A stretch of 64,000 bases of DNA from Paraphysomonas bandaiensis. Taxonomy: Eukaryota; Protista; Chrysophyceae. Made by a program: the position numbers and the translations under genes. Shown piece after piece: positions 1 to 64,000 of this stretch (the first letter of the stretch is position 1; the number at the start of each line of letters is the position of its first letter). The stretch spans positions 378,275 to 442,274 of the forward strand of contig CBFFRP010000406.1 in assembly GCA_965644295.1 (NCBI GenBank), read 5' to 3'. Under the pieces are notes generated by a model. The model saw only the letters and a program-made list of their open reading frames with translations, was not told the origin of the DNA and did not search any database.

Positions 1-189
1 TTTTACCAACGAATAGTGATATAGAGCGGGTTCAACGTTCAGATATCGAAGTAAAATATACACTTTTAAATTTAGAGTGCTGTAACCAAAGTTACTTTTA
101 GTTTAAAGTGAATATATAATACCACCGTACTGGGCATTCTCACAGTAATGCCATGAAAGTGTATAAAAACAAAAGTAAACCACAAATTC

Positions 190-1935
190 TTACTGACATC
201 CACTGTGATTGTCCCAGTAGTCATATAAACTTTGTACATCATCTTTGGCGCTATACTTCGTTGCAACAATTCTTTTCATTTCATCGACAAACCTACATAA
301 CGATATAAGTGTCAAGAGCCAATCACCAAAGTTTAATAGTAGGTACTGTAATATACATAAAAATAACAAAACCTTGCAGATATCTATATATAAGTACGCA
401 CAAACAGCAGCAAGAAGTTGATTATACCTTGCATAAATATGTTTTCCTCCCGCCCCATTGCCATGTACAAGCGATACACATCGGAGTTCGCTTTCCCATA
501 CTTTATTCGCCGTTTGTATAGCAAAAACACCGCTCAAGCCATCGAAATCAGAGGAGCGCAGCCCTAGCGTACACAAAAATATGTCATTCGTGTAGTCGAT
601 GGACATGATGTGGGGGTTTTGAGCAGCAAACAAACTGAAGAGTTGCTGGTCATCCTCCACCATTTTTATCATAGAGTTAGACTCTCGGAAAGTATATTCA
701 TACAACTCCCGCATCTATACAAGCAAAGGCTACCCATTAATTTATATGCCCGAAAAAATATAAGAAAAGTGCATACTCTATAAAAATGATATCTACATAC
801 AAAAGCAATAGGAAAAACCTATGCTCACATTCTTCATGACACCAAATAATGGCATATATATCAACGAACCATATATATCGGCTTCCAATTTCACGTGTTC
901 TATTACGACTACGTTACCAAATAACCCCTCAATTTACTTACCTGTTGTACCCTCCCCACCACGCAACCACCATTCAAATATTTCGGATACATGTCACTTT
1001 GATAATAAGTACTCTTATTCACATTTGTCGAAGTAGTACGGAAATTGGCCCACCCAACTGCGACATTCAATGAATATACAACGCCATGCACGTATACATA
1101 AATGTACAAGCTGCAATACGTAGGCATGAATAATGACAAGCAATAAAATTCTCTACATGTGATATGCAGTATTCAGCACAATACCTGTTTGGGTAGGATA
1201 AGCATTATTTTCAGCGCAGTGTATAATGGGAGTCGGGGATTCTTCCAAGCGCTGTCACACCAAAAAGTATGATAACAGTTTGAGAAAAATTAGCCCCAAC
1301 ATACCTTTCCAATATGCCGAATTGCTGGCATCAGAAGAACATCGTAGGCATCAAATATCACGACAACATCACTGTCATCCATAAGTTTATTATTCCTGAG
1401 CTCTTCAAGATAATATTCCATCCGGTCAGTAGTTGAGCTGTACGGTCTACCAACTCCAACCACCTAGAAAAAAATATTCAAAATACAAAGAGATCAATAG
1501 TTAGATTCGAAATAGCAAGGTTCATTTTTACAACCCAGCTTATGTGTATGATGCTTTACCATAGTACTATATTCATGGATAGGACTTCCTAATGAATGCA
1601 AATCGGCATCATAGGTATATTGTACATACTAGCAGCATGACATACAGAGGCAGAAATCATACCGATAAGTTTACGCCTGCTATCATCGCCGACATTTTCA
1701 ATGCCATAACTCTATCATCAATATAAGTTGCGCACGTCAAAAGCCACACCTTATGGCGGGTTTGCACAGTGCCATCACTACGAATGTCGTGCAACACATT
1801 CAGGTTCCGTTTTTGTTCATCCCAAGTCTTTCGGTACGCCTGTACAGTAGAATATAACGGAGGCTCCAGACTATCTAGCAGCCATGTCACAGATTCTCTA
1901 TAGAGACCTATTGCACATGCATACGTTAAAATCAA
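190..1935 (-). CDS. PLOD1-3-like (procollagen galactosyltransferase-type) GT-A glycosyltransferase domain, multi-exon; probably the C-terminal part of a gene starting at 5435
   Basis: Manually spliced exons give the ordered motif set VWLLTCAT...VVGVG, DDSDVVVIFDAYDV (exon 1305-1463), IHCAENNAYP, YLNGGCVVGR, EDDQQLF...IDYTNDIF and VHGNG. Several exon ends checked carry GT/AG boundaries. Confidence 0.8.
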
Positions 1936-2128
1936 TTATATGCAAAGTAAGAGTTACAAAAAAATATCTCATACAAAGAATACACTTGTTGTGTAAACAA
2001 CGCTATGTATAGAACGATAAGTACTGCGTTCTACAATTCATTTAAATTGCATATATATACTGTTACAGTCAATTGTATATAATTATAAATATACGTATAT
2101 AATGTAGACACCGTTCAACTTTACGAAA

Positions 2129-5100
2129 TTATTCATCTGCCCAACCTAAATTGTGGTATATTTCACTCGTAACATGATAGATTAAATAGGGTTGGGTATA
2201 TCTTGCTCGCGGTCGGTGCTCTGGGTCATTAAAATATGCATCCGCCAAGATGTATTGACTATATATCCAGTGCAATTTCTCCAACGTTTCTAGCGCAGTG
2301 AGCTTTTCATCAAGTGGAGTAATGCCATCTGTTAGTGATAGTCTCCGAACAGTCTGTATAAAATGACCAGCCAAGAATTAGTATTGATGCACAGTATGGA
2401 TAGCAAGAATACTACTCGTCGGACTTCTAATTAACAATACTCACTGTTGCAGCTGAGTGTCCTTAATTCCGCATATACACAAACCTACTTTCTACACTTA
2501 CCGCACTGTAGAAAGAGTTAAAAAATATATCGCCTTGAAACCCTAAAAGGCCTAATACATATACGTGGGTGGAAAACAATGCATTTAAGTTTCCCGATAA
2601 GGAGAGCTCTCGGAGACAGTCAACAGTGGCCTGCATTGTACACCGTTTACAAAAGTTAACGAATATCTCTACGCTATGGTAATACGTATACAATCGCATT
2701 AAAGCACAATTCTTCAATAAATTTCAAATACACAAGTTTATAAAGACAGCATATCTCCTTCGGTCCAATTAAAACTGTTCATATCACTCGAAAAGATACA
2801 TAAGCTTACCTCTGTCAGCTCCAGCGATGAGAATTGCGTCTGGTTCATAACATTGAAATACTGATAACAACTCGTAGAAGAAGTCGTATACTGTCTATTT
2901 CGCGATGGTAATTGGTACAAATTCTGACTAGAGCTTTTTCGCATATCAAACACATTCAGTGTCGTGTCTATCGCTATTACTGTTGGACAGGGGAAATCCG
3001 AAGGCAAGCAATACAATTGGCTCCTAGAAATATCGATGTATGACAGCAGACTGGATACTATTCCGACTTCAGATACCCCATATAAAGGGTGGGACAGAAC
3101 TCTGTACAGCATAGTTTTTATTTCATAGGCGTAACCGATGAAGGATCGCAAATCTACGGCACTACTACAAAAAGGGTCACAGACACGCGATGCAAACGTT
3201 AAAGGAGCCAGATGGCGCCTTGTGTCATTGTAATATTGTTGTGCTGTCATGAATGGTCCAAATACTAAGCTTCCCTCCTGAGGAAGCTGCGCACTCCTCA
3301 TTGCTTCAATTCCTAGAAAACACACCACAATACTATGACTTGTGCTTTGACGACTGATCCACTGATCAAGAGTCAGCAGGAAGCTTCTTATACTTGGCAA
3401 TTTCGATAATGGTATATTTCCAAACGAAGAAATAGCTGAATCATGTGCCATAAATATACCTGTCTCCGAGGACGGAAGAGGTACAATGTCAATATGCACA
3501 TGCAGAGATGAACCAATGTGAGTGCGCCAGAGGTGTACTATCTTTTGTGCCTCAAGTAAATCTTTTTCTAAAACACCAGCAACAACTTGTGTGCTATACG
3601 TTTGAGCTTCCATACTATGACCCACAGGCTGTTGAATATGCGTCGTCCTATTATGTTGCACGCAAGGTCTGAATTGATGCTGAATAAATGCATGTGCCTG
3701 AGAGGAAATATCGGAGCGATTATAGTAAATGTCATACATATTCGCGCAAGTAAAATTCGTGGAAACGTCAGTGTGAAGCACATGTCCGAGGAAATCGAGT
3801 GTCATTCCAAGCAATTTAGAGTTTCCTCGAGGTAGATGTAGGCCGGCTTCCCTCGCGAGATCGATCAACATAGTTGCAAGTGTACATCTTACTTTTGTAT
3901 ATTGACATATCAGAAGGTCCTTGAAAGGATTGGAGTCACAAGACAAATTCACACGACCTGACGAAGATACTTCCATCACAGAAAAAACATCTGAGATAAT
4001 ATCTCGAATGAAAACGCCCCAATGAGACGAAATGTGTAAGTCTATATGATGCTCAGTATTCTTTGGTATCACTGATTTGAATACAGTCTGCAATTCGTGT
4101 AGTTTACTGTCACTATCTTGAGGACTCTTTGTGGATATATTAAACAGGTGATGCCGAATTAACTTTTTCAAGTACTGTATATCATTTCCCCCATCATCGT
4201 GAGAACCCAGTGTCAACATATCATCCCCCCCAATCCATTTAACTACGAGTTTAAGAATACCATATTCCTGCTCTAAAAAGGTAGCCTGACCCTGATAAGT
4301 CGTCATAACGAATAGTAACTCCCCCCATGTGGTGGGAATTGCGGGGGCAGCTGAAGTAATGCCCACAATATCGGAGATTCCCGTTGAGGAAATGTACACT
4401 AATTCTGAGTACACAGAGTAAGAATGTTACGTAAGACAATCTATACAAGTCATTCAGAAAATGATATCGACATGCAGCACACATGTACTTACGGGTGCAC
4501 ATATATCACAGCATATTCTCATAAATATGGAACGAACTATACTTACCGGAGTCCACAGACTCACCAGATACCCATTCCAAAAGCTCTTCCAGGCATATCA
4601 TATTATCTAAACGACTTTTGATAGAGACATTGCAGTGATCATTCATTTGAGGTACTCTGATGGCTTGATGAAGGATACATGGCGACGAAGTATTCAGCGC
4701 ACTAGGGTACTGATGATCCGCCGTTGCAGCTCGAGCTAATACATTTGATGTAACACTCCAAATGTGTGCAATATAAACTCCATATTCAGTTCCACTACTT
4801 AAGGGTAAGTAATCCAATGAGCTCAAACCACAGCGATCCATCCAATAGAATACTGATGATATATTCCCCTTCGACAAAGGCATCGAGAATGTAATCAATA
4901 TAGATGTTTTCTTGGTCATGTATAAATTCAAGGTGTGTTCAATAGCGGCGCATATTCTGTTCGAAATTAAACCGTTTGAAGCGAAATGTTGGCTATGAAG
5001 CATCTCGAAGTTGGTGAATACTCTTGCATCCAGTACCATGTCAGCAATCAATGGTATCACTGTGTGAATGTTGCTACAATCATTCTTCTCATTATAGCAT

Positions 5101-5435
5101 TTATATACAGAAAATGTATTGCTTCGCGTCAAATCGCTTGATAGGGATAATAACTGGCGGGCATCAGCAGCACCGTGGAACTGAACAGCACTGGAAGACT
5201 TATTGACAGTAAGAATTGCATCTGAAATAGAGTCTTCACACACATCGTGTGACCTATTAAACGAACTATAGCCCACAATGCGCACGATATCAGATTGATG
5301 ACAAACGTTGCACTGATATGGGTCATAATAGATGTGCAGAGGGCTTATAGCAGTAGAGGGCCATTGAATAGTGTGATGAGACTGTAAGGCAGTGTTCACT
5401 AAAGCAACAGTGGTGATAGTAAAGAGAATGGTCAT
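2129..5435 (-). CDS. Large secreted or luminal protein region of unknown function, likely spliced into the downstream glycosyltransferase exons
   Basis: ORF 4506-5435 starts with a signal-peptide-like MTILFTITTVALVNTALQS. A GTAAGT donor near 4546 leads to the 558-codon ORF 2738-4414, which has a GTAAGC donor near 2809. No domain recognised. Confidence 0.6.
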
Positions 5436-5668
5436 GGTAGCGGTGGAGCTGGCATGATGTCGTTAATGAGGATCAACACACTGCTCTGTTCCATGTATAC
5501 GGCAGGCAGTGTTTCATATATACGGGCTCATGTAACCCGTTCATTATAGAAGCGTGTAGTATACACACATATATACACAGTGTGAGCTGTACGTATAGGT
5601 ATACAGCAGTCTTAACTCCTCCATCATTCCTCACATATGTATGTATATATATGCATCTATACAGCTCA

Positions 5669-6607
5669 ATGTCCATATCCAGCTATAGGTTTAATGGCAA
5701 AACACAACTGAGGCTATCTTTAACTATTCTTATCACTGCACTAGTATTGGGCTTAACTAGTGGTGGCAAGCACAAGTCTCGCACTGGCTCGAACCATGCC
5801 AAATACTCCTCAGCAAGCTATAGTAGTAGCGATGCGTCCCCTGATTGCCTTAAGCTCCGTGATAAGTACAGAATTGGTAACTTATTTGATCCGGTGAAGA
5901 ATAATCAGGAGGACATTCTCATGTTTATGCATATACCAAAGAATGCGGGTGCCTTAATTGGGAAACATATGAATTCCAGGAGATTTATTGATCGAAGTCG
6001 GTTTACACACGCTGCGTGTCCTTGTTCCATTTGGCATGTGCCCCCGAGGTATTTCCGTGTACGTATGAACTACAGCACATCTCATCCGAACGAAGCCCAG
6101 CTCAATAACCCGTACCGTGTGGGCAATAAAACTGTATTTTGTATCATACGCGATCCTGTTGATAAAGCACTTTCTGCATTTAAAATGAAAGCCCGAGATC
6201 AATTAAACTCACCGAGAATTGTGGACATGGCGAACACATTTTTGTCTGTGCCTCAGTTTAACAGCACCGGCCAGGACTGCCACTTGTATTCACAGTACAA
6301 ATATGTTTGGGACGAAAACGGAGTCAAGACGTGTGATATTGCTTTGCGTTATGAAGAGGGGAATATATACGAGAAGTATAATAGCTTGGTACAAGCATTT
6401 CCGCGAAGTAATAACCCCCTAATTGCAGATACATCTCATGTTCAGTTATCGCACCATCAGGAATTAGTATACCCTTTTACTGTAGCCAATTTATCAACTG
6501 AAGTCATAGAATTGTTGCATCAGTATTATTGGCCGGATATGTGTCTCTTTGGATACAATGTGTCAGTCTCAAAGCCTGACTGGTATAGTGATGACGACTT
6601 AGAGTAA
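5669..6607 (+). CDS. Golgi-type (Sulfotransfer_2-like) carbohydrate sulfotransferase, intronless
   Basis: N-terminal hydrophobic anchor LSLTILITALVLGL, 5'-PSB-like FMHIPKNAG, 3'-PB-like IIRDPVDKALSAF, HLYSQYKY, and C-terminal YYWPDMCLFGY. ATG chosen at 5669. Confidence 0.85.
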   Translation: MSISSYRFNGKTQLRLSLTILITALVLGLTSGGKHKSRTGSNHAKYSSASYSSSDASPDCLKLRDKYRIGNLFDPVKNNQEDILMFMHIPKNAGALIGKHMNSRRFIDRSRFTHAACPCSIWHVPPRYFRVRMNYSTSHPNEAQLNNPYRVGNKTVFCIIRDPVDKALSAFKMKARDQLNSPRIVDMANTFLSVPQFNSTGQDCHLYSQYKYVWDENGVKTCDIALRYEEGNIYEKYNSLVQAFPRSNNPLIADTSHVQLSHHQELVYPFTVANLSTEVIELLHQYYWPDMCLFGYNVSVSKPDWYSDDDLE

Positions 6608-7012
6608 GTTAGATGTTAAGCGTAATCATCATCGAACGATGCATCCTAGTTTACTTTTTCAGTACTCGAATACGACACAGTTTGTATCATGCGATACAAG
6701 GTCGTCTTGATCTAGGCCTTAAAGAATGACCTATCAGAATTTGACATGAGGACGGTTAAAACTTAAAACTTAGCCACTCAACAACCAATGTTATACCGCC
6801 TTTGATTATGATGTAGATGCTATATGTGCGTAAATATCACTTACCACGGAATTGAGTATGAACACTCATGGTGTTTTAACGTTTTAACTACGGGATTCAG
6901 TAAGCCCCTCTTGAAGTAGTTTCAATAAAATACATTAGTTGAAACATGTGGTATGGTTGTATTCAATATCAAGTTTTGACATTGTGGATGATTGAAACTT
7001 ATTAGCTGGAAC

Positions 7013-7378
7013 TTGTATACACTCAGTATTCAATTATTGAAATTATAATTAATATCTCGTAGGGTTCAATGTTATATAATATACATTACCGATATATATT
7101 ACCCCTACCTTTTTCACCCTCACTAGAAACTAGAAATACCGTCTAGTCTGGTCACGACTAAATCATCATAGATTAGGAGGGGAAGATAAATGCATATTTT
7201 AATTTGTAGTTGATGCAAAAAGTACAAAGTACAACATGTAGAATACATAAAGTACAATAGTATTACTGGATAATATATACACATCTATATATAACCCAAA
7301 ATTCTCTAGCCTTCTTCATCTTAAAGTCATTGTATACACTCAATACTCAATTATTGAAGTTATAATTAATATCTCGTA
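7013..7378. repeat. 49-bp imperfect direct repeat pair (7013-7061 and 7330-7378)
   Basis: ttgtatacactcaRtaYtcaattattgaaRttataattaatatctcgta occurs twice, 46/49 identical. Confidence 0.8.
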
Positions 7379-8068
7379 TAATTAAAGTCATTAATCATTG
7401 TTTTCATTGTCACTCTTTCGTTTCTGTTGAAATATTTTTTATAGCAGTGACATATCATCTTATTGTAGTATGCTCTAGTTGTTGGTTCATAGTTCATAGG
7501 TCCAAGAACTACAATAATCAATAAGTCAAACATACAATGTATACAACCATAGAATACACAACAGAAAGGTAATACGAGAAAGGATAAAATAATTAGAGAG
7601 CAGGTTATAGAAGTCACAACTACTTGTGTTCTGGATTAATTAAAAATATATATGTGACACTCGAGAAAAGTTTGTGTTTAATTTCGCACTGTAGACCTAA
7701 ACATCTAAACAGCACCAAAAAAATAATACGTAAACTTTGATAGTTTCGTAATTAGACTTGATTGGTTATATTTATTAGACTTGTTAGTAAACACAGAATT
7801 TACACTCAAACCTGTACAACATGCTGTTTACTTACCGAGTACGCGTCCTAATTAGTCTTATCTATTAAGAAAATAAACAAGACAAATTCAAATAAACTAA
7901 ATTTTCAAAAGAGCTATTTACAGCAGATATCAACAGGGAAGTATTCACAACAATTAGTAGTCATTTACAATTTCAATGCACAAAAAGGACAATCAAACTT
8001 ACTTCGCTTCTACCAGTATGAAACTATGGACTCCACGGAGTATGAAATGCATATTGACAAACGATAAA

Positions 8069-9166
8069 CTATGAACTGGGAGAAGCATTACTGCCCTCTT
8101 TGTTTCGAATATACCATTCTCTCAGCTGCGCAGTTGAAAGACCACCAGCAGCCACATCGAAGTCGTTCAATGATGACATTGTGGAGATGGCATTAAGATG
8201 GTGAGAATGGACCGTTACTGAATCACCGGCAGTAACTTCTACTACCGCATCGCCTGCAGTATTAGTCGTAGGTTGAATATTGCTACTGGATTTACTGGCC
8301 ACTTCGGACTGATTTACCATCGGCTCTCGTAATTCATCAATACTACTCTTACATTTTTGAGGGGTATCACGTGCTGTTGACATTGTGTGCCGACGAGAAT
8401 TAATAGCATTGTGTACAGGTGTCTCCACACTCGTGCGTAATACAGGGGTACTCATGGTTGAAATTTTTCTACTGCTACTTTTCGGACGCTGTGAAGTAGA
8501 GCAGCGAGATTTTTTCTTGACGTTCTGTTGAGTTGGAGTGGACTGTTGCTGAATAGGAGGTAGTGCATTAGACACTTCAATATTAGGTACCCACACAGAG
8601 TACGCCCATCGATCCAAAGACAAAATGGACTTAAATATTTTGGATGGCAGACATTTCTGAAATAAGGTATATCCTGCAATAACTTTGTCCATATCGGGAT
8701 TAGAAAATTTTTGTACTTCTTGGGCCAGAGATTCTGGCACTGTGACAGGGTCTTTGGGTTTACCCGTAGACAAAGGAAGTAAAAAAACATTTCGACGAAA
8801 CACGGCGAAATTGAAATATTTGCGAAGCGGCGACGAATTTACGAATTCGGTGCTTTTGATCATTTCCAACAGGTAGTCGCCATTCAGCAACGTAGGACGT
8901 TTGACTTTAACAAACATTTTCTGCCACTCTATTATTTGCTCCAGAACGTCAAAAGTAATTTCCCTAATCTCATTTAACAACCGCATACCCGCAAGAATAT
9001 TTTCATTGTCAAACGACTTCCGCTTTTCGCTTATCGCCTTGTCGAGCTCTTGGTACTGAGACAGCAGCATTTCTCTTACCGTTGTAAGCTCAACGAGACG
9101 AAACTCAAGGTCATGATTCTTCGTTTTCTGAATATATACAGCTGTTTTGGAAGGCTTCCCATTCAT
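8069..9166 (-). CDS. Hypothetical protein with N-terminal helical/coiled region and S/T-rich disordered C-terminus
   Basis: 365-codon ATG-initiated ORF with protein-like composition. No family recognised. Confidence 0.7.
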   Translation of the reverse strand: MNGKPSKTAVYIQKTKNHDLEFRLVELTTVREMLLSQYQELDKAISEKRKSFDNENILAGMRLLNEIREITFDVLEQIIEWQKMFVKVKRPTLLNGDYLLEMIKSTEFVNSSPLRKYFNFAVFRRNVFLLPLSTGKPKDPVTVPESLAQEVQKFSNPDMDKVIAGYTLFQKCLPSKIFKSILSLDRWAYSVWVPNIEVSNALPPIQQQSTPTQQNVKKKSRCSTSQRPKSSSRKISTMSTPVLRTSVETPVHNAINSRRHTMSTARDTPQKCKSSIDELREPMVNQSEVASKSSSNIQPTTNTAGDAVVEVTAGDSVTVHSHHLNAISTMSSLNDFDVAAGGLSTAQLREWYIRNKEGSNASPSS

Positions 9167-10672
9167 ATTGGGCGTCAGAGCCTATAACTCCAGAGCGCTC
9201 TTCAAATGACGACTGAATTCAGTATTAACGAATATAATGAAGATTGTCAATGGAAGAATATAACGCACAGGCATTTACATTCATCTTCATTCTTCCTGCA
9301 TGAGAGTATAACCCCATTGGTAATGTTTTGTGCACCCCATGTGTAGATGTGTAGATGTGTAGTTAATGTGGCAACAGGTTCAGAACTACAGCAATAACTG
9401 CTAGGTATCTGCGTATACATGTATATACACTACTATATACGTTGTAGGATTCCTACAAGCATCATAGTCTAATCTACTGTATTTCAGCAGTTATACGGCA
9501 ATGTACAGCAGTACTCTCTCTATTTTGGTGTTGGCTGCCATGCATATCCATATGCGGTATGGATATCTAGATATGAGAAACGAGGGCATTGAACATCCAA
9601 CACTCACACTTCGCTCTTATCCTCATCATGGATTTGACACCACTGACGAAGTCTAATTAGAAGTGCGTCACAGAAGCTGAAGAAGTTTCTCCAGCAGTGA
9701 CAATATAACAATCACAGATATAATGCTTCAGAAGAAGCAGGAATCAGAATAGGAAGGAACGTTCCGAATATGCGGAATCGTATCTTACTTATCTATAGAG
9801 GAAAAGCAAGCAGAATCCGTCCCTTTATAGAAGGCAAGTATGGGGTCAAATAATAATTTACTATGGAAGAGGAAGAATACGATGAGGTCAATGACGTCAC
9901 ATCGACCATCAACTGCACTATCGACTATAACTGAAACAATTGGACTCGCAGAGCAGCTATTGGTTTAGACTACGTGTTTCATGGCTACATGGGTATCTGT
10001 GACCTGAACGTACACTGGCGGTGGGGTTTGCGCGTATTTTGGAACGGCAACAATCTCTACTAATAACTAACATAGCATTTCTTTTGACGCTTGAGGCTTG
10101 CTGCTGTTGTTAGTCATTACTCTGGTTTTGATGCGATCATTGCACAACAAACTAATATGATACGGAGCAGAGGATCCTCTGAATCCACTCGGAAGAAGAC
10201 CCAGACAGTAAATTACACTGCCATCAATTCTTCGGCCATCATCGTTGCTTAATATACTGTATAAATACAGAGTATAATTACTTTGCTTAGTTGTGTACTG
10301 CAGCTTCTTTCGACTTTGTGGGAAAATAGTTTTTATGAATGTTTTCTAGGTGAAATATGCATATTTTCAATGATTTTTTTAGAGTTTTTGTGTATATGAG
10401 CACTGTACGTTGCTATATGAATACTCAGGAAACTATTCTCTAACTCTAGAGAGCATTGAAGATAATAAACAGAGTTACCACAAAGTACCTGTATAGTTGC
10501 ATGAAGATTGTTGTCTAGTATTGTTTAGAGTTTCTTCGGAGTGTAGAAGAGGTAGTACATTTTATCTTAAAATCACTCAGTTCTATACATAGTATATAGC
10601 AGTATGGGATGCAATTAGCGGTCCATTAATGGTTACTGGTAGTCCAGTTCCCGGGAATAATAATTAGACTAA

Positions 10673-12387
10673 ACCATAGTCTGTAACCATAGTCTGTAAC
10701 CAATGATATAAAATTGAATTATTACTACACTGAGTAAACCAATCACGGTACCCCTCTATTCTATAGTTTCTTTAGATAGAGTATCAGCATGTGTGTACAT
10801 TTCGCTAGCTAATGCGTTACAGAAACTATAATAATCAATACTATTTGTATCTATCGAACGAATATTACAATACGCATGGAATGTATTTTGCAGAACACAG
10901 CCGAACGCAAACGAGCTAAACTTTCCTCTTTCGCCTAGATGCCCTCCACCACCATGCCGATGAGGCCATATCCTCTCTTTAATCTGTAAATTGAATACAC
11001 CACATGCTGCAAACATCTTACCATAGTCGGAGCACACAGGCAGAGAATTGGTGGTAGACCTCGTAGGTGATCTATGATAAGCATTGGACAAGGCGGTATA
11101 TTTCTTGCCATCCTTCGTATAAGAATGAACTATGAGTTCTTTACGCTGTTGATTCCACAGCCCATTCCACTGTCCTCGTATATTGACACCTTCACGAACT
11201 TTACGAGTGAGTGCTTGGAAGCGCTGTGGATTCACAGCCCCGATATATTTCACTTTCTTCCTTGCAAGTCCCTCTCGTGCAGCTTCATCAAGATAATACG
11301 AGTCGAATACAAGAACAGTGCTACTCATTCGTGTAGAATTAAAAGAGTGTATGATTTTGCCCCAGTGTTCCACTACAGCGCTGACAGGTATAGACTCTCC
11401 TAGATCAGCTATGGCATCATGCAACCACATGTCCAGCATGTATGCGTGTTTATTGGAGAGCTTCACACACAACTCATACACCCATTCGTTCAGGCTTCAT
11501 ATAAACTACTCTTATATTAGGACTATAGCCTATAAATCACTTGTTAACAGTAATATTCAATTGATCGATATACACACCTGAAAAATGCAGCAACTTCTCA
11601 TCGCCAGCTACAACATTGCCAATACCACGTAAATAGATCTAAAATTATGAGAAAACTGCTTGGAATATCGACTATCAAATAAAAAATTCGTTGTCACAAT
11701 TTCCATGAAGCGTATGCCCAGAGAATCAATCCTTGGATAACAATCCTTAAAGTGGTCTCGTTACCATATAAGTTGCTCACGCAATGGTCGCGAATGACGT
11801 AATACACCTCTTGGGGCATGTTGTTCTCCATAAATTCGAATCCAAATTGCAAGAAGCTTATATATAGAACACAATGAAAGCAAAATTACTGATCCACAGT
11901 CATATCTCAAGTCGACAGGGTCAATATCCTGGGCAATTTTCGTCACAAGGGATACTGTAACAAAACGCAAGAATATCTTGAGGAAGCTGGCAGTGCGAAA
12001 ATTAAACGTAGGGTATCGATCTGCATCAACCGTATGAGGCAGATGGAATGACTCATTGGCCGAATCAATTGGTCTCCAACGCCCAGTGATCTCTATTTCC
12101 TGAGCACGCTCTGAGCTTCTTGTCGCGTCATCTTCATCGTTGCAAAGAGAACCTGATTTGCGCTTTCGAAATGCCGTGTTAAACTATGAGTGAATGGAGA
12201 ATATAATGAACGTACCAGCACATTCATTTGACCTGCAATTCGCTGACTCAACACTGTGATATGAAGTGTGAAGTGTGAATCACATTGTCTGATTTCGACT
12301 GATTTTATGACAGTTATTTTATGTATGAAAATCGACGTTATTTTCAGTTTTTTAAAAAATTTTTTCAGTATGGTTGCAGACTATGGT
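10673..12387 (-). mobile_element. Decayed piggyBac-superfamily DNA transposon (about 1.7 kb)
   Basis: 19-bp TIRs ACCATAGTCTGYAACCATA at 10673-10691 and 12369-12387 (18/19 match), flanked by CTAA (10669-10672) and TTAA (12388-12391). Transposase remnants lie inside. Confidence 0.85.
10756..11970 (-). pseudogene. piggyBac (DDE_Tnp_1_7-type) transposase pseudogene with one intron
   Basis: VAGDEKLLHFSG|YSPNIRVVYMKPERMG (first Asp), VLVFDSYYLD (second Asp), KYIGAV, YGKMFAACG (third Asp replaced by Gly), LQNTFHAY. In-frame stop at 11761 and frameshifts near 11620 and 11482. Confidence 0.8.
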
Positions 12388-12967
12388 TTAATGTAAATGG
12401 AATTAATGACAAATGTCCCGGAAATTATAATGGCATTACCATTAATGTCATTGCCATTAACGGTACCAGGCCCTGTTATTAGGTTGTTAGCATTTGTCTC
12501 TAGCAGGTAACTGACGCAATTTAACTGAAAAATATAGTATATATTGAAGCTATTATGTATGGAGAAGATATTGGGAATTGGTGGTTGCTGCTCTGCAACA
12601 ACAATACAACGTCACTAATTTACTATCTTTTCTAAGATATTTCAGCAAGTACCCAATCTTACAAAACTTAACTTAAATATCTTCCTTCGTTAGAATGATG
12701 ACATCAATAATCCCAAGCGCATAATTACTATGACAATAAACTGATAACATTTCTGCGCAAATCAATAGTTCCTACTACTATCTTAATACTTATGGCAGTA
12801 TTGAATTCAAATAACAAGCCAACATACTTGCTTGCTAAAAGTTTCTTTACTATAATAGCTCGTATAATCGCTCCAACAAGTCAGTATCATTACCTTCCGT
12901 ATGTGGTACTTAGTATATCGCATAGTCGCAGAGTAACAATGGTGATGATAATGTATGTGCTGACTCC

Positions 12968-15900
12968 TTACACAAGGTTAATCTTAAATTTCGCTGGACC
13001 GGGTTTACCAGTTGACGATCCTTTGGAACTAGTTTTGGTACCCTTCCGCACCATGTCAATATTTTTCGAGAGGCGGTTGGAAGACATTGATGGAAGTGGA
13101 GCTACAATGGATGTGTAAACTTGATTAGCCAATGAAAGCGTCGCTTGGGAAGTTTCATAGGCTGAAGGGTCTCCGCCATCCACATCACATACCTACCAAT
13201 GAAATTAAAAGACGCCGACACATATATGCCAAAGATAGTGTACGTCGAAAATATACACACATGTTCATATATTTCTAATCTTATAGATATTATATCACTA
13301 CGCCCGAACGTACCAAAGCCATTTTGCCACTGGTCGATAAGCACGGTTGCAATACATATGTCAATTTGGTATTACGGTACGGAATATGAGCTTGTCGTTT
13401 GCTGATAGCATTGAAAATGTCCAAAAAACACTGCAGGCTTCTAGATTGCGAGATTTTTTCCACACCACCCAAGTGCCCCAAAGTAAAGTGACCAGAAACG
13501 TTTTCGGAACCCCTTGTGCCTGTGATGTGAAGAGCAAAAAGGAAATGCGCAACGGATTCAGAACTCTGAGAAGTAAAACCATTGCGGACTTGGCTTGCTA
13601 TCGCGGATATCTAAAAAATAAAATAAGAGCAAACCAATCTTTATACGTATATTTCAATTGTAAACTATAGTGTCGATGAATGCGTGTGCGTATCCCAATG
13701 TAATGATTTCAACCTGTTCATTATCTCGAAGATTTAAGGTAATTTTGGTAATATTGGTGATCGACACACTACCATCTGCATTCTTCTTAATCTCGTGTGC
13801 ACTATCGTTCCCCATATTTCCACCAAACATGTCCTATAATTCAGAAATCTTAAAAATCGTGTCTAGTACATTTATTCCCTTCGCATTGGCATGTCACACT
13901 AGAGGTGTACACGCTATGTACTTTTCATTCGTACTACCATAAACATCTACATATATACCTGAATTACTTCTTCGTGTATCCTAATAAAACTCACATGGGC
14001 TTCATACATTGCCCCGCTGTCGACACTTCGCAGTTTACCTACACAGAACAGCAGGATAAGGACAATACGCAACCAATCATGTTAACATATCAACTAGAGA
14101 CTGAAAATATTGAATCTTCATATCCAAAATGGTTTTGAATATATTGGGAAGAGCATGTATACATATACAATACTACTACATTGTACATGCGCAGCTCACC
14201 AATTGCAGTGTCCAGTAATATGTATAGCAACCCGGAGTCAGGGCTCTTAGAAGTTCCAAATATTATGTCTGCGCGCTTAGAGCTGGTCTGTTCATTCCAT
14301 TAGTAAGGGTTTCTATTATTTTTTACATAGCTCGTTTGTAGTATTAAGCATGACAAAGAACTCACCTGGCCACATGAGAGCACAGCCGCATGATGACCAG
14401 AAATTGAATGATCGAGGCACTCATCCAATGATACGGCAAGTTGAGACGGTAAGTCTAACTCATTCGCATTCAACACCTGTCAAAGAGATATGTTAAACTA
14501 CATATAAAATTCGAATATGCACGAATAATATATATACACTATCATGTGTATTGCAGTTCATACATAGTATTAAGAAAGTGCAATGTACACCTTATCATAT
14601 ATAAACTTATGCACAGCTTGTTCCGATGCTCCATTAGTAGCCTCGCCTGTATCTATACTTCCACTAGCAGTTACTTTGAGAGACATACCATCACTCAATA
14701 GCTTCATAAAGGGAATAGCTTCAGAAGTGCGCGATGACTTCGATACCGCAGCATCTGTGTAACCAGAAATGAAATCAGAAACAAACACATAGTAGACTAT
14801 ACTGAAGTATAATATTCCGATGTTATATTAACAGTATAGTGAGTCAAAGCTGCTACAATATTCGAATAGGCAACATATTGCAGTGCGTAAGTCATTCAAA
14901 TAGGCACCATACATACCTCTGACACAAACATACACCCTTATCCAGTACATAGCATTTCCTCGCGCCTCGTTGAGGGATATTTGCGCCTTTCTGGTCTCCG
15001 CTTGCCATTCCACAATAGTATTTTCTAACTCCCACAATGCTGACTTTGGTGTGCTTGCTGATGCGGTAGCCATTCGTCCAGAGCGGTATTCATCGAGTTG
15101 CTTCTCTAACTTCGATTTCTCAACGACCACTTCCTCAAGTTGCCTTCTAGAAAGCTCCATCTCTTCTTCAACCTATATAATGAGCTGAATTAGCATGCAA
15201 AAGTAGAAGCCACAGAGTATAACCACTGTACTACGCACCTGTTCCGACAGTTTGTTCCACTCCGCTTCAGCGGCAAGTCTATTTTGCTGCTCCTGTCGTG
15301 CTCTTTCCTCAGCCTCTTTTCTCAAACTTTTCTCCACTACATATATAATGGATCAATATTTTCATTGGTATATGCAGAATCACACACGAGCGATAATTTT
15401 TTTCCTCACCTTCATCTCCACTTTTTTCGTCTAACAACTTCCTCAACATCTCAATTTCCTTACTTTGTCTGGATAACTGCTCATTCTTCCGATGTATTTC
15501 ATCGTATAATCCCTGCATCACTTTTTCCATTGCTTGGATGTCGTTGGAAGAACCAGGGGCTAAGTTGACATCATGTGTAGAGCCGCTTTGCTCCAGACGA
15601 CTTTTTAAGTTGGAGTTTTCAGCTTTCAAATCTTTGAGCTTTTTCCTCGTCTCACTACAAGAAAAGCGTTTAGAATACGAATACAGTACCACAGAGTTTA
15701 TCATGGAGTGCACATCAATATGTTATATTCCACAAAACTATGGCAGTACCTCAACTCTTCCCACAGAGAGTTCGTTCTCTTCGCATCCATGTTCATCTGC
15801 GCCAGTTCTTCTCCTGACCCTCCGAGCATACTACTTAGCTCCTTCAATTCCAACGCCTGCTCCTGCATAAGTACACGAAAACAAGAGTAATCAAACAATG

Positions 15901-16763
15901 GTAAGTGCAGTCCATATGAGGGATTATAAATTTTATAGACAAGACATGAACAATGGTAAGTCAACATTAGTTTTATCCACGCTAGTGATCCCAGTTGCAC
16001 ATTTGCTACCTGTATCTTCTTTTCTTTGGCTTCTACTTCAGCTTTGAAGGCTCTCCGCTCCTTGTCTTTGGCAGCCAATCTCAGTTTCATAACCCTAAAT
16101 ATAAAGCGGTTACATTAAAATAACATTTCTTGAATCAATAGATCTATCTTACTTCAGATCATCCTCTAACTTATCAGCACGCGAAGACGAGTCCTCTAAA
16201 TGAGCCGACTTCTGCTGTAATTGGAACAAAATATTCATACTTTGCTGTAGCTCTTGAGATGCCGTTATTGTGGCATCCTTGTAGCGCTCTTCGATCAAGA
16301 CACATTTCTCCCGCAAAGTGATAATTTCTTCCGACTGTGTTTTGAGAACAGTCTTCAGCTCCTGAATCAAAGGGTTCTGATTGCTAGTATCAGCTAGATT
16401 ACGCTGCGAAGCCATACTGCTTGAAGCAGTGGCACTCGAACTACCCAGAATCTTTTGTATATCATCCTGAGAATATGAAAAATGGTTCTCAAACAAATCG
16501 TCGAGTTTATTGTAACCGGATTTCAAATTTCGCGCAGATGAAGCACTCGGCAAATGTCTATTCGAAGTTGCCAAGTGTCGAGGAGAGCTCCTTCGAGGGG
16601 AGGCCGACCGAGTTAATGAATTCGAGCTACGCCCTACACTGGTTAAATTATTCGTCGACCGACTAAACAACGATGATCGGGAATTGCGGGTTTTAGACAT
16701 GGCAGAAGGGGGGTCCTGCAGCATCTCTTGCTCCACCTGAAGCTTTCGCATGTTGCTTGCCAT
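12968..16763 (-). CDS. Kinesin-14-like protein (disordered N-terminal tail, coiled coil, C-terminal motor-homology domain) with degenerate nucleotide-binding motifs; multi-exon
   Basis: Neck LNEARGNAMYWIR resembles kinesin-14 LxELKGNIRVxxR. HIPYRNTKLTYVLQPCL and ETSQATLSLANQV are present. P-loop position reads CGQ|TSSKRADIIFG, switch I SESVAH, switch II HLGGVE. Confidence 0.8.
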
Positions 16764-17302
16764 AACTAATAATTAAATTACAAATATAACCCCATTATAA
16801 TAGATATCTAAAACATATTGTCTTAACAGCACTCAGATGACCATATATTAATAAAGCTACATGGTAGCATCATTAATTCCGGTCATTGATTTACCGCAAG
16901 CAGCCTCACAGTATAACTCTCGTCAGAATCTTATCATTAAAAGCTGCACTCCGGCTGCTGTATATGCATATATCGACGTACAAAAATCAAGAAAAAAAAT
17001 CAACACTCTGAGACAAAATGAGAAGAGGGGATCCAGTCTCCCACTTCAAATAGGCCTTCACCACTGGGGTATCTTGTGAGGCCAGTTTTGGCAAACTGAA
17101 TTTTTTGCGAAACTGCTTTGTTTTATATAAGATTTCAGCAAGTAACACGAACGCACAGTTGCGGCGTGGTAGCTCTAAGATTATATACTGACAGGCAGTG
17201 TCCAAACTTGTGGTATAAACCAAAGCTAGATAGTGTATGCATGCTCAGCTCATTATAACGCCTGTTTATTAAATATTGCGATTTGGTCTGCCATAAACTG
17301 AC

Positions 17303-18553
17303 ATGAACGAAGGCGATTTCTACTCCTCTAAGGTAAGCGACGAATTAGTAGCTGTGTGGTATTTTGTGTTACACTCATTGACGTCGACTCTTATGACGCA
17401 TTTACTGTATCTTGTAGCGTGCGTTTCCCCTGGACTCTCGTACTGTATGGGTCGAGCAGCAACTTTGTCAGTCCGTTGTTCTTCCTCGTGATAATTTATA
17501 TCTTGGCCCCGGCGAATATGACCCAATTATTCCATCAGAACATATTACATCACCAGTCATGAGGCCTCCCACCACAGCAGATGATTTTCATCCCTATAGA
17601 GGCTCCTTATCTGGTATTTTACAATTACATAGAGATAGTTACATATGGGTCTTTACTTCTATCTTTTTGTACCATTTTTCTTATGGAGCTGGACTCCAAT
17701 TTACTCGACTTAGACTTTAATACAATATAAGCGTCATGATGTTCTTTTTCGCTCGGTTATGCTTATTGTGAATGCTATTGCGTAATTGTTATGATATGTG
17801 ACTTCACTCAGCTCTGTTTTATATGTATACAATTTAGAACCATACTAATTGGAAACTATCACAGGAACCCGTCGTCGAAGAGGAAAAGAGAAGCGACCCT
17901 ACACTATGTCAAGTGATAATGGAGGCTTATCGTGCACACGTTCAGAGTTTGCTTCCATTTTCCACGACCACGACAAGCGTGTTCCAATAGACCCTTCGAG
18001 AAGATATTTTATATCACAGACACCTCTCCTCCCACCTGACCCATTCCTTTCTAAAAAGAATTTTCACGATGGACCACACCGGCCGGTGACAGTGAAAATA
18101 GCTCAAGCCAAGTACCAGCGTCCTCCTACAGTTGAAGCCGGGCCAGATTATGAACCGATGTATAACTCCAAACAAATACGTAGCGTTCCTAAACTTGGAA
18201 AGATGCCGAAAGCTAAGCGACCTGAAGCATTTCCTCCTCCTCCAGATTTCTCACTTCGCGAAGAAGAACTGGCTGCCCGATCGAAACAGATACAGAAACT
18301 TCCCTCCCATTCACAAGGCAGCAGTGTTCGTCCAGCTCCAGCCAAATTGAGATCTAGTCGTAGCATTCCCAAGTTTGATGCAACTTGCTACGAGAAGCAG
18401 CGCAAGGCAGCCCCACCCGACTTAACTCCGTCGTTTGTTAATCGCCAAGCCAAAGTGGGTATATTTGGTAAAGTAACACTAAAGCCTCAGAGTTATCAGT
18501 CGACGTTTGTTCCGTCAGCATTGGGGGTACGATTGAAGAGAAATTCTATGTAA
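17303..18553 (+). CDS. Basic proline-rich protein with SHIPPO/ODF3-like PGxY motif(s), probably ciliary; three exons
   Basis: Exons splice in frame: MNEGDFYSSK|RAFPLDSR...YLGPGEYDP...SLS|GTRRRRGKEK... joining ORF 17849-18553, which has a second motif AGPDYEP. Confidence 0.55.
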
Positions 18554-18899
18554 ATAAAATATGAGTAATCTGTGTGCGTGGTGATGAAATACTATAGAAT
18601 ATTTCTTTCTTTTACAATGTATATGACGAGTCCGTAATTAAGTGGTGAAGGTATAGTCTGTTAACTCTATAGGTGATAGCAAGCCAGCAAGTTCATCGTC
18701 GTATGTAGCAGATACGTTGATATACCGTTATACACCATGTGTGAAGTGCAAGAGCTGACAACTATAAACATGCCAAGTGCCAACCCATTTGCAAAATTGC
18801 TAGTGCTAAAACGGGGAAGAGAGTTTCCTTCGGAAAGAAATGTAATACGATATATGTAAAATGATATGACATCACATGGTTCGTAAATTGTTAAGTATA

Positions 18900-18955
18900 T
18901 AACTTACTTCTATTCACACTTAGTAGCAACTTACTATACTTCACTTACTATTATA
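18900..18955. repeat. Dispersed AT-rich repeat, second copy at about 53800-53855; possible old LTR fragment
   Basis: acttacttctattcacacttagtaRcaacttactatacttcacttact occurs in both places. Confidence 0.7.
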
Positions 18956-19868
18956 TATCTATAACTTTGGTATAAACAGTTTACAATTGAGCTCACAATC
19001 TCACAACGCAATAAAAAGTTGAAAAAATATATAAGTTTCAAAAAACTAATATGAGATTACTAACAAACTTAGATGTGAATACAAGATAATTTTAAAAAAA
19101 TACATATTTATTATTATATATCTGGTATTCACTTCATGTTTGTTAATCTTTGGATAATATCAACACTTTCAAAATCGGATAACATATTATTTCTTCCAAC
19201 ATGTTAAATATCCGATTAGGCTACTCCCTTTTTAATAGCACTGCTCACAGCCACTTTCTCACCAGTGATACTCTGTCCTGTCCTGGCATATTGCAGTATC
19301 TTGCTCCCTCGGCAAACCACTCCACTGAAATTCCGAATATAACCTCGTAACTTCACACAGCTGTTTTCATTTTCGCCAAACAAAAGTATTGTTAGTAAGC
19401 GTACAGATTGCGTGCTATGTGAATGAGCGATGAGATTAATACAACTGACACACAGCTGTACACGTGTACATCAGCCCAAAAGCTGTGATGACAGATATGT
19501 TGGTGCTCAATTCCACACCTCGCAGATCCTGATGACTGGAAGTTGGGGCTATGATACACATGATTCCAATTTTCGTCATATGGATATGTGGTGCCTGCGG
19601 ACCAACACTGCCTGTATGGTATCCTCCTGTGCATATCTATAGGAATACCTACTCCTGTGTACGTATGTCATGTTCAGAAAAGCTTGGAAATCCTTGTTTT
19701 TATGTTCCATTCTCTTGAAAATATAGAGCCAGAACGGTAGTTAGCACTGTATTAGCAATTGTATTCACATCTCCACATCACTCCTGCCACAGTCGTGTGC
19801 TGGGAGTTGGTTCTATTCATATCAGTCTACATTTTAATCTAATCGCCGAACTCATCAGAAATATTAAT

Positions 19869-21515
19869 ATGCAATACGCTTTTCGTCCAGGTGGTGCTAC
19901 TCGCGACGATGCCGTACCGGTGATTGCTGTTCCTATGTAATTGTTGTTTATATTAATATTATATATAGCCTTTAGTCTCATTTAAAGCGGGAAAATGCAT
20001 CCTCGAGCAACAGCCCGAAGGTGATTTTCTCGTCACTCCTGACCGTAGTTCAGGCACTATCGTTTTGAAAAAAGGGAATGATAATTTAATGCATTTCAAG
20101 TGGTTAGACAGGTCAACCGGCGTTCCGGTCGATGACTTCCTCGTCTTCCCCGGGGAGGTGCAATTTAAACGAGTCCGCACCGGCAAGTCGTCGGATCGCG
20201 TGTATGTGCTTAAATGGCGTGCTGGTGACCGTCGGTTACTGTTCTGGATGCAAGATAAAGATTCCAGTGAGGACACGGAAAATGCCAAAAAAATAAATAC
20301 CTTTATCAACGATCCCAATGCCCAACAAGAAAGCGGTGCAAGTGCCTCCGGAAGAAACAATTTCATGTCTCAAATGCTCAGGTAAGGCGCTTCAATTTCA
20401 AATTTGATAGTATAGTTATATATCTCGATTATCTGATCCCCGTGCTTACTTTTCCCTACTTCGTTGATGTAATTGTGGGTACATGCAGAATGAACCAGCC
20501 CCAGTCTTCTGGAAGCCAGCCGCAACATTCCAATGTATTTGGACTGGATTTCGGACGTATCATGCAGGACATCCAAACTGGTCAAAGTGGTGTCCCCAAC
20601 GCTGCAGGCAGTAGTAGTAACACCTCTAGAGGAGGGCAAGATGGAATGGGCACTGCTACTCCACAAACACCACAACAGTGAGTAGAATACGCAATATGCT
20701 ATGAATTATACTATATAGGTTGTAGTGTGTCGTGTACCCTGTCATATTTGCCCTTACCTTTTGCTTATGGGGCACGCTACTTTTATTGTGCGCACCATCT
20801 AAGTAGTTGCTCTGATATTACTATCTAAGCACTCTTGCGCAGAGCCAGCAGTTCTGGCGTGCTTTCTGCCGAAGCTTTACAGCAAGCTATGGCAGGTATA
20901 AGTACCGGTCAATCCGATACTGGCAATCAGTCTGCACCTACTGATATTCGTCGGGTATTGAATGCTGAGGCGGTAATTAACACAGGGATTCTCGACGACC
21001 CTGAAGGTACACAATGTACTGTATTAGTGTACCCTGTATGATGTCACTTTATACGGTACTATTACTCGTTTCATTATAAACCTAGCCAATTCACGTGGTT
21101 TACTAATAACTCTAATATTATCGCAGTTCGTCGAACTCTAATTTCATATTTGCCTGAGTCACAGCAGTCCGACGCTGCACTTATGGAAAATCTGCGCAGC
21201 CCTCAATTTCAGCAGGCGCTCGACTCTCTCAGCAATGCGCTGCAGTCAGAAAACTTTAACACTGTTATGGCCAACATGGGGATCGACCCAGCTCCAGGGA
21301 TGGACCACCTGGTATGTCGTATAAATACTGCTTCGTACATAATAATATGACATTTGACTGTACTATACGTAATCATATGTGTATAGATGAGAGGTGATGC
21401 AATTGGAGCGTTTCTTGCAGCTGCAAACGCAGTCAACCGAAACCAAACAGAGGATTCCACGAATACTAATACAGCTGATGGTGACTCTGAGACCAAAATG
21501 GACGAATCGAATTAA
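19869..21515 (+). CDS. RPN13: Proteasomal ubiquitin receptor Rpn13/ADRM1, multi-exon
   Basis: Pru domain LVSFKAGK...VTPD...MHFKWLDR...DDFLVFPGE...RVYVLKW...LFWMQD, and C-terminal DEUBAD-like LPESQQSDAALMENLRSPQFQQALDSLSNALQS. Ends MDESN-stop. Confidence 0.95.
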
Positions 21516-23408
21516 ATGAGTGCGTGGTCTGGCTAGTGCGTAGAGACTGCTTGCTGCTAATAAATACTTATCATTGATTTCATTTTATACTATGTAACAA
21601 GCTACGCACTGTGTTATCATTTTATATATATTTAACACTATCAATGGACGGATTGTTGATAGGATCACCTTTCAACAAATTTATGGCTAAATTAACTATT
21701 CAGTGAGAGATAGTAAAAGATATTGAGATGAAGAGAAGACTTACTACCTAAAGAATAAAGCCTAATACGTAATAGGATGATAGTGAGACACAACTGCAAG
21801 GAGCATTTATTAAGATTCATTTATTCACAGATATCTCATAACGCGTGAATACAAAATGCAATATCTATATACTATATACAATGAAATATCATTTGACTGA
21901 ATAATTACCAGACTATATAAAATACGCGACTGTAAAAGTTAAGCTAATGTGTGTAGTGCAAACGCCATGTTCAAACGTGTCTTGTCATCATACTATTAGG
22001 TCTTATCCTTCATGTGAAGTTTATATAATCAATCCTTTTCTTGTAATTATACGAAGTGTATCTTTAATTAAATACTAAGACTAGCTCTAAATCTTATTTG
22101 CACTGGGTCCAATCACGTACCAGCATATCTTGTATAGTCACGTATCTTATTGTAAAGATAACACTTCTCGTGAAACGCCAACTCTATAATACCCGATCAT
22201 TTTACGTATGTGATGTATTGCCCTCCTAGGAAGCCCCCTGACTCACCAAAAGTGTCTTTTATAACGAGAAATAAGCAACTTTTTAAAACAACATCATTCT
22301 CAAACATAACAATCATAATATATTTATCATATATAACGTAGTTTATTTCGAATAAATTGCGAAAATCAATCAGAAAGCACCAAGCAAGGAAACCCAAGCA
22401 GAGAGCAGTGCTTAATGCAATTCAGAAAAGAATTGCCAATATCTCTGACATGTTGAACATGCTTGGTGCTACCAGGAGCATGAATTTCGTAGTTTGAGAA
22501 CGTTTTTGTACTTCGTAGAAAACTGCTCACACGTTCTTTCAGTCATGTATTTGACAAAGACGGTTAGTATTCTACGGGTGACCTCATATATTCAGTTCCC
22601 TCTGATAACAAGAAGTGCTATACAATGATGGCAACAACGAATACTTCCTCGTTCCCCCTTGAACACAATGCCTATATAGTAAACCTCATTGCTCGTATGC
22701 CAAATGATTCCGAAGTTGAAAATCAAGGTGCATGTTTGATGTACACTGGGGTATCTGAGACGTCATGTTCAGTACTCTCCTACAAAGAAAAAGACCACAG
22801 CACCGTAACTGTATTAGAAGTTTCACATGTCTGTTGGCAGGTTACATGTCAAAATCGCTTTGCGGATCTCCTAAAGTTGTCATATTAGAGGTCTCTATGA
22901 CATTACTAATGAGGGACATCAACCTTATAGTCTCACTCAGGAGTTATCCGTACTAGGAGGCACGTCAGTAATAGGCGGCCTAAATTACTACTAGTACGAA
23001 GCTTCGACACACAGCAATGCAATACGACTAAGTTTCACTCACACAGTTTGCTTTAATGATTTCTCAGTAGATGCCTCACCATAATAGAGTCAGTTCTGTT
23101 TAGCAATACTGTACATGGCGCTGGACATGCTCCATCAACGAGTGAAGAAGCAGCTTCAAGATATTCATGATAATAATGCTGAGATCTAGATATTTTTAAA
23201 AAAGGGGTTTCTTACAGGAAGAAAGTGCTAAATCCCTATTTTTTACTAGCCTCCAGTTGAAAAACTCTCCACTTTTGCGCACAGCAGCGATCATTCTCTT
23301 CATGCACAAGTAGCTCCACAGTGTTGCCAGGGACTGTAGCTTCAGCATGAAGTAGAGAGGTGTGCTGTCCTTTATCTCCTTATAAGAACACAGTGATTAT
23401 TAAAACAA

Positions 23409-25922
23409 ATGGCCACTTCATATTCAGACCGATTAAAGAATTTTGCATCCGCGATAATAGCGGAAGACATGAGTGATGGCGTATTGGAGAAGCAACAGCA
23501 GTTGTTTGGACCGTGTGTTAGGAATAAACTGCCTGTAGACACTGTGTCCAAACCAGGAAAATGTATATTCTTTTCTCAATTGATTGAGACGCGTGGAGAT
23601 ATTGGAGTAAAAATTTACAAGAAGTGTTGTGCATGTTATTCGTCTGACTCACAAGACCAGGCTATTTTTGCTTCTTCTGCAGCGTCAGGAACTGGAAAGA
23701 CTCACGGGGTGTACGCAGCTGGAAAGCATATGTTTTCTCTAGTTATAAGAGTCGGAACTTCAAGCGACGAAATTAATGGCGGAGCAGTACTTAGTTCACC
23801 ATGGGAGGAACTTGTCAAAACCATTACAGCTATTAGGGAGTATTACTTGCGTCAAAATGAGGTGGATGGTGTGCCTGTCAGTTTCGAAAAGTGCAAAGAA
23901 TGTGCTCATTATGCGTATACTTGTATTAAGCTGCTAGTTTCTTGCTACATGGCAGTGTCGATTGATGCTCTCCGCTTGGTAACGTCGCCGTCTTTATCAG
24001 AAGCACAACAGAGGGAATTTCTGTTGAGCTTCCACAGAAATTGCATATCCGAGGATTTGGTGCGAGAACGGTTCCTTTGCGAATTGGATTTCCATCGCAA
24101 TTCCTACACCAGTGAATGCCACCTTCTCGATGCTGAGTCTGTGAACAATTTTTGCAATGGGTTGGAGATGAGTTTTAGTCAACAAGTTTTAATCTGCTTT
24201 GATGAAATCCCTGCACTCAAGGACTACTTTCCGAAGCTTTTCATTGACTCTGATACCTATTTGAAGAATGACGAACCTGAGCCCGGAGATGCTAGCATTC
24301 ACAGAGGGCTTTTGTATGCAGTTGCCTGTTGTATGGTGTCTCTATCAAATTCCACGAAATGGTCAATGCTTATGACGGGCACATCATTTTCCTTAACCCA
24401 ATTATCTTGCTCGGGCCAGGGTTTGTCGCCAGTACGTGGGTGTGTGGAGGCGGTTTCCCCTGACAAAATTTTGGATGTGTCGGATATGCAGGCCTTGTTG
24501 CAATATTACTTCAACCTATCCGATGGGACGCTGGAGGATGTTGCTGTTGTGTCTATGCTCAAGAGATGTTGTGGTCGTCCCCATATTTTCGTGAACATTG
24601 TGTTGAAAAGAATCTTCGATACACTTCTTTTTTTGAAATGCAAAGTGGATGAGGTTGGTGTGGAGCTACTATTGGGTTCGTGGACTGATTTTGTCGCAAA
24701 TATGCAAAGCGTATACCAACGTTTGTTTCGCAACTTGCTGAGTATTTCTCCGCGACTGCTCCCTCACGGCAGTAATGGCTCCACGAAGTCTTTGGCGCCT
24801 CTACTTCTTTCAGCACTTCTCTTCAATAAAGGTATTATGAATCTTCCAGATGATGATGTTGTTGCTGAAGCAATTCGTTGCAGTATCATCCCGGTTTCGT
24901 CCTCTATGGGAGGCAAGTGGGTGGATATAACAGCCGAACCTATTGTAGAGGAGGCGTTGCGGAAAGTGCTTGTACAGATGGCTGATGACAAGAAAGAAAT
25001 CATAATGCGTTTGGTTCTGAGTGGAGTAAAATGCCAGGACAAAGGCATCACAGCTGAAACTGCCTTTACCTATTTTTTGGTATTGTGCTCTTTTGTGAAT
25101 ATCCAGAAGCAGCGACCCAATCTATTGTCCGGACTGATCGCCCCCTTTTTCGAAAATATTCATCAGCAACCACCTCAGCTCTCCGCCTTTACTTGTGAGG
25201 TTACCACGTTGGTGGATATGTCTGGTTGGGCAGCGGAGGGAAACTGTTTTCTGCGCAGGTTCGTCAAAGAGGATGGATCGTACGACACCTCTATACTGCT
25301 CGTCAATATTCCTATCACTGCTGGGGTAGATGTAGCGTTTTTGGTTGTAAACAAGAGTGCTCCACTTAACTCTCCACTCCGCACAAGACTAGTTGCTTTG
25401 CAGCTGAAAAACCGTAAGAAGGGTCAACTGAAGTCTGCCTTGTTGACTATTCACTCTGGTACTCAATATATGACGAATAAGCAACGTGAGTATGCGATAC
25501 ACAACGCGACTCGAACTCCCAGAGATGCCGAGGAAGATTGGCTTAATAAATTTCCTAGAAGTGATTCTGGGGGTATCGATTTCTTAGAGTGGAATGATTA
25601 TCAAAACCAGTTCGCAGCAAATCACCCAGTGCTATGTAACAAATGGATTCGAATTGCTGTCTTTGCCCAGCCCATACATGATGCTATTTACAACTTTCTG
25701 CAAGATTTTCCGAGTAGCATTAGTAGCTTATATCGCCAAGTCAATATCGATGAAGGCATTACAGGAAGTACAGTGTCCAATAGCGAGGGAGCGAAGTTAG
25801 ACGATCATAGTGACTACGCAGATGACGAAGAGGAAGAAGTGGACGACCCAGAGGTCAAACGATTGGAGGTTGCGGCGGATAGCAGTCCTGTTGTGGTGCT
25901 GACAATGAACTCCAAGAATTAG
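23409..25922 (+). CDS. Intronless Crinkler (CR)-type P-loop NTPase fused to a C-terminal PD-(D/E)xK restriction-endonuclease-fold domain
   Basis: Walker A AASGTGKT (about 23679-23702), Walker B LICFDE, LMTGTS, CGRPHIF. C-terminal DKGITAE...GVDVAFLV...LVALQLKN fits E...D...QxK. Confidence 0.7.
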   Translation: MATSYSDRLKNFASAIIAEDMSDGVLEKQQQLFGPCVRNKLPVDTVSKPGKCIFFSQLIETRGDIGVKIYKKCCACYSSDSQDQAIFASSAASGTGKTHGVYAAGKHMFSLVIRVGTSSDEINGGAVLSSPWEELVKTITAIREYYLRQNEVDGVPVSFEKCKECAHYAYTCIKLLVSCYMAVSIDALRLVTSPSLSEAQQREFLLSFHRNCISEDLVRERFLCELDFHRNSYTSECHLLDAESVNNFCNGLEMSFSQQVLICFDEIPALKDYFPKLFIDSDTYLKNDEPEPGDASIHRGLLYAVACCMVSLSNSTKWSMLMTGTSFSLTQLSCSGQGLSPVRGCVEAVSPDKILDVSDMQALLQYYFNLSDGTLEDVAVVSMLKRCCGRPHIFVNIVLKRIFDTLLFLKCKVDEVGVELLLGSWTDFVANMQSVYQRLFRNLLSISPRLLPHGSNGSTKSLAPLLLSALLFNKGIMNLPDDDVVAEAIRCSIIPVSSSMGGKWVDITAEPIVEEALRKVLVQMADDKKEIIMRLVLSGVKCQDKGITAETAFTYFLVLCSFVNIQKQRPNLLSGLIAPFFENIHQQPPQLSAFTCEVTTLVDMSGWAAEGNCFLRRFVKEDGSYDTSILLVNIPITAGVDVAFLVVNKSAPLNSPLRTRLVALQLKNRKKGQLKSALLTIHSGTQYMTNKQREYAIHNATRTPRDAEEDWLNKFPRSDSGGIDFLEWNDYQNQFAANHPVLCNKWIRIAVFAQPIHDAIYNFLQDFPSSISSLYRQVNIDEGITGSTVSNSEGAKLDDHSDYADDEEEEVDDPEVKRLEVAADSSPVVVLTMNSKN

Positions 25923-27130
25923 CTCACGGAAAAATTTCGATCAGATTTCATTGATAGCACTAGTGCTAACCTGTATCTTCCCAACTCTAAGAATATAATC
26001 CCATATTTCGACCATCTAACCGTTTCTGCTGTGCGAGGGGCGCAATGCATCTCCGAAAATATGCCACCTGTATTTTGATATCGTCTTTCCTTAAATGTAA
26101 ATATAGTCGGGGACATTCCGGTTTAGTCACCAGTATTTTCCAGATATTGAATTTATTTTTTCCATTCAAAAATGATTTTAAGCGTTTCCCAACTCTCCAT
26201 CTCGTTTCGTATAATTCTTTTGTACTCTAATGAATCGAAATTATTCTTGACATAAATTTTCACTATTCGAGGAATTGTAGAAGCATGTATGTAAAATATG
26301 GAGTCATTTCAATCAGTAAGAAGTCAAGGATTTATTACTGATTACTGATTCAGCAATTACTGCGCGAAGTATTCAGTTGGAGGGATGTTCGATTGACTTT
26401 TCGTCAGGTGAAAGATTCTTTATGTTGAATTTTGCTGGTCTTCAGCAAACAATTAAAAGCTGTATTCATAAGATATTCGAATATTATTTATGACCGTCAC
26501 TTGAAGCATATAGCACTTGAAAACATGAATCAATGAAATGTTATGACATTTCGTCAGATACTAAACTCTAAACTGAAATACTTTGACTGTATAAAATAGA
26601 GTCTTCCACTAGCCACTAATGGGTGCCGGCTTTCAACGCCTACTGCTAAATAACAAGACTTTCAATATATAAAATAGAGTCTGGTAGCCATTAATGGCCC
26701 ACCAATGGGTGCCCAAGCATATTTCAATAATTCGCAACAGTAAATAATCATTTCAACCTCGTAATTGTTTTAATACAAGTAACTGTTTTAATTGTTTTAA
26801 TGATGACTGCCGTTGTTGCATGCATGTTGTTATATAACAGCATTTTTGTGAAAATCCAATCGGCTTTATGTATATCATTATTTAATTAATCAGCAATATC
26901 AAGTTACTGCACGAGTGCTCTTTGATGATTTGTGCTGGCAATTGAGAACTCTAAAGAATGCGAGTAAGCTCCGTAAGAAATTTATGCACAGCAGTCAGTC
27001 AAGATACCAGCAGGTCGGATTCCACATTTGTAGTGATGACCGCTATTTGCATCCATCTGGCCACTTGCTATCATGCGGATTTGGTTCTACTGTATTAAGT
27101 CTAATTCCAAGTGAAACGTCAAGCTGGTAC

Positions 27131-27451
27131 TATTGACTAAAGACCATTTTCAGATGATTAAGATCGTTGTAAGAGAAGTTTAAGTTAGTCAAACTAGATA
27201 GATTACTTTATTATGATTGTATACACAATTGTGTGTGTTGTCATGTAGCACATGTCAACAACATGATAAATTATTTCGTTCATGTTAACCACTGCTCAAC
27301 TTCCGTATCTTGAATCGTCATGATATAATACTTCAGTTTCACAGTTATAGCTATATAGCACCTTTTGACTATTGACTACGTATTACTGTTTTTCACATTG
27401 TATTTAACGTATTCTACAGTACTATCTTAGAGAACCATACGTATTCCAACA
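27131..27451 (-). repeat. 3' LTR of the copia element
   Basis: Matches 32320-32640. Minus-strand ends are TGTTGG...GTCAATA. Confidence 0.95.
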
Positions 27452-27617
27452 CTCCTCCTCAATGTAGAAACGAGTAATCGTCATTATACTGCAGCTATAT
27501 ATATCATCTAGTCATCTTAGGATAAAACGGATGTGAAAATCTTCATAAAGATACTGTGAACATCACACTTCGCTGTAACACAGTTATGTGGGATTCTTAC
27601 CCACTAAAAACACACCC

Positions 27618-30600
27618 TTAACCTTTCTTGAACCGCTTCTTCTGATTCTTCTCAACTTCATTTGAAATGCTCCTCTTTTCCCCTGTGATAGTTTCTTCAT
27701 GGAGTTTAAAGAGCTTTGTAGATAACGCTTTTGTAAATATGTCGGCCGCCATATCCTTAGTCGATACATGAATCAATCTGGCTGTAGGAAACCTTCCATT
27801 TACGTGTTCCCGAACCCAGTGGTACTTTATCTGAATATGTTTTGATCTTTTGTGATAGACTGGATTTTCTGACAGATCTTTTGCACTCTTGCTGTCCATG
27901 AAGAATGGGGTTGGCTTCGTCAATGCGAGTCCTAGCTCTCGTAACACCCCCCGTAGCCACACCAGTTCTTGCATGGCCGCATATTCAGCCATATACTCGG
28001 ACTCCATACTGGAAGTTGCAACTGTAGTCTGCAGTTTGGACTGCCATGCGATTGCTCCAGCACATAAGAATACAATATAACCGGTAGTTGAACGTCTCGT
28101 TAGTATATCACCTGCCCAGTCCGCATCACTAAATACATGTAAATCAAACTTACTCCCACTGAATTTGATTCCTTTGCTGGTGGTGCCTCTCAAATATTTC
28201 AATAAATGAATAGCTAAACGACACGATGCGTATGTAGGATTACTGCTGTATCTCGATAGTAATCCGATTGCATAGGCGAGATCTGGTCTTGTGTGGAGTG
28301 CGAGATACAGGATTGCTCCAATAATACTACGATACGGAAATTTTGAGACCCAGTCCTCCTGTTCTGATGTAAGTTCCCGTTCTGCAGCTAGTAGTTCTTG
28401 TGCATTTGATGGCAACGGAGCTTCCTTATTCTTTCTACTGTTTCCCATGACATGGTTGAATTTCTGAATCACTTTCTCCGCATACTGTGATTGATCTAGT
28501 TTGAACCAGTCTTCGCCTCTCGTGATTCGAATATTTAGGAAACTTTGGCACTCTCCCATGTCCCTCATTTCAAACGTTTGGCAGAACTTGTTCTTGACAA
28601 AAACAAGGAATTCAAAATCCACAGATGCGATTATGATGTCATCTACATACAGGAGTAATAACGTAAGTTTGCCTTGGTGCCAACGATAATATAAGCAGGT
28701 ATCTAACACGCATGATCTAAACTGCATTGACTTTATGAATTTATCGATGTGGCGATTCCACTGACGCGGTGAGGCTCGTAAACCATATAGTGCTTTGATG
28801 AGTTTAAAACACCATCCATTGCTGAGCTCCTCATCTGGAGGTGGGTACATGTAGACATCTTCATCTAAATTTGCATAACAAAATGCAGAACTGACATCAA
28901 GCTGGTGTACATGCATATGGAACATAAAAGCAATTGCAATCACGAGCCTGATAGTTATCCCTTTGACAACCGGTGCAAATGTAGATGGCTCCTCCTCAGT
29001 TTTCTCCTGAAGATTTCCTAGTGCGACTAGTCGAGCTTTATACTTCTGTATGTTGCCTAGTATGTCACGCTTGAGTTTGTGAACATACTTACATCTGATT
29101 AATTTGACCCCAGATGGTCGACGTACTATCTTCAAAACGCCTCTTCGTAAAAGAGCTTTCTTCTCTATTCGTCTGGCTGTTCTCCATTCTTCCGCTTGAG
29201 GGGACCTCTCCGCCTCTAGAAAACTGTTCGGTTCATGGACGTGTTTATTCTCAGTACTCTCCTCTGAATCCATGACATTTACATCGGCATCCATTACCTC
29301 TATCATGTTAATTTCTCCTAACACTGAAGCATTAGCTAGCCTCCTCCGTAAACGCTTACGTTTCTCTGCATCCCTTTTAGATACTCTCTGTAGGGTATTA
29401 GTACTGTTAGAATTTATAGTATCAGTATATTCAGGTACTCCCTGTTTTACTGCTCGATCAGGTTCTCCCTGAGCTGCATCTGCATCAAGTACTCCTTGAG
29501 TCATATCTTCATCAGGTGCTCCCTGACTAATACCATGGTTAACTAGCTGCTCCTGATGGCTCTCAGGTGCTGGGATAGTGGACGTACTCCGTCCATCAGT
29601 GGTACTAGAAGCGTCCCTCGTTCCCGTATATCCCGTGTATCCAGGCGTATTCCTTGTCATTACCTGAACATCTTCTATATGTATGGGTACCTTCTGCTCA
29701 ATGTGGGTTCTCCCCGCAGTTACAAGTGACCGATAACCAACAATGACACCCTTTCTTTCTACCACTCTGGTGGTCTTGTACAACAGCCCGTCTTCATCGT
29801 CTATGTGAAAAGTCTTCACGAGATGCTGATAATCATTCACCGTCTTTGGTCTAGGTGCTGTTCGTACTCGAAGAGCGTCGATTTCTGCGTAATATTCTTC
29901 GGTGCGGGAAGGTATACTCTCATCTGTGAGTATGTGTACACACGTAATTACCTTATCGGTTGCTGGGAGATACACCTGGTATCCAACTTTATCTTCCGAA
30001 TATCCCACTAGGTATCCAATCTTTGATTTATCGTCCCAGTCCTTTCGCCTGTCCGCCTTAGGTGTCAATATATAAGTTTTGCACCCCCATACTCTAAAAT
30101 ATTTCAAACTGGGTGGCTGACCCGTGACATACTCATATGGGGACATGTATCCTCTGTCCGTCCTTGTAGGGAGTCTGATCAGTGTATAGCGAGCAGCATG
30201 ATACGCGTCTAACCAGAATGGAACCGGTAGGCCTGACTGCAACAACATCGCCAACGCCATCTCTGATGCAGTCCTGAATTTTCGCTCCTCTACTGCATTC
30301 ATTTCCGGACTATCTGTTGAAGACCAAGTATGTTTGTAGCAGCCTTGTGATCTCAAATAGCTCCTAAGTTCTTGATTTATGAGTTCTCCAGCTCCATCAG
30401 CGTGGTAGTGGTCCACTCTCAGCTTATATTGCCTAATCTCTCCTTCGAACACCTCTCTAAAAAACTGAATCACTTCTTCTTTAGTACGCTGGTTTACGCC
30501 TTTTACCCAGAACATCCTACTCGGGTGATGAGTTAGTTTGATCACGTAGCGCTCATCACCTCGAGCGGGAGTATTCAGAAATACTTGCACATCAGCCGAT

Positions 30601-32336
30601 ATGTCCGGCTTGACATCCGTATCCTCCTTTGTGTGAAACGAAACTCTCGTAATCTTTGATCTGGCACATATGCTACAGAGACAAGATTTTTTTAATGCAG
30701 TCTTCGATAGGTGCTTCCTCTGCAGATTTGAGCCCGTGAACAACATCCTTCTATGTGCCTCCGTTAGAGCCCCTTTGTTGAAATGGCCCATTCTCCTATG
30801 CAGCAGTTCCAGCTCGTCCTCACCAGTCCTATCGCTAAGATTTACTTCACAATTACTCGGTGTAGACACATCTGGAAGCTCCAACAGCTGCTGAGTTGGA
30901 ACTGCAGTCATTCCATTTTTCATGGGTCCCTCCAGTACCAGCTCACCGGTATTACAGTCATAAATTTGGATCCCATACCACACCGTGAATCGATAGCCCA
31001 TTTCGTTCAGCTTACGTCCGGAGCACAGGCATCGATTGATCTGATCTGAAATTTCTATGTCTCTCCATGCTCCACGGGAACCCACACTTGTGATATGAAT
31101 CTCTGATCCCTTCTTAGATCCGTTTATCACCTTTGATGTATTCATATGAGTGTCAAGCATGGTCACATCATTCATCAAGAACATTGATGATGAACAGCAT
31201 GTATCTATGTATGTATAGTGTTCAGCAGTACCAATCATACAACATGTGTCACTTTTATCATATATATCAACAGCACAGTCATAAAGCATATTCGCTTCGG
31301 ACTCCGAGTCAGACTCGGTTCCTCCTCTGCGGATATTCTCGAATGTGAAAACCTTCCCAGATTTCTGGGGTTTCTTGGTCTTTCCAGTCGAATTTCGGGG
31401 ACATTCGTTCGCGCGATGGTTTTTGGATTTGCATACTCTGCATCCTGTATATTCCTTACTGCCCGGTCTTTGTCCCTTCGTTTCCCCCTTTTTCTTCCTA
31501 CATTGTTCTGTATTATGATTGTGTATTATACCTTTCTTCGAGCAATAAGTGCACTTCCTCTTTGTAGATACTCTCTCTTTCTTTCGAGGCTTTTCAATAT
31601 GATTCAGCTCCTCCGTGCTCTTGCGCTTCTTCTCTATGATTTTCCTCCCATACTTGGTGTCGTCGAACTGTTCGATACGTTTGGATAGCAATTCATATGG
31701 TACATCATCGGGCATTAAATACAGGGCATAATTCAAACCGTCATATTCATCACTGATAATTCCCTCCTTCAGCCTACTAATTTTTGATTCTTCCGTTACC
31801 GTTTGGTTATGCGCCTGAAGTTCACGAAGAAGCAGCTCAAAACGCAGTACATACTCTTTCGCGGTCTCCCCTGGCTTCATCTCGAATGATCCAAACTGAG
31901 CAAGCAGAGCACTAATCTTGTTTTGTGTTCCCCCTTCAAAACACGATTTAAGAGTGCTAACCATCTCTCTGGCGCTGAACTTATTAACTCTTCCTTCAGC
32001 TGCCTTGAACTCCTTGTGCTTCAGATGAAACTTCTGCAGCGCCTTCGGAGATCGCTTCACCGCCTCTCTGCAGTATGAGTAGGCAATTGCATTCGCCTTC
32101 CAATACTTGTCCACCGCTTCTTTGTAGGACTTGGTCTCAAGACTATTCAGGGGTTGAATTCCGAAATCCTCTTCCTCTGGTGGCCTTTCTAGAGCCACCT
32201 CACTCTGCTCCTTTCTCATAAGGAACGTCTCAAAGTCTTCGATCCATTGTTCAACGTTGCTCTCGTCGAACCATGGAACATCAGCTCTATCCTCCTTCTC
32301 TCCTCCGCATTCGCTACCATATTGACTAAAGACCAT
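27618..32336 (-). CDS. Copia Gag-Pol polyprotein (Gag, protease, integrase, RT, RNase H)
   Basis: Zinc knuckle CRVCKSKNHRANEC; protease YIDTCCS; integrase HRRMGH..CSIC, SAD, HADGAGE, VEER; RT QLDVSSAF, LYGL, YVDD; RNase H SDADWAG, ESEY, DSKSA, ADIFTK. Integrase precedes RT, the copia order. First in-frame ATG is at 32336. Confidence 0.96.
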   Translation of the reverse strand: MVFSQYGSECGGEKEDRADVPWFDESNVEQWIEDFETFLMRKEQSEVALERPPEEEDFGIQPLNSLETKSYKEAVDKYWKANAIAYSYCREAVKRSPKALQKFHLKHKEFKAAEGRVNKFSAREMVSTLKSCFEGGTQNKISALLAQFGSFEMKPGETAKEYVLRFELLLRELQAHNQTVTEESKISRLKEGIISDEYDGLNYALYLMPDDVPYELLSKRIEQFDDTKYGRKIIEKKRKSTEELNHIEKPRKKERVSTKRKCTYCSKKGIIHNHNTEQCRKKKGETKGQRPGSKEYTGCRVCKSKNHRANECPRNSTGKTKKPQKSGKVFTFENIRRGGTESDSESEANMLYDCAVDIYDKSDTCCMIGTAEHYTYIDTCCSSSMFLMNDVTMLDTHMNTSKVINGSKKGSEIHITSVGSRGAWRDIEISDQINRCLCSGRKLNEMGYRFTVWYGIQIYDCNTGELVLEGPMKNGMTAVPTQQLLELPDVSTPSNCEVNLSDRTGEDELELLHRRMGHFNKGALTEAHRRMLFTGSNLQRKHLSKTALKKSCLCSICARSKITRVSFHTKEDTDVKPDISADVQVFLNTPARGDERYVIKLTHHPSRMFWVKGVNQRTKEEVIQFFREVFEGEIRQYKLRVDHYHADGAGELINQELRSYLRSQGCYKHTWSSTDSPEMNAVEERKFRTASEMALAMLLQSGLPVPFWLDAYHAARYTLIRLPTRTDRGYMSPYEYVTGQPPSLKYFRVWGCKTYILTPKADRRKDWDDKSKIGYLVGYSEDKVGYQVYLPATDKVITCVHILTDESIPSRTEEYYAEIDALRVRTAPRPKTVNDYQHLVKTFHIDDEDGLLYKTTRVVERKGVIVGYRSLVTAGRTHIEQKVPIHIEDVQVMTRNTPGYTGYTGTRDASSTTDGRSTSTIPAPESHQEQLVNHGISQGAPDEDMTQGVLDADAAQGEPDRAVKQGVPEYTDTINSNSTNTLQRVSKRDAEKRKRLRRRLANASVLGEINMIEVMDADVNVMDSEESTENKHVHEPNSFLEAERSPQAEEWRTARRIEKKALLRRGVLKIVRRPSGVKLIRCKYVHKLKRDILGNIQKYKARLVALGNLQEKTEEEPSTFAPVVKGITIRLVIAIAFMFHMHVHQLDVSSAFCYANLDEDVYMYPPPDEELSNGWCFKLIKALYGLRASPRQWNRHIDKFIKSMQFRSCVLDTCLYYRWHQGKLTLLLLYVDDIIIASVDFEFLVFVKNKFCQTFEMRDMGECQSFLNIRITRGEDWFKLDQSQYAEKVIQKFNHVMGNSRKNKEAPLPSNAQELLAAERELTSEQEDWVSKFPYRSIIGAILYLALHTRPDLAYAIGLLSRYSSNPTYASCRLAIHLLKYLRGTTSKGIKFSGSKFDLHVFSDADWAGDILTRRSTTGYIVFLCAGAIAWQSKLQTTVATSSMESEYMAEYAAMQELVWLRGVLRELGLALTKPTPFFMDSKSAKDLSENPVYHKRSKHIQIKYHWVREHVNGRFPTARLIHVSTKDMAADIFTKALSTKLFKLHEETITGEKRSISNEVEKNQKKRFKKG
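32311..32319 (-). promoter_or_regulatory. Primer-binding site TGGTAGCGA, probably for initiator tRNA-Met
   Basis: Abuts the 5' LTR, begins with TGG complementary to tRNA CCA, and resembles the Ty1 PBS TGGTAGCGCC. Confidence 0.75.
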
Positions 32337-32640
32337 TTTCAGATGATTAAGATCGTTGTAAGAGAAGTTTAAGTTAGTCAAACTAGATAGATTACTTTAT
32401 TATGATTGTATACACAATTGTGTGTGTTGTCATGTAGCACATGTCAACAACATGATAAATTATTTCGTTCATGTTAACCACTGCTCAACTTCCGTATCTT
32501 GAATCGTCATGATATAATACTTCAGTTTCACAGTTATAGCTATATAGCACCTTTTGACTATTGACTACGTATTACTGTTTTTCACATTGTATTTAACGTA
32601 TTCTACAGTACTATCTTAGAGAACCATACGTATTCCAACA
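32320..32640 (-). repeat. 5' LTR of the copia element
   Basis: Matches 27131-27451 and is followed by the PBS on the minus strand. Confidence 0.95.
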
Positions 32641-33566
32641 GGTACAATTACCGGATGACTTGAAATTCTTCCAATGTGTGTCAATATAGAAGAACACCAG
32701 CGGCCTCGACAAGGTTCGTACTTATGTTTCACGAACTCGTCACAAGACTCCCGACTGTCGAGCGTCATCTAGGCAACAATGCTGCTATTTTTCATAACGC
32801 TGCTTCGAAAAGGCAGTCGTAAAGATTAAATATGGCAACAAAGCCTTTTTTTACGCGGACGTCAAACGTCAAAGCATTGAATTAGTAGCAGTTGAGCTAA
32901 TTTATAGATACTTGAGTACGTAGTGTTGTATCAATTGAATTGCAATTAATTTCAATTAATGAATTGGGACAGCAAGTAATAATTTCAATTAGAATTGACT
33001 TCAACCTGCGTCAATTAATTGTTACGCAGCCCTGCTCACCATTCAAATATATCTATAGTTGATATGGCTACTTCATATAACACTGTTTGTAGATACCTTA
33101 TTATACAATTAATGGCTATAATTCAAAACCTTAGAAATGCAGCTTCTAATTGCTAATAATAAGACATTCACTACTTGTCAATTTATCGCATAAAATAACA
33201 TGAAATGAGTTTAACAAAGAAGTGTACTTATTACATACTGATGATCGCTAAATCAAAAGAAAATACATACACATAAGCGCCTATATTGTAATAACTCTTT
33301 ACAAGCCTACTAGGAAACTAACACAGAAATCTTATCGATCAATGACATACGAAAACTGTAACAACGCAAGCACTGGTAGTGCATCTAGTGTCGTCTTTCA
33401 TGAAACACATAGCAACATGGACCAAGAAGAGGGGTAAAAAAAAGTACCGATAAAAACACGGCAAAACACAATACGAGAGGGAAGGAGTGCACAGAATCAC
33501 AGGTCTATTGTAAACAGGACTCATTTGTACATCTCCATGTAACTCTAATATCACTGCAACATACAT

Positions 33567-34049
33567 TCACAAAGTGCGACGAGCATTCGCAAATTCGATG
33601 ATGCAATATTTAGAAGGCAGTATGGCTTTTGAAAAGGAAATGAATCTGCCGAGGAGAGATTTCTGTTTCTGTAATTTGGTTTCACAGCTTCTGATAGCAG
33701 TTTTCCACGCATCCATGTGATTTAGTTGAGGAGGGAGAAGTCTGCAAACTTGCTCAATATGAAGAAAAGCATGCTGTTGTGACATAGCTTTCTCGGGCAT
33801 GTGAAGCATAACATATGAGAGCAGGTCGGATGATGCACCTTCGGATAATGATAACGAAAAATTGCTCTCCAACTGGCTCTTGAGGTCAAAATCCTCTGCA
33901 GAATGAAAGCACGCATCGCATAGAAACACTAATATTGCATCTCGCTCTCGAGGAGGTAGGCGAGATAATCCCAAGAGAGTTTGATACAAGACCCGCACGT
34001 TAGCTATGTCTCTATAATCTGAATACTTGAAAGGGGTTTGTTTGGTCAT
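33567..34049 (-). CDS. Hypothetical helical protein of about 160 aa
   Basis: Open frame MTKQTPFKYSDYRDIANVRVLYQ... with globular-looking composition. Boundaries uncertain. Confidence 0.45.
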   Translation of the reverse strand: MTKQTPFKYSDYRDIANVRVLYQTLLGLSRLPPRERDAILVFLCDACFHSAEDFDLKSQLESNFSLSLSEGASSDLLSYVMLHMPEKAMSQQHAFLHIEQVCRLLPPQLNHMDAWKTAIRSCETKLQKQKSLLGRFISFSKAILPSKYCIIEFANARRTL

Positions 34050-34868
34050 TTCAAGATAGAAACAGCTGTAGTAGTAAACACGCAACACACTGAAGTGAGC
34101 TTTAGATCTAGCCCTTGTTCATATAGGGTAATATTGACATAGGTGTAATGGCCTGGAGATGATAATGGAAACTACAGACAGCATGAGGCTGCGTTGCGTC
34201 TATTGATCTGGTTGCTGGGACTGCTCTCCATCACATATCTATATATACACATACATACGTGTGACTGGAACTCTATAGAAGCTCATGCGAGGGATGGAAG
34301 GGAAGACCTCGTACTCACCAGCACCAGATACTAGGTGTAACCGTTGAAAGTCATACTCACGAGCACCAGATCCAGTACCGCCATACAGTATTCCACTGTA
34401 TTTCGCCTCTATCACTCCACAGTAGCAGTGTATTCAGTGGATAGAAGTACGCATAGGTATACTCTGAAGTGTCCACTGGTCTCTTCATTCATATCCGTAT
34501 GATCGGCCATGATATCGCAGGTGGAAGAGACTTGTTGCTAGCTCATGATGATTGCTCCTTATCAGGAGGATTGTTTACAAGGCATGCATCTCCTTTACTG
34601 AATTTATGACTGACTTCAGAGCATCAGCGTATCAGTATATATATTTGCCATAGTGCTACAGCCAGGCGTCAGTATTTAGAAAGTAAATACACCATAATTA
34701 GTTTTAAAAAACTAGTACCTGGCAAAGCTATTACAGTCCCTTATACCACAGGCGCTCACAATCGAAAGCTTCAATTATTTGGCTATATTTTTATTGAATA
34801 AGTGGTGGAGTTAGAGATATATAGAACGATGTATTGGATAGCGCAGCCTTCGACAAAGAGCCAGCGGA

Positions 34869-35043
34869 ATTGCCAAGGAGATCTCCTGATCTTAGACTGA
34901 GAGATTTGAATTACTGACAATATTTTGATTTAATTCTTTGGCTTGCCAACGAGGTCTCCTGATCTTAGACTGATTAGGATAACTGATAAAATTCTGATTA
35001 TTACTAGTGGATCATGCACGAGTAAGTAGGGATCATGCACGAG
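34869..35043. repeat. Two short direct-repeat pairs
   Basis: ttgccaa.gag.tctcctgatcttagactga at about 34870 and 34943; ggatcatgcacgag at about 35009 and 35030. Confidence 0.7.
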
Positions 35044-35191
35044 CAACGTATCTATTAAACCATATTTTACTTGAAGATATGTTGCGTTAAACTCTTTCTC
35101 AACTAAAAGTATGCATTTACATCACATATCGCTGAGATGTGAGTTGTGTATATATGCTTCCTGCATTTAGTATGAGATATATGATATATTA

Positions 35192-36342
35192 TTCAACCTA
35201 GTCAATTTGGTTGAATTTCCTAGTCATACTATTTTCGGTGTAAAAACCTAGTCAAAGCAATAAATGACTCAACCTAGCCAATTATAGTATTAAACCTAGT
35301 CGTTCTGATATCCATTGATTACACATTGTGACTGTCTAAGATACCCGCACACACCACACAACATATTGATGATTCGGAGAGCATCACAACAAACATAGCA
35401 ATTAATTCATATATGCATATCTAATATCTACTTAACAGTGTATGTGTATGCACTATCTATATAGCTATATAGCTTATTAGTGTACGATGGGTCCCTTATT
35501 CAGTGTTATTAGGAGGAAGAGTGGTCAGTGAAGCTGTGCTGTGGACATAACCCCATGAATATACAGACACCTGGAGAGCTTCATACGCTATGAGTGAGAT
35601 CGCTTATCTTCCTTCACTTCACTTCACGACAAGCGACTTGTTGAATGAGCGACTGCATTGGCTTCCAGGAGGGCATGAATACCCCATGTTTTCAGACCGA
35701 TTAAGAAAAAAGAGGGGTTTTCATGATGTCACAAAGTCTGTATATTTGTAGAAACAACATCACTGAAATGGACTGCCTCTCCAGGAGCAGATCAAACGAT
35801 GAGGAGTCTGTCGTACAGTGTACAGTAGAGCCCTTTAATCTCTCTGCCACGGGATGGATCACTGGCAGTCTCCCTAAATAGTCTCTTGATGCTCCGGTTG
35901 TGAGCTGTACACTGCAGTGGTTAACTCTACACTGCAGTGGTTGTGAGCTGTTATCGTCAGGAAACATTATTGTGAAGCTCCATTATGCCTGACAGAATTT
36001 GCAGTAGTCCTTGCAATAATTCGAGTACTTGGAGATGTGTATATGCTTGGATAGGTGCTGGTATACAAGAGCGAGAAAGTGATTCGATGGCTGCGTCGGT
36101 TCTCTGATGCCCCTGATGAGATATTTGTCCATCCTAAGATACGATGCTGAAATATATGATGTACATTGCATGCATGCAACGTTTGCTAGAGTATGCTCCC
36201 ACGTTTGACTAGGTGAATACCCTATTCCACCTAGTCAACCTATAGTCATTGTAAAGTTAAAAATTAAATTATTATTTAATGACTAGGTTTTTACACCAAT
36301 TTTGGTGTGACTAGGAAATTCCACTAAATTGACTACGTCGAA
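35192..36342. mobile_element. Non-autonomous TIR DNA element (about 1.2 kb) with internal decayed coding sequence
   Basis: 62-bp inverted repeats at 35192-35253 and 36281-36342 (52/62 match), with reiterated subterminal CCTAGTC motifs. Broken minus-strand ORFs lie at 35701-36179. Exact outer ends and TSD not resolved. Confidence 0.75.
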
Positions 36343-36367
36343 AAATAGATCCCATCTAGTATTAATG

Positions 36368-36663
36368 TATTGGCTATTGAACATATTTAATTGCCTTGAT
36401 CGTGAACGGAAAGATAAGTTGTTAGACTAGATAGATTATTATTATTGCATAGGCAAATTTGCATTGTCGTTTAAAACACATCAACAGCATAATTCTATAC
36501 TTCTTTCGTAACAACCTCTGATCACTTCCGTATCTTGAATCGTCATGATACTTCAGTTTCACAGTTATAGCTGCATAGTAATTTTGACTACATATTTCAG
36601 CTTTTCGTATTGTATTTAATGTATACTACAGTTATATCTTAGGGAAACATACGTACACCAACA
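36368..36663 (-). mobile_element. Solo LTR (296 bp) of a family related to the intact copia
   Basis: Shares blocks with the copia LTR (actagatagatta, acttccgtatcttgaatcgtcatgata, cttcagtttcacagttatagct, catacgta..ccaaca). Perfect 5-bp TSD TAATG at 36363-36367 and 36664-36668. Confidence 0.9.
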
Positions 36664-36953
36664 TAATGCCTCCTAGACAGTTCATACCTTATGACGCTGA
36701 CATGTAGAGCACGTACTACGATATCAAGGCTGGTACACATTCCACATTCCACACTGTGTTACAGGCTTCACTAAATAACTTATTCGTATTATACATTATA
36801 CATTACATACTCTCATGTATAACATAGAGGAAATATTCTGAACTGAAATACTGATTAAAAACTCTAAAATATATCACAACTAAAAAAATGTGGTCGCCAT
36901 TAGCAAGGGTACATAAATAACATATTCAAACCTAAAGCAACGAAAGATTCTCA

Positions 36954-37601
36954 TCATGGCCAGAAACATTTCTCTGATGGTGCATAAATCGTAACCATCT
37001 CCAGTTCTTCTGGTAGATGATATTGTTGTTGTTTCTCACCATCCAAGTTGAGTGTAGACAAATCGCTACAGCAAAGGGAAGTCTGGGAAGGCGCCCTACA
37101 ATTGGGCATCAGAATTATGAGAAAAAGAAAATTCAAGCTCCAAGCACCAGTGGTACATACATGAGCTCCCATTTTCTCCTTCTGGCAGTTTAAACAAAAA
37201 GCCATCAGTGGTGAATAAAGAGCAGCTTTCGTTATCATGATGCATGATAGCGTTATAAAGCACATCAATATCATCACTATGCCCTTTACTAACTATTTCC
37301 TCAATTAAGTCAGCATTAATACTTTCGATTCGGCGACGTGGCAATCCATTATCAGTTATATGTTCTGTTTTTCGTTTGGAGGAAGATGACCTCCACACTT
37401 GTGAACAACTGTATGGTGTGTATAATTACCACATGTCAATTCTATTTCAATGTTAACGCAATCGCACCTGTTTCCCTTTCCGTATATTTCTTCAGAATAC
37501 TTGGGATTCATTACATTTCCACAGGTTGGTGTCCCCAGTCTCCGTGTTAACTCAGCCGGAGCACAATCATCATGAAAATCATTACTTTCATACGAGTTCA
37601 T
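36954..37601 (-). CDS. Possible small spliced gene or pseudogene, function unknown
   Basis: Overlapping protein-like ORFs in different frames. No confident splice model. Confidence 0.3.
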
Positions 37602-38267
37602 TTACTTCTGTAGCAAAAACTGGGGATTCTCAACATCTCCAACTAAGGCACACTGAAGAAAGAGGGCTTATCCGTCACTGATAACGTGGCGATTAGTATG
37701 GTATGGTACGGTACAATGATACATAGTCAGTGAATATGCAAAAGATTCGTACATTGAATCAATGGGCTACTATTCCTATTCAATTACTAGTAGGATACTC
37801 AAGTTACTATTGAGGAGGATACACTTCTACTTCGACTTCATCCTGACGTATGCAATATCTAGATATCCATGAATATCCGGACATGCGATCAATAGAGTGA
37901 AAGTTAAGTTGAAAGTGAATGATACCTTCAACGTGTGCACACTCCATCCACGAAGACTGACAAGACTGAAAAAAAAACAGACAATTCTCCACAAAAATAC
38001 AGACTACGAAGGAATTCCTAGCTATGTATTCTGTAGGGATAGGATTGGAATGAGATATCTAGCTCTCAAAACGGTGTTTTTTATCCCAGGCTGCAATAAA
38101 ACCCAATATTTTCATACTTGATATCTGGATATTGCAAGAGGTGACCGTTTAAAAAAAACAGAGTTTGTTGACTGCATTGATCATCCACACCTTCTTGGGA
38201 ATCTTGATGGAGGGTATGTAGAATGTAGCTGCTCCACGAAAAGAGACAAAAAGTCACCAATAGTGCA

Positions 38268-40679
38268 ATGTGTGATGAGGTGCTTCTTGCTGCTGGCTGG
38301 TCTCCTAGTTCCCTTGCGAAAGCGATGTCGCCAGTCCATTCTGATAACTTGCACACTGGAGTTCAACTGCATTCTTCGAATAGTCTGGAATTAAGTGAAG
38401 CAGTAAACCATGATAAACTACTTAAGAATGCAGGGTGGTCGATGACAGATTTACTTTCAGCTCTGTCTCCTCAGCACTCAGGTACTAAGCGCCCCACAAT
38501 GTATCGCACACCGAAGAGTAGCAGTGAAAAAGTGAATCGCCCCAAGAAGTGCATAGATACAAAAAGTACGCCGAAAACAGATGAAAATACTGTTGTAGAC
38601 TTAACAACGCCTCCAATTCTCCGCCATAGTGCTCCAGTTAATCATGAAAATGACATGGATCGCCTTTCAAGCACACTCTCACAACAGTCAATCAGTGGAA
38701 AAAATATATTACCGAAAGAAAATAAATTAATTTGCACAGAAACTACATCTGATGTTGTTGAATCGTATGAAAGATATTTGGATGAACCTCTTCCCAACGG
38801 CTGGCGTTTGTATGACTTTCAGAAAGAAGCGGTGAAAAGATGTCTGCGTCCAGAGCGAAGTATATTAGCATTAGATATGGGGTTAGGTACAAACATAAAT
38901 TAATGAGATTCGTGTACTAACTTTCAATATAGGAAAGACAGTTATATCACTTGTTTGGGCTAAGATATTATGTACGAAATATCGACATGATAATTTCAAA
39001 GTTGTCGTTATTGCGCCCTGTACTCTGATCCCGCTGTGGACTCGAGAGGCTACCGCAATGGGATTCGTTTGCCAGAACAATGACAACTTTTCAAGAGGAA
39101 ACGTATGTTCTGAGACAAGACCTAGTATGATATTATATTCATGGGCTAAAATTCCTTCTGTGCATACTGTTTTACAACTGAATAGCCACTCTGTCAACAG
39201 CTGTTCGAAATATTTGCTCATATGTGACGAGGCCCATGCCATGCAATCGCTTCAAAGTCAGAGAACACGGGCGTCGTTGGATCTATGTTTGCATAAACTG
39301 TGTGCTGGTCTTATTTTAGCAACTGGAACACCCATGAAGAACGGTAGACCAGTAAATATTATTCCACTCCTCATTGGCATTCGGCATCCGATAGTAAAAA
39401 ATAAGTTGGAATTCGAGAAGCGGTACTGCAATGCACGTAAGACCAGATATTGTAACTGGGACACGTCAGGAGCTACACATTTAGAGGAGTTACAACAAAA
39501 GATTGGTCAATCCTTGATTAGAATGACAAAGGTATGTGCACAGTATCTATGTTTCATCCCCAATTCGATGTGCATTAGGAGGAGTGCTTAAAGGATCTTC
39601 CTCCCCTTTTACGCGCACGTGTGTGCATTGAATTGCCCCAATCTGTTTTGGATGAGTACAATCGTATTATCTCGCAGTATAAAGCTGACAAAGCACGAGG
39701 AAGCAAACGATCATCCAGTGGACTGGAAATGATGGCAGAACTAAGACAGCTCACTTCTTCTGCGAAGGTATATCTATGTTTCTGCTGCCCTTGAAATAAT
39801 TTTGATCAAGGTTTCGCACGTTGTCGGCTTTGTGAAAGAATTGCTAAACAAAAATTTTTCTCCCATCGTAATCTTTGTTTGGTTTCGAGAAACAGCACTA
39901 AAATTAGTAAGAAAACTATCAGAAGAAAGCGTAAACAGTAGTAGATGTGACGCTAATTTACGTTGTGCCTATATCAGTGGTGATATCACAAACCAACAGG
40001 TAAGTGACAAATATCATGTTATTTATTAATCACTAATCACTGTATAATAAAATAGGCAAGACAAGGCATTGTTGACTCTTTTCAGAATGGGAATTTAGAT
40101 GTTGTTGTGTGTACATTTGGTGTTGGTAGTACCGGTCTCACTCTGACTCGAAGTAACACAGTAGTTCTTCTTGATAGGCCATGGACCCCCGGGGATGCGA
40201 GACAGGTATAAATTTATGCGATACTATTAAAATAACGTTCTCCAATAAGGCTGAGGATCGCGTTAGAAGAATTGGACAAACTGCTTCAGAAGTAAAGAGC
40301 TATTGGATAGCTGGATTCGATATAGATGATTCACTAGATAAACTATTGCAAAAGAAAAATTCAAACTCTGACAAAGTTATTTCCGGTGAATCTCTGCATT
40401 TTTGTTAGAATATATATCACTCATTTACTATTAGGTGATACAACATCCGCAAATTGGTTTCAAGATATACCTCCTATGGATAGGCAGTGTCTCCCTGACA
40501 GAAGAATGAACCGAGCCCATTTTTATTCCTTAAATAAATTTGGGAACAAAAAAGAAGACAGCATATCTCAGTGTAGAGGTAACCTGTTATTATTATACAC
40601 GTTGTTGCGTTAATGTAACTACACAAAGGTACTCAGCATGTATGGTGTGGAAGATATGACAACGACGAGAATACTTTAA
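38268..40679 (+). CDS. SNF2-family ATPase, SMARCAL1/ZRANB3-like; multi-exon
   Basis: LYDFQKEAV, ALDMGLG|KT, ICDEAH, ATGTPMKNGRP, RYC...WDTSGATHLEEL, GLTLTRSNTVVLLDRPWTPG, QAEDRVRRIGQ. Confidence 0.92.
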
Positions 40680-41472
40680 GTGTAGAATCCAGTATTATGA
40701 AAACTGTTCTTAGAGAGATTGTTGGCTAACTTGTTTCAACATTAAAATAATATACATGTATAAAGTGTTACGTAATCATATGAGTACATACATTTACCAA
40801 AACTAGGAATATTATTATGAGTAGAATGTAAAAGTTACTTACTCTGGTCATGCCTATTGAAATATAAACAGAAGAACAACCGATGTAATTATATACGAAG
40901 ATATTTAGATGCATAATAATGAATAGAAAATGACTGTAGAAATGGAAACTGAAGTACTTTGAAATATGTTGTATACGTTGACAAAACATCCTTACCTTTG
41001 TTAAGCACATAAAAATCTGTTCAATTTACAATAACAAGTGCAAATCCGACTTTTACAATATTTAATATTAGAGCTACATATGTACCGTGGTCCAGTTATT
41101 GTTCACATTGAAATATTGAATCATGCGTGCACTCATCAGTAACTGAATTTACTGCCTTTATAACTCTATACAGCCGTTACAACTACTTGTTGATTTCACC
41201 GAATACACACTGTTAACTCACTTCAATTGAACAATACATATCTAGCACACAGCAGAATTCAAGACACAGTATTCCTTTAGGTTGGCTTTGGCAGCGTTAT
41301 TGTTTTGTATGATTGTACACAATGGTAAGGTTCTATTTACGTAGAACTCTTCAGCAAATTATTTCTGAAATGTTTTCTGCATTTGCTCCTAGCCTATGAA
41401 ATATGAAAATATTTCAAAATATTTTACTGTAGTGATAGAAATGAGTTATTATACATAATTGTACAGCTACCA

Positions 41473-44400
41473 TTAGGTATGTAATTTGAGGGGTGCTTCA
41501 CACAAAGTTGGCCTGTACTTAGGTAAATTTCTAATAACCGTTAATGATCGTGAATTTAGAGAAGTGGCTTCATACATATCCGAAGATGTTTCATCAAACG
41601 ATAACTGCTTGATCATTCGCTGCTCACGTTGTACTGAACTGTTCACATATGCTTCGTCTTTTAACTGCATAGTCAGTGAAGTTTTCTTTTGATATTTTCC
41701 CTCTTTCGGCTCTTCTATTATTGGCTCACCTGATTCAATGCCTATACCACGCTTGAAGAGTTTAATTTCAGTGACATAGGATTCCGGATCACTCTGCGCT
41801 CTGTGTGATACACCTTGGTATATTCTATTCGACATCAAAAGTATTCTCGTTACAAGTTCTTGTTGGCGCCGCATTAATGGACAATTAGCAGCAACCTGTC
41901 GTTCCATTTGACTTCGCTGGCAGTCAAAATAGGTTTGCATTCTTAGTAATGTTTCTGTTGGCGTTAAACCGTACAACCTTCCTAACAAGCAACCACATAT
42001 CATTCCAGCCCGACCATTTCCATCGCTACTATATATATATAAGCACTCGCCGTTCCATAGCATCTGCTCGAGTTTCCACAACACAGCAATTACATGATCA
42101 AAAGGTGGTAATGAGTTATGAAGGAAAGGAAATGCTTGCCATGAAGCAGTCGTTGGGAGTTTGGACGCAGCTTTCTTAGTTGTTTCGATTTCTTCCTGCA
42201 ATATTGATTTTTTAGCCTTTAGACGCAGTTTTTCTTTTCGTTGGCGTTCGATACGCTTCAATTTCTCAGAATTCGAGGACGTATTACTCGTCTCTATGTT
42301 GGCATAATCTTCTAGTTGAATATTTTTATCTTCCACCATCAAAGTTAAGCTTCCAATGTGATGGTGAAGAGCCATTCGCGTTTCCTTGTGGCAATACTCG
42401 ACCCTTTCTTTAATCGGCATATGAAGAGAGTCATCATGCATCATCGTTCTCTTTTCCTGCTTGATCAATTCTTCCTCTTCTTCTGCAGTCATAAGAGAAA
42501 CGAATGAGTTCAGGCCTACAAGTAACAGCTGTGAAACTGCATCTACTCGAGTATGAATGACAGAATCAACAGGCCCTTTCGCCCTAGCTTTTCCGATCGG
42601 AAGTCTGCCCATCGCTAATCGCCCTGGAATAACCCAGTTACTATGATCTGTAGGACCTTCAACTCGAGCACGGAAAGTGTTGTATTTCTGATGCTCAAGC
42701 GATGAGTGTTTAGCAGATTTACCGACAGGAGTGTTTTTATTTTTTATCACCAAATCGGGCAATTGCATTAGGTCGGGCAGTCGCCTGTCTCCTGTAAAGC
42801 CTACAGAGGGGTGCCACGGCGGCGGTGCAGCACCACTATCGCTCTCCTCTCGGTGAAGTCCCATTGGCATTGAATTTATATGAAACCTAGAATCATCCGA
42901 TGGGTCTGCATCCGCACCATTGCCTAAACAATCACGAGGAGGGTGCATCAGACAGGTCCCTAATTTATTATGAAGATCTTGGTGCATAGCTCGCGTTTTC
43001 TCAATCAAACCCACTCTTCCGACTTTCTCTGGTTTACTTCCTTTCTCCACATCATATGACGCCCAGTGAGTAACTTGTAAATCAGCCTCTTTGAAACGCA
43101 TAACGACGTCATTCCAACGTTTGAAACTATCTTTCAAAAAAGTCATTCGATTTTTCTGAGCCACACGCACAAATCTTGACACCGCGATTCTAAGTGCTTT
43201 CCCATATGCATTAATATCTCTGATATTAGAAAAGTAAATCTTGTTGTCCATTGTAACAGCACCAGGTGTGTCACGAGAACAGTAGTTGAACTTCTTGTGC
43301 ACTTCCAGCCAGCGTTTGTGAGCAGCCTCTTGAGATAAATTTATCAACTCTTGAAGACGAAACTGGAAAAAATATTAATAAGAAATACTAATTCACATTA
43401 TATGCTACTTACACGGCACAACCATCTGCGAACCATTGCTTGAATACGAACTGCATTCTCAGTTTGTATACGCACTTTCTCGTTCAAATTCCAACGCCAC
43501 CACTTATGTAGAGCCCATAACTGCCAGTTATTAAACATTGCTGCAAACCTCTTGGTGAGCGCATTCCGAATATTTTCCTTCTTTTTCAGCAACATTAATT
43601 TCAGTCTGTCACTGGGTTTAATTAAACTATCTTCCGGCATTATAAGTATATGACTTCGCCGTTCCAGTAAAGGAAGCTCAGAAGAACTGTCATAGTACAT
43701 ATGAGACAGTGCTGCTCTCACTTCCTCAATATAGCTGTAAGCCGCAACCACACCATCAAGGGTTCGACGAGATGCAACCGCATTTGGTAAAGATTTAGCA
43801 CGAAGCTCTTCTATTGTTGGTTTTCGAGTAGATTGAAGCTGCGATATTTGTCTGCCGATAGTTCTAGCGGTTGGCCCAGTGTGGTCATTAGAGGTATTAG
43901 CCTTACTCTTAGCTACTTTAGAGGCACCGTCATTGATTGTTGAAACACTGTTTGCATCACTTTCTTCATCGATAGCACCAGCAGAGGACTCGTCTTCACC
44001 CACCCTAGGTGACCCGTCTCCACCAAAGCCCATTGGAATTGAAGGGTTAAGATGACGCTTTGGCCCATGGTCTCTTATATACTTCGCTTTTCTCAAACGC
44101 CTGTCAATTCGATTTGCCATTACCCGTTCAGACCCCAAAGACGTATATTCTACACCTTCCAGAATGGGTAAGTGCTTTCTCGATACAATATCAGCTAACT
44201 TCTGTTTATCCTCTTTATCCTCTTCAAGAGCCTCGTCATCAAATCGATCGTCACGTTCCAATCGACGCAATATGTCTGGCGTCACGACACCAAGATATCT
44301 GATGACGTACCAAGTTATAGCACCACCATTTCCCCGAATTAAAGTCGGGGCAGAATCTCCATTTCGAAAATCCCAATCCGACTCAACACTCCCGTATACG

Positions 44401-45053
44401 TCTTTTCCAGTGTGGGGATCTTTATACACTAGTACATCGCCCCTTTTGTACAGCATATGTTTCCGAGGTTTATTTAACTCCAACGATAAAACGGTATTCG
44501 TTGCTAGTGAACAAGGCTTTGACACATCTCTCACCTGAGCCATATCTCTCTCATAGAAGTCATGATCAGGCATCACAAAGGAATTGTCAGGAACAATGCG
44601 GCTCGTATCACCTGCACGTATCGGGCGGATCATTTTATCAACTTCGTGCGGATGCAGCTCTTTCCCAAAATTCAGTCGCTCGTGGCACAACACATAACAT
44701 TTCGAACAAAATACTTGGTCACATGCTTCACATTTTACTTCACTTAAACTTGTTTCACATTCTTCACAAATAAGATCAGGAACAGCTTCAATTTCTGCCT
44801 TCTTGGTCTTGTATCTGATGCCATTGCAAACAATTTCAATCTCACCATTCTCTGCCTGCTTGGCAACTTCTTTTTCTATTTGCTCTGGATCTGGTTCGGC
44901 TTGCTCATATAAGCCTATCCTAGGATCAGAGATAACTTCGCTTTCCTTCTCTTCCTGAGCATTTCCATCAGCAGACTTAATAAGAGGTCGCTGTATAGGG
45001 GGGAAAATAGGCTCATAGCTATAGCGTTTAGGAGATCTTACTCGACCAAACAT
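41473..45053 (-). CDS. About 1,176-aa protein: B-box zinc finger, IQ motif and PTP/dual-specificity-phosphatase-fold domain lacking the catalytic Cys
   Basis: CEEC...CEACDQVFCSKCYVLCH...H; AVRIQAMVRRWLCR. A 50-bp GT-AG intron at 43363-43412 joins the two ORFs in frame. SNWVIPGRLAMG...LYIYSSDGNGRAG. Confidence 0.8.
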
Positions 45054-45636
45054 GACTTACAATGAAGTAGAGAAGAGCTATAAATCAGACATACACTCGC
45101 ACAAGAGACGATTCGATAGACATGAGCGTCATACAGAGTGCGATGAGAGAACTAACTCCCTCTCATACAGACAGAAGCAATGAGACAATCAGATGTTTTT
45201 CTTTCAGTAATCACACTACAATCTAGCTATATATACGTCGATGGAATCAATCCTCTGAGCTACACACTGCTTCGCTAGAGTCGGAGGAGGTGCTGAAATT
45301 AACCGCTCTGGGGCGGTCTGTGTCATATTATGGTGGTTTTTAGCACACCGGTTGCTGGAAATAGGATTTTCCCATACTATATTGATGGTTTCTTTGGAAA
45401 ATGGCTGGTTTGAAGAAGGTCTCGTATAAATATGTGTATTTTTGCTGTGTAAAACTGACATCTTGTAAGGTACTACAGTTGAATACAACGCAGAACATGC
45501 ATACATGTGAGGGTTTCTCCTGCCACTTTAAGTACAGTCAGTGGTGTTATATATCCTGCCGTGATTTAGCCATCGCACTGCATAGTATTCTACCGTGATC
45601 AGTATACCGAGTTAGAATCTGTGATTGTATAGAGCT

Positions 45637-46522
45637 ATGCCGAGTGGTTCGAGCAATGATGCCGATAGTCTGGCAAGAAGCTCAATCGAGGTCTCTGAAG
45701 CACTAGATATGTTTTTAAAGGAGCGCCAAGATGCTTCAAGTGCGCAAGATAAAGCGTATAAATTATATGAAGCAGAAATGAACTACATAATCAGTGAAGC
45801 GAATGAGGAGGAGAGAAAGACAGCGTACGGTATATTTTTTGTATTTCACTGTTCTTATGGGGTGTTGTAGGCCTGATGTCGTAGTAGATCACAACATATT
45901 ACGCCATATACATGCAACCGGAGAAGAACCGCAGCGATATGAAGCTGGATCTAGCCTGAATACTGCGTCTCTGTCATCTGATTCCGGTATGGTTACCAAA
46001 GTGGACTCATCACTCACTGGAGGGGAATCGCACTTACTGTTCAAGCGGGAACCTCCTTCCGAAGCTGAAAAAATTGCTATCCGTGAAGAAATGTTTGATT
46101 TTTTTGACCAGTCACGATTGGCAGAGTCTGAATTGGTGCGATTATTATGAACTCAACTATGTTATTTGTAATCGCTGTATATAGCTGGATTCAGTAGACG
46201 AGATCTTAGGAAAAGAAGATGCGAAGCCATCACAGTCGTTGGATGCACTTTATGACATGCAAACACGAAATTTTGGCATGCTGATGAATTATTTGGACGA
46301 GTACCAGCCACGACCTTTCATGAAAGCTTGGTACTGTTTATCTATACGCCTGTTATGCCTCATAATACTTTTCCCAGGGGGAATGATCCTGAGTACGTGG
46401 CGCTCAGTCGAAAGTATGGACTTAAAGGTGGAGAGAAAACAAATGTTCGTTCCACTTTTGCGACATTTAAGCACAGCAATAGGATAAAGAGGGCATCATC
46501 CCCTGAGCAGGTCAATCGTTAG
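45637..46522 (+). CDS. Hypothetical multi-exon protein
   Basis: Consecutive short ORFs separated by intron-like segments of about 50 bp, divergent from the B-box gene. No domain recognised. Confidence 0.6.
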
Positions 46523-48269
46523 TGCGCCGAATATATGCAATTACATTTAAATTTTGGTATCGTGTTGATAAGTAACCGTGGAGATTCCACATATCATTAA
46601 ATGGTATTGAGGATGCGTGTTGAATTTGAAATTTCTTTATGCCTCGAATTTATGAATGTTGGGCCGTCAAGGATGTATACAAATTAGGTTGCCAAGTGCA
46701 GTAGAAGATAGCAATTAAATGTTAATTATATTGTGCATTATGGAAAGAACTCGGATTTTACACAGAGAATGAGGAAGATTGTTATTGGTGTAATCTAGTC
46801 TGTGTGGTAGACGACATATTAAGCATATTGAAGAATGATACTTAAGCTTCTTTCTAAAACGGAGGCACGGAGTAATTGCTGAGTACTCTTAGGAGAGACG
46901 GAGAGATGTTGTTTTGTGGTTTTGCATATCAGCAAGCACCATTTTTCATTACTTGCCATAGCTTCAATAGATTGTTATGGTTGTCTGTTGCAAACAACTA
47001 CTAACTACCAGAAATAAAATGCCAATAAGCCACAAGCACGTATTTCTACAGTGAATCTCAAATCTCGAAGGACTACTCCAGCACCATATCAGTTCTCTTG
47101 TAGGTTAACCTCACTCTTACTTTCCATATTCCGGATTAAAGGAGACTCACCTTCAATTAGTTCAAAGCCACAAAGTCCTCACCCCTCATTATTATGGTAC
47201 CTTCATTTATTATTGTAGAATAAAGCACAAGAGGGGGTGTAATTATACCTTATATATAATATATAGTGACCGGTCAACCAGAACTTTGCAGGCAAAATAA
47301 TAACCGCAACCAAATTGCGTGGAACTGTGTATGCTTGTGTCCTCCGTTATTGCTTGCAAACGTGCTAGAAGTAGCGCAGATAACCGTTTAATACTAACTT
47401 ATATATAGTTTAATATTTTCTCATCAATACATTATAACTATATCCTCTTCACTATGAGTATATCGACTATTACAAAACACACCATAAATCGAACTAAAGT
47501 CAATTTTTTCAAGTATTCACCGGGTTTGGTGATCACATCACATCACATCGACTGGAGATGACCCGGTCAACCAGCACCTGTATCAGTGTATATCCGCAGG
47601 AAGTCTCATCAGTGTATTGGGGGAATACTATATTACTACGATCAACTGTGTTCTCCAGGTACAGAGAGTACGCAGTGTAGACAGGCAGCATAGGTAGATA
47701 TATGCTTGAGTTGCATCCATCTTATGCCAATGCTACGAAGTCGTAGCTACATCTCCACATGGACGGTTCGTGTACAGTACTCTGTATGTATGTGTGTGCA
47801 GGATGCGAGAAAGATCCACTGGGAATCCTACACTACAGTATGCAATCCTGCGTATGGTATACCGGTATACCATGGTATACGGTGGTACACTGAGGGCTGG
47901 TCACAGACGATATTTTTGCGCAGATATGTCGCATGAAGTGAGTTCTGGTCGTACAGGGGTATACGGTATACGGTACGTACAGCAGAGTACTGCTGTATAT
48001 GTATGTAACTTCCTTCTGTCAATGCCTATGAGAACAAGCCTGTGTATTCACCGCCATGAGCTGTGCAGCTATGCATGTATAGATACTGGCCCATGCACTG
48101 TACTGCCTGTTCTTACAGAGGCATCACTGGAGTACCTTCGTGTCTATGAATAATTCCTTTTACACACTACAGCGCCAGATGTACCCATGTCTAGAGCTCA
48201 TAAACTAATTGAATTAAGGTCAGAGGTCACCATGGAGGATACGGCTCATTAAACTAATAGCTTTTGAAG

Positions 48270-51200
48270 ATGGACGTTAATGATTCGATGGATTATTCAG
48301 ATCTAATTGACGATTTGGACAATGAGTTAAATGGAGAGTGTGACTCACCTGGAAGTGATTGTCAAGTGAAAGATATCGTCGAGGAGATTGATTACACCAA
48401 GATTCCCCCTCAGGCTTTTCTTGAGCGCCTCAGTCGTCGAGGACAGTTGTTAACTGAAATACGAAATGCGTATCTTCGTGATGTGATTGCACTTAAGCAT
48501 TTACTGGAAGAGCTGCTCACTGGCGACGAAAGGGCATCCATATTAAACCAGTGGAAGAGCAGCGTTCCAAGCTTAGATCTTCGCCAGCATTTTATGCTGT
48601 ACTCCCCGGGTGAGACGTCTATGGATGTTCTCCCTTGTAATACATGTGGAGGAAGTGTTGAAGTTGTGCATCATGACAGCTCTGAAATCGAGGAACTGTC
48701 GAAGGCACTCTCACACATGGACAAGAACAAGGAGGAGTTACGAGTGATCATCGCCACCAAAAACAACCAGCTTGAATTCGCAGAAAGACAATTAGAAGAG
48801 TTTAAAGTAAAATACAAAGACGAGGTGTGCCGTGTGTTTTAACACTTGTGTAATTCTGAAATATATATCACAGAAACGAGTACTCTATAATCAAATGAAG
48901 GAGCTTCGAGCAGAGAGTGCATCTCTGATCAGTCAAAACGAGCACCTGCAGTCCATGAATCAGACTCTTCGAGCGGAAAACATTGAATTTAAGCTAGTCA
49001 CCAAAGACACGGCTGTTCTTCGAGATGTGCTGGTGAAAACAGAGACGGAAAATAATACTCTCAAAGTGGAACTAAAGCAGGTCGAGGAGTCACTCATAGA
49101 TGCACGAAAGCAAATTCGACTACAAGCTGACAAAATCAATAACCTGGTATATAGTAGTTTCGTTTACACCACAGTAATTAACTGGTATAATTTCTAAACT
49201 TACGCAGGCAGAAAGCTGCAGCTCTCTGTCGAATCAAGTGGCTGAATTGACCCCTGAGTTGGAGCTTGCGAGGGAGTTGACTCTCAAGCACAAGGAGAGT
49301 TCGGATTCCTTTCAGAAAAGGAATGCGAAGCTTCAATTTCTACTAGAATCATCTCGGCGCGAAGTGGAGAGTCTGCAGGTAACTACAGTGGTATTTATTG
49401 TAACCATGACTGATTATGGCGCACAACCTTGCAGGGAATGAAAAGCAGTATAGAGATGGACTATCAGTCTCTTCAGGAGCAGACTACTTCTGAGATGGAC
49501 TCTCTTGAGAGCATGGTTGATACACTTAGGGAAGAACGAGAGGTGATATGGAAGTCGTAACTAATATATATAAAAGTTTTTGCTGGAACACAGGTGCTCA
49601 ACACATCTCTTACGGAAACCAGGGACTTCTTGACAAATACCATCCAGGAGAAAGAGCATCTCGAGCAGGAAGTAAGTACACTGCGTACAACATGCGATAA
49701 TTTTCGCGGGGAAGTTTCTCGGGCCAAGCAACAAGCTACCCAGCTGTCAGACTGCCGTACAAAGATTGAACAACTTACTTCTAAACTCGAAACGGCAACA
49801 ACTAATGCGAACAAGCATCAGCAACGGGCACACATAGCTGAAGAAAAAAATCTCCAGCTAGAGCAGGATCTAATAGCTACAAAGGAGGCACTTAAAGCAG
49901 CAGAAGAAGCATTAGAGAAAGAGAGAGAGAAGAATACTCAATCACAAACCCAGATAGCTGATCCTGGAAGGAATCTTAAAGCCACTACTCTTCGCAGGGC
50001 CAGTGTGAAAGTTAGAGCAGCCGCCAGTACGCGGTTGAGAAGTATGCGAGCTCCAATAAAGAATGGAGAACTTGTTGCGGGTGATTCTCAGTCAGACACG
50101 GCTACAGAGAGTAAGATTGAGTCGATTACCAATGTTGAGAACGAGATTACTACTGACGTAGAAGCTCCAGAAGTGACTAAAATCCATGAGCCGGTATCGA
50201 AATCGAGACGCGCTTCGAGAAATCATCCGCAGGCAGAAGTCACTCAAGATAGTACAGAAAGCAATGGTGCTACAACAGAGAAAGTTGAATTGGTAAACAC
50301 TGTAAAATATAAACCAGTGAATAAGAAACGCGGTAAGGCGAAATCGTCCACGCCGTCTTCAACTCGCCACAAGGCTTTGAATAATTCTGCAGCGAAGAGA
50401 GAGAAATCCAGTAAGGCCATTGCAGAGCGAAACGACCCATATTCTACTGCTGCTGTTGCAGACAGTTTTACTCCACCTTCGGGTGAAGTGCAAGGAGGTG
50501 ATCATGATGGTACAGATACTGCTTCTGTTCGTGAAGTGATGGAGATGGAACTCTGCTCACCTGCAGTTAACCAAGACATAATGAAGGAGGCAAGAATATC
50601 AGATCAATTCAGTGAGAGCGAAAATATGTCTCTTCATTCTGAATCTGAGAGTTCAGCAAGTGAATACGCTAGCGAAAGCTCTGAAGCCGAATCAAGTGAT
50701 GTGCTTGATGAACTTTCACCAAGAGAGAGCAAGTGGTCCCTCCTGAAAACGATAGCGAGTTCCAAACGACTCACACGTTTAGCGACACTAAGCGAAGACG
50801 ACCAAACACCAATGGATGATCCTAAAGTTGTGCTGTCGAAAACAGCTTCCAAGTTATGCAAAGATGCGAGTCTTGCAGAGGCAGTGGGGATGGACACCAG
50901 TACACTTGAATCTTTGAAGGTGCTATCCGGAAAAGATATGGCGAATGACACAGAGTCTAGTGATAGCGAATGTTCTGATGATGAAGAAGATGAACTTGAA
51001 TCTGAAATGTCTGCAGAAATAGCCAAAACATGGGGCTTATTTACGAAAGCTATAAGGGACACACTTGCAGAGAACTTAGAAGAAGAGTTGGTGACAACAG
51101 TGCTACATGTGCTGGCGCCAACCACAATAGAATTTTCTTCGTTAATGGCAAAGTGCACTATGGTAGGGGTGATTATGCTTTTTATTGTATTTTATGATCA

Positions 51201-53085
51201 TTGTGGTCAACTCAGGGATTGTGGAGAGCAATGAAGATTTCAAAAAAAAGCTCTGATTTGTACTGTAAGCTAGGGAAGATGTACGACATAGTGAAGCCGT
51301 GCCTTGGGGGTAGGGCTGATCTTGACGATGTCGAGGATGTAAGCTGATATTTAAAAATAATTGATGTATTAGTAAAATGATATTAACAGGCTAAGGCGAT
51401 GTTAAAAAATAGACAGAAATTAGAAGCTAAGAAAGAAGACTGGATGATGCCGTACAAGATGAACAAGGAACTGATACATGCGCTGAACTCTCAGGTGTTT
51501 GATGAATGTACGTCCAAGCACACAGAGTCGATGCCTGCGCATTATTTCGGATTTGACCCTGCCGTTCGACCTGTAAGTTTTACTCTTTTTGGAAGTAACA
51601 TGATAACAAAATTTCGTAGTTTAAATTTGAAGTAGCGTTAGCAACTATATGCCAGTTCAAAGACTATAGTGATGTAATGATTGACGAAGTCGATAAATGC
51701 TTGTATCGACTTTTTATGGACTGGGTAGATAGTAAAGTTATTGCTACACAGACCGAGGACATGGAATCTTCATCAACTGAAGTTAGGATTGCGAATCTAC
51801 AAAACCGCTTGACAGCTGCTGAAAGAGATGCTTATGACGCGTCGTGCGAATTGGAAGAAGCCAAGCAAAAGATGGAAGAAATGTCTACAGCTGTCAAGAG
51901 AGCAACAGAATACAAGGAGCGCAATGTATACTTAGGAGCTACACTGAAAGATACCACTAAGTCTCTAGAAGAATTGACAGAGAAACACAACAAGTTACTC
52001 GACGATTGGAAGGCTCTAAAGGTATTTGCTCAAGATCAACAATAAGTATTAATAGAATGACTGTGTACACAAAGGGAAACCACGAGAAGTTATGTGAAAA
52101 GCTGGCCCGCGTGTCAAGCTTGAACGATAGTAGAGGCAAAAAGCTTGAAGAGTTGGAAGCGTCATTGACACGAGAGAAAGAGATGCATTCCACAGCAGCG
52201 GAAGGTCTCGCTGAGTTGAAGGAAAGCGAGAGGGCCCGCCTCAATGACCTCGAGACTAAAACAACACAGTGTTATCCGATTAGCGATGATGTAGCCACTC
52301 AGACTGATTTTATCGTCCCGGCGGTAATTCAGAACACTTCGTATTTCAACCACAAATGATTTGTATTTTCAGCTATCTCTACGACATCGGAGCTCCACTG
52401 ATATTTCTCGTAATATCGGTGCATCGAATAAAAAGGTGTTTTTTCCTGTGGTGACTCCTGGATCAGCGGGTGGTTCTGCATCATTGAGTGAGGATTTCCC
52501 TGAAGGGTCTTTGTCGCTTGATATCACGGATGCAACAATAACAAGTTGGAGTGCAATTGACTACACCGATTTTGATGATAGGTAGGCGATGGTATATGTG
52601 ATGGTATACCGAATGTATAACCTTGTAAGGCACAGTGCGAGTGGGTTCGAGTCTCCTAGGGAGGACAAGGAAGCGGCGGTTACAATGCTTCCGAGTGTTC
52701 GAGTACGGGGATCGAGAAGTAATGACGCGCTCTTCAGATCGCAGTGGACAGGCTCTCCGACTGGTGTTCCGGTCCAGCATTCTTCTCCGATTAAAAACAG
52801 AAGTCCCAATTCTCCGATTAAAAACAACAGCCCCAATTCTCCGATTAAGATAGATGTTGTGCGCCCTAGAGGTAGTTGATTTATGGTATATATGCAGAGG
52901 CATAACATTTCATTTCAGGTGACAAATGGGGTTCGTCGTCCAGTATCAGGGCATATCCAAGGACACCCCCACATACATCTCATTACAGCCGCCACTACGC
53001 CACATACAGTCCTGATGAGTCTTCTCCTGTAAGGCGATTGAATAGTCCAATTCAGCTTTCGAGAAAATCTCTACAAACAAGATAA
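48270..53085 (+). CDS. Large multi-exon coiled-coil protein with acidic/Ser-rich middle and SP-rich tail
   Basis: Successive E/K/L-rich heptad ORFs joined by GT-AG introns, a CNTCGG motif in exon 1, and a last exon ending RKSLQTR-stop at 53085. Confidence 0.8.
52783..52849 (+). repeat. 27-bp coding tandem repeat (about 2.5 units) encoding SPIKNxSPN
   Basis: ttctccgattaaaaacagaagtcccaa / ttctccgattaaaaacaacagccccaa / ttctccgattaag. Confidence 0.85.
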
Positions 53086-54041
53086 TGTGACTGTGCGTGG
53101 GTTTACACTGAAAATTTGAATTTGTGTTTTTTTATGAGAACGTGGCGTGTCTGCCTCTGCTAAGCAGTTCTACATTTGATGTTGAATTCATGTGTCGTAT
53201 GCTTTTCAAGACACTATATGTGTAGTATTATTGTGCTGTGTTTGTGCCCGTTTCACGAATTTTGCAGATCATCAAAATTTAAGTAATATTGACAATAGGA
53301 TTATATACATGCGGAAGTGGCATACTATTCAAGTTGAATTATAGTTTATTGTGTTCATTATTCGATCTAATAATTTGTAGCGAGAATAACACTTCAAGTA
53401 GTAAAAGTTCGGGTTTCATCCCCTTCACCGGGATCGGACATTTGGGCATACCCCCGCCACAATAGAGCAATAGAGGCTATCAGATTATGACATAATTAAA
53501 TGGTAAAGACTTTGGTGTTGTAAAATGCAATTTACTGAATGTTGTAATTATACATCCAATGCTTGAATTATAATTTATAATCAATAATCAATCTCACTTA
53601 TTATTCATTGTCAACTTTAATTCATGTTGTCCCAGCTACATATACTATGTTTCACTACTATGTTTCCTATCAAGTTCATGTAATACTGTTAATGAACACT
53701 CTTCAAGTAATACATTAGAACTACAGCTCAACAATGACGAGATATAGTGGCTATATTTCAATTGTATCAACTACAAAATTATGTTACGAAACTTAGTAAC
53801 ACTTACTTCTATTCACACTTAGTAACAACTTACTATACTTCACTTACTTATTATTATAGTAATATATTATATATTCTATATTGCTTTGTTTACGTTTATT
53901 CCATCTCACGCTATAGTAATATATATATCCATTAATATCGAGGCAGAAAGATAACTTACAGTAAATTGAGTATATAGTATCTCTATTGCGGAGTTGCTGT
54001 CAAAACTCTGAGGTTATTTCGAATATGTTAGTAGTTACAGT

Positions 54042-54137
54042 CAGGGCCTGGTAACTATTTATGGTCCATTAATGGTAGTCCAGTTCCCGGTTCCCGGCAA
54101 TTATAATGGTATTACCATTAACGGCTACCAGGCCCTG
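54042..54137. mobile_element. 96-bp hAT-type MITE
   Basis: 12-bp perfect TIR CAGGGCCTGGTA/TACCAGGCCCTG, with 8-bp TSD GTTACAGT/GTTAAAGT (7/8 match). Confidence 0.88.
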
Positions 54138-54447
54138 GTTAAAGTCAAGTAAACTGTGTCCAATCTAGAAGTATAAAATATTAGCTGGGAATTTCAATTA
54201 ACGAAACGTTGAATATCAATAATAAACCCTTCGGCATTTTTCTTAGAAATCGCGTGATCAGTAATAAAATGCTAGATTTTGGTAAGTCAACTGGCCCTGA
54301 GAAAAACACAAGATTGACATTGCAAAAGCGTTGCCAATATATGTCGCAACTTCTATGCTACACATCACACATATTACCACTACATCAAATGTTACCAAAC
54401 ATACAAGGTGCGTAGGACTCTTGTACCACGTATATGACTTCAAGAAT

Positions 54448-55582
54448 TTAGACATCTCTCACGGAAACATGCCCAGAACATTCCGTATCAAACTACACAA
54501 GATACAAATTACGAGTGCGAACCCTTCAAGGGTAACAACATACAACATTACATACATGTAACATCACACATACACTTACTATTTCTGTAAACTGCTTCTT
54601 GCCAGAAATGTCCACAGCAGCGCGCAAGCTTCTGATTTCTTCAGGACGTAGGTGATCTTTCGATTCTCGCAAACTAGTTTCAAACAGAAACACATAACAA
54701 AAACTCACTAGTACTAAATGCTACTTACAGCTCAACGATATAATCATCCAACTGTTCTTTAGATGCACCTGTGGACTCATCCCAATTCATGTCCCATGAT
54801 ACTTGCATGGTTCCTCCATACTCAACAGGTATCTGATCAGCATCAATATGCTCCAAAACACTAGGAAGAAAATCCTTCCCTAAAATCATGAACTTTTCAC
54901 TTGTTCGCGCATCAATAAATGGCTTAAATATTGCATACAGAGCAGGAAAATACCACGGACAATTGATGATGATGAGCTTGTGTAACCTTTCCGGAAAATA
55001 ATTTTGGTCGATGTCAAGTATCTGACGAATGTATCGGATACTTTCCATATCTAGCGATATGCTTACATGGCTCATGTCATTGACAACGATGCATTTCTGA
55101 ATGTCTTTACCGAATTTCTCTGAAGCATATTTGTATCGACTCGAGAAAATGTTGTTGCTTAGGACATGATACTGTACAAGTTCGTCAACAGTAAAATGCT
55201 GTAAAACTGTGGGAAAATAAGACTGAACTCTTCCTGTTTGTTCCCAGTAGATAGGATACCCCTCTTTGCTGAAGCCCTGATGAGCAACTGGAAATAGATT
55301 GCCATGCGGGTGTGCGTCTAGATAAGAGGGAGTCGCAAGTAATGTCAGTGGACTGAGAGGGATGTTATGTAAAGGAAGAGGATCCATCAGTGTGTGTCTC
55401 CACTCATACCACTTTAAAACCATCTCCGATGCCTTGTCGATGCTACCTGCTCTCGCTCGAAGGAACCGCACGCAGTCTCCATCACTCAGAGCGCCGCTGA
55501 TCTTACTTCCCACTGCATCTCTCAGGTCTGATATGTATGGCCTGTGGGCAGCGCTGTCATTGGTGAACACAGGATGAGACAT
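54448..55582 (-). CDS. Sec14/CRAL-TRIO lipid-binding protein
   Basis: DGDCVRFLRAR...WYEWR, GFSKEGYPIY, DQNYFPERLHKLIIINCPWYF...KPFIDART..K, IPVEYGG. The ORF-track stop at 54725 falls in a GTAAGT donor, and two short further exons extend to about 54448. Confidence 0.9.
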
Positions 55583-55947
55583 GTTTACTGATACGTATGA
55601 ATCACTGATAGCTGAGGATGCGACGCTGTTAATGGAGCTGCTGAGGGGATCGCGCTGCGCTGGGATGACTGCGTGTGTCTGTTTATACACTGCAGTGTAT
55701 CCACCATAGCGGAATACGTAAAGTACAGGAAATCATAGGGATCGTAGCCCGTTTAATACTTCATCCGGTCGAAGGATATATTATATCCAATGAGAGAAAT
55801 TTAAACGACAACACTGTCAATTCATTCGTCATAGTCCGTCACGGGACGGAGACGGTATTCTCTACCCGTACAGTCATCTGGCTGTGCTTCTATGCAGGTC
55901 GATCTCTACTTGTACCCAACACAGTCATAGAGTTCGAACAGCAATGG

Positions 55948-57945
55948 ATGCCGCCCCCTATTCATCACAGTAGACTCATTCCCTGGCCCAGAGGCCCTTC
56001 AAGCATATCAGTGCTGTTTCTCCTCTGCGTTGTGATCGAATCAGTGCCGTATAATTCTCTGCTATCGTCTACTTTTACGAACACTGATCAGAGCTTTGAA
56101 CTCTCTTATTTGGACGGGACTCGACTATTCGGAAATATATGCAATGACGTGGTGAGTATAGGCGAATTCAAGTGTGTGACTAGCTTCGGATGTATATCTC
56201 CCCATCACGTAAACTTCCTCTTCTCGAGCGAGGCCAGTGGTATTCTCGGTATGGGTTTCGCCAGCAATGATAAAGGCATCGCCTCCACTAATTTGTTCCG
56301 AGCCATAACGAGTAATGCATCTTATCCATCTTCCCCACCTGAAAAAGTGTTTACTTTGGTGATCGACAAATATCTTGGGGGCGGAGTTCTGCAGCTAGGT
56401 GGATATGACTTGCATAACATCGGGGTTGATGTCAACCGGGCTTTTGATGTATATATCCTCAATGAATGTGATCAAAGTTATGTTGGTACAAAGTCTTCTA
56501 TGGATTGCCCCTTCAAGCACTTTCGCGTGGCGATTGACTATTTGAAATTAGGTATGAATATGGTAGCATGTGTAGCTTTTGAACTTCTGATTGCTAACAC
56601 TGATATATATATAGGAGGCCATGTTATTTATGACAGTAGTACACTGGACAAGAAACTCACTGCAGTGGTGGACTCTGGAACTACTTGTCTGGTGCTTCCA
56701 TCCAGGGCAGGGACTGAGAGGGTGTATACAGGTGAAACCTCATTGTGTTTCACTGCTGTGGATCACACGCATACCGATTTCTTGTATATCTTCTCCGTAT
56801 TTTAGGAATATTCTGGTTTTCATGATGTGTCGTAGATGTGTACAAGTCCTTTTTGCAAAGATTGAGGTCTATTGGGGACTTGTCCACATCTAAGCCCTCT
56901 ATCTATGTTGGAATTGGAGGCAGTGAAGTCGAAATACTCTTTGATACATATAGTCTTGCACTAAATTCGGAGAGCGCAGAATGGCTAGACCACGATGTGT
57001 ACCACAGTTACCCTGTTGGGAGCGGTAACGGCACCATGTCTGATAACTCTGTGGACGATGGTCGCTACTATAGTCGTGCAGATGCCAAAAGTGATGCATA
57101 CGCGTCGGATTCTCCACACCCTGTTTGCGTAATCACAGTTCCAGATTTTCCTGATTTATTTATCCTCGGAGATGTATTTATGCAGAATAGTGCCATTATT
57201 CATAACATGAGTGACCCTCAAAAACCCTTTATCACTATAATTCCTAGAATAGGGAGTACAAGCCGAATTCGAAACAGTCGACTCAATGAATTATCTCATT
57301 CAGAAACCCATGGCCTCGCATTGAATCGGAATAGCTTGTCTAGTACAGGACCTGTTGTATCTCTATCGCTACAGCGACGAAATATATTGAAGAGAAACTT
57401 GATTGAACGGTTCTCTCGCGAAGCCAGTATGAATAATATTATAAAGAATAGAAGCACAACTTCTGACGTGATGTCATCAGTACGTCTTGAAGATATGATG
57501 GGCATCGAATATGTAGCAAGTATAGAAGTTGGAACCCCTCCTCAGAGAAACATTAGTATGATTGTGGACACGGGCTCAGGATCCATGGCTTTAATGTGAG
57601 TTGATATCGTTATATATAAAATTGCTCTGTTCATCTTATGCTATGCATGTGTATCAGCCGCGACTGCTATTGTCTGTTTTTTTGCTTATGATATCACCTG
57701 CTAATTATTGTCATGGCAGTACGGAGGGGTTGCCTTATGACACATCGTATAAGATACCCATCAATAGGATTCTAGTTCAGACACTGTATATTTTATTAGC
57801 AATTATGTCAGTTGTAGTGGGCACGTACATATATATCAAAACCTTTCCTCGGCGAAAACTTGATACAGCCCAACCCTATAGCGATTTACCTTTTGAGAGT
57901 GAGGAACATATCGAGTGTATTGAACTGACTGAATTTCCGGCCTAA
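55948..57945 (+). CDS. Pepsin-family (A1) aspartic protease, type I membrane protein, with circularly permuted motif order; 4 exons, 568 aa predicted
   Basis: Exons 55948-56551, 56615-56731, 56836-57595 and 57720-57945 splice in frame. Order is signal peptide, YNSLLSSTF, flap SYLDGT, GILGMGF, VDSGTT (56671), FILGDVF, prosegment-like linker, EYVASIEVGTPPQ...VDTGS (57567), TM, tail. Confidence 0.85.
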
Positions 57946-58914
57946 ATGGAACTCTTGGAAAAATCGCAGATCGAAAACAGTATTATATTCCAACTAGAAA
58001 AAGGGATATGTGTTGCACTTTCAACACTACCAAGCACTATTGATCAGTTATAGTAAGCTCATTGTTGTTGTTGTTGGTTGAATAGATCGTTTTGTCGTTG
58101 CGATATTATTTTATCCCCATTTTGTCTAAAAAAAAGCTCTTTTTGACCTGATTTTGTCTCTATAGGGCGCTCATATCAGCACCGGGCAAATATAGACATT
58201 CAACTTCAATATTCGGTTCAACAGAAGCTCACTTCTATCTTCATTATGATAATGACAGTCATATGTACGTGATTTCATTATAGTACACAATTATAGAGAA
58301 ACCACAATCATGAGCCAAACACCAAGAGCAGATCATCTAACTCCAGGTCATATTCCATCCTTCGACTGCTGTAGAAGATCACAACGATTCAGTGCAAGTG
58401 ATCTGTCTTCATATCCAGGACTTCGAAACAACTTCAAGAATATTACAGGAGAGTTTAAGTACCATATATGATGCTATATAGGTGGTTAGAAGCAGTGGCA
58501 CCCAGTTCTTTCAGGGTTTGATTAGTGAGTGATGTAGCCTTCGCGACGGGGCTGTATGTATCATTGTAATCGATGCCTTGGATTTGAGTAAAACCCTGTG
58601 CAACCAGTCGAGCTTCTCAGGATATTGTGTGTCTCATATCATACACACATCTTTCGATCACGTGAAACTTGCAGAGGTAAAGCCTGCTGTATATAAATTT
58701 GATGATGCTAATTAAGGCAATAAGAGGCCTCTCTTTCACCTTCAACTGTTTACATTTATCATCACACTTACAGTGTATACATATCACTGATTTGAAACTA
58801 TATGAGTTCTCATTTGTGTTATTAATGTTAATCAAGGAACATCTATTTCTAAATACAGCAAGCATGCTACAAATAGCTATACAATCTAATTAACTTTTCG
58901 ACGTCATGAGGATA

Positions 58915-59048
58915 AGCTACAATTTAACCTAGGGATAAGGAGTATCGTCCCTATTCTAAATTTTAAAACTCGGGCTTTTCGCCCTCGTTTCAGAATTTTG
59001 AGCGCGGGACGATATAGCCTCCTTATTGCCCGTGGTTAAATATAACTA
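58915..59048. mobile_element. Palindromic (fold-back) MITE-like element of about 130 bp
   Basis: Arms pair imperfectly: tttaacc/ggttaaa, ataaggag/ctccttat, tatcgtccc/gggacgata, around a centre ctcgggcttttcgccctcg. Confidence 0.75.
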
Positions 59049-59495
59049 TGTGTATGTACATGCATAGCCCGAACACAATAATATAGTCATATATTGTCCA
59101 AGCTCACCACAGACCACAGTACCAACGTATATTATAATTCAGGAATGATACTTATGAACATCTATTGCTAATAACAAGGCATTCACAACTATATGACTAT
59201 ATGAACACATAAACAATTTTCGGATTGTTAAAGTCAACATTACGTCTGCTAATTGCTGTGGCAGTATATATATGTTCAGTTTAATCAGAAATATTTACGG
59301 CAGTGCTATTGAACCAAAAGAATACTAATATGTCCAGATGAAAAACAATATATCGGTTACAATGCTTACATTTAAAATCCGTAAAAGACACTAGTAACCG
59401 TACAACGTACAATACAATAGTGATGATATCTGTAGAAGAGAACATATTGTGAAACACTCATCCAGGGATTAACAGTTCACTCACAAGGAATTGAA

Positions 59496-62400
59496 AGTGT
59501 GACTCACCTGGAAGTGATTGTCAAGTGAAAGATATCGTCGAGGAGATTGATTACACCAAGATTCCCCCTCAGGCTTTTCTTGAGCGCCTCAGTCGTCGAG
59601 GACAGTTGTTAACTGAAATACGAAATGCGTATCTTCGTGATGTGATTGCACTTAAGCATTTACTGGAAGAGCTGCTCACTGGCGACGAAAGGGCATCCAT
59701 ATTAAACCAGTGGAAGAGCAGCGTTCCAAGCTTAGATCTTCGCCAGCATTTTATGCTGTACTCCCCGGGTGAGACGTCTATGGATGTTCTCCCTTGTAAT
59801 ACATGTGGAGGAAGTGTTGAAGTTGTGCATCATGACAGCTCTGAAATCGAGGAACTGTCGAAGGCACTCTCACACATAGACAAGAACAAGGAGGAGTTAC
59901 GAGTGATCATCGCCACCAAAAACAACCAGCTTGAATTCGCAGAAAGACAATTAGAAGAGTTTAAAGTAAAATACAAAGACGAGGTGTGCCGTGTGTTTTA
60001 ACACTTGTGTAATTCTGAAATATATATCACAGAAACGAGTACTCTATAATCAAATGAAGGAGCTTCGAGCAGAGAGTGCATCTCTGATCAGTCAAAACGA
60101 GCACCTGCAGTCCATGAATCAGACTCTTCGAGCGGAAAACATTGAATTTAAGCTAGTCACCAAAGACACGGCTGTTCTTCGAGATGTGCTGGTGAAAACA
60201 GAGACGGAAAATAATACTCTCAAAGTGGAACTACAGCAGGTCGAGGAGTCACTCATAGATGCACGAAAGCAAATTCGACTACAAGCTGACAAAATCAATA
60301 ACCTGGTATATAGTAGTTTCGTTTACACCACAGTAATTAACTGGTATAATTTCTAAACTTACGCAGGCAGAAAGCTGCAGCTCTCTGTCGAATCAAGTGG
60401 CTGAATTGACCCCTGAGTTGGAGCTTGCGAGGGAGTTGACTCTCAAGCACAAGGAGAGTTCGGATTCCTTTCAGAAAAGGAATGCGAAGCTTCAATTTCT
60501 ACTAGAATCATCTCGGCGCGAAGTGGAGAGTCTGCAGGTAACTACAGTGGTATTTATTGTAACCATGACTGATTATGGCGCACAACCTTGCAGGGAATGA
60601 AAAGCAGTATAGAGATGGACTATCAGTCTCTTCAGGAGCAGACTACTTCTGAGATGGACTCTCTTGAGAGCATGGTTGATACACTTAGGGAAGAACGAGA
60701 GGTGATATGGAAGTCGTAACTAATATATATAAAAGTTTTTGCTGGAACACAGGTGCTCAACACATCTCTTACGGAAACCAGGGACTTCTTGACAAATACC
60801 ATCCAGGAGAAAGAGCATCTCGAGCAGGAAGTAAGTACACTGCGTACAACATGCGATAATTTTCGCGGGGAAGTTTCTCGGGCCAAGCAACAAGCTACCC
60901 AGCTGTCAGACTGCCGTACAAAGATTGAACAACTTACTTCTAAACTCGAAACGGCAACAACTAATGCGAACAAGCATCAGCAACGGGCACACATAGCTGA
61001 AGAAAAAAATCTCCAGCTAGAGCAGGATCTAATAGCTACAAAGGAGGCACTTAAAGCAGCAGAAGAAGCATTAGAGAAAGAGAGAGAGAAGAATACTCAA
61101 TCACAAACCCAGATAGCTGATCCTGGAAGGAATCTTAAAGCCACTACTCTTCGCAGGGCCAGTGTGAAAGTTAGAGCAGCCGCCAGTACGCGGTTGAGAA
61201 GTATGCGAGCTCCAATAAAGAATGGAGAACTTGTTGCGGGTGATTCTCAGTCAGACACGGCTACAGAGAGTAAGATTGAGTCGATTACCAATGTTGAGAA
61301 CGAGATTACTACTGACGTAGAAGCTCCAGAAGTGACTAAAATCCATGAGCCGGTATCGAAATCGAGACGCGCTTCGAGAAATCATCCGCAGGCAGAAGTC
61401 ACTCAAGATAGTACAGAAAGCAATGGTGCTACAACAGAGAAAGTTGAATTGGTAAACACTGTAAAATATAAACCAGTGAATAAGAAACGCGGTAAGGCGA
61501 AATCGTCCACGCCGTCTTCAACTCGCCACAAGGCTTTGAATAATTCTGCAGCGAAGAGAGAGAAATCCAGTAAGGCCATTGCAGAGCGAAACGACCCATA
61601 TTCTACTGCTGCTGTTGCAGACAGTTTTACTCCACCTTCGGGTGAAGTGCAAGGAGGTGATCATGATGGTACAGATACTGCTTCTGTTCGTGAAGTGATG
61701 GAGATGGAACTCTGCTCACCTGCAGTTAACCAAGACATAATGAAGGAGGCAAGAATATCAGATCAATTCAGTGAGAGCGAAAATATGTCTCTTCATTCTG
61801 AATCTGAGAGTTCAGCAAGTGAATACGCTAGCGAAAGCTCTGAAGCCGAATCAAGTGATGTGCTTGATGAACTTTCACCAAGAGAGAGCAAGTGGTCCCT
61901 CCTGAAAACGATAGCGAGTTCCAAACGACTCACACGTTTAGCGACACTAAGCGAAGACGACCAAACACCAATGGATGATCCTAAAGTTGTGCTGTCGAAA
62001 ACAGCTTCCAAGTTATGCAAAGATGCGAGTCTTGCAGAGGCAGTGGGGATGGACACCAGTACACTTGAATCTTTGAAGGTGCTATCCGGAAAAGATATGG
62101 CGAATGACACAGAGTCTAGTGATAGCGAATGTTCTGATGATGAAGAAGATGAACTTGAATCTGAAATGTCTGCAGAAATAGCCAAAACATGGGGCTTATT
62201 TACGAAAGCTATAAGGGACACACTTGCAGAGAACTTAGAAGAAGAGTTGGTGACAACAGTGCTACATGTGCTGGCGCCAACCACAATAGAATTTTCTTCG
62301 TTAATGGCAAAGTGCACTATGGTAGGGGTGATTATGCTTTTTATTGTATTTTATGATCATTGTGGTCAACTCAGGGATTGTGGAGAGCAATGAAGATTTC

Positions 62401-64000
62401 AAAAAAAAGCTCTGATTTGTACTGTAAGCTAGGGAAGATGTACGACATAGTGAAGCCGTGCCTTGGGGGTAGGGCTGATCTTGACGATGTCGAGGATGTA
62501 AGCTGATATTTAAAAATAATTGATGTATTAGTAAAATGATATTAACAGGCTAAGGCGATGTTAAAAAATAGACAGAAATTAGAAGCTAAGAAAGAAGACT
62601 GGATGATGCCGTACAAGATGAACAAGGAACTGATACATGCGCTGAACTCTCAGGTGTTTGATGAATGTACGTCCAAGCACACAGAGTCGATGCCTGCGCA
62701 TTATTTCGGATTTGACCCTGCCGTTCGACCTGTAAGTTTTACTCTTTTTGGAAGTAACATGATAACAAAATTTCGTAGTTTAAATTTGAAGTAGCGTTAG
62801 CAACTATATGCCAGTTCAAAGACTATAGTGATGTAATGATTGACGAAGTCGATAAATGCTTGTATCGACTTTTTATGGACTGGGTAGATAGTAAAGTTAT
62901 TGCTACACAGACCGAGGACATGGAATCTTCATCAACTGAAGTTAGGATTGCGAATCTACAAAACCGCTTGACAGCTGCTGAAAGAGATGCTTATGACGCG
63001 TCGTGCGAATTGGAAGAAGCCAAGCAAAAGATGGAAGAAATGTCTACAGCTGTCAAGAGAGCAACAGAATACAAGGAGCGCAATGTATACTTAGGAGCTA
63101 CACTGAAAGATACCACTAAGTCTCTAGAAGAATTGACAGAGAAACACAACAAGTTACTCGACGATTGGAAGGCTCTAAAGGTATTTGCTCAAGATCAACA
63201 ATAAGTATTAATAGAATGACTGTGTACACAAAGGGAAACCACGAGAAGTTATGTGAAAAGCTGGCCCGCGTGTCAAGCTTGAACGATAGTAGAGGCAAAA
63301 AGCTTGAAGAGTTGGAAGCGTCATTGACACGAGAGAAAGAGATGCATTCCACAGCAGCGGAAGGTCTCGCTGAGTTGAAGGAAAGCGAGAGGGCCCGCCT
63401 CAATGACCTCGAGACTAAAACAACACAGTGTTATCCGATTAGCGATGATGTAGCCACTCAGACTGATTTTATCGTCCCGGCGGTAATTCAGAACACTTCG
63501 TATTTCAACCACAAATGATTTGTATTTTCAGCTATCTCTACGACATCGGAGCTCCACTGATATTTCTCGTAATATCGGTGCATCGAATAAAAAGGTGTTT
63601 TTTCCTGTGGTGACTCCTGGATCAGCGGGTGGTTCTGCATCATTGAGTGAGGATTTCCCTGAAGGGTCTTTGTCGCTTGATATCACGGATGCAACAATAA
63701 CAAGTTGGAGTGCAATTGACTACACCGATTTTGATGATAGGTAGGCGATGGTATATGTGATGGTATACCGAATGTATAACCTTGTAAGGCACAGTGCGAG
63801 TGGGTTCGAGTCTCCTAGGGAGGACAAGGAAGCGGCGGTTACAATGCTTCCGAGTGTTCGAGTACGGGGATCGAGAAGTAATGACGCGCTCTTCAGATCG
63901 CAGTGGACAGGCTCTCCGACTGGTGTTCCGGTCCAGCATTCTTCTCCGATTAAAAACAGAAGTCCCAATTCTCCGATTAAAAACAACAGCCCCAATTCTC
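59496..64000 (+). repeat. Near-identical copy of 48337-52841 (offset 11,159 bp), a 5'-truncated duplicate of the coiled-coil gene running off the window
   Basis: The ORF track repeats at +11,159. Two differences seen: ATG>ATA (M>I, 48719 vs 59878) and AAG>CAG (K>Q, 49075 vs 60234). The copy lacks the first 22 codons. Confidence 0.95.

Follow-up and report, generated by a model that had tools for sequence, protein, structure and literature searches.

Gene model and the artefact question

Can a pepsin-family protease be encoded with its segments in a circularly permuted order, and is such an order a working arrangement or the debris of a duplication? The forward-strand locus at 55948-57945 of the window (the whole 64,000-nucleotide stretch of Paraphysomonas bandaiensis DNA that was analysed) raises this question. 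Few enzymes have been studied as thoroughly as the pepsin-family proteases, which include the drug targets renin, BACE1, plasmepsins, and cathepsin D. An earlier note on this DNA had described the protein as running through YNSLLSSTF, SYLDG, GILG, DSGT, and ILGDVF and then through a basic linker, DTGS, a transmembrane (TM) helix, and a tail, with each listed motif present once and the frame free of stops. It had also proposed a four-exon model. Both the gene model and the motif order stand.

The locus is one transcribed, spliced gene for a pepsin-family (MEROPS A1) aspartic protease with a circularly permuted chain order. Joining the four exons yields a 568-amino-acid protein in an open frame with zero stops (Table 1), and all three GT..AG introns are spliced exactly in RNA contigs from three runs (X1, X2, and X3), one of which is a polyA metatranscriptome. 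A single 1,831-nt RNA contig covers 55932-58053, and the RNA contigs begin ∼16 nt 5′ of the ATG and finish 3′ of the stop codon. An additional splice (58053-58165, GT..AG) is present in one metatranscriptome contig. An out-of-frame ATG at 55944 starts a 9-codon open reading frame (ORF) extending across the real start, which lies at 55948.

Several outcomes that the earlier note had named as refuting its reading were looked for and not found. An upstream exon with DTGS is ruled out by transcripts that stop at 55932 or 55940 and by the ∼300 bp of intergenic DNA toward the start of a divergent CRAL/TRIO gene, in which no Asp-like ORF was found. Continuation into a second protease domain is ruled out by the stop codon and by the end of the RNA contig at 58053, and mis-assembly is ruled out by a DNA contig collinear with the window over 54300-58192 together with relatives that have the same order. 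The gene is single-copy in the source genome, where no second permuted copy was found. The same genome carries multiple silicon-transporter genes, and no Rfam families were detected in the repeat region downstream of the gene.

Table 1. Features of the permuted protease gene, in window positions
Feature	Position	Strand	Evidence
Minimal 5′ UTR	55932..55947	+	X1 rec 2 ends 55932, X3 rec 18 ends 55940
Exon 1	55948..56551	+	Asp profile 45-164 (E 7.4e-12), RNA contigs
Exon 1: start codon and signal-peptide-like stretch	h-region 55999-56046	+	hydropathy
Exon 1: new N-terminus YNSLLSSTF, residues 35-43	56050-56076	+	motif
Exon 1: flap SYLDG (Y54), residues 53-57	56104-56118	+	motif
Exon 1: psi-loop GILGMGF, residues 98-104	56239-56259	+	motif
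Intron 1, 63 nt, GT..AG, in frame, stop-free	56552..56614	+	joint in X1, X2, X3
Exon 2, with second catalytic motif DSGT at 56671-56682 (residues 221-224)	56615..56731	+	Asp profile 189-216, RNA contigs
Intron 2, 104 nt, GT..AG	56732..56835	+	joint in X1, X2, X3
Exon 3, whole	56836..57595	+	exon joining, RNA contigs
Exon 3, first part: C-terminal lobe with ∼50-aa lineage-specific insertion	56836..57242	+	hmm 331-366
Exon 3: ILGDVF, residues 350-355	57162-57179	+	motif
Exon 3, middle: basic internal linker, residues 377-462, dibasic RR and KR	57243..57500	+	profile alignment, composition
Linker part aligned to canonical A1 prosegment, residues 414-440	57354-57434	+	zymogen HMM
Exon 3, end: relocated canonical N-terminal strand IEYVASIEVGTPPQ, residues 464-477	57501..57595	+	Asp profile 1-24 (E 1.4e-5), zymogen HMM
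Exon 3, end: first catalytic motif DTGS, residues 485-488	57567-57578	+	motif
Intron 3, 124 nt, GT..AG	57596..57719	+	RNA contigs
Exon 4: short stalk, TM helix, basic stop-transfer residues, acidic tail, stop TAA	57720..57945	+	exon joining, hydropathy scan
Exon 4: TM helix, residues 508-536	57760-57846	+	hydropathy scan; PRRK directly after
Exon 4: tail to residue 568 with YSDL (Yxx-hydrophobic)		+	motif
Stop codon	57943-57945	+	sequence
3′ UTR	57946..58053	+	X1 rec 2, X3 rec 19

Swapped order of the protease segments

The protein carries the features of the pepsin family (DSGT at 221-224 and DTGS at 485-488, flap Y54, GILGMGF, and ILGDVF) and does not follow the canonical N-to-C order of prosegment, DTGS lobe, and DT/SGT lobe. 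Split Pfam hits in swapped order, as the permutation predicts, were recovered with Asp (PF00026): profile positions 45-164 match first, then 189-216, and then 1-24. The matches in exon 1 (45.8 bits) and at the end of exon 3 (25.1 bits) both exceed the curated cut-off of 19.9 bits. A canonical-zymogen hidden Markov model (HMM) divides the chain in the same way, with residues 34-285 aligned to hmm 101-322, residues 340-372 to hmm 331-366, and residues 414-490 to hmm 16-83, the last covering the prosegment, the mature N-terminus, and DTGS. When the C-terminal segment was put in front, the match became one unbroken stretch (hmm 26-327) to an earlier zymogen HMM that had three permuted sequences inside. 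The rebuilt HMM, to which the three alignments above refer, still contained one permuted sequence (P0231), and only the version that sorted the tandem proteins and counted the permuted family was free of it; the split pattern was identical with every version of the canonical HMM.

After the signal peptide, the chain starts at the equivalent of pepsin residue ∼51 and runs through the flap, the first psi-loop, D221 (DSGT), the C-terminal lobe, the basic linker, the N-terminal strand, D485 (DTGS), a stalk of ∼20 residues, the TM helix, and the tail. The first ∼45 residues, carrying one catalytic Asp, are relocated to the C-terminal end beside the membrane anchor. The earlier note had placed the opening in the surface loop between the DTGS strand and the YxPxxSST motif, and it falls at the Cys45-Cys50 loop. 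A hydropathy scan finds an N-terminal hydrophobic signal and a hydrophobic stretch (508-536) followed by PRRK, the pattern of a type I topology, with the TM helix 23 residues away from the strand that holds the first catalytic Asp.

A conserved family of permuted proteases

The same permuted order, assessed by HMM order, recurs in 94 fetched proteins (33-37 non-redundant) when proteins up to 900 amino acids are admitted, and in 91 otherwise. Matches to the permuted profile at E<1e-30 also number 91, many of them a single stretch over the whole profile. Those with a named source come from cryptophytes (Guillardia, Rhodomonas, Hanusia, and Teleaulax), from Ancoracysta, and from the jakobid Andalucia. 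Across 54 aligned members both catalytic Asp residues, the DTG triplet, and the glycine and glutamine of GxPxQ are invariant, and there is little or no variation at the fireman's-grip Thr/Ser positions or at the Ser/Thr that follows Gly. The flap column holds Tyr in 24 and Phe in 8 of the 32 rows with a residue there, Ala or Leu takes the place of flap Gly76, and Ala replaces the psi-loop Asp in some rows. The Andalucia member has the altered motifs DSAT and LGA. A TM-like stretch follows DTG in 64 of the 81 members with enough sequence for a hydropathy scan. These alignments show that the order, both Asp residues, and the C-terminal anchor are kept across a large protist family. Because order and both Asp residues are conserved across distant lineages, they also show, at the level of sequence, that the permuted arrangement is under selection, as the earlier note had proposed.

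In a tree of the shared body, which was made with a quick method and with canonical rows drawn only from top matches and thus a biased sample, a single branch (SH-aLRT 94) divides all 37 non-redundant permuted rows from the source genome's own canonical paralogues. The permuted proteins cluster together, apart from every canonical row, and fall outside the BACE subfamily. A relative, P0003 (L012), apparently shares the position and phase of intron 3, with the TM exon after it, as read from its sequence. A Protein Atlas look-up returned generic Asp clusters only.

These results bear on the possibility that the locus has no selected function, being either the decaying 1.5-copy remnant of a tandem duplication or the product of a wrong gene model or of mis-assembly. 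A duplication route to permutation must include such a stage, and databases contain A1 proteins built of two tandem units, with a prosegment inside the chain (P0122 and P0143). However, three runs contain the spliced mRNA, the window is collinear with an independent DNA contig, the frame is intact over all 568 residues, the gene is single-copy, the P0003 intron appears to share position and phase, and the order recurs with invariant catalytic residues in distant lineages. Transcript contigs L008 and X1 likewise argue against a mis-called fusion of adjacent genes. The remnant or artefact explanation is largely refuted, and we consider it extremely improbable.

Predicted structure

AlphaFold (AF2) models were made of two relatives (39% identity; a cryptophyte paralogue) of the 568-residue protein. 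The P0002 model has a pLDDT of 80.7 and a pTM of 0.79, with the C-terminal DTGS segment (residues 411-440) at 90-96; the Guillardia model has a pLDDT of 82.7, with its DTGS segment at 92-96. Both show the bilobal pepsin fold, and the C-terminal DTGS segment takes its place within it. Foldseek returned pepsins, renin, and BACE1 with probability 1.0 for the models of the relatives. VIA-align matched model residues 18-336 to pepsin 51-326 (Z ∼21 over ∼255 residues, rmsd 2.7-3.0) and gave a Z of 21 to pepsin, chymosin, and rhizopuspepsin for a relative's model. A complex prediction pairing the P0002 body (21-340) with the segment (400-445) scored 0.82, and one unrelated-peptide control scored 0.69; this high score is thus non-specific and is given no weight for or against closure in cis or in trans. 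The monomer models suggest that the C-terminal segment of the Paraphysomonas protein folds back to its canonical place. D485 and D221 would then belong to a single active site of the pepsin type, in a type I membrane protein whose catalytic domain faces the lumen or the cell exterior.

The fold might instead be completed in trans, with the DTGS segment of one molecule entering the body of its neighbour to give membrane-bound, domain-swapped dimers or oligomers, and activity would then depend on oligomerisation. Points in favour are the length and partial disorder of the linker (pLDDT <50 over residues 375-403 of the P0002 model) and the position of the segment beside a TM helix that could drive clustering. 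Against this, the monomer models (pTM 0.77-0.79) seat the segment in cis with a pLDDT of 90-96, and even the shortest linkers in the family, of 18-34 residues, are long enough to close in cis, given that the N- and C-terminal strands of pepsin are neighbours in the fold. Completion in trans seems quite improbable.

Internal linker, with proposed origin and maturation

The internal basic linker looks like a retained prosegment, since the zymogen profile aligns residues 414-490 to the prosegment, N-terminus, and DTGS in succession. Across the family, the K+R content is 13.8% in linkers and 7.7% in the body, and dibasic sites are 2.4-fold enriched in linkers (P 0.007). Compared with canonical prosegments by hhalign, family linkers are in register but weakly so (P 0.008, probability 4.9). 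The alignment of the linker to the canonical prosegment supports the proposed origin by tandem duplication and trimming. A zymogen gene would have been duplicated in tandem, on a single occasion, after which copy 1 lost its 5′ part and copy 2 its 3′ part.

In a zymogen of this shape, the internal prosegment may hold the enzyme latent until low pH or processing at dibasic sites displaces or excises it. Excision would leave a two-chain enzyme resembling two-chain cathepsin D, with the anchor on the small chain. Sorting to endosomes or lysosomes is suggested by the YxxL tail, and the shortness of the stalk suggests that substrates close to the membrane are cleaved.

A different outcome is that the linker stays uncut as a tether or permanent lid, so that the protein is a single-chain enzyme or a pseudo-protease, perhaps a membrane receptor or peptide binder. 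The altered motifs of some members (DSAT and LGA in Andalucia; Ala for the psi-loop Asp) fit a pseudo-protease, as do the inactive membrane-bound A1 paralogues proposed in oomycetes (PMC3116508). However, conservation of the catalytic Asp residues and grip Thr/Ser in 54 members is unexpected for a non-enzyme, and the basic prosegment character and enriched dibasic sites of the linker speak against a permanently single chain. We regard this outcome as unlikely. Taken as a whole, a permuted, membrane-anchored A1 protease whose relocated segment completes one active site, with a duplication origin and an internal latch, is in our judgement very probably the best explanation.

Comparison with known A1 proteases

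The protein resembles pepsinogen, procathepsin D, and rhizopuspepsin in the bilobal fold, DTGS and DSGT, the flap Tyr, and both hydrophobic-hydrophobic-Gly psi-loops, and it resembles canonical A1 zymogens in having a basic prosegment-like segment directly before the N-terminal strand. It differs from those zymogens in that the prosegment and residues 1 to ∼45 follow the C-terminal lobe instead of preceding residue ∼51, making the prosegment internal, while the Cys45-Cys50 loop is lost as the opening point and flap Gly76 is Ala or Leu.

The earlier note knew of no natural A1 protease with such an order, and we likewise found no description of a natural permutation of the A1 catalytic domain in the literature searched. 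The sole A1-linked permutation found was swaposin, the plant-specific insert of phytepsins (PMC8683733; PMC3320104), in which the permuted unit is an inserted saposin-like domain, whereas here it is the catalytic domain. The tandem two-unit proteins P0122, P0143, and P0176 show body, prosegment, and N-terminal segment in this succession across their unit junction and thus match the postulated intermediate; in contrast to the permuted proteins, they keep both complete units and score as ordinary canonical A1 proteins, and they may be fused gene calls.

The locus thus presents a natural permutant of the pepsin-family catalytic domain. Since the permuted lineage is conserved, the fold and active site tolerate moving the strand with the first catalytic Asp, and a duplication-and-trimming route would be preserved in the prosegment left stranded inside the chain. 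The family also offers a natural system for zymogen latching with an internal prosegment. Order-dependent annotation and structure search label its members merely as generic "Peptidase A1 domain-containing" proteins, and the family has gone unnoticed across cryptophytes, Ancoracysta, and a jakobid.

BACE1/BACE2 (memapsins), plasmepsin V, and the oomycete membrane-bound aspartic proteases (PMC3116508) share the type I topology: a signal peptide precedes a lumenal A1 domain, which is followed by a single C-terminal TM helix and a short tail in the cytosol that bears a motif of the sorting type. The structural matches of the relatives' models include BACE1. These proteases all keep the canonical order, with the TM helix placed after the C-terminal lobe, whereas here it follows the strand of the first Asp.

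Mature two-chain cathepsin D is an active A1 enzyme of two non-covalently held chains with one catalytic Asp each. It arises by a late cut in a chain of canonical order, and both of its chains lack a membrane anchor, whereas linker cleavage here is predicted. If the prosegment were a built-in latch excised in an acidic or late-secretory compartment, the Asp32-equivalent would sit on an anchored chain of ∼80-100 residues (shorter if its N-terminus is also trimmed), joined to a body of ∼340 residues by beta-sheet contacts alone, and assembly or shedding of the body could switch activity. We know of no A1 protease regulated by such two-chain assembly or shedding, and we offer this scheme as a tentative possibility, on the doubtful side.

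Motif order and transcript evidence

Our analyses show that the window encodes an expressed, conserved A1 protease of permuted order, which keeps its catalytic apparatus and carries an internal prosegment-like linker and a C-terminal anchor. Four in-frame exons joined across three GT..AG introns provide 568 stop-free codons (55948-57945, + strand). Exon 1 matches positions 45-164 of the Pfam Asp profile (E value, 7.4e-12; 45.8 bits; cut-off, 19.9), exon 2 matches positions 189-216, and exon 3 matches positions 1-24 at its end (E value, 1.4e-5; 25.1 bits; cut-off, 19.9). The earlier note had placed the DTGS segment behind the C-terminal lobe, and this observation is right in every detail because both the order of the motifs and the swapped Pfam Asp matches agree with it.

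Features of the protease gene, its product, and its surroundings
Feature	Position	Strand	Basis or reference
Exon 1	55948-56551	+	sequence reading
Exon 2	56615-56731	+	sequence reading
Exon 3	56836-57595	+	sequence reading
Exon 4	57720-57945	+	sequence reading
Hydrophobic signal-like stretch	residues 18-33		window's protein
YNSLLSSTF	residues 35-43		window's protein
Flap SYLDG	residues 53-57		window's protein
GILGMGF	residues 98-104		window's protein
DSGT	residues 221-224		window's protein
ILGDVF	residues 350-355		window's protein
Basic linker, 86 residues	residues 377-462		window's protein
IEYVASIEVGTPPQ	residues 464-477		window's protein
DTGS	residues 485-488		window's protein
Stalk, ~20 residues	between DTGS and hydrophobic helix		window's protein
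Hydrophobic helix, then PRRK	residues 508-536		window's protein
Acidic tail with YSDL	after PRRK		window's protein
CRAL/TRIO (Sec14-like) gene, divergent from the protease	54300-55625	-	contigs, domain match
Copia-type retrotransposon polyprotein, 1587-aa ORF, RVT_2 and retroviral SH3-like domains	27618-32381	-	

Contigs of four public sequencing runs were aligned to 54300-59300. An 1831-nt contig (X1 record 2) covers 55932-56548, 56612-56729, 56834-57595, and 57720-58053, and the identical three splice joints occur in contigs of X2 and X3, the latter a polyA metatranscriptomic RNA-Seq library, so that the proposed four-exon model is borne out at all three introns. An upstream DTGS exon, a continuation into a second protease domain, and a mis-assembly had been named as explanations that would undo the permuted reading, and none of them was found. 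The 5′ contig ends at 55932 and 55940 lie 16 and 8 nt upstream of the ATG, no loose contig end of the four runs on 54300-59300 indicates a distant 5′ exon, and the ∼300 bp between the protease and CRAL/TRIO genes contain no Asp-like reading frame. The stop codon (57943-57945) lies upstream of position 58053, where the contig ends. Run X16, which retains introns and is presumably DNA, has a 4101-nt contig collinear with the window over 54300-58192, which argues against mis-assembly; X16 may be the genome's own source sample. A decaying duplicate or an artefact is hardly credible.

An out-of-frame ATG lies 4 nt upstream of the real start and opens a 9-codon ORF (MDAAPYSSQ*, 55944-55973) that overlaps the start codon. 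This overlap, together with a leader of only ∼12 to 16 nt, implies either that scanning is leaky or that transcription begins farther upstream than the contigs reach. In the 3′ UTR, a 113-nt GT..AG interval (58053-58165) is spliced in record 19 of X3, which continues to 58440, and is read through unspliced to 58193 in record 15 of X2; it may be an alternative intron, or the spliced contig may be a chimera with the adjoining repeat. Over that repeat (58140-59140), which is highly repeated, the DNA-like run goes from a summed contig depth of ∼465 up to 12,000-62,000, and its contigs show numerous internal joints and loose ends. The element has no Rfam match and probably represents a family of dispersed or satellite repeats. 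The CRAL/TRIO gene has two spliced introns (54493-54579 and 54674-54728), its contigs end at ∼55608-55625, and a promoter region of ∼300 bp is common to it and the protease gene. The assembly (62.6 Mb, 669 contigs) has short GT..AG introns, copia-type elements, and at least 7 silicon-transporter loci.

A family of permuted proteases in protists

A search with exons 1 and 2 matched P0002, a protein of 500 aa encoded on a transcript contig. It shares 39% identity and the motif order of the window's protein, running from signal and body through DSGT at 209 and DTGS at 428 to a TM helix. Follow-up searches added P0003 and P0004 as well as a second clade, which includes a Guillardia theta "aspartic endopeptidase, secreted" (P0014). 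A family profile searched against 1.84 billion cluster representatives gave 91 matches at E<1e-30, many of them one stretch spanning the whole permuted profile. By motif order and the order of canonical-HMM segments, 91 fetched proteins are permuted (94 when lengths up to 900 aa are admitted), with 33 to 37 non-redundant at 85% identity. Guillardia theta has several paralogues (e.g., XP_005839274.1, XP_005818096.1, and XP_005839736.1), and other named sources are Rhodomonas abbreviata, Hanusia phi, Teleaulax amphioxeia, Ancoracysta twista, and the jakobid Andalucia godoyi. In databases the named members carry no label beyond "Peptidase A1 domain-containing" or "hypothetical."

A 54-member alignment shows no variation at either catalytic Asp, in the DTG triplet, or at the G and Q of GxPxQ. 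Two Cys, one after DSGT-T and one in PxCV, are near-invariant, which suggests a family-specific disulfide. Nearly all permuted members have Ala or Leu (SY[AL]D) where canonical A1 enzymes have the flap Gly76 (window 56104-56118). P0101 of Andalucia godoyi has DSAT instead of DSGT and LGA instead of LGD; the other members with altered catalytic-site motifs (P0093, P0107, P0129, and P0160) are without a second D[TS]G[TS] recognizable by the pattern used. Such members may be inactive paralogues within the family. Charged, low-complexity N-terminal extensions of 125 to 340 residues precede the permuted body in cryptophyte-type members (P0014, P0033-P0035, P0041, P0074, and P0082) and are missing from the window's clade.

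A maximum-likelihood tree was built by a quick method from the shared body columns only, leaving out the relocated segment and the two-unit proteins P0122 and P0143. A single branch separates all 37 permuted rows from the canonical rows (SH-aLRT, 94; 1 change versus ∼29 in shuffles), the latter being a biased sample from top matches. The window's protein, the single permuted copy in this genome, groups with P0002 and P0003 (98*), and the genome's own canonical paralogues on contigs C357 and C437 lie on the opposite side. Canonical-order A1 genes of this genome are located at C369:88786-89876 (-), C357:55479-56486 (+), and C437:53110-54120 (+); the C357 and C437 proteins cluster on a very long branch. 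P0003's genomic contig has, beyond the ORF end, a GT..AG interval at the position and phase of the window's intron 3, and the frame beyond this putative intron would encode a TM helix.

No natural permutation of an A1 catalytic domain was found in the full-text literature, including a 2026 CIRPIN permutation survey (PMC13552848) and a Phytophthora AP family paper (PMC3116508); subscription journals and MEROPS were outside this scope, and an earlier mention is possible. Within the same limits, the order appears undescribed. Among permutations linked to the A1 family, only the swaposin insert (PMC8683733, PMC3320104) was found.

The linker and the origin of the permuted order

A canonical-zymogen HMM was built from 33 full-length sequences that span signal peptide, prosegment, and enzyme; P0231, among these, is a permuted fragment and was removed from the HMM used for order classification and for the two-unit protein search. 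The consensus starts with ...ARIPLKKRK.... Residues 34-285 of the window's protein align to hmm 101-322, residues 340-372 to hmm 331-366, and residues 414-490 to hmm 16-83, with VVSLSLQRRNILKRNLIERF aligned on RIPLKKRKSTREELKEQK. Members that extend to hmm position 10-18 (among them P0014, P0074, P0082, P0083, and P0132) display LKLPIVK, LKIPLIKR, and similar motifs. When the C-terminal segment was shifted to the front, one continuous match (hmm 26-327) resulted with an earlier HMM that still held three permuted sequences. The linker compared with the prosegment by itself gives a weak signal (hhalign P, 0.008). Like prosegments it is basic (K+R, 13.8% versus 7.7% in the body), and dibasic sites are 2.4-fold enriched (Wilcoxon P, 0.007; 21/33 proteins).

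From its sequence, the linker looks like an ancestral prosegment. A zymogen gene that was duplicated in tandem and then trimmed at both ends would leave this arrangement. A1 proteins made of two units, with the prosegment internal, are present in databases (P0122 and P0143) and show that the intermediate arrangement exists, although they may be fused gene calls.

Structure models and proposed activation

Models of P0002 and of Guillardia P0078:100-568 were built from family alignments. The P0002 model (mean pLDDT, 80.7; pTM, 0.79) has block-mean pLDDT values of 96, 93, and 90 across the relocated strand and DTGS (residues 411-440), followed by the TM helix (446-476); its linker forms a strand (356-364) and a helix (369-375) and is disordered over 375-403. 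The Guillardia model (mean pLDDT, 82.7; pTM, 0.77; DTGS segment, 92-96) likewise has a strand and then a helix in the linker. Foldseek matched cathepsin D zymogen, plasmepsin X, progastricsin, renin, pepsin, and BACE1 with probability 1.0. VIA-align placed model residues 18-336 on residues 51/53-326 of pepsin, chymosin, and rhizopuspepsin (Z, 21-22; rmsd, 2.7-3.0; ∼255 residues), sequential aligners being blind to the seat of the C-terminal segment. By this placement, the new N-terminus corresponds to about pepsin residue 51, with the chain opened in the Cys45-Cys50 loop. The permuted order is absent from the PDB entries among the Foldseek and VIA-align matches.

The N- and C-terminal strands of pepsin are adjacent. 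Given this adjacency, the high confidence of the segment, and the invariance of both motifs, we infer that D485 of the relocated DTGS would meet D221 of DSGT. The fold would then close in cis, forming a normal pepsin active site; its completion in trans by a swapped dimer seems quite improbable.

Of the permuted proteins, 81 extend at least 45 residues beyond DTG, and 64 of these have a TM-like stretch there; most also have an N-terminal hydrophobic signal. The distance from Asp to the TM helix is 23 residues in the window's protein versus a family median of 51, and its YSDL is YSPI in P0002. The positive residues behind the helix and the YSDL/YSPI motif suggest a type I protein that may be sorted to endosomal/lysosomal compartments.

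We propose that the internal prosegment would hold the enzyme latent until acid-triggered displacement or excision, or dibasic processing, activates it. As a rather unlikely alternative to such an activated protease, the chain would stay single and uncut, or the protein would be a non-catalytic binder. Excision would give the two-chain enzyme raised in the earlier note, with a small chain bearing one Asp and the membrane anchor. Two-chain cathepsin D, an active A1 enzyme split between its two Asp, is a precedent that the product proposed here would resemble if the linker were excised.
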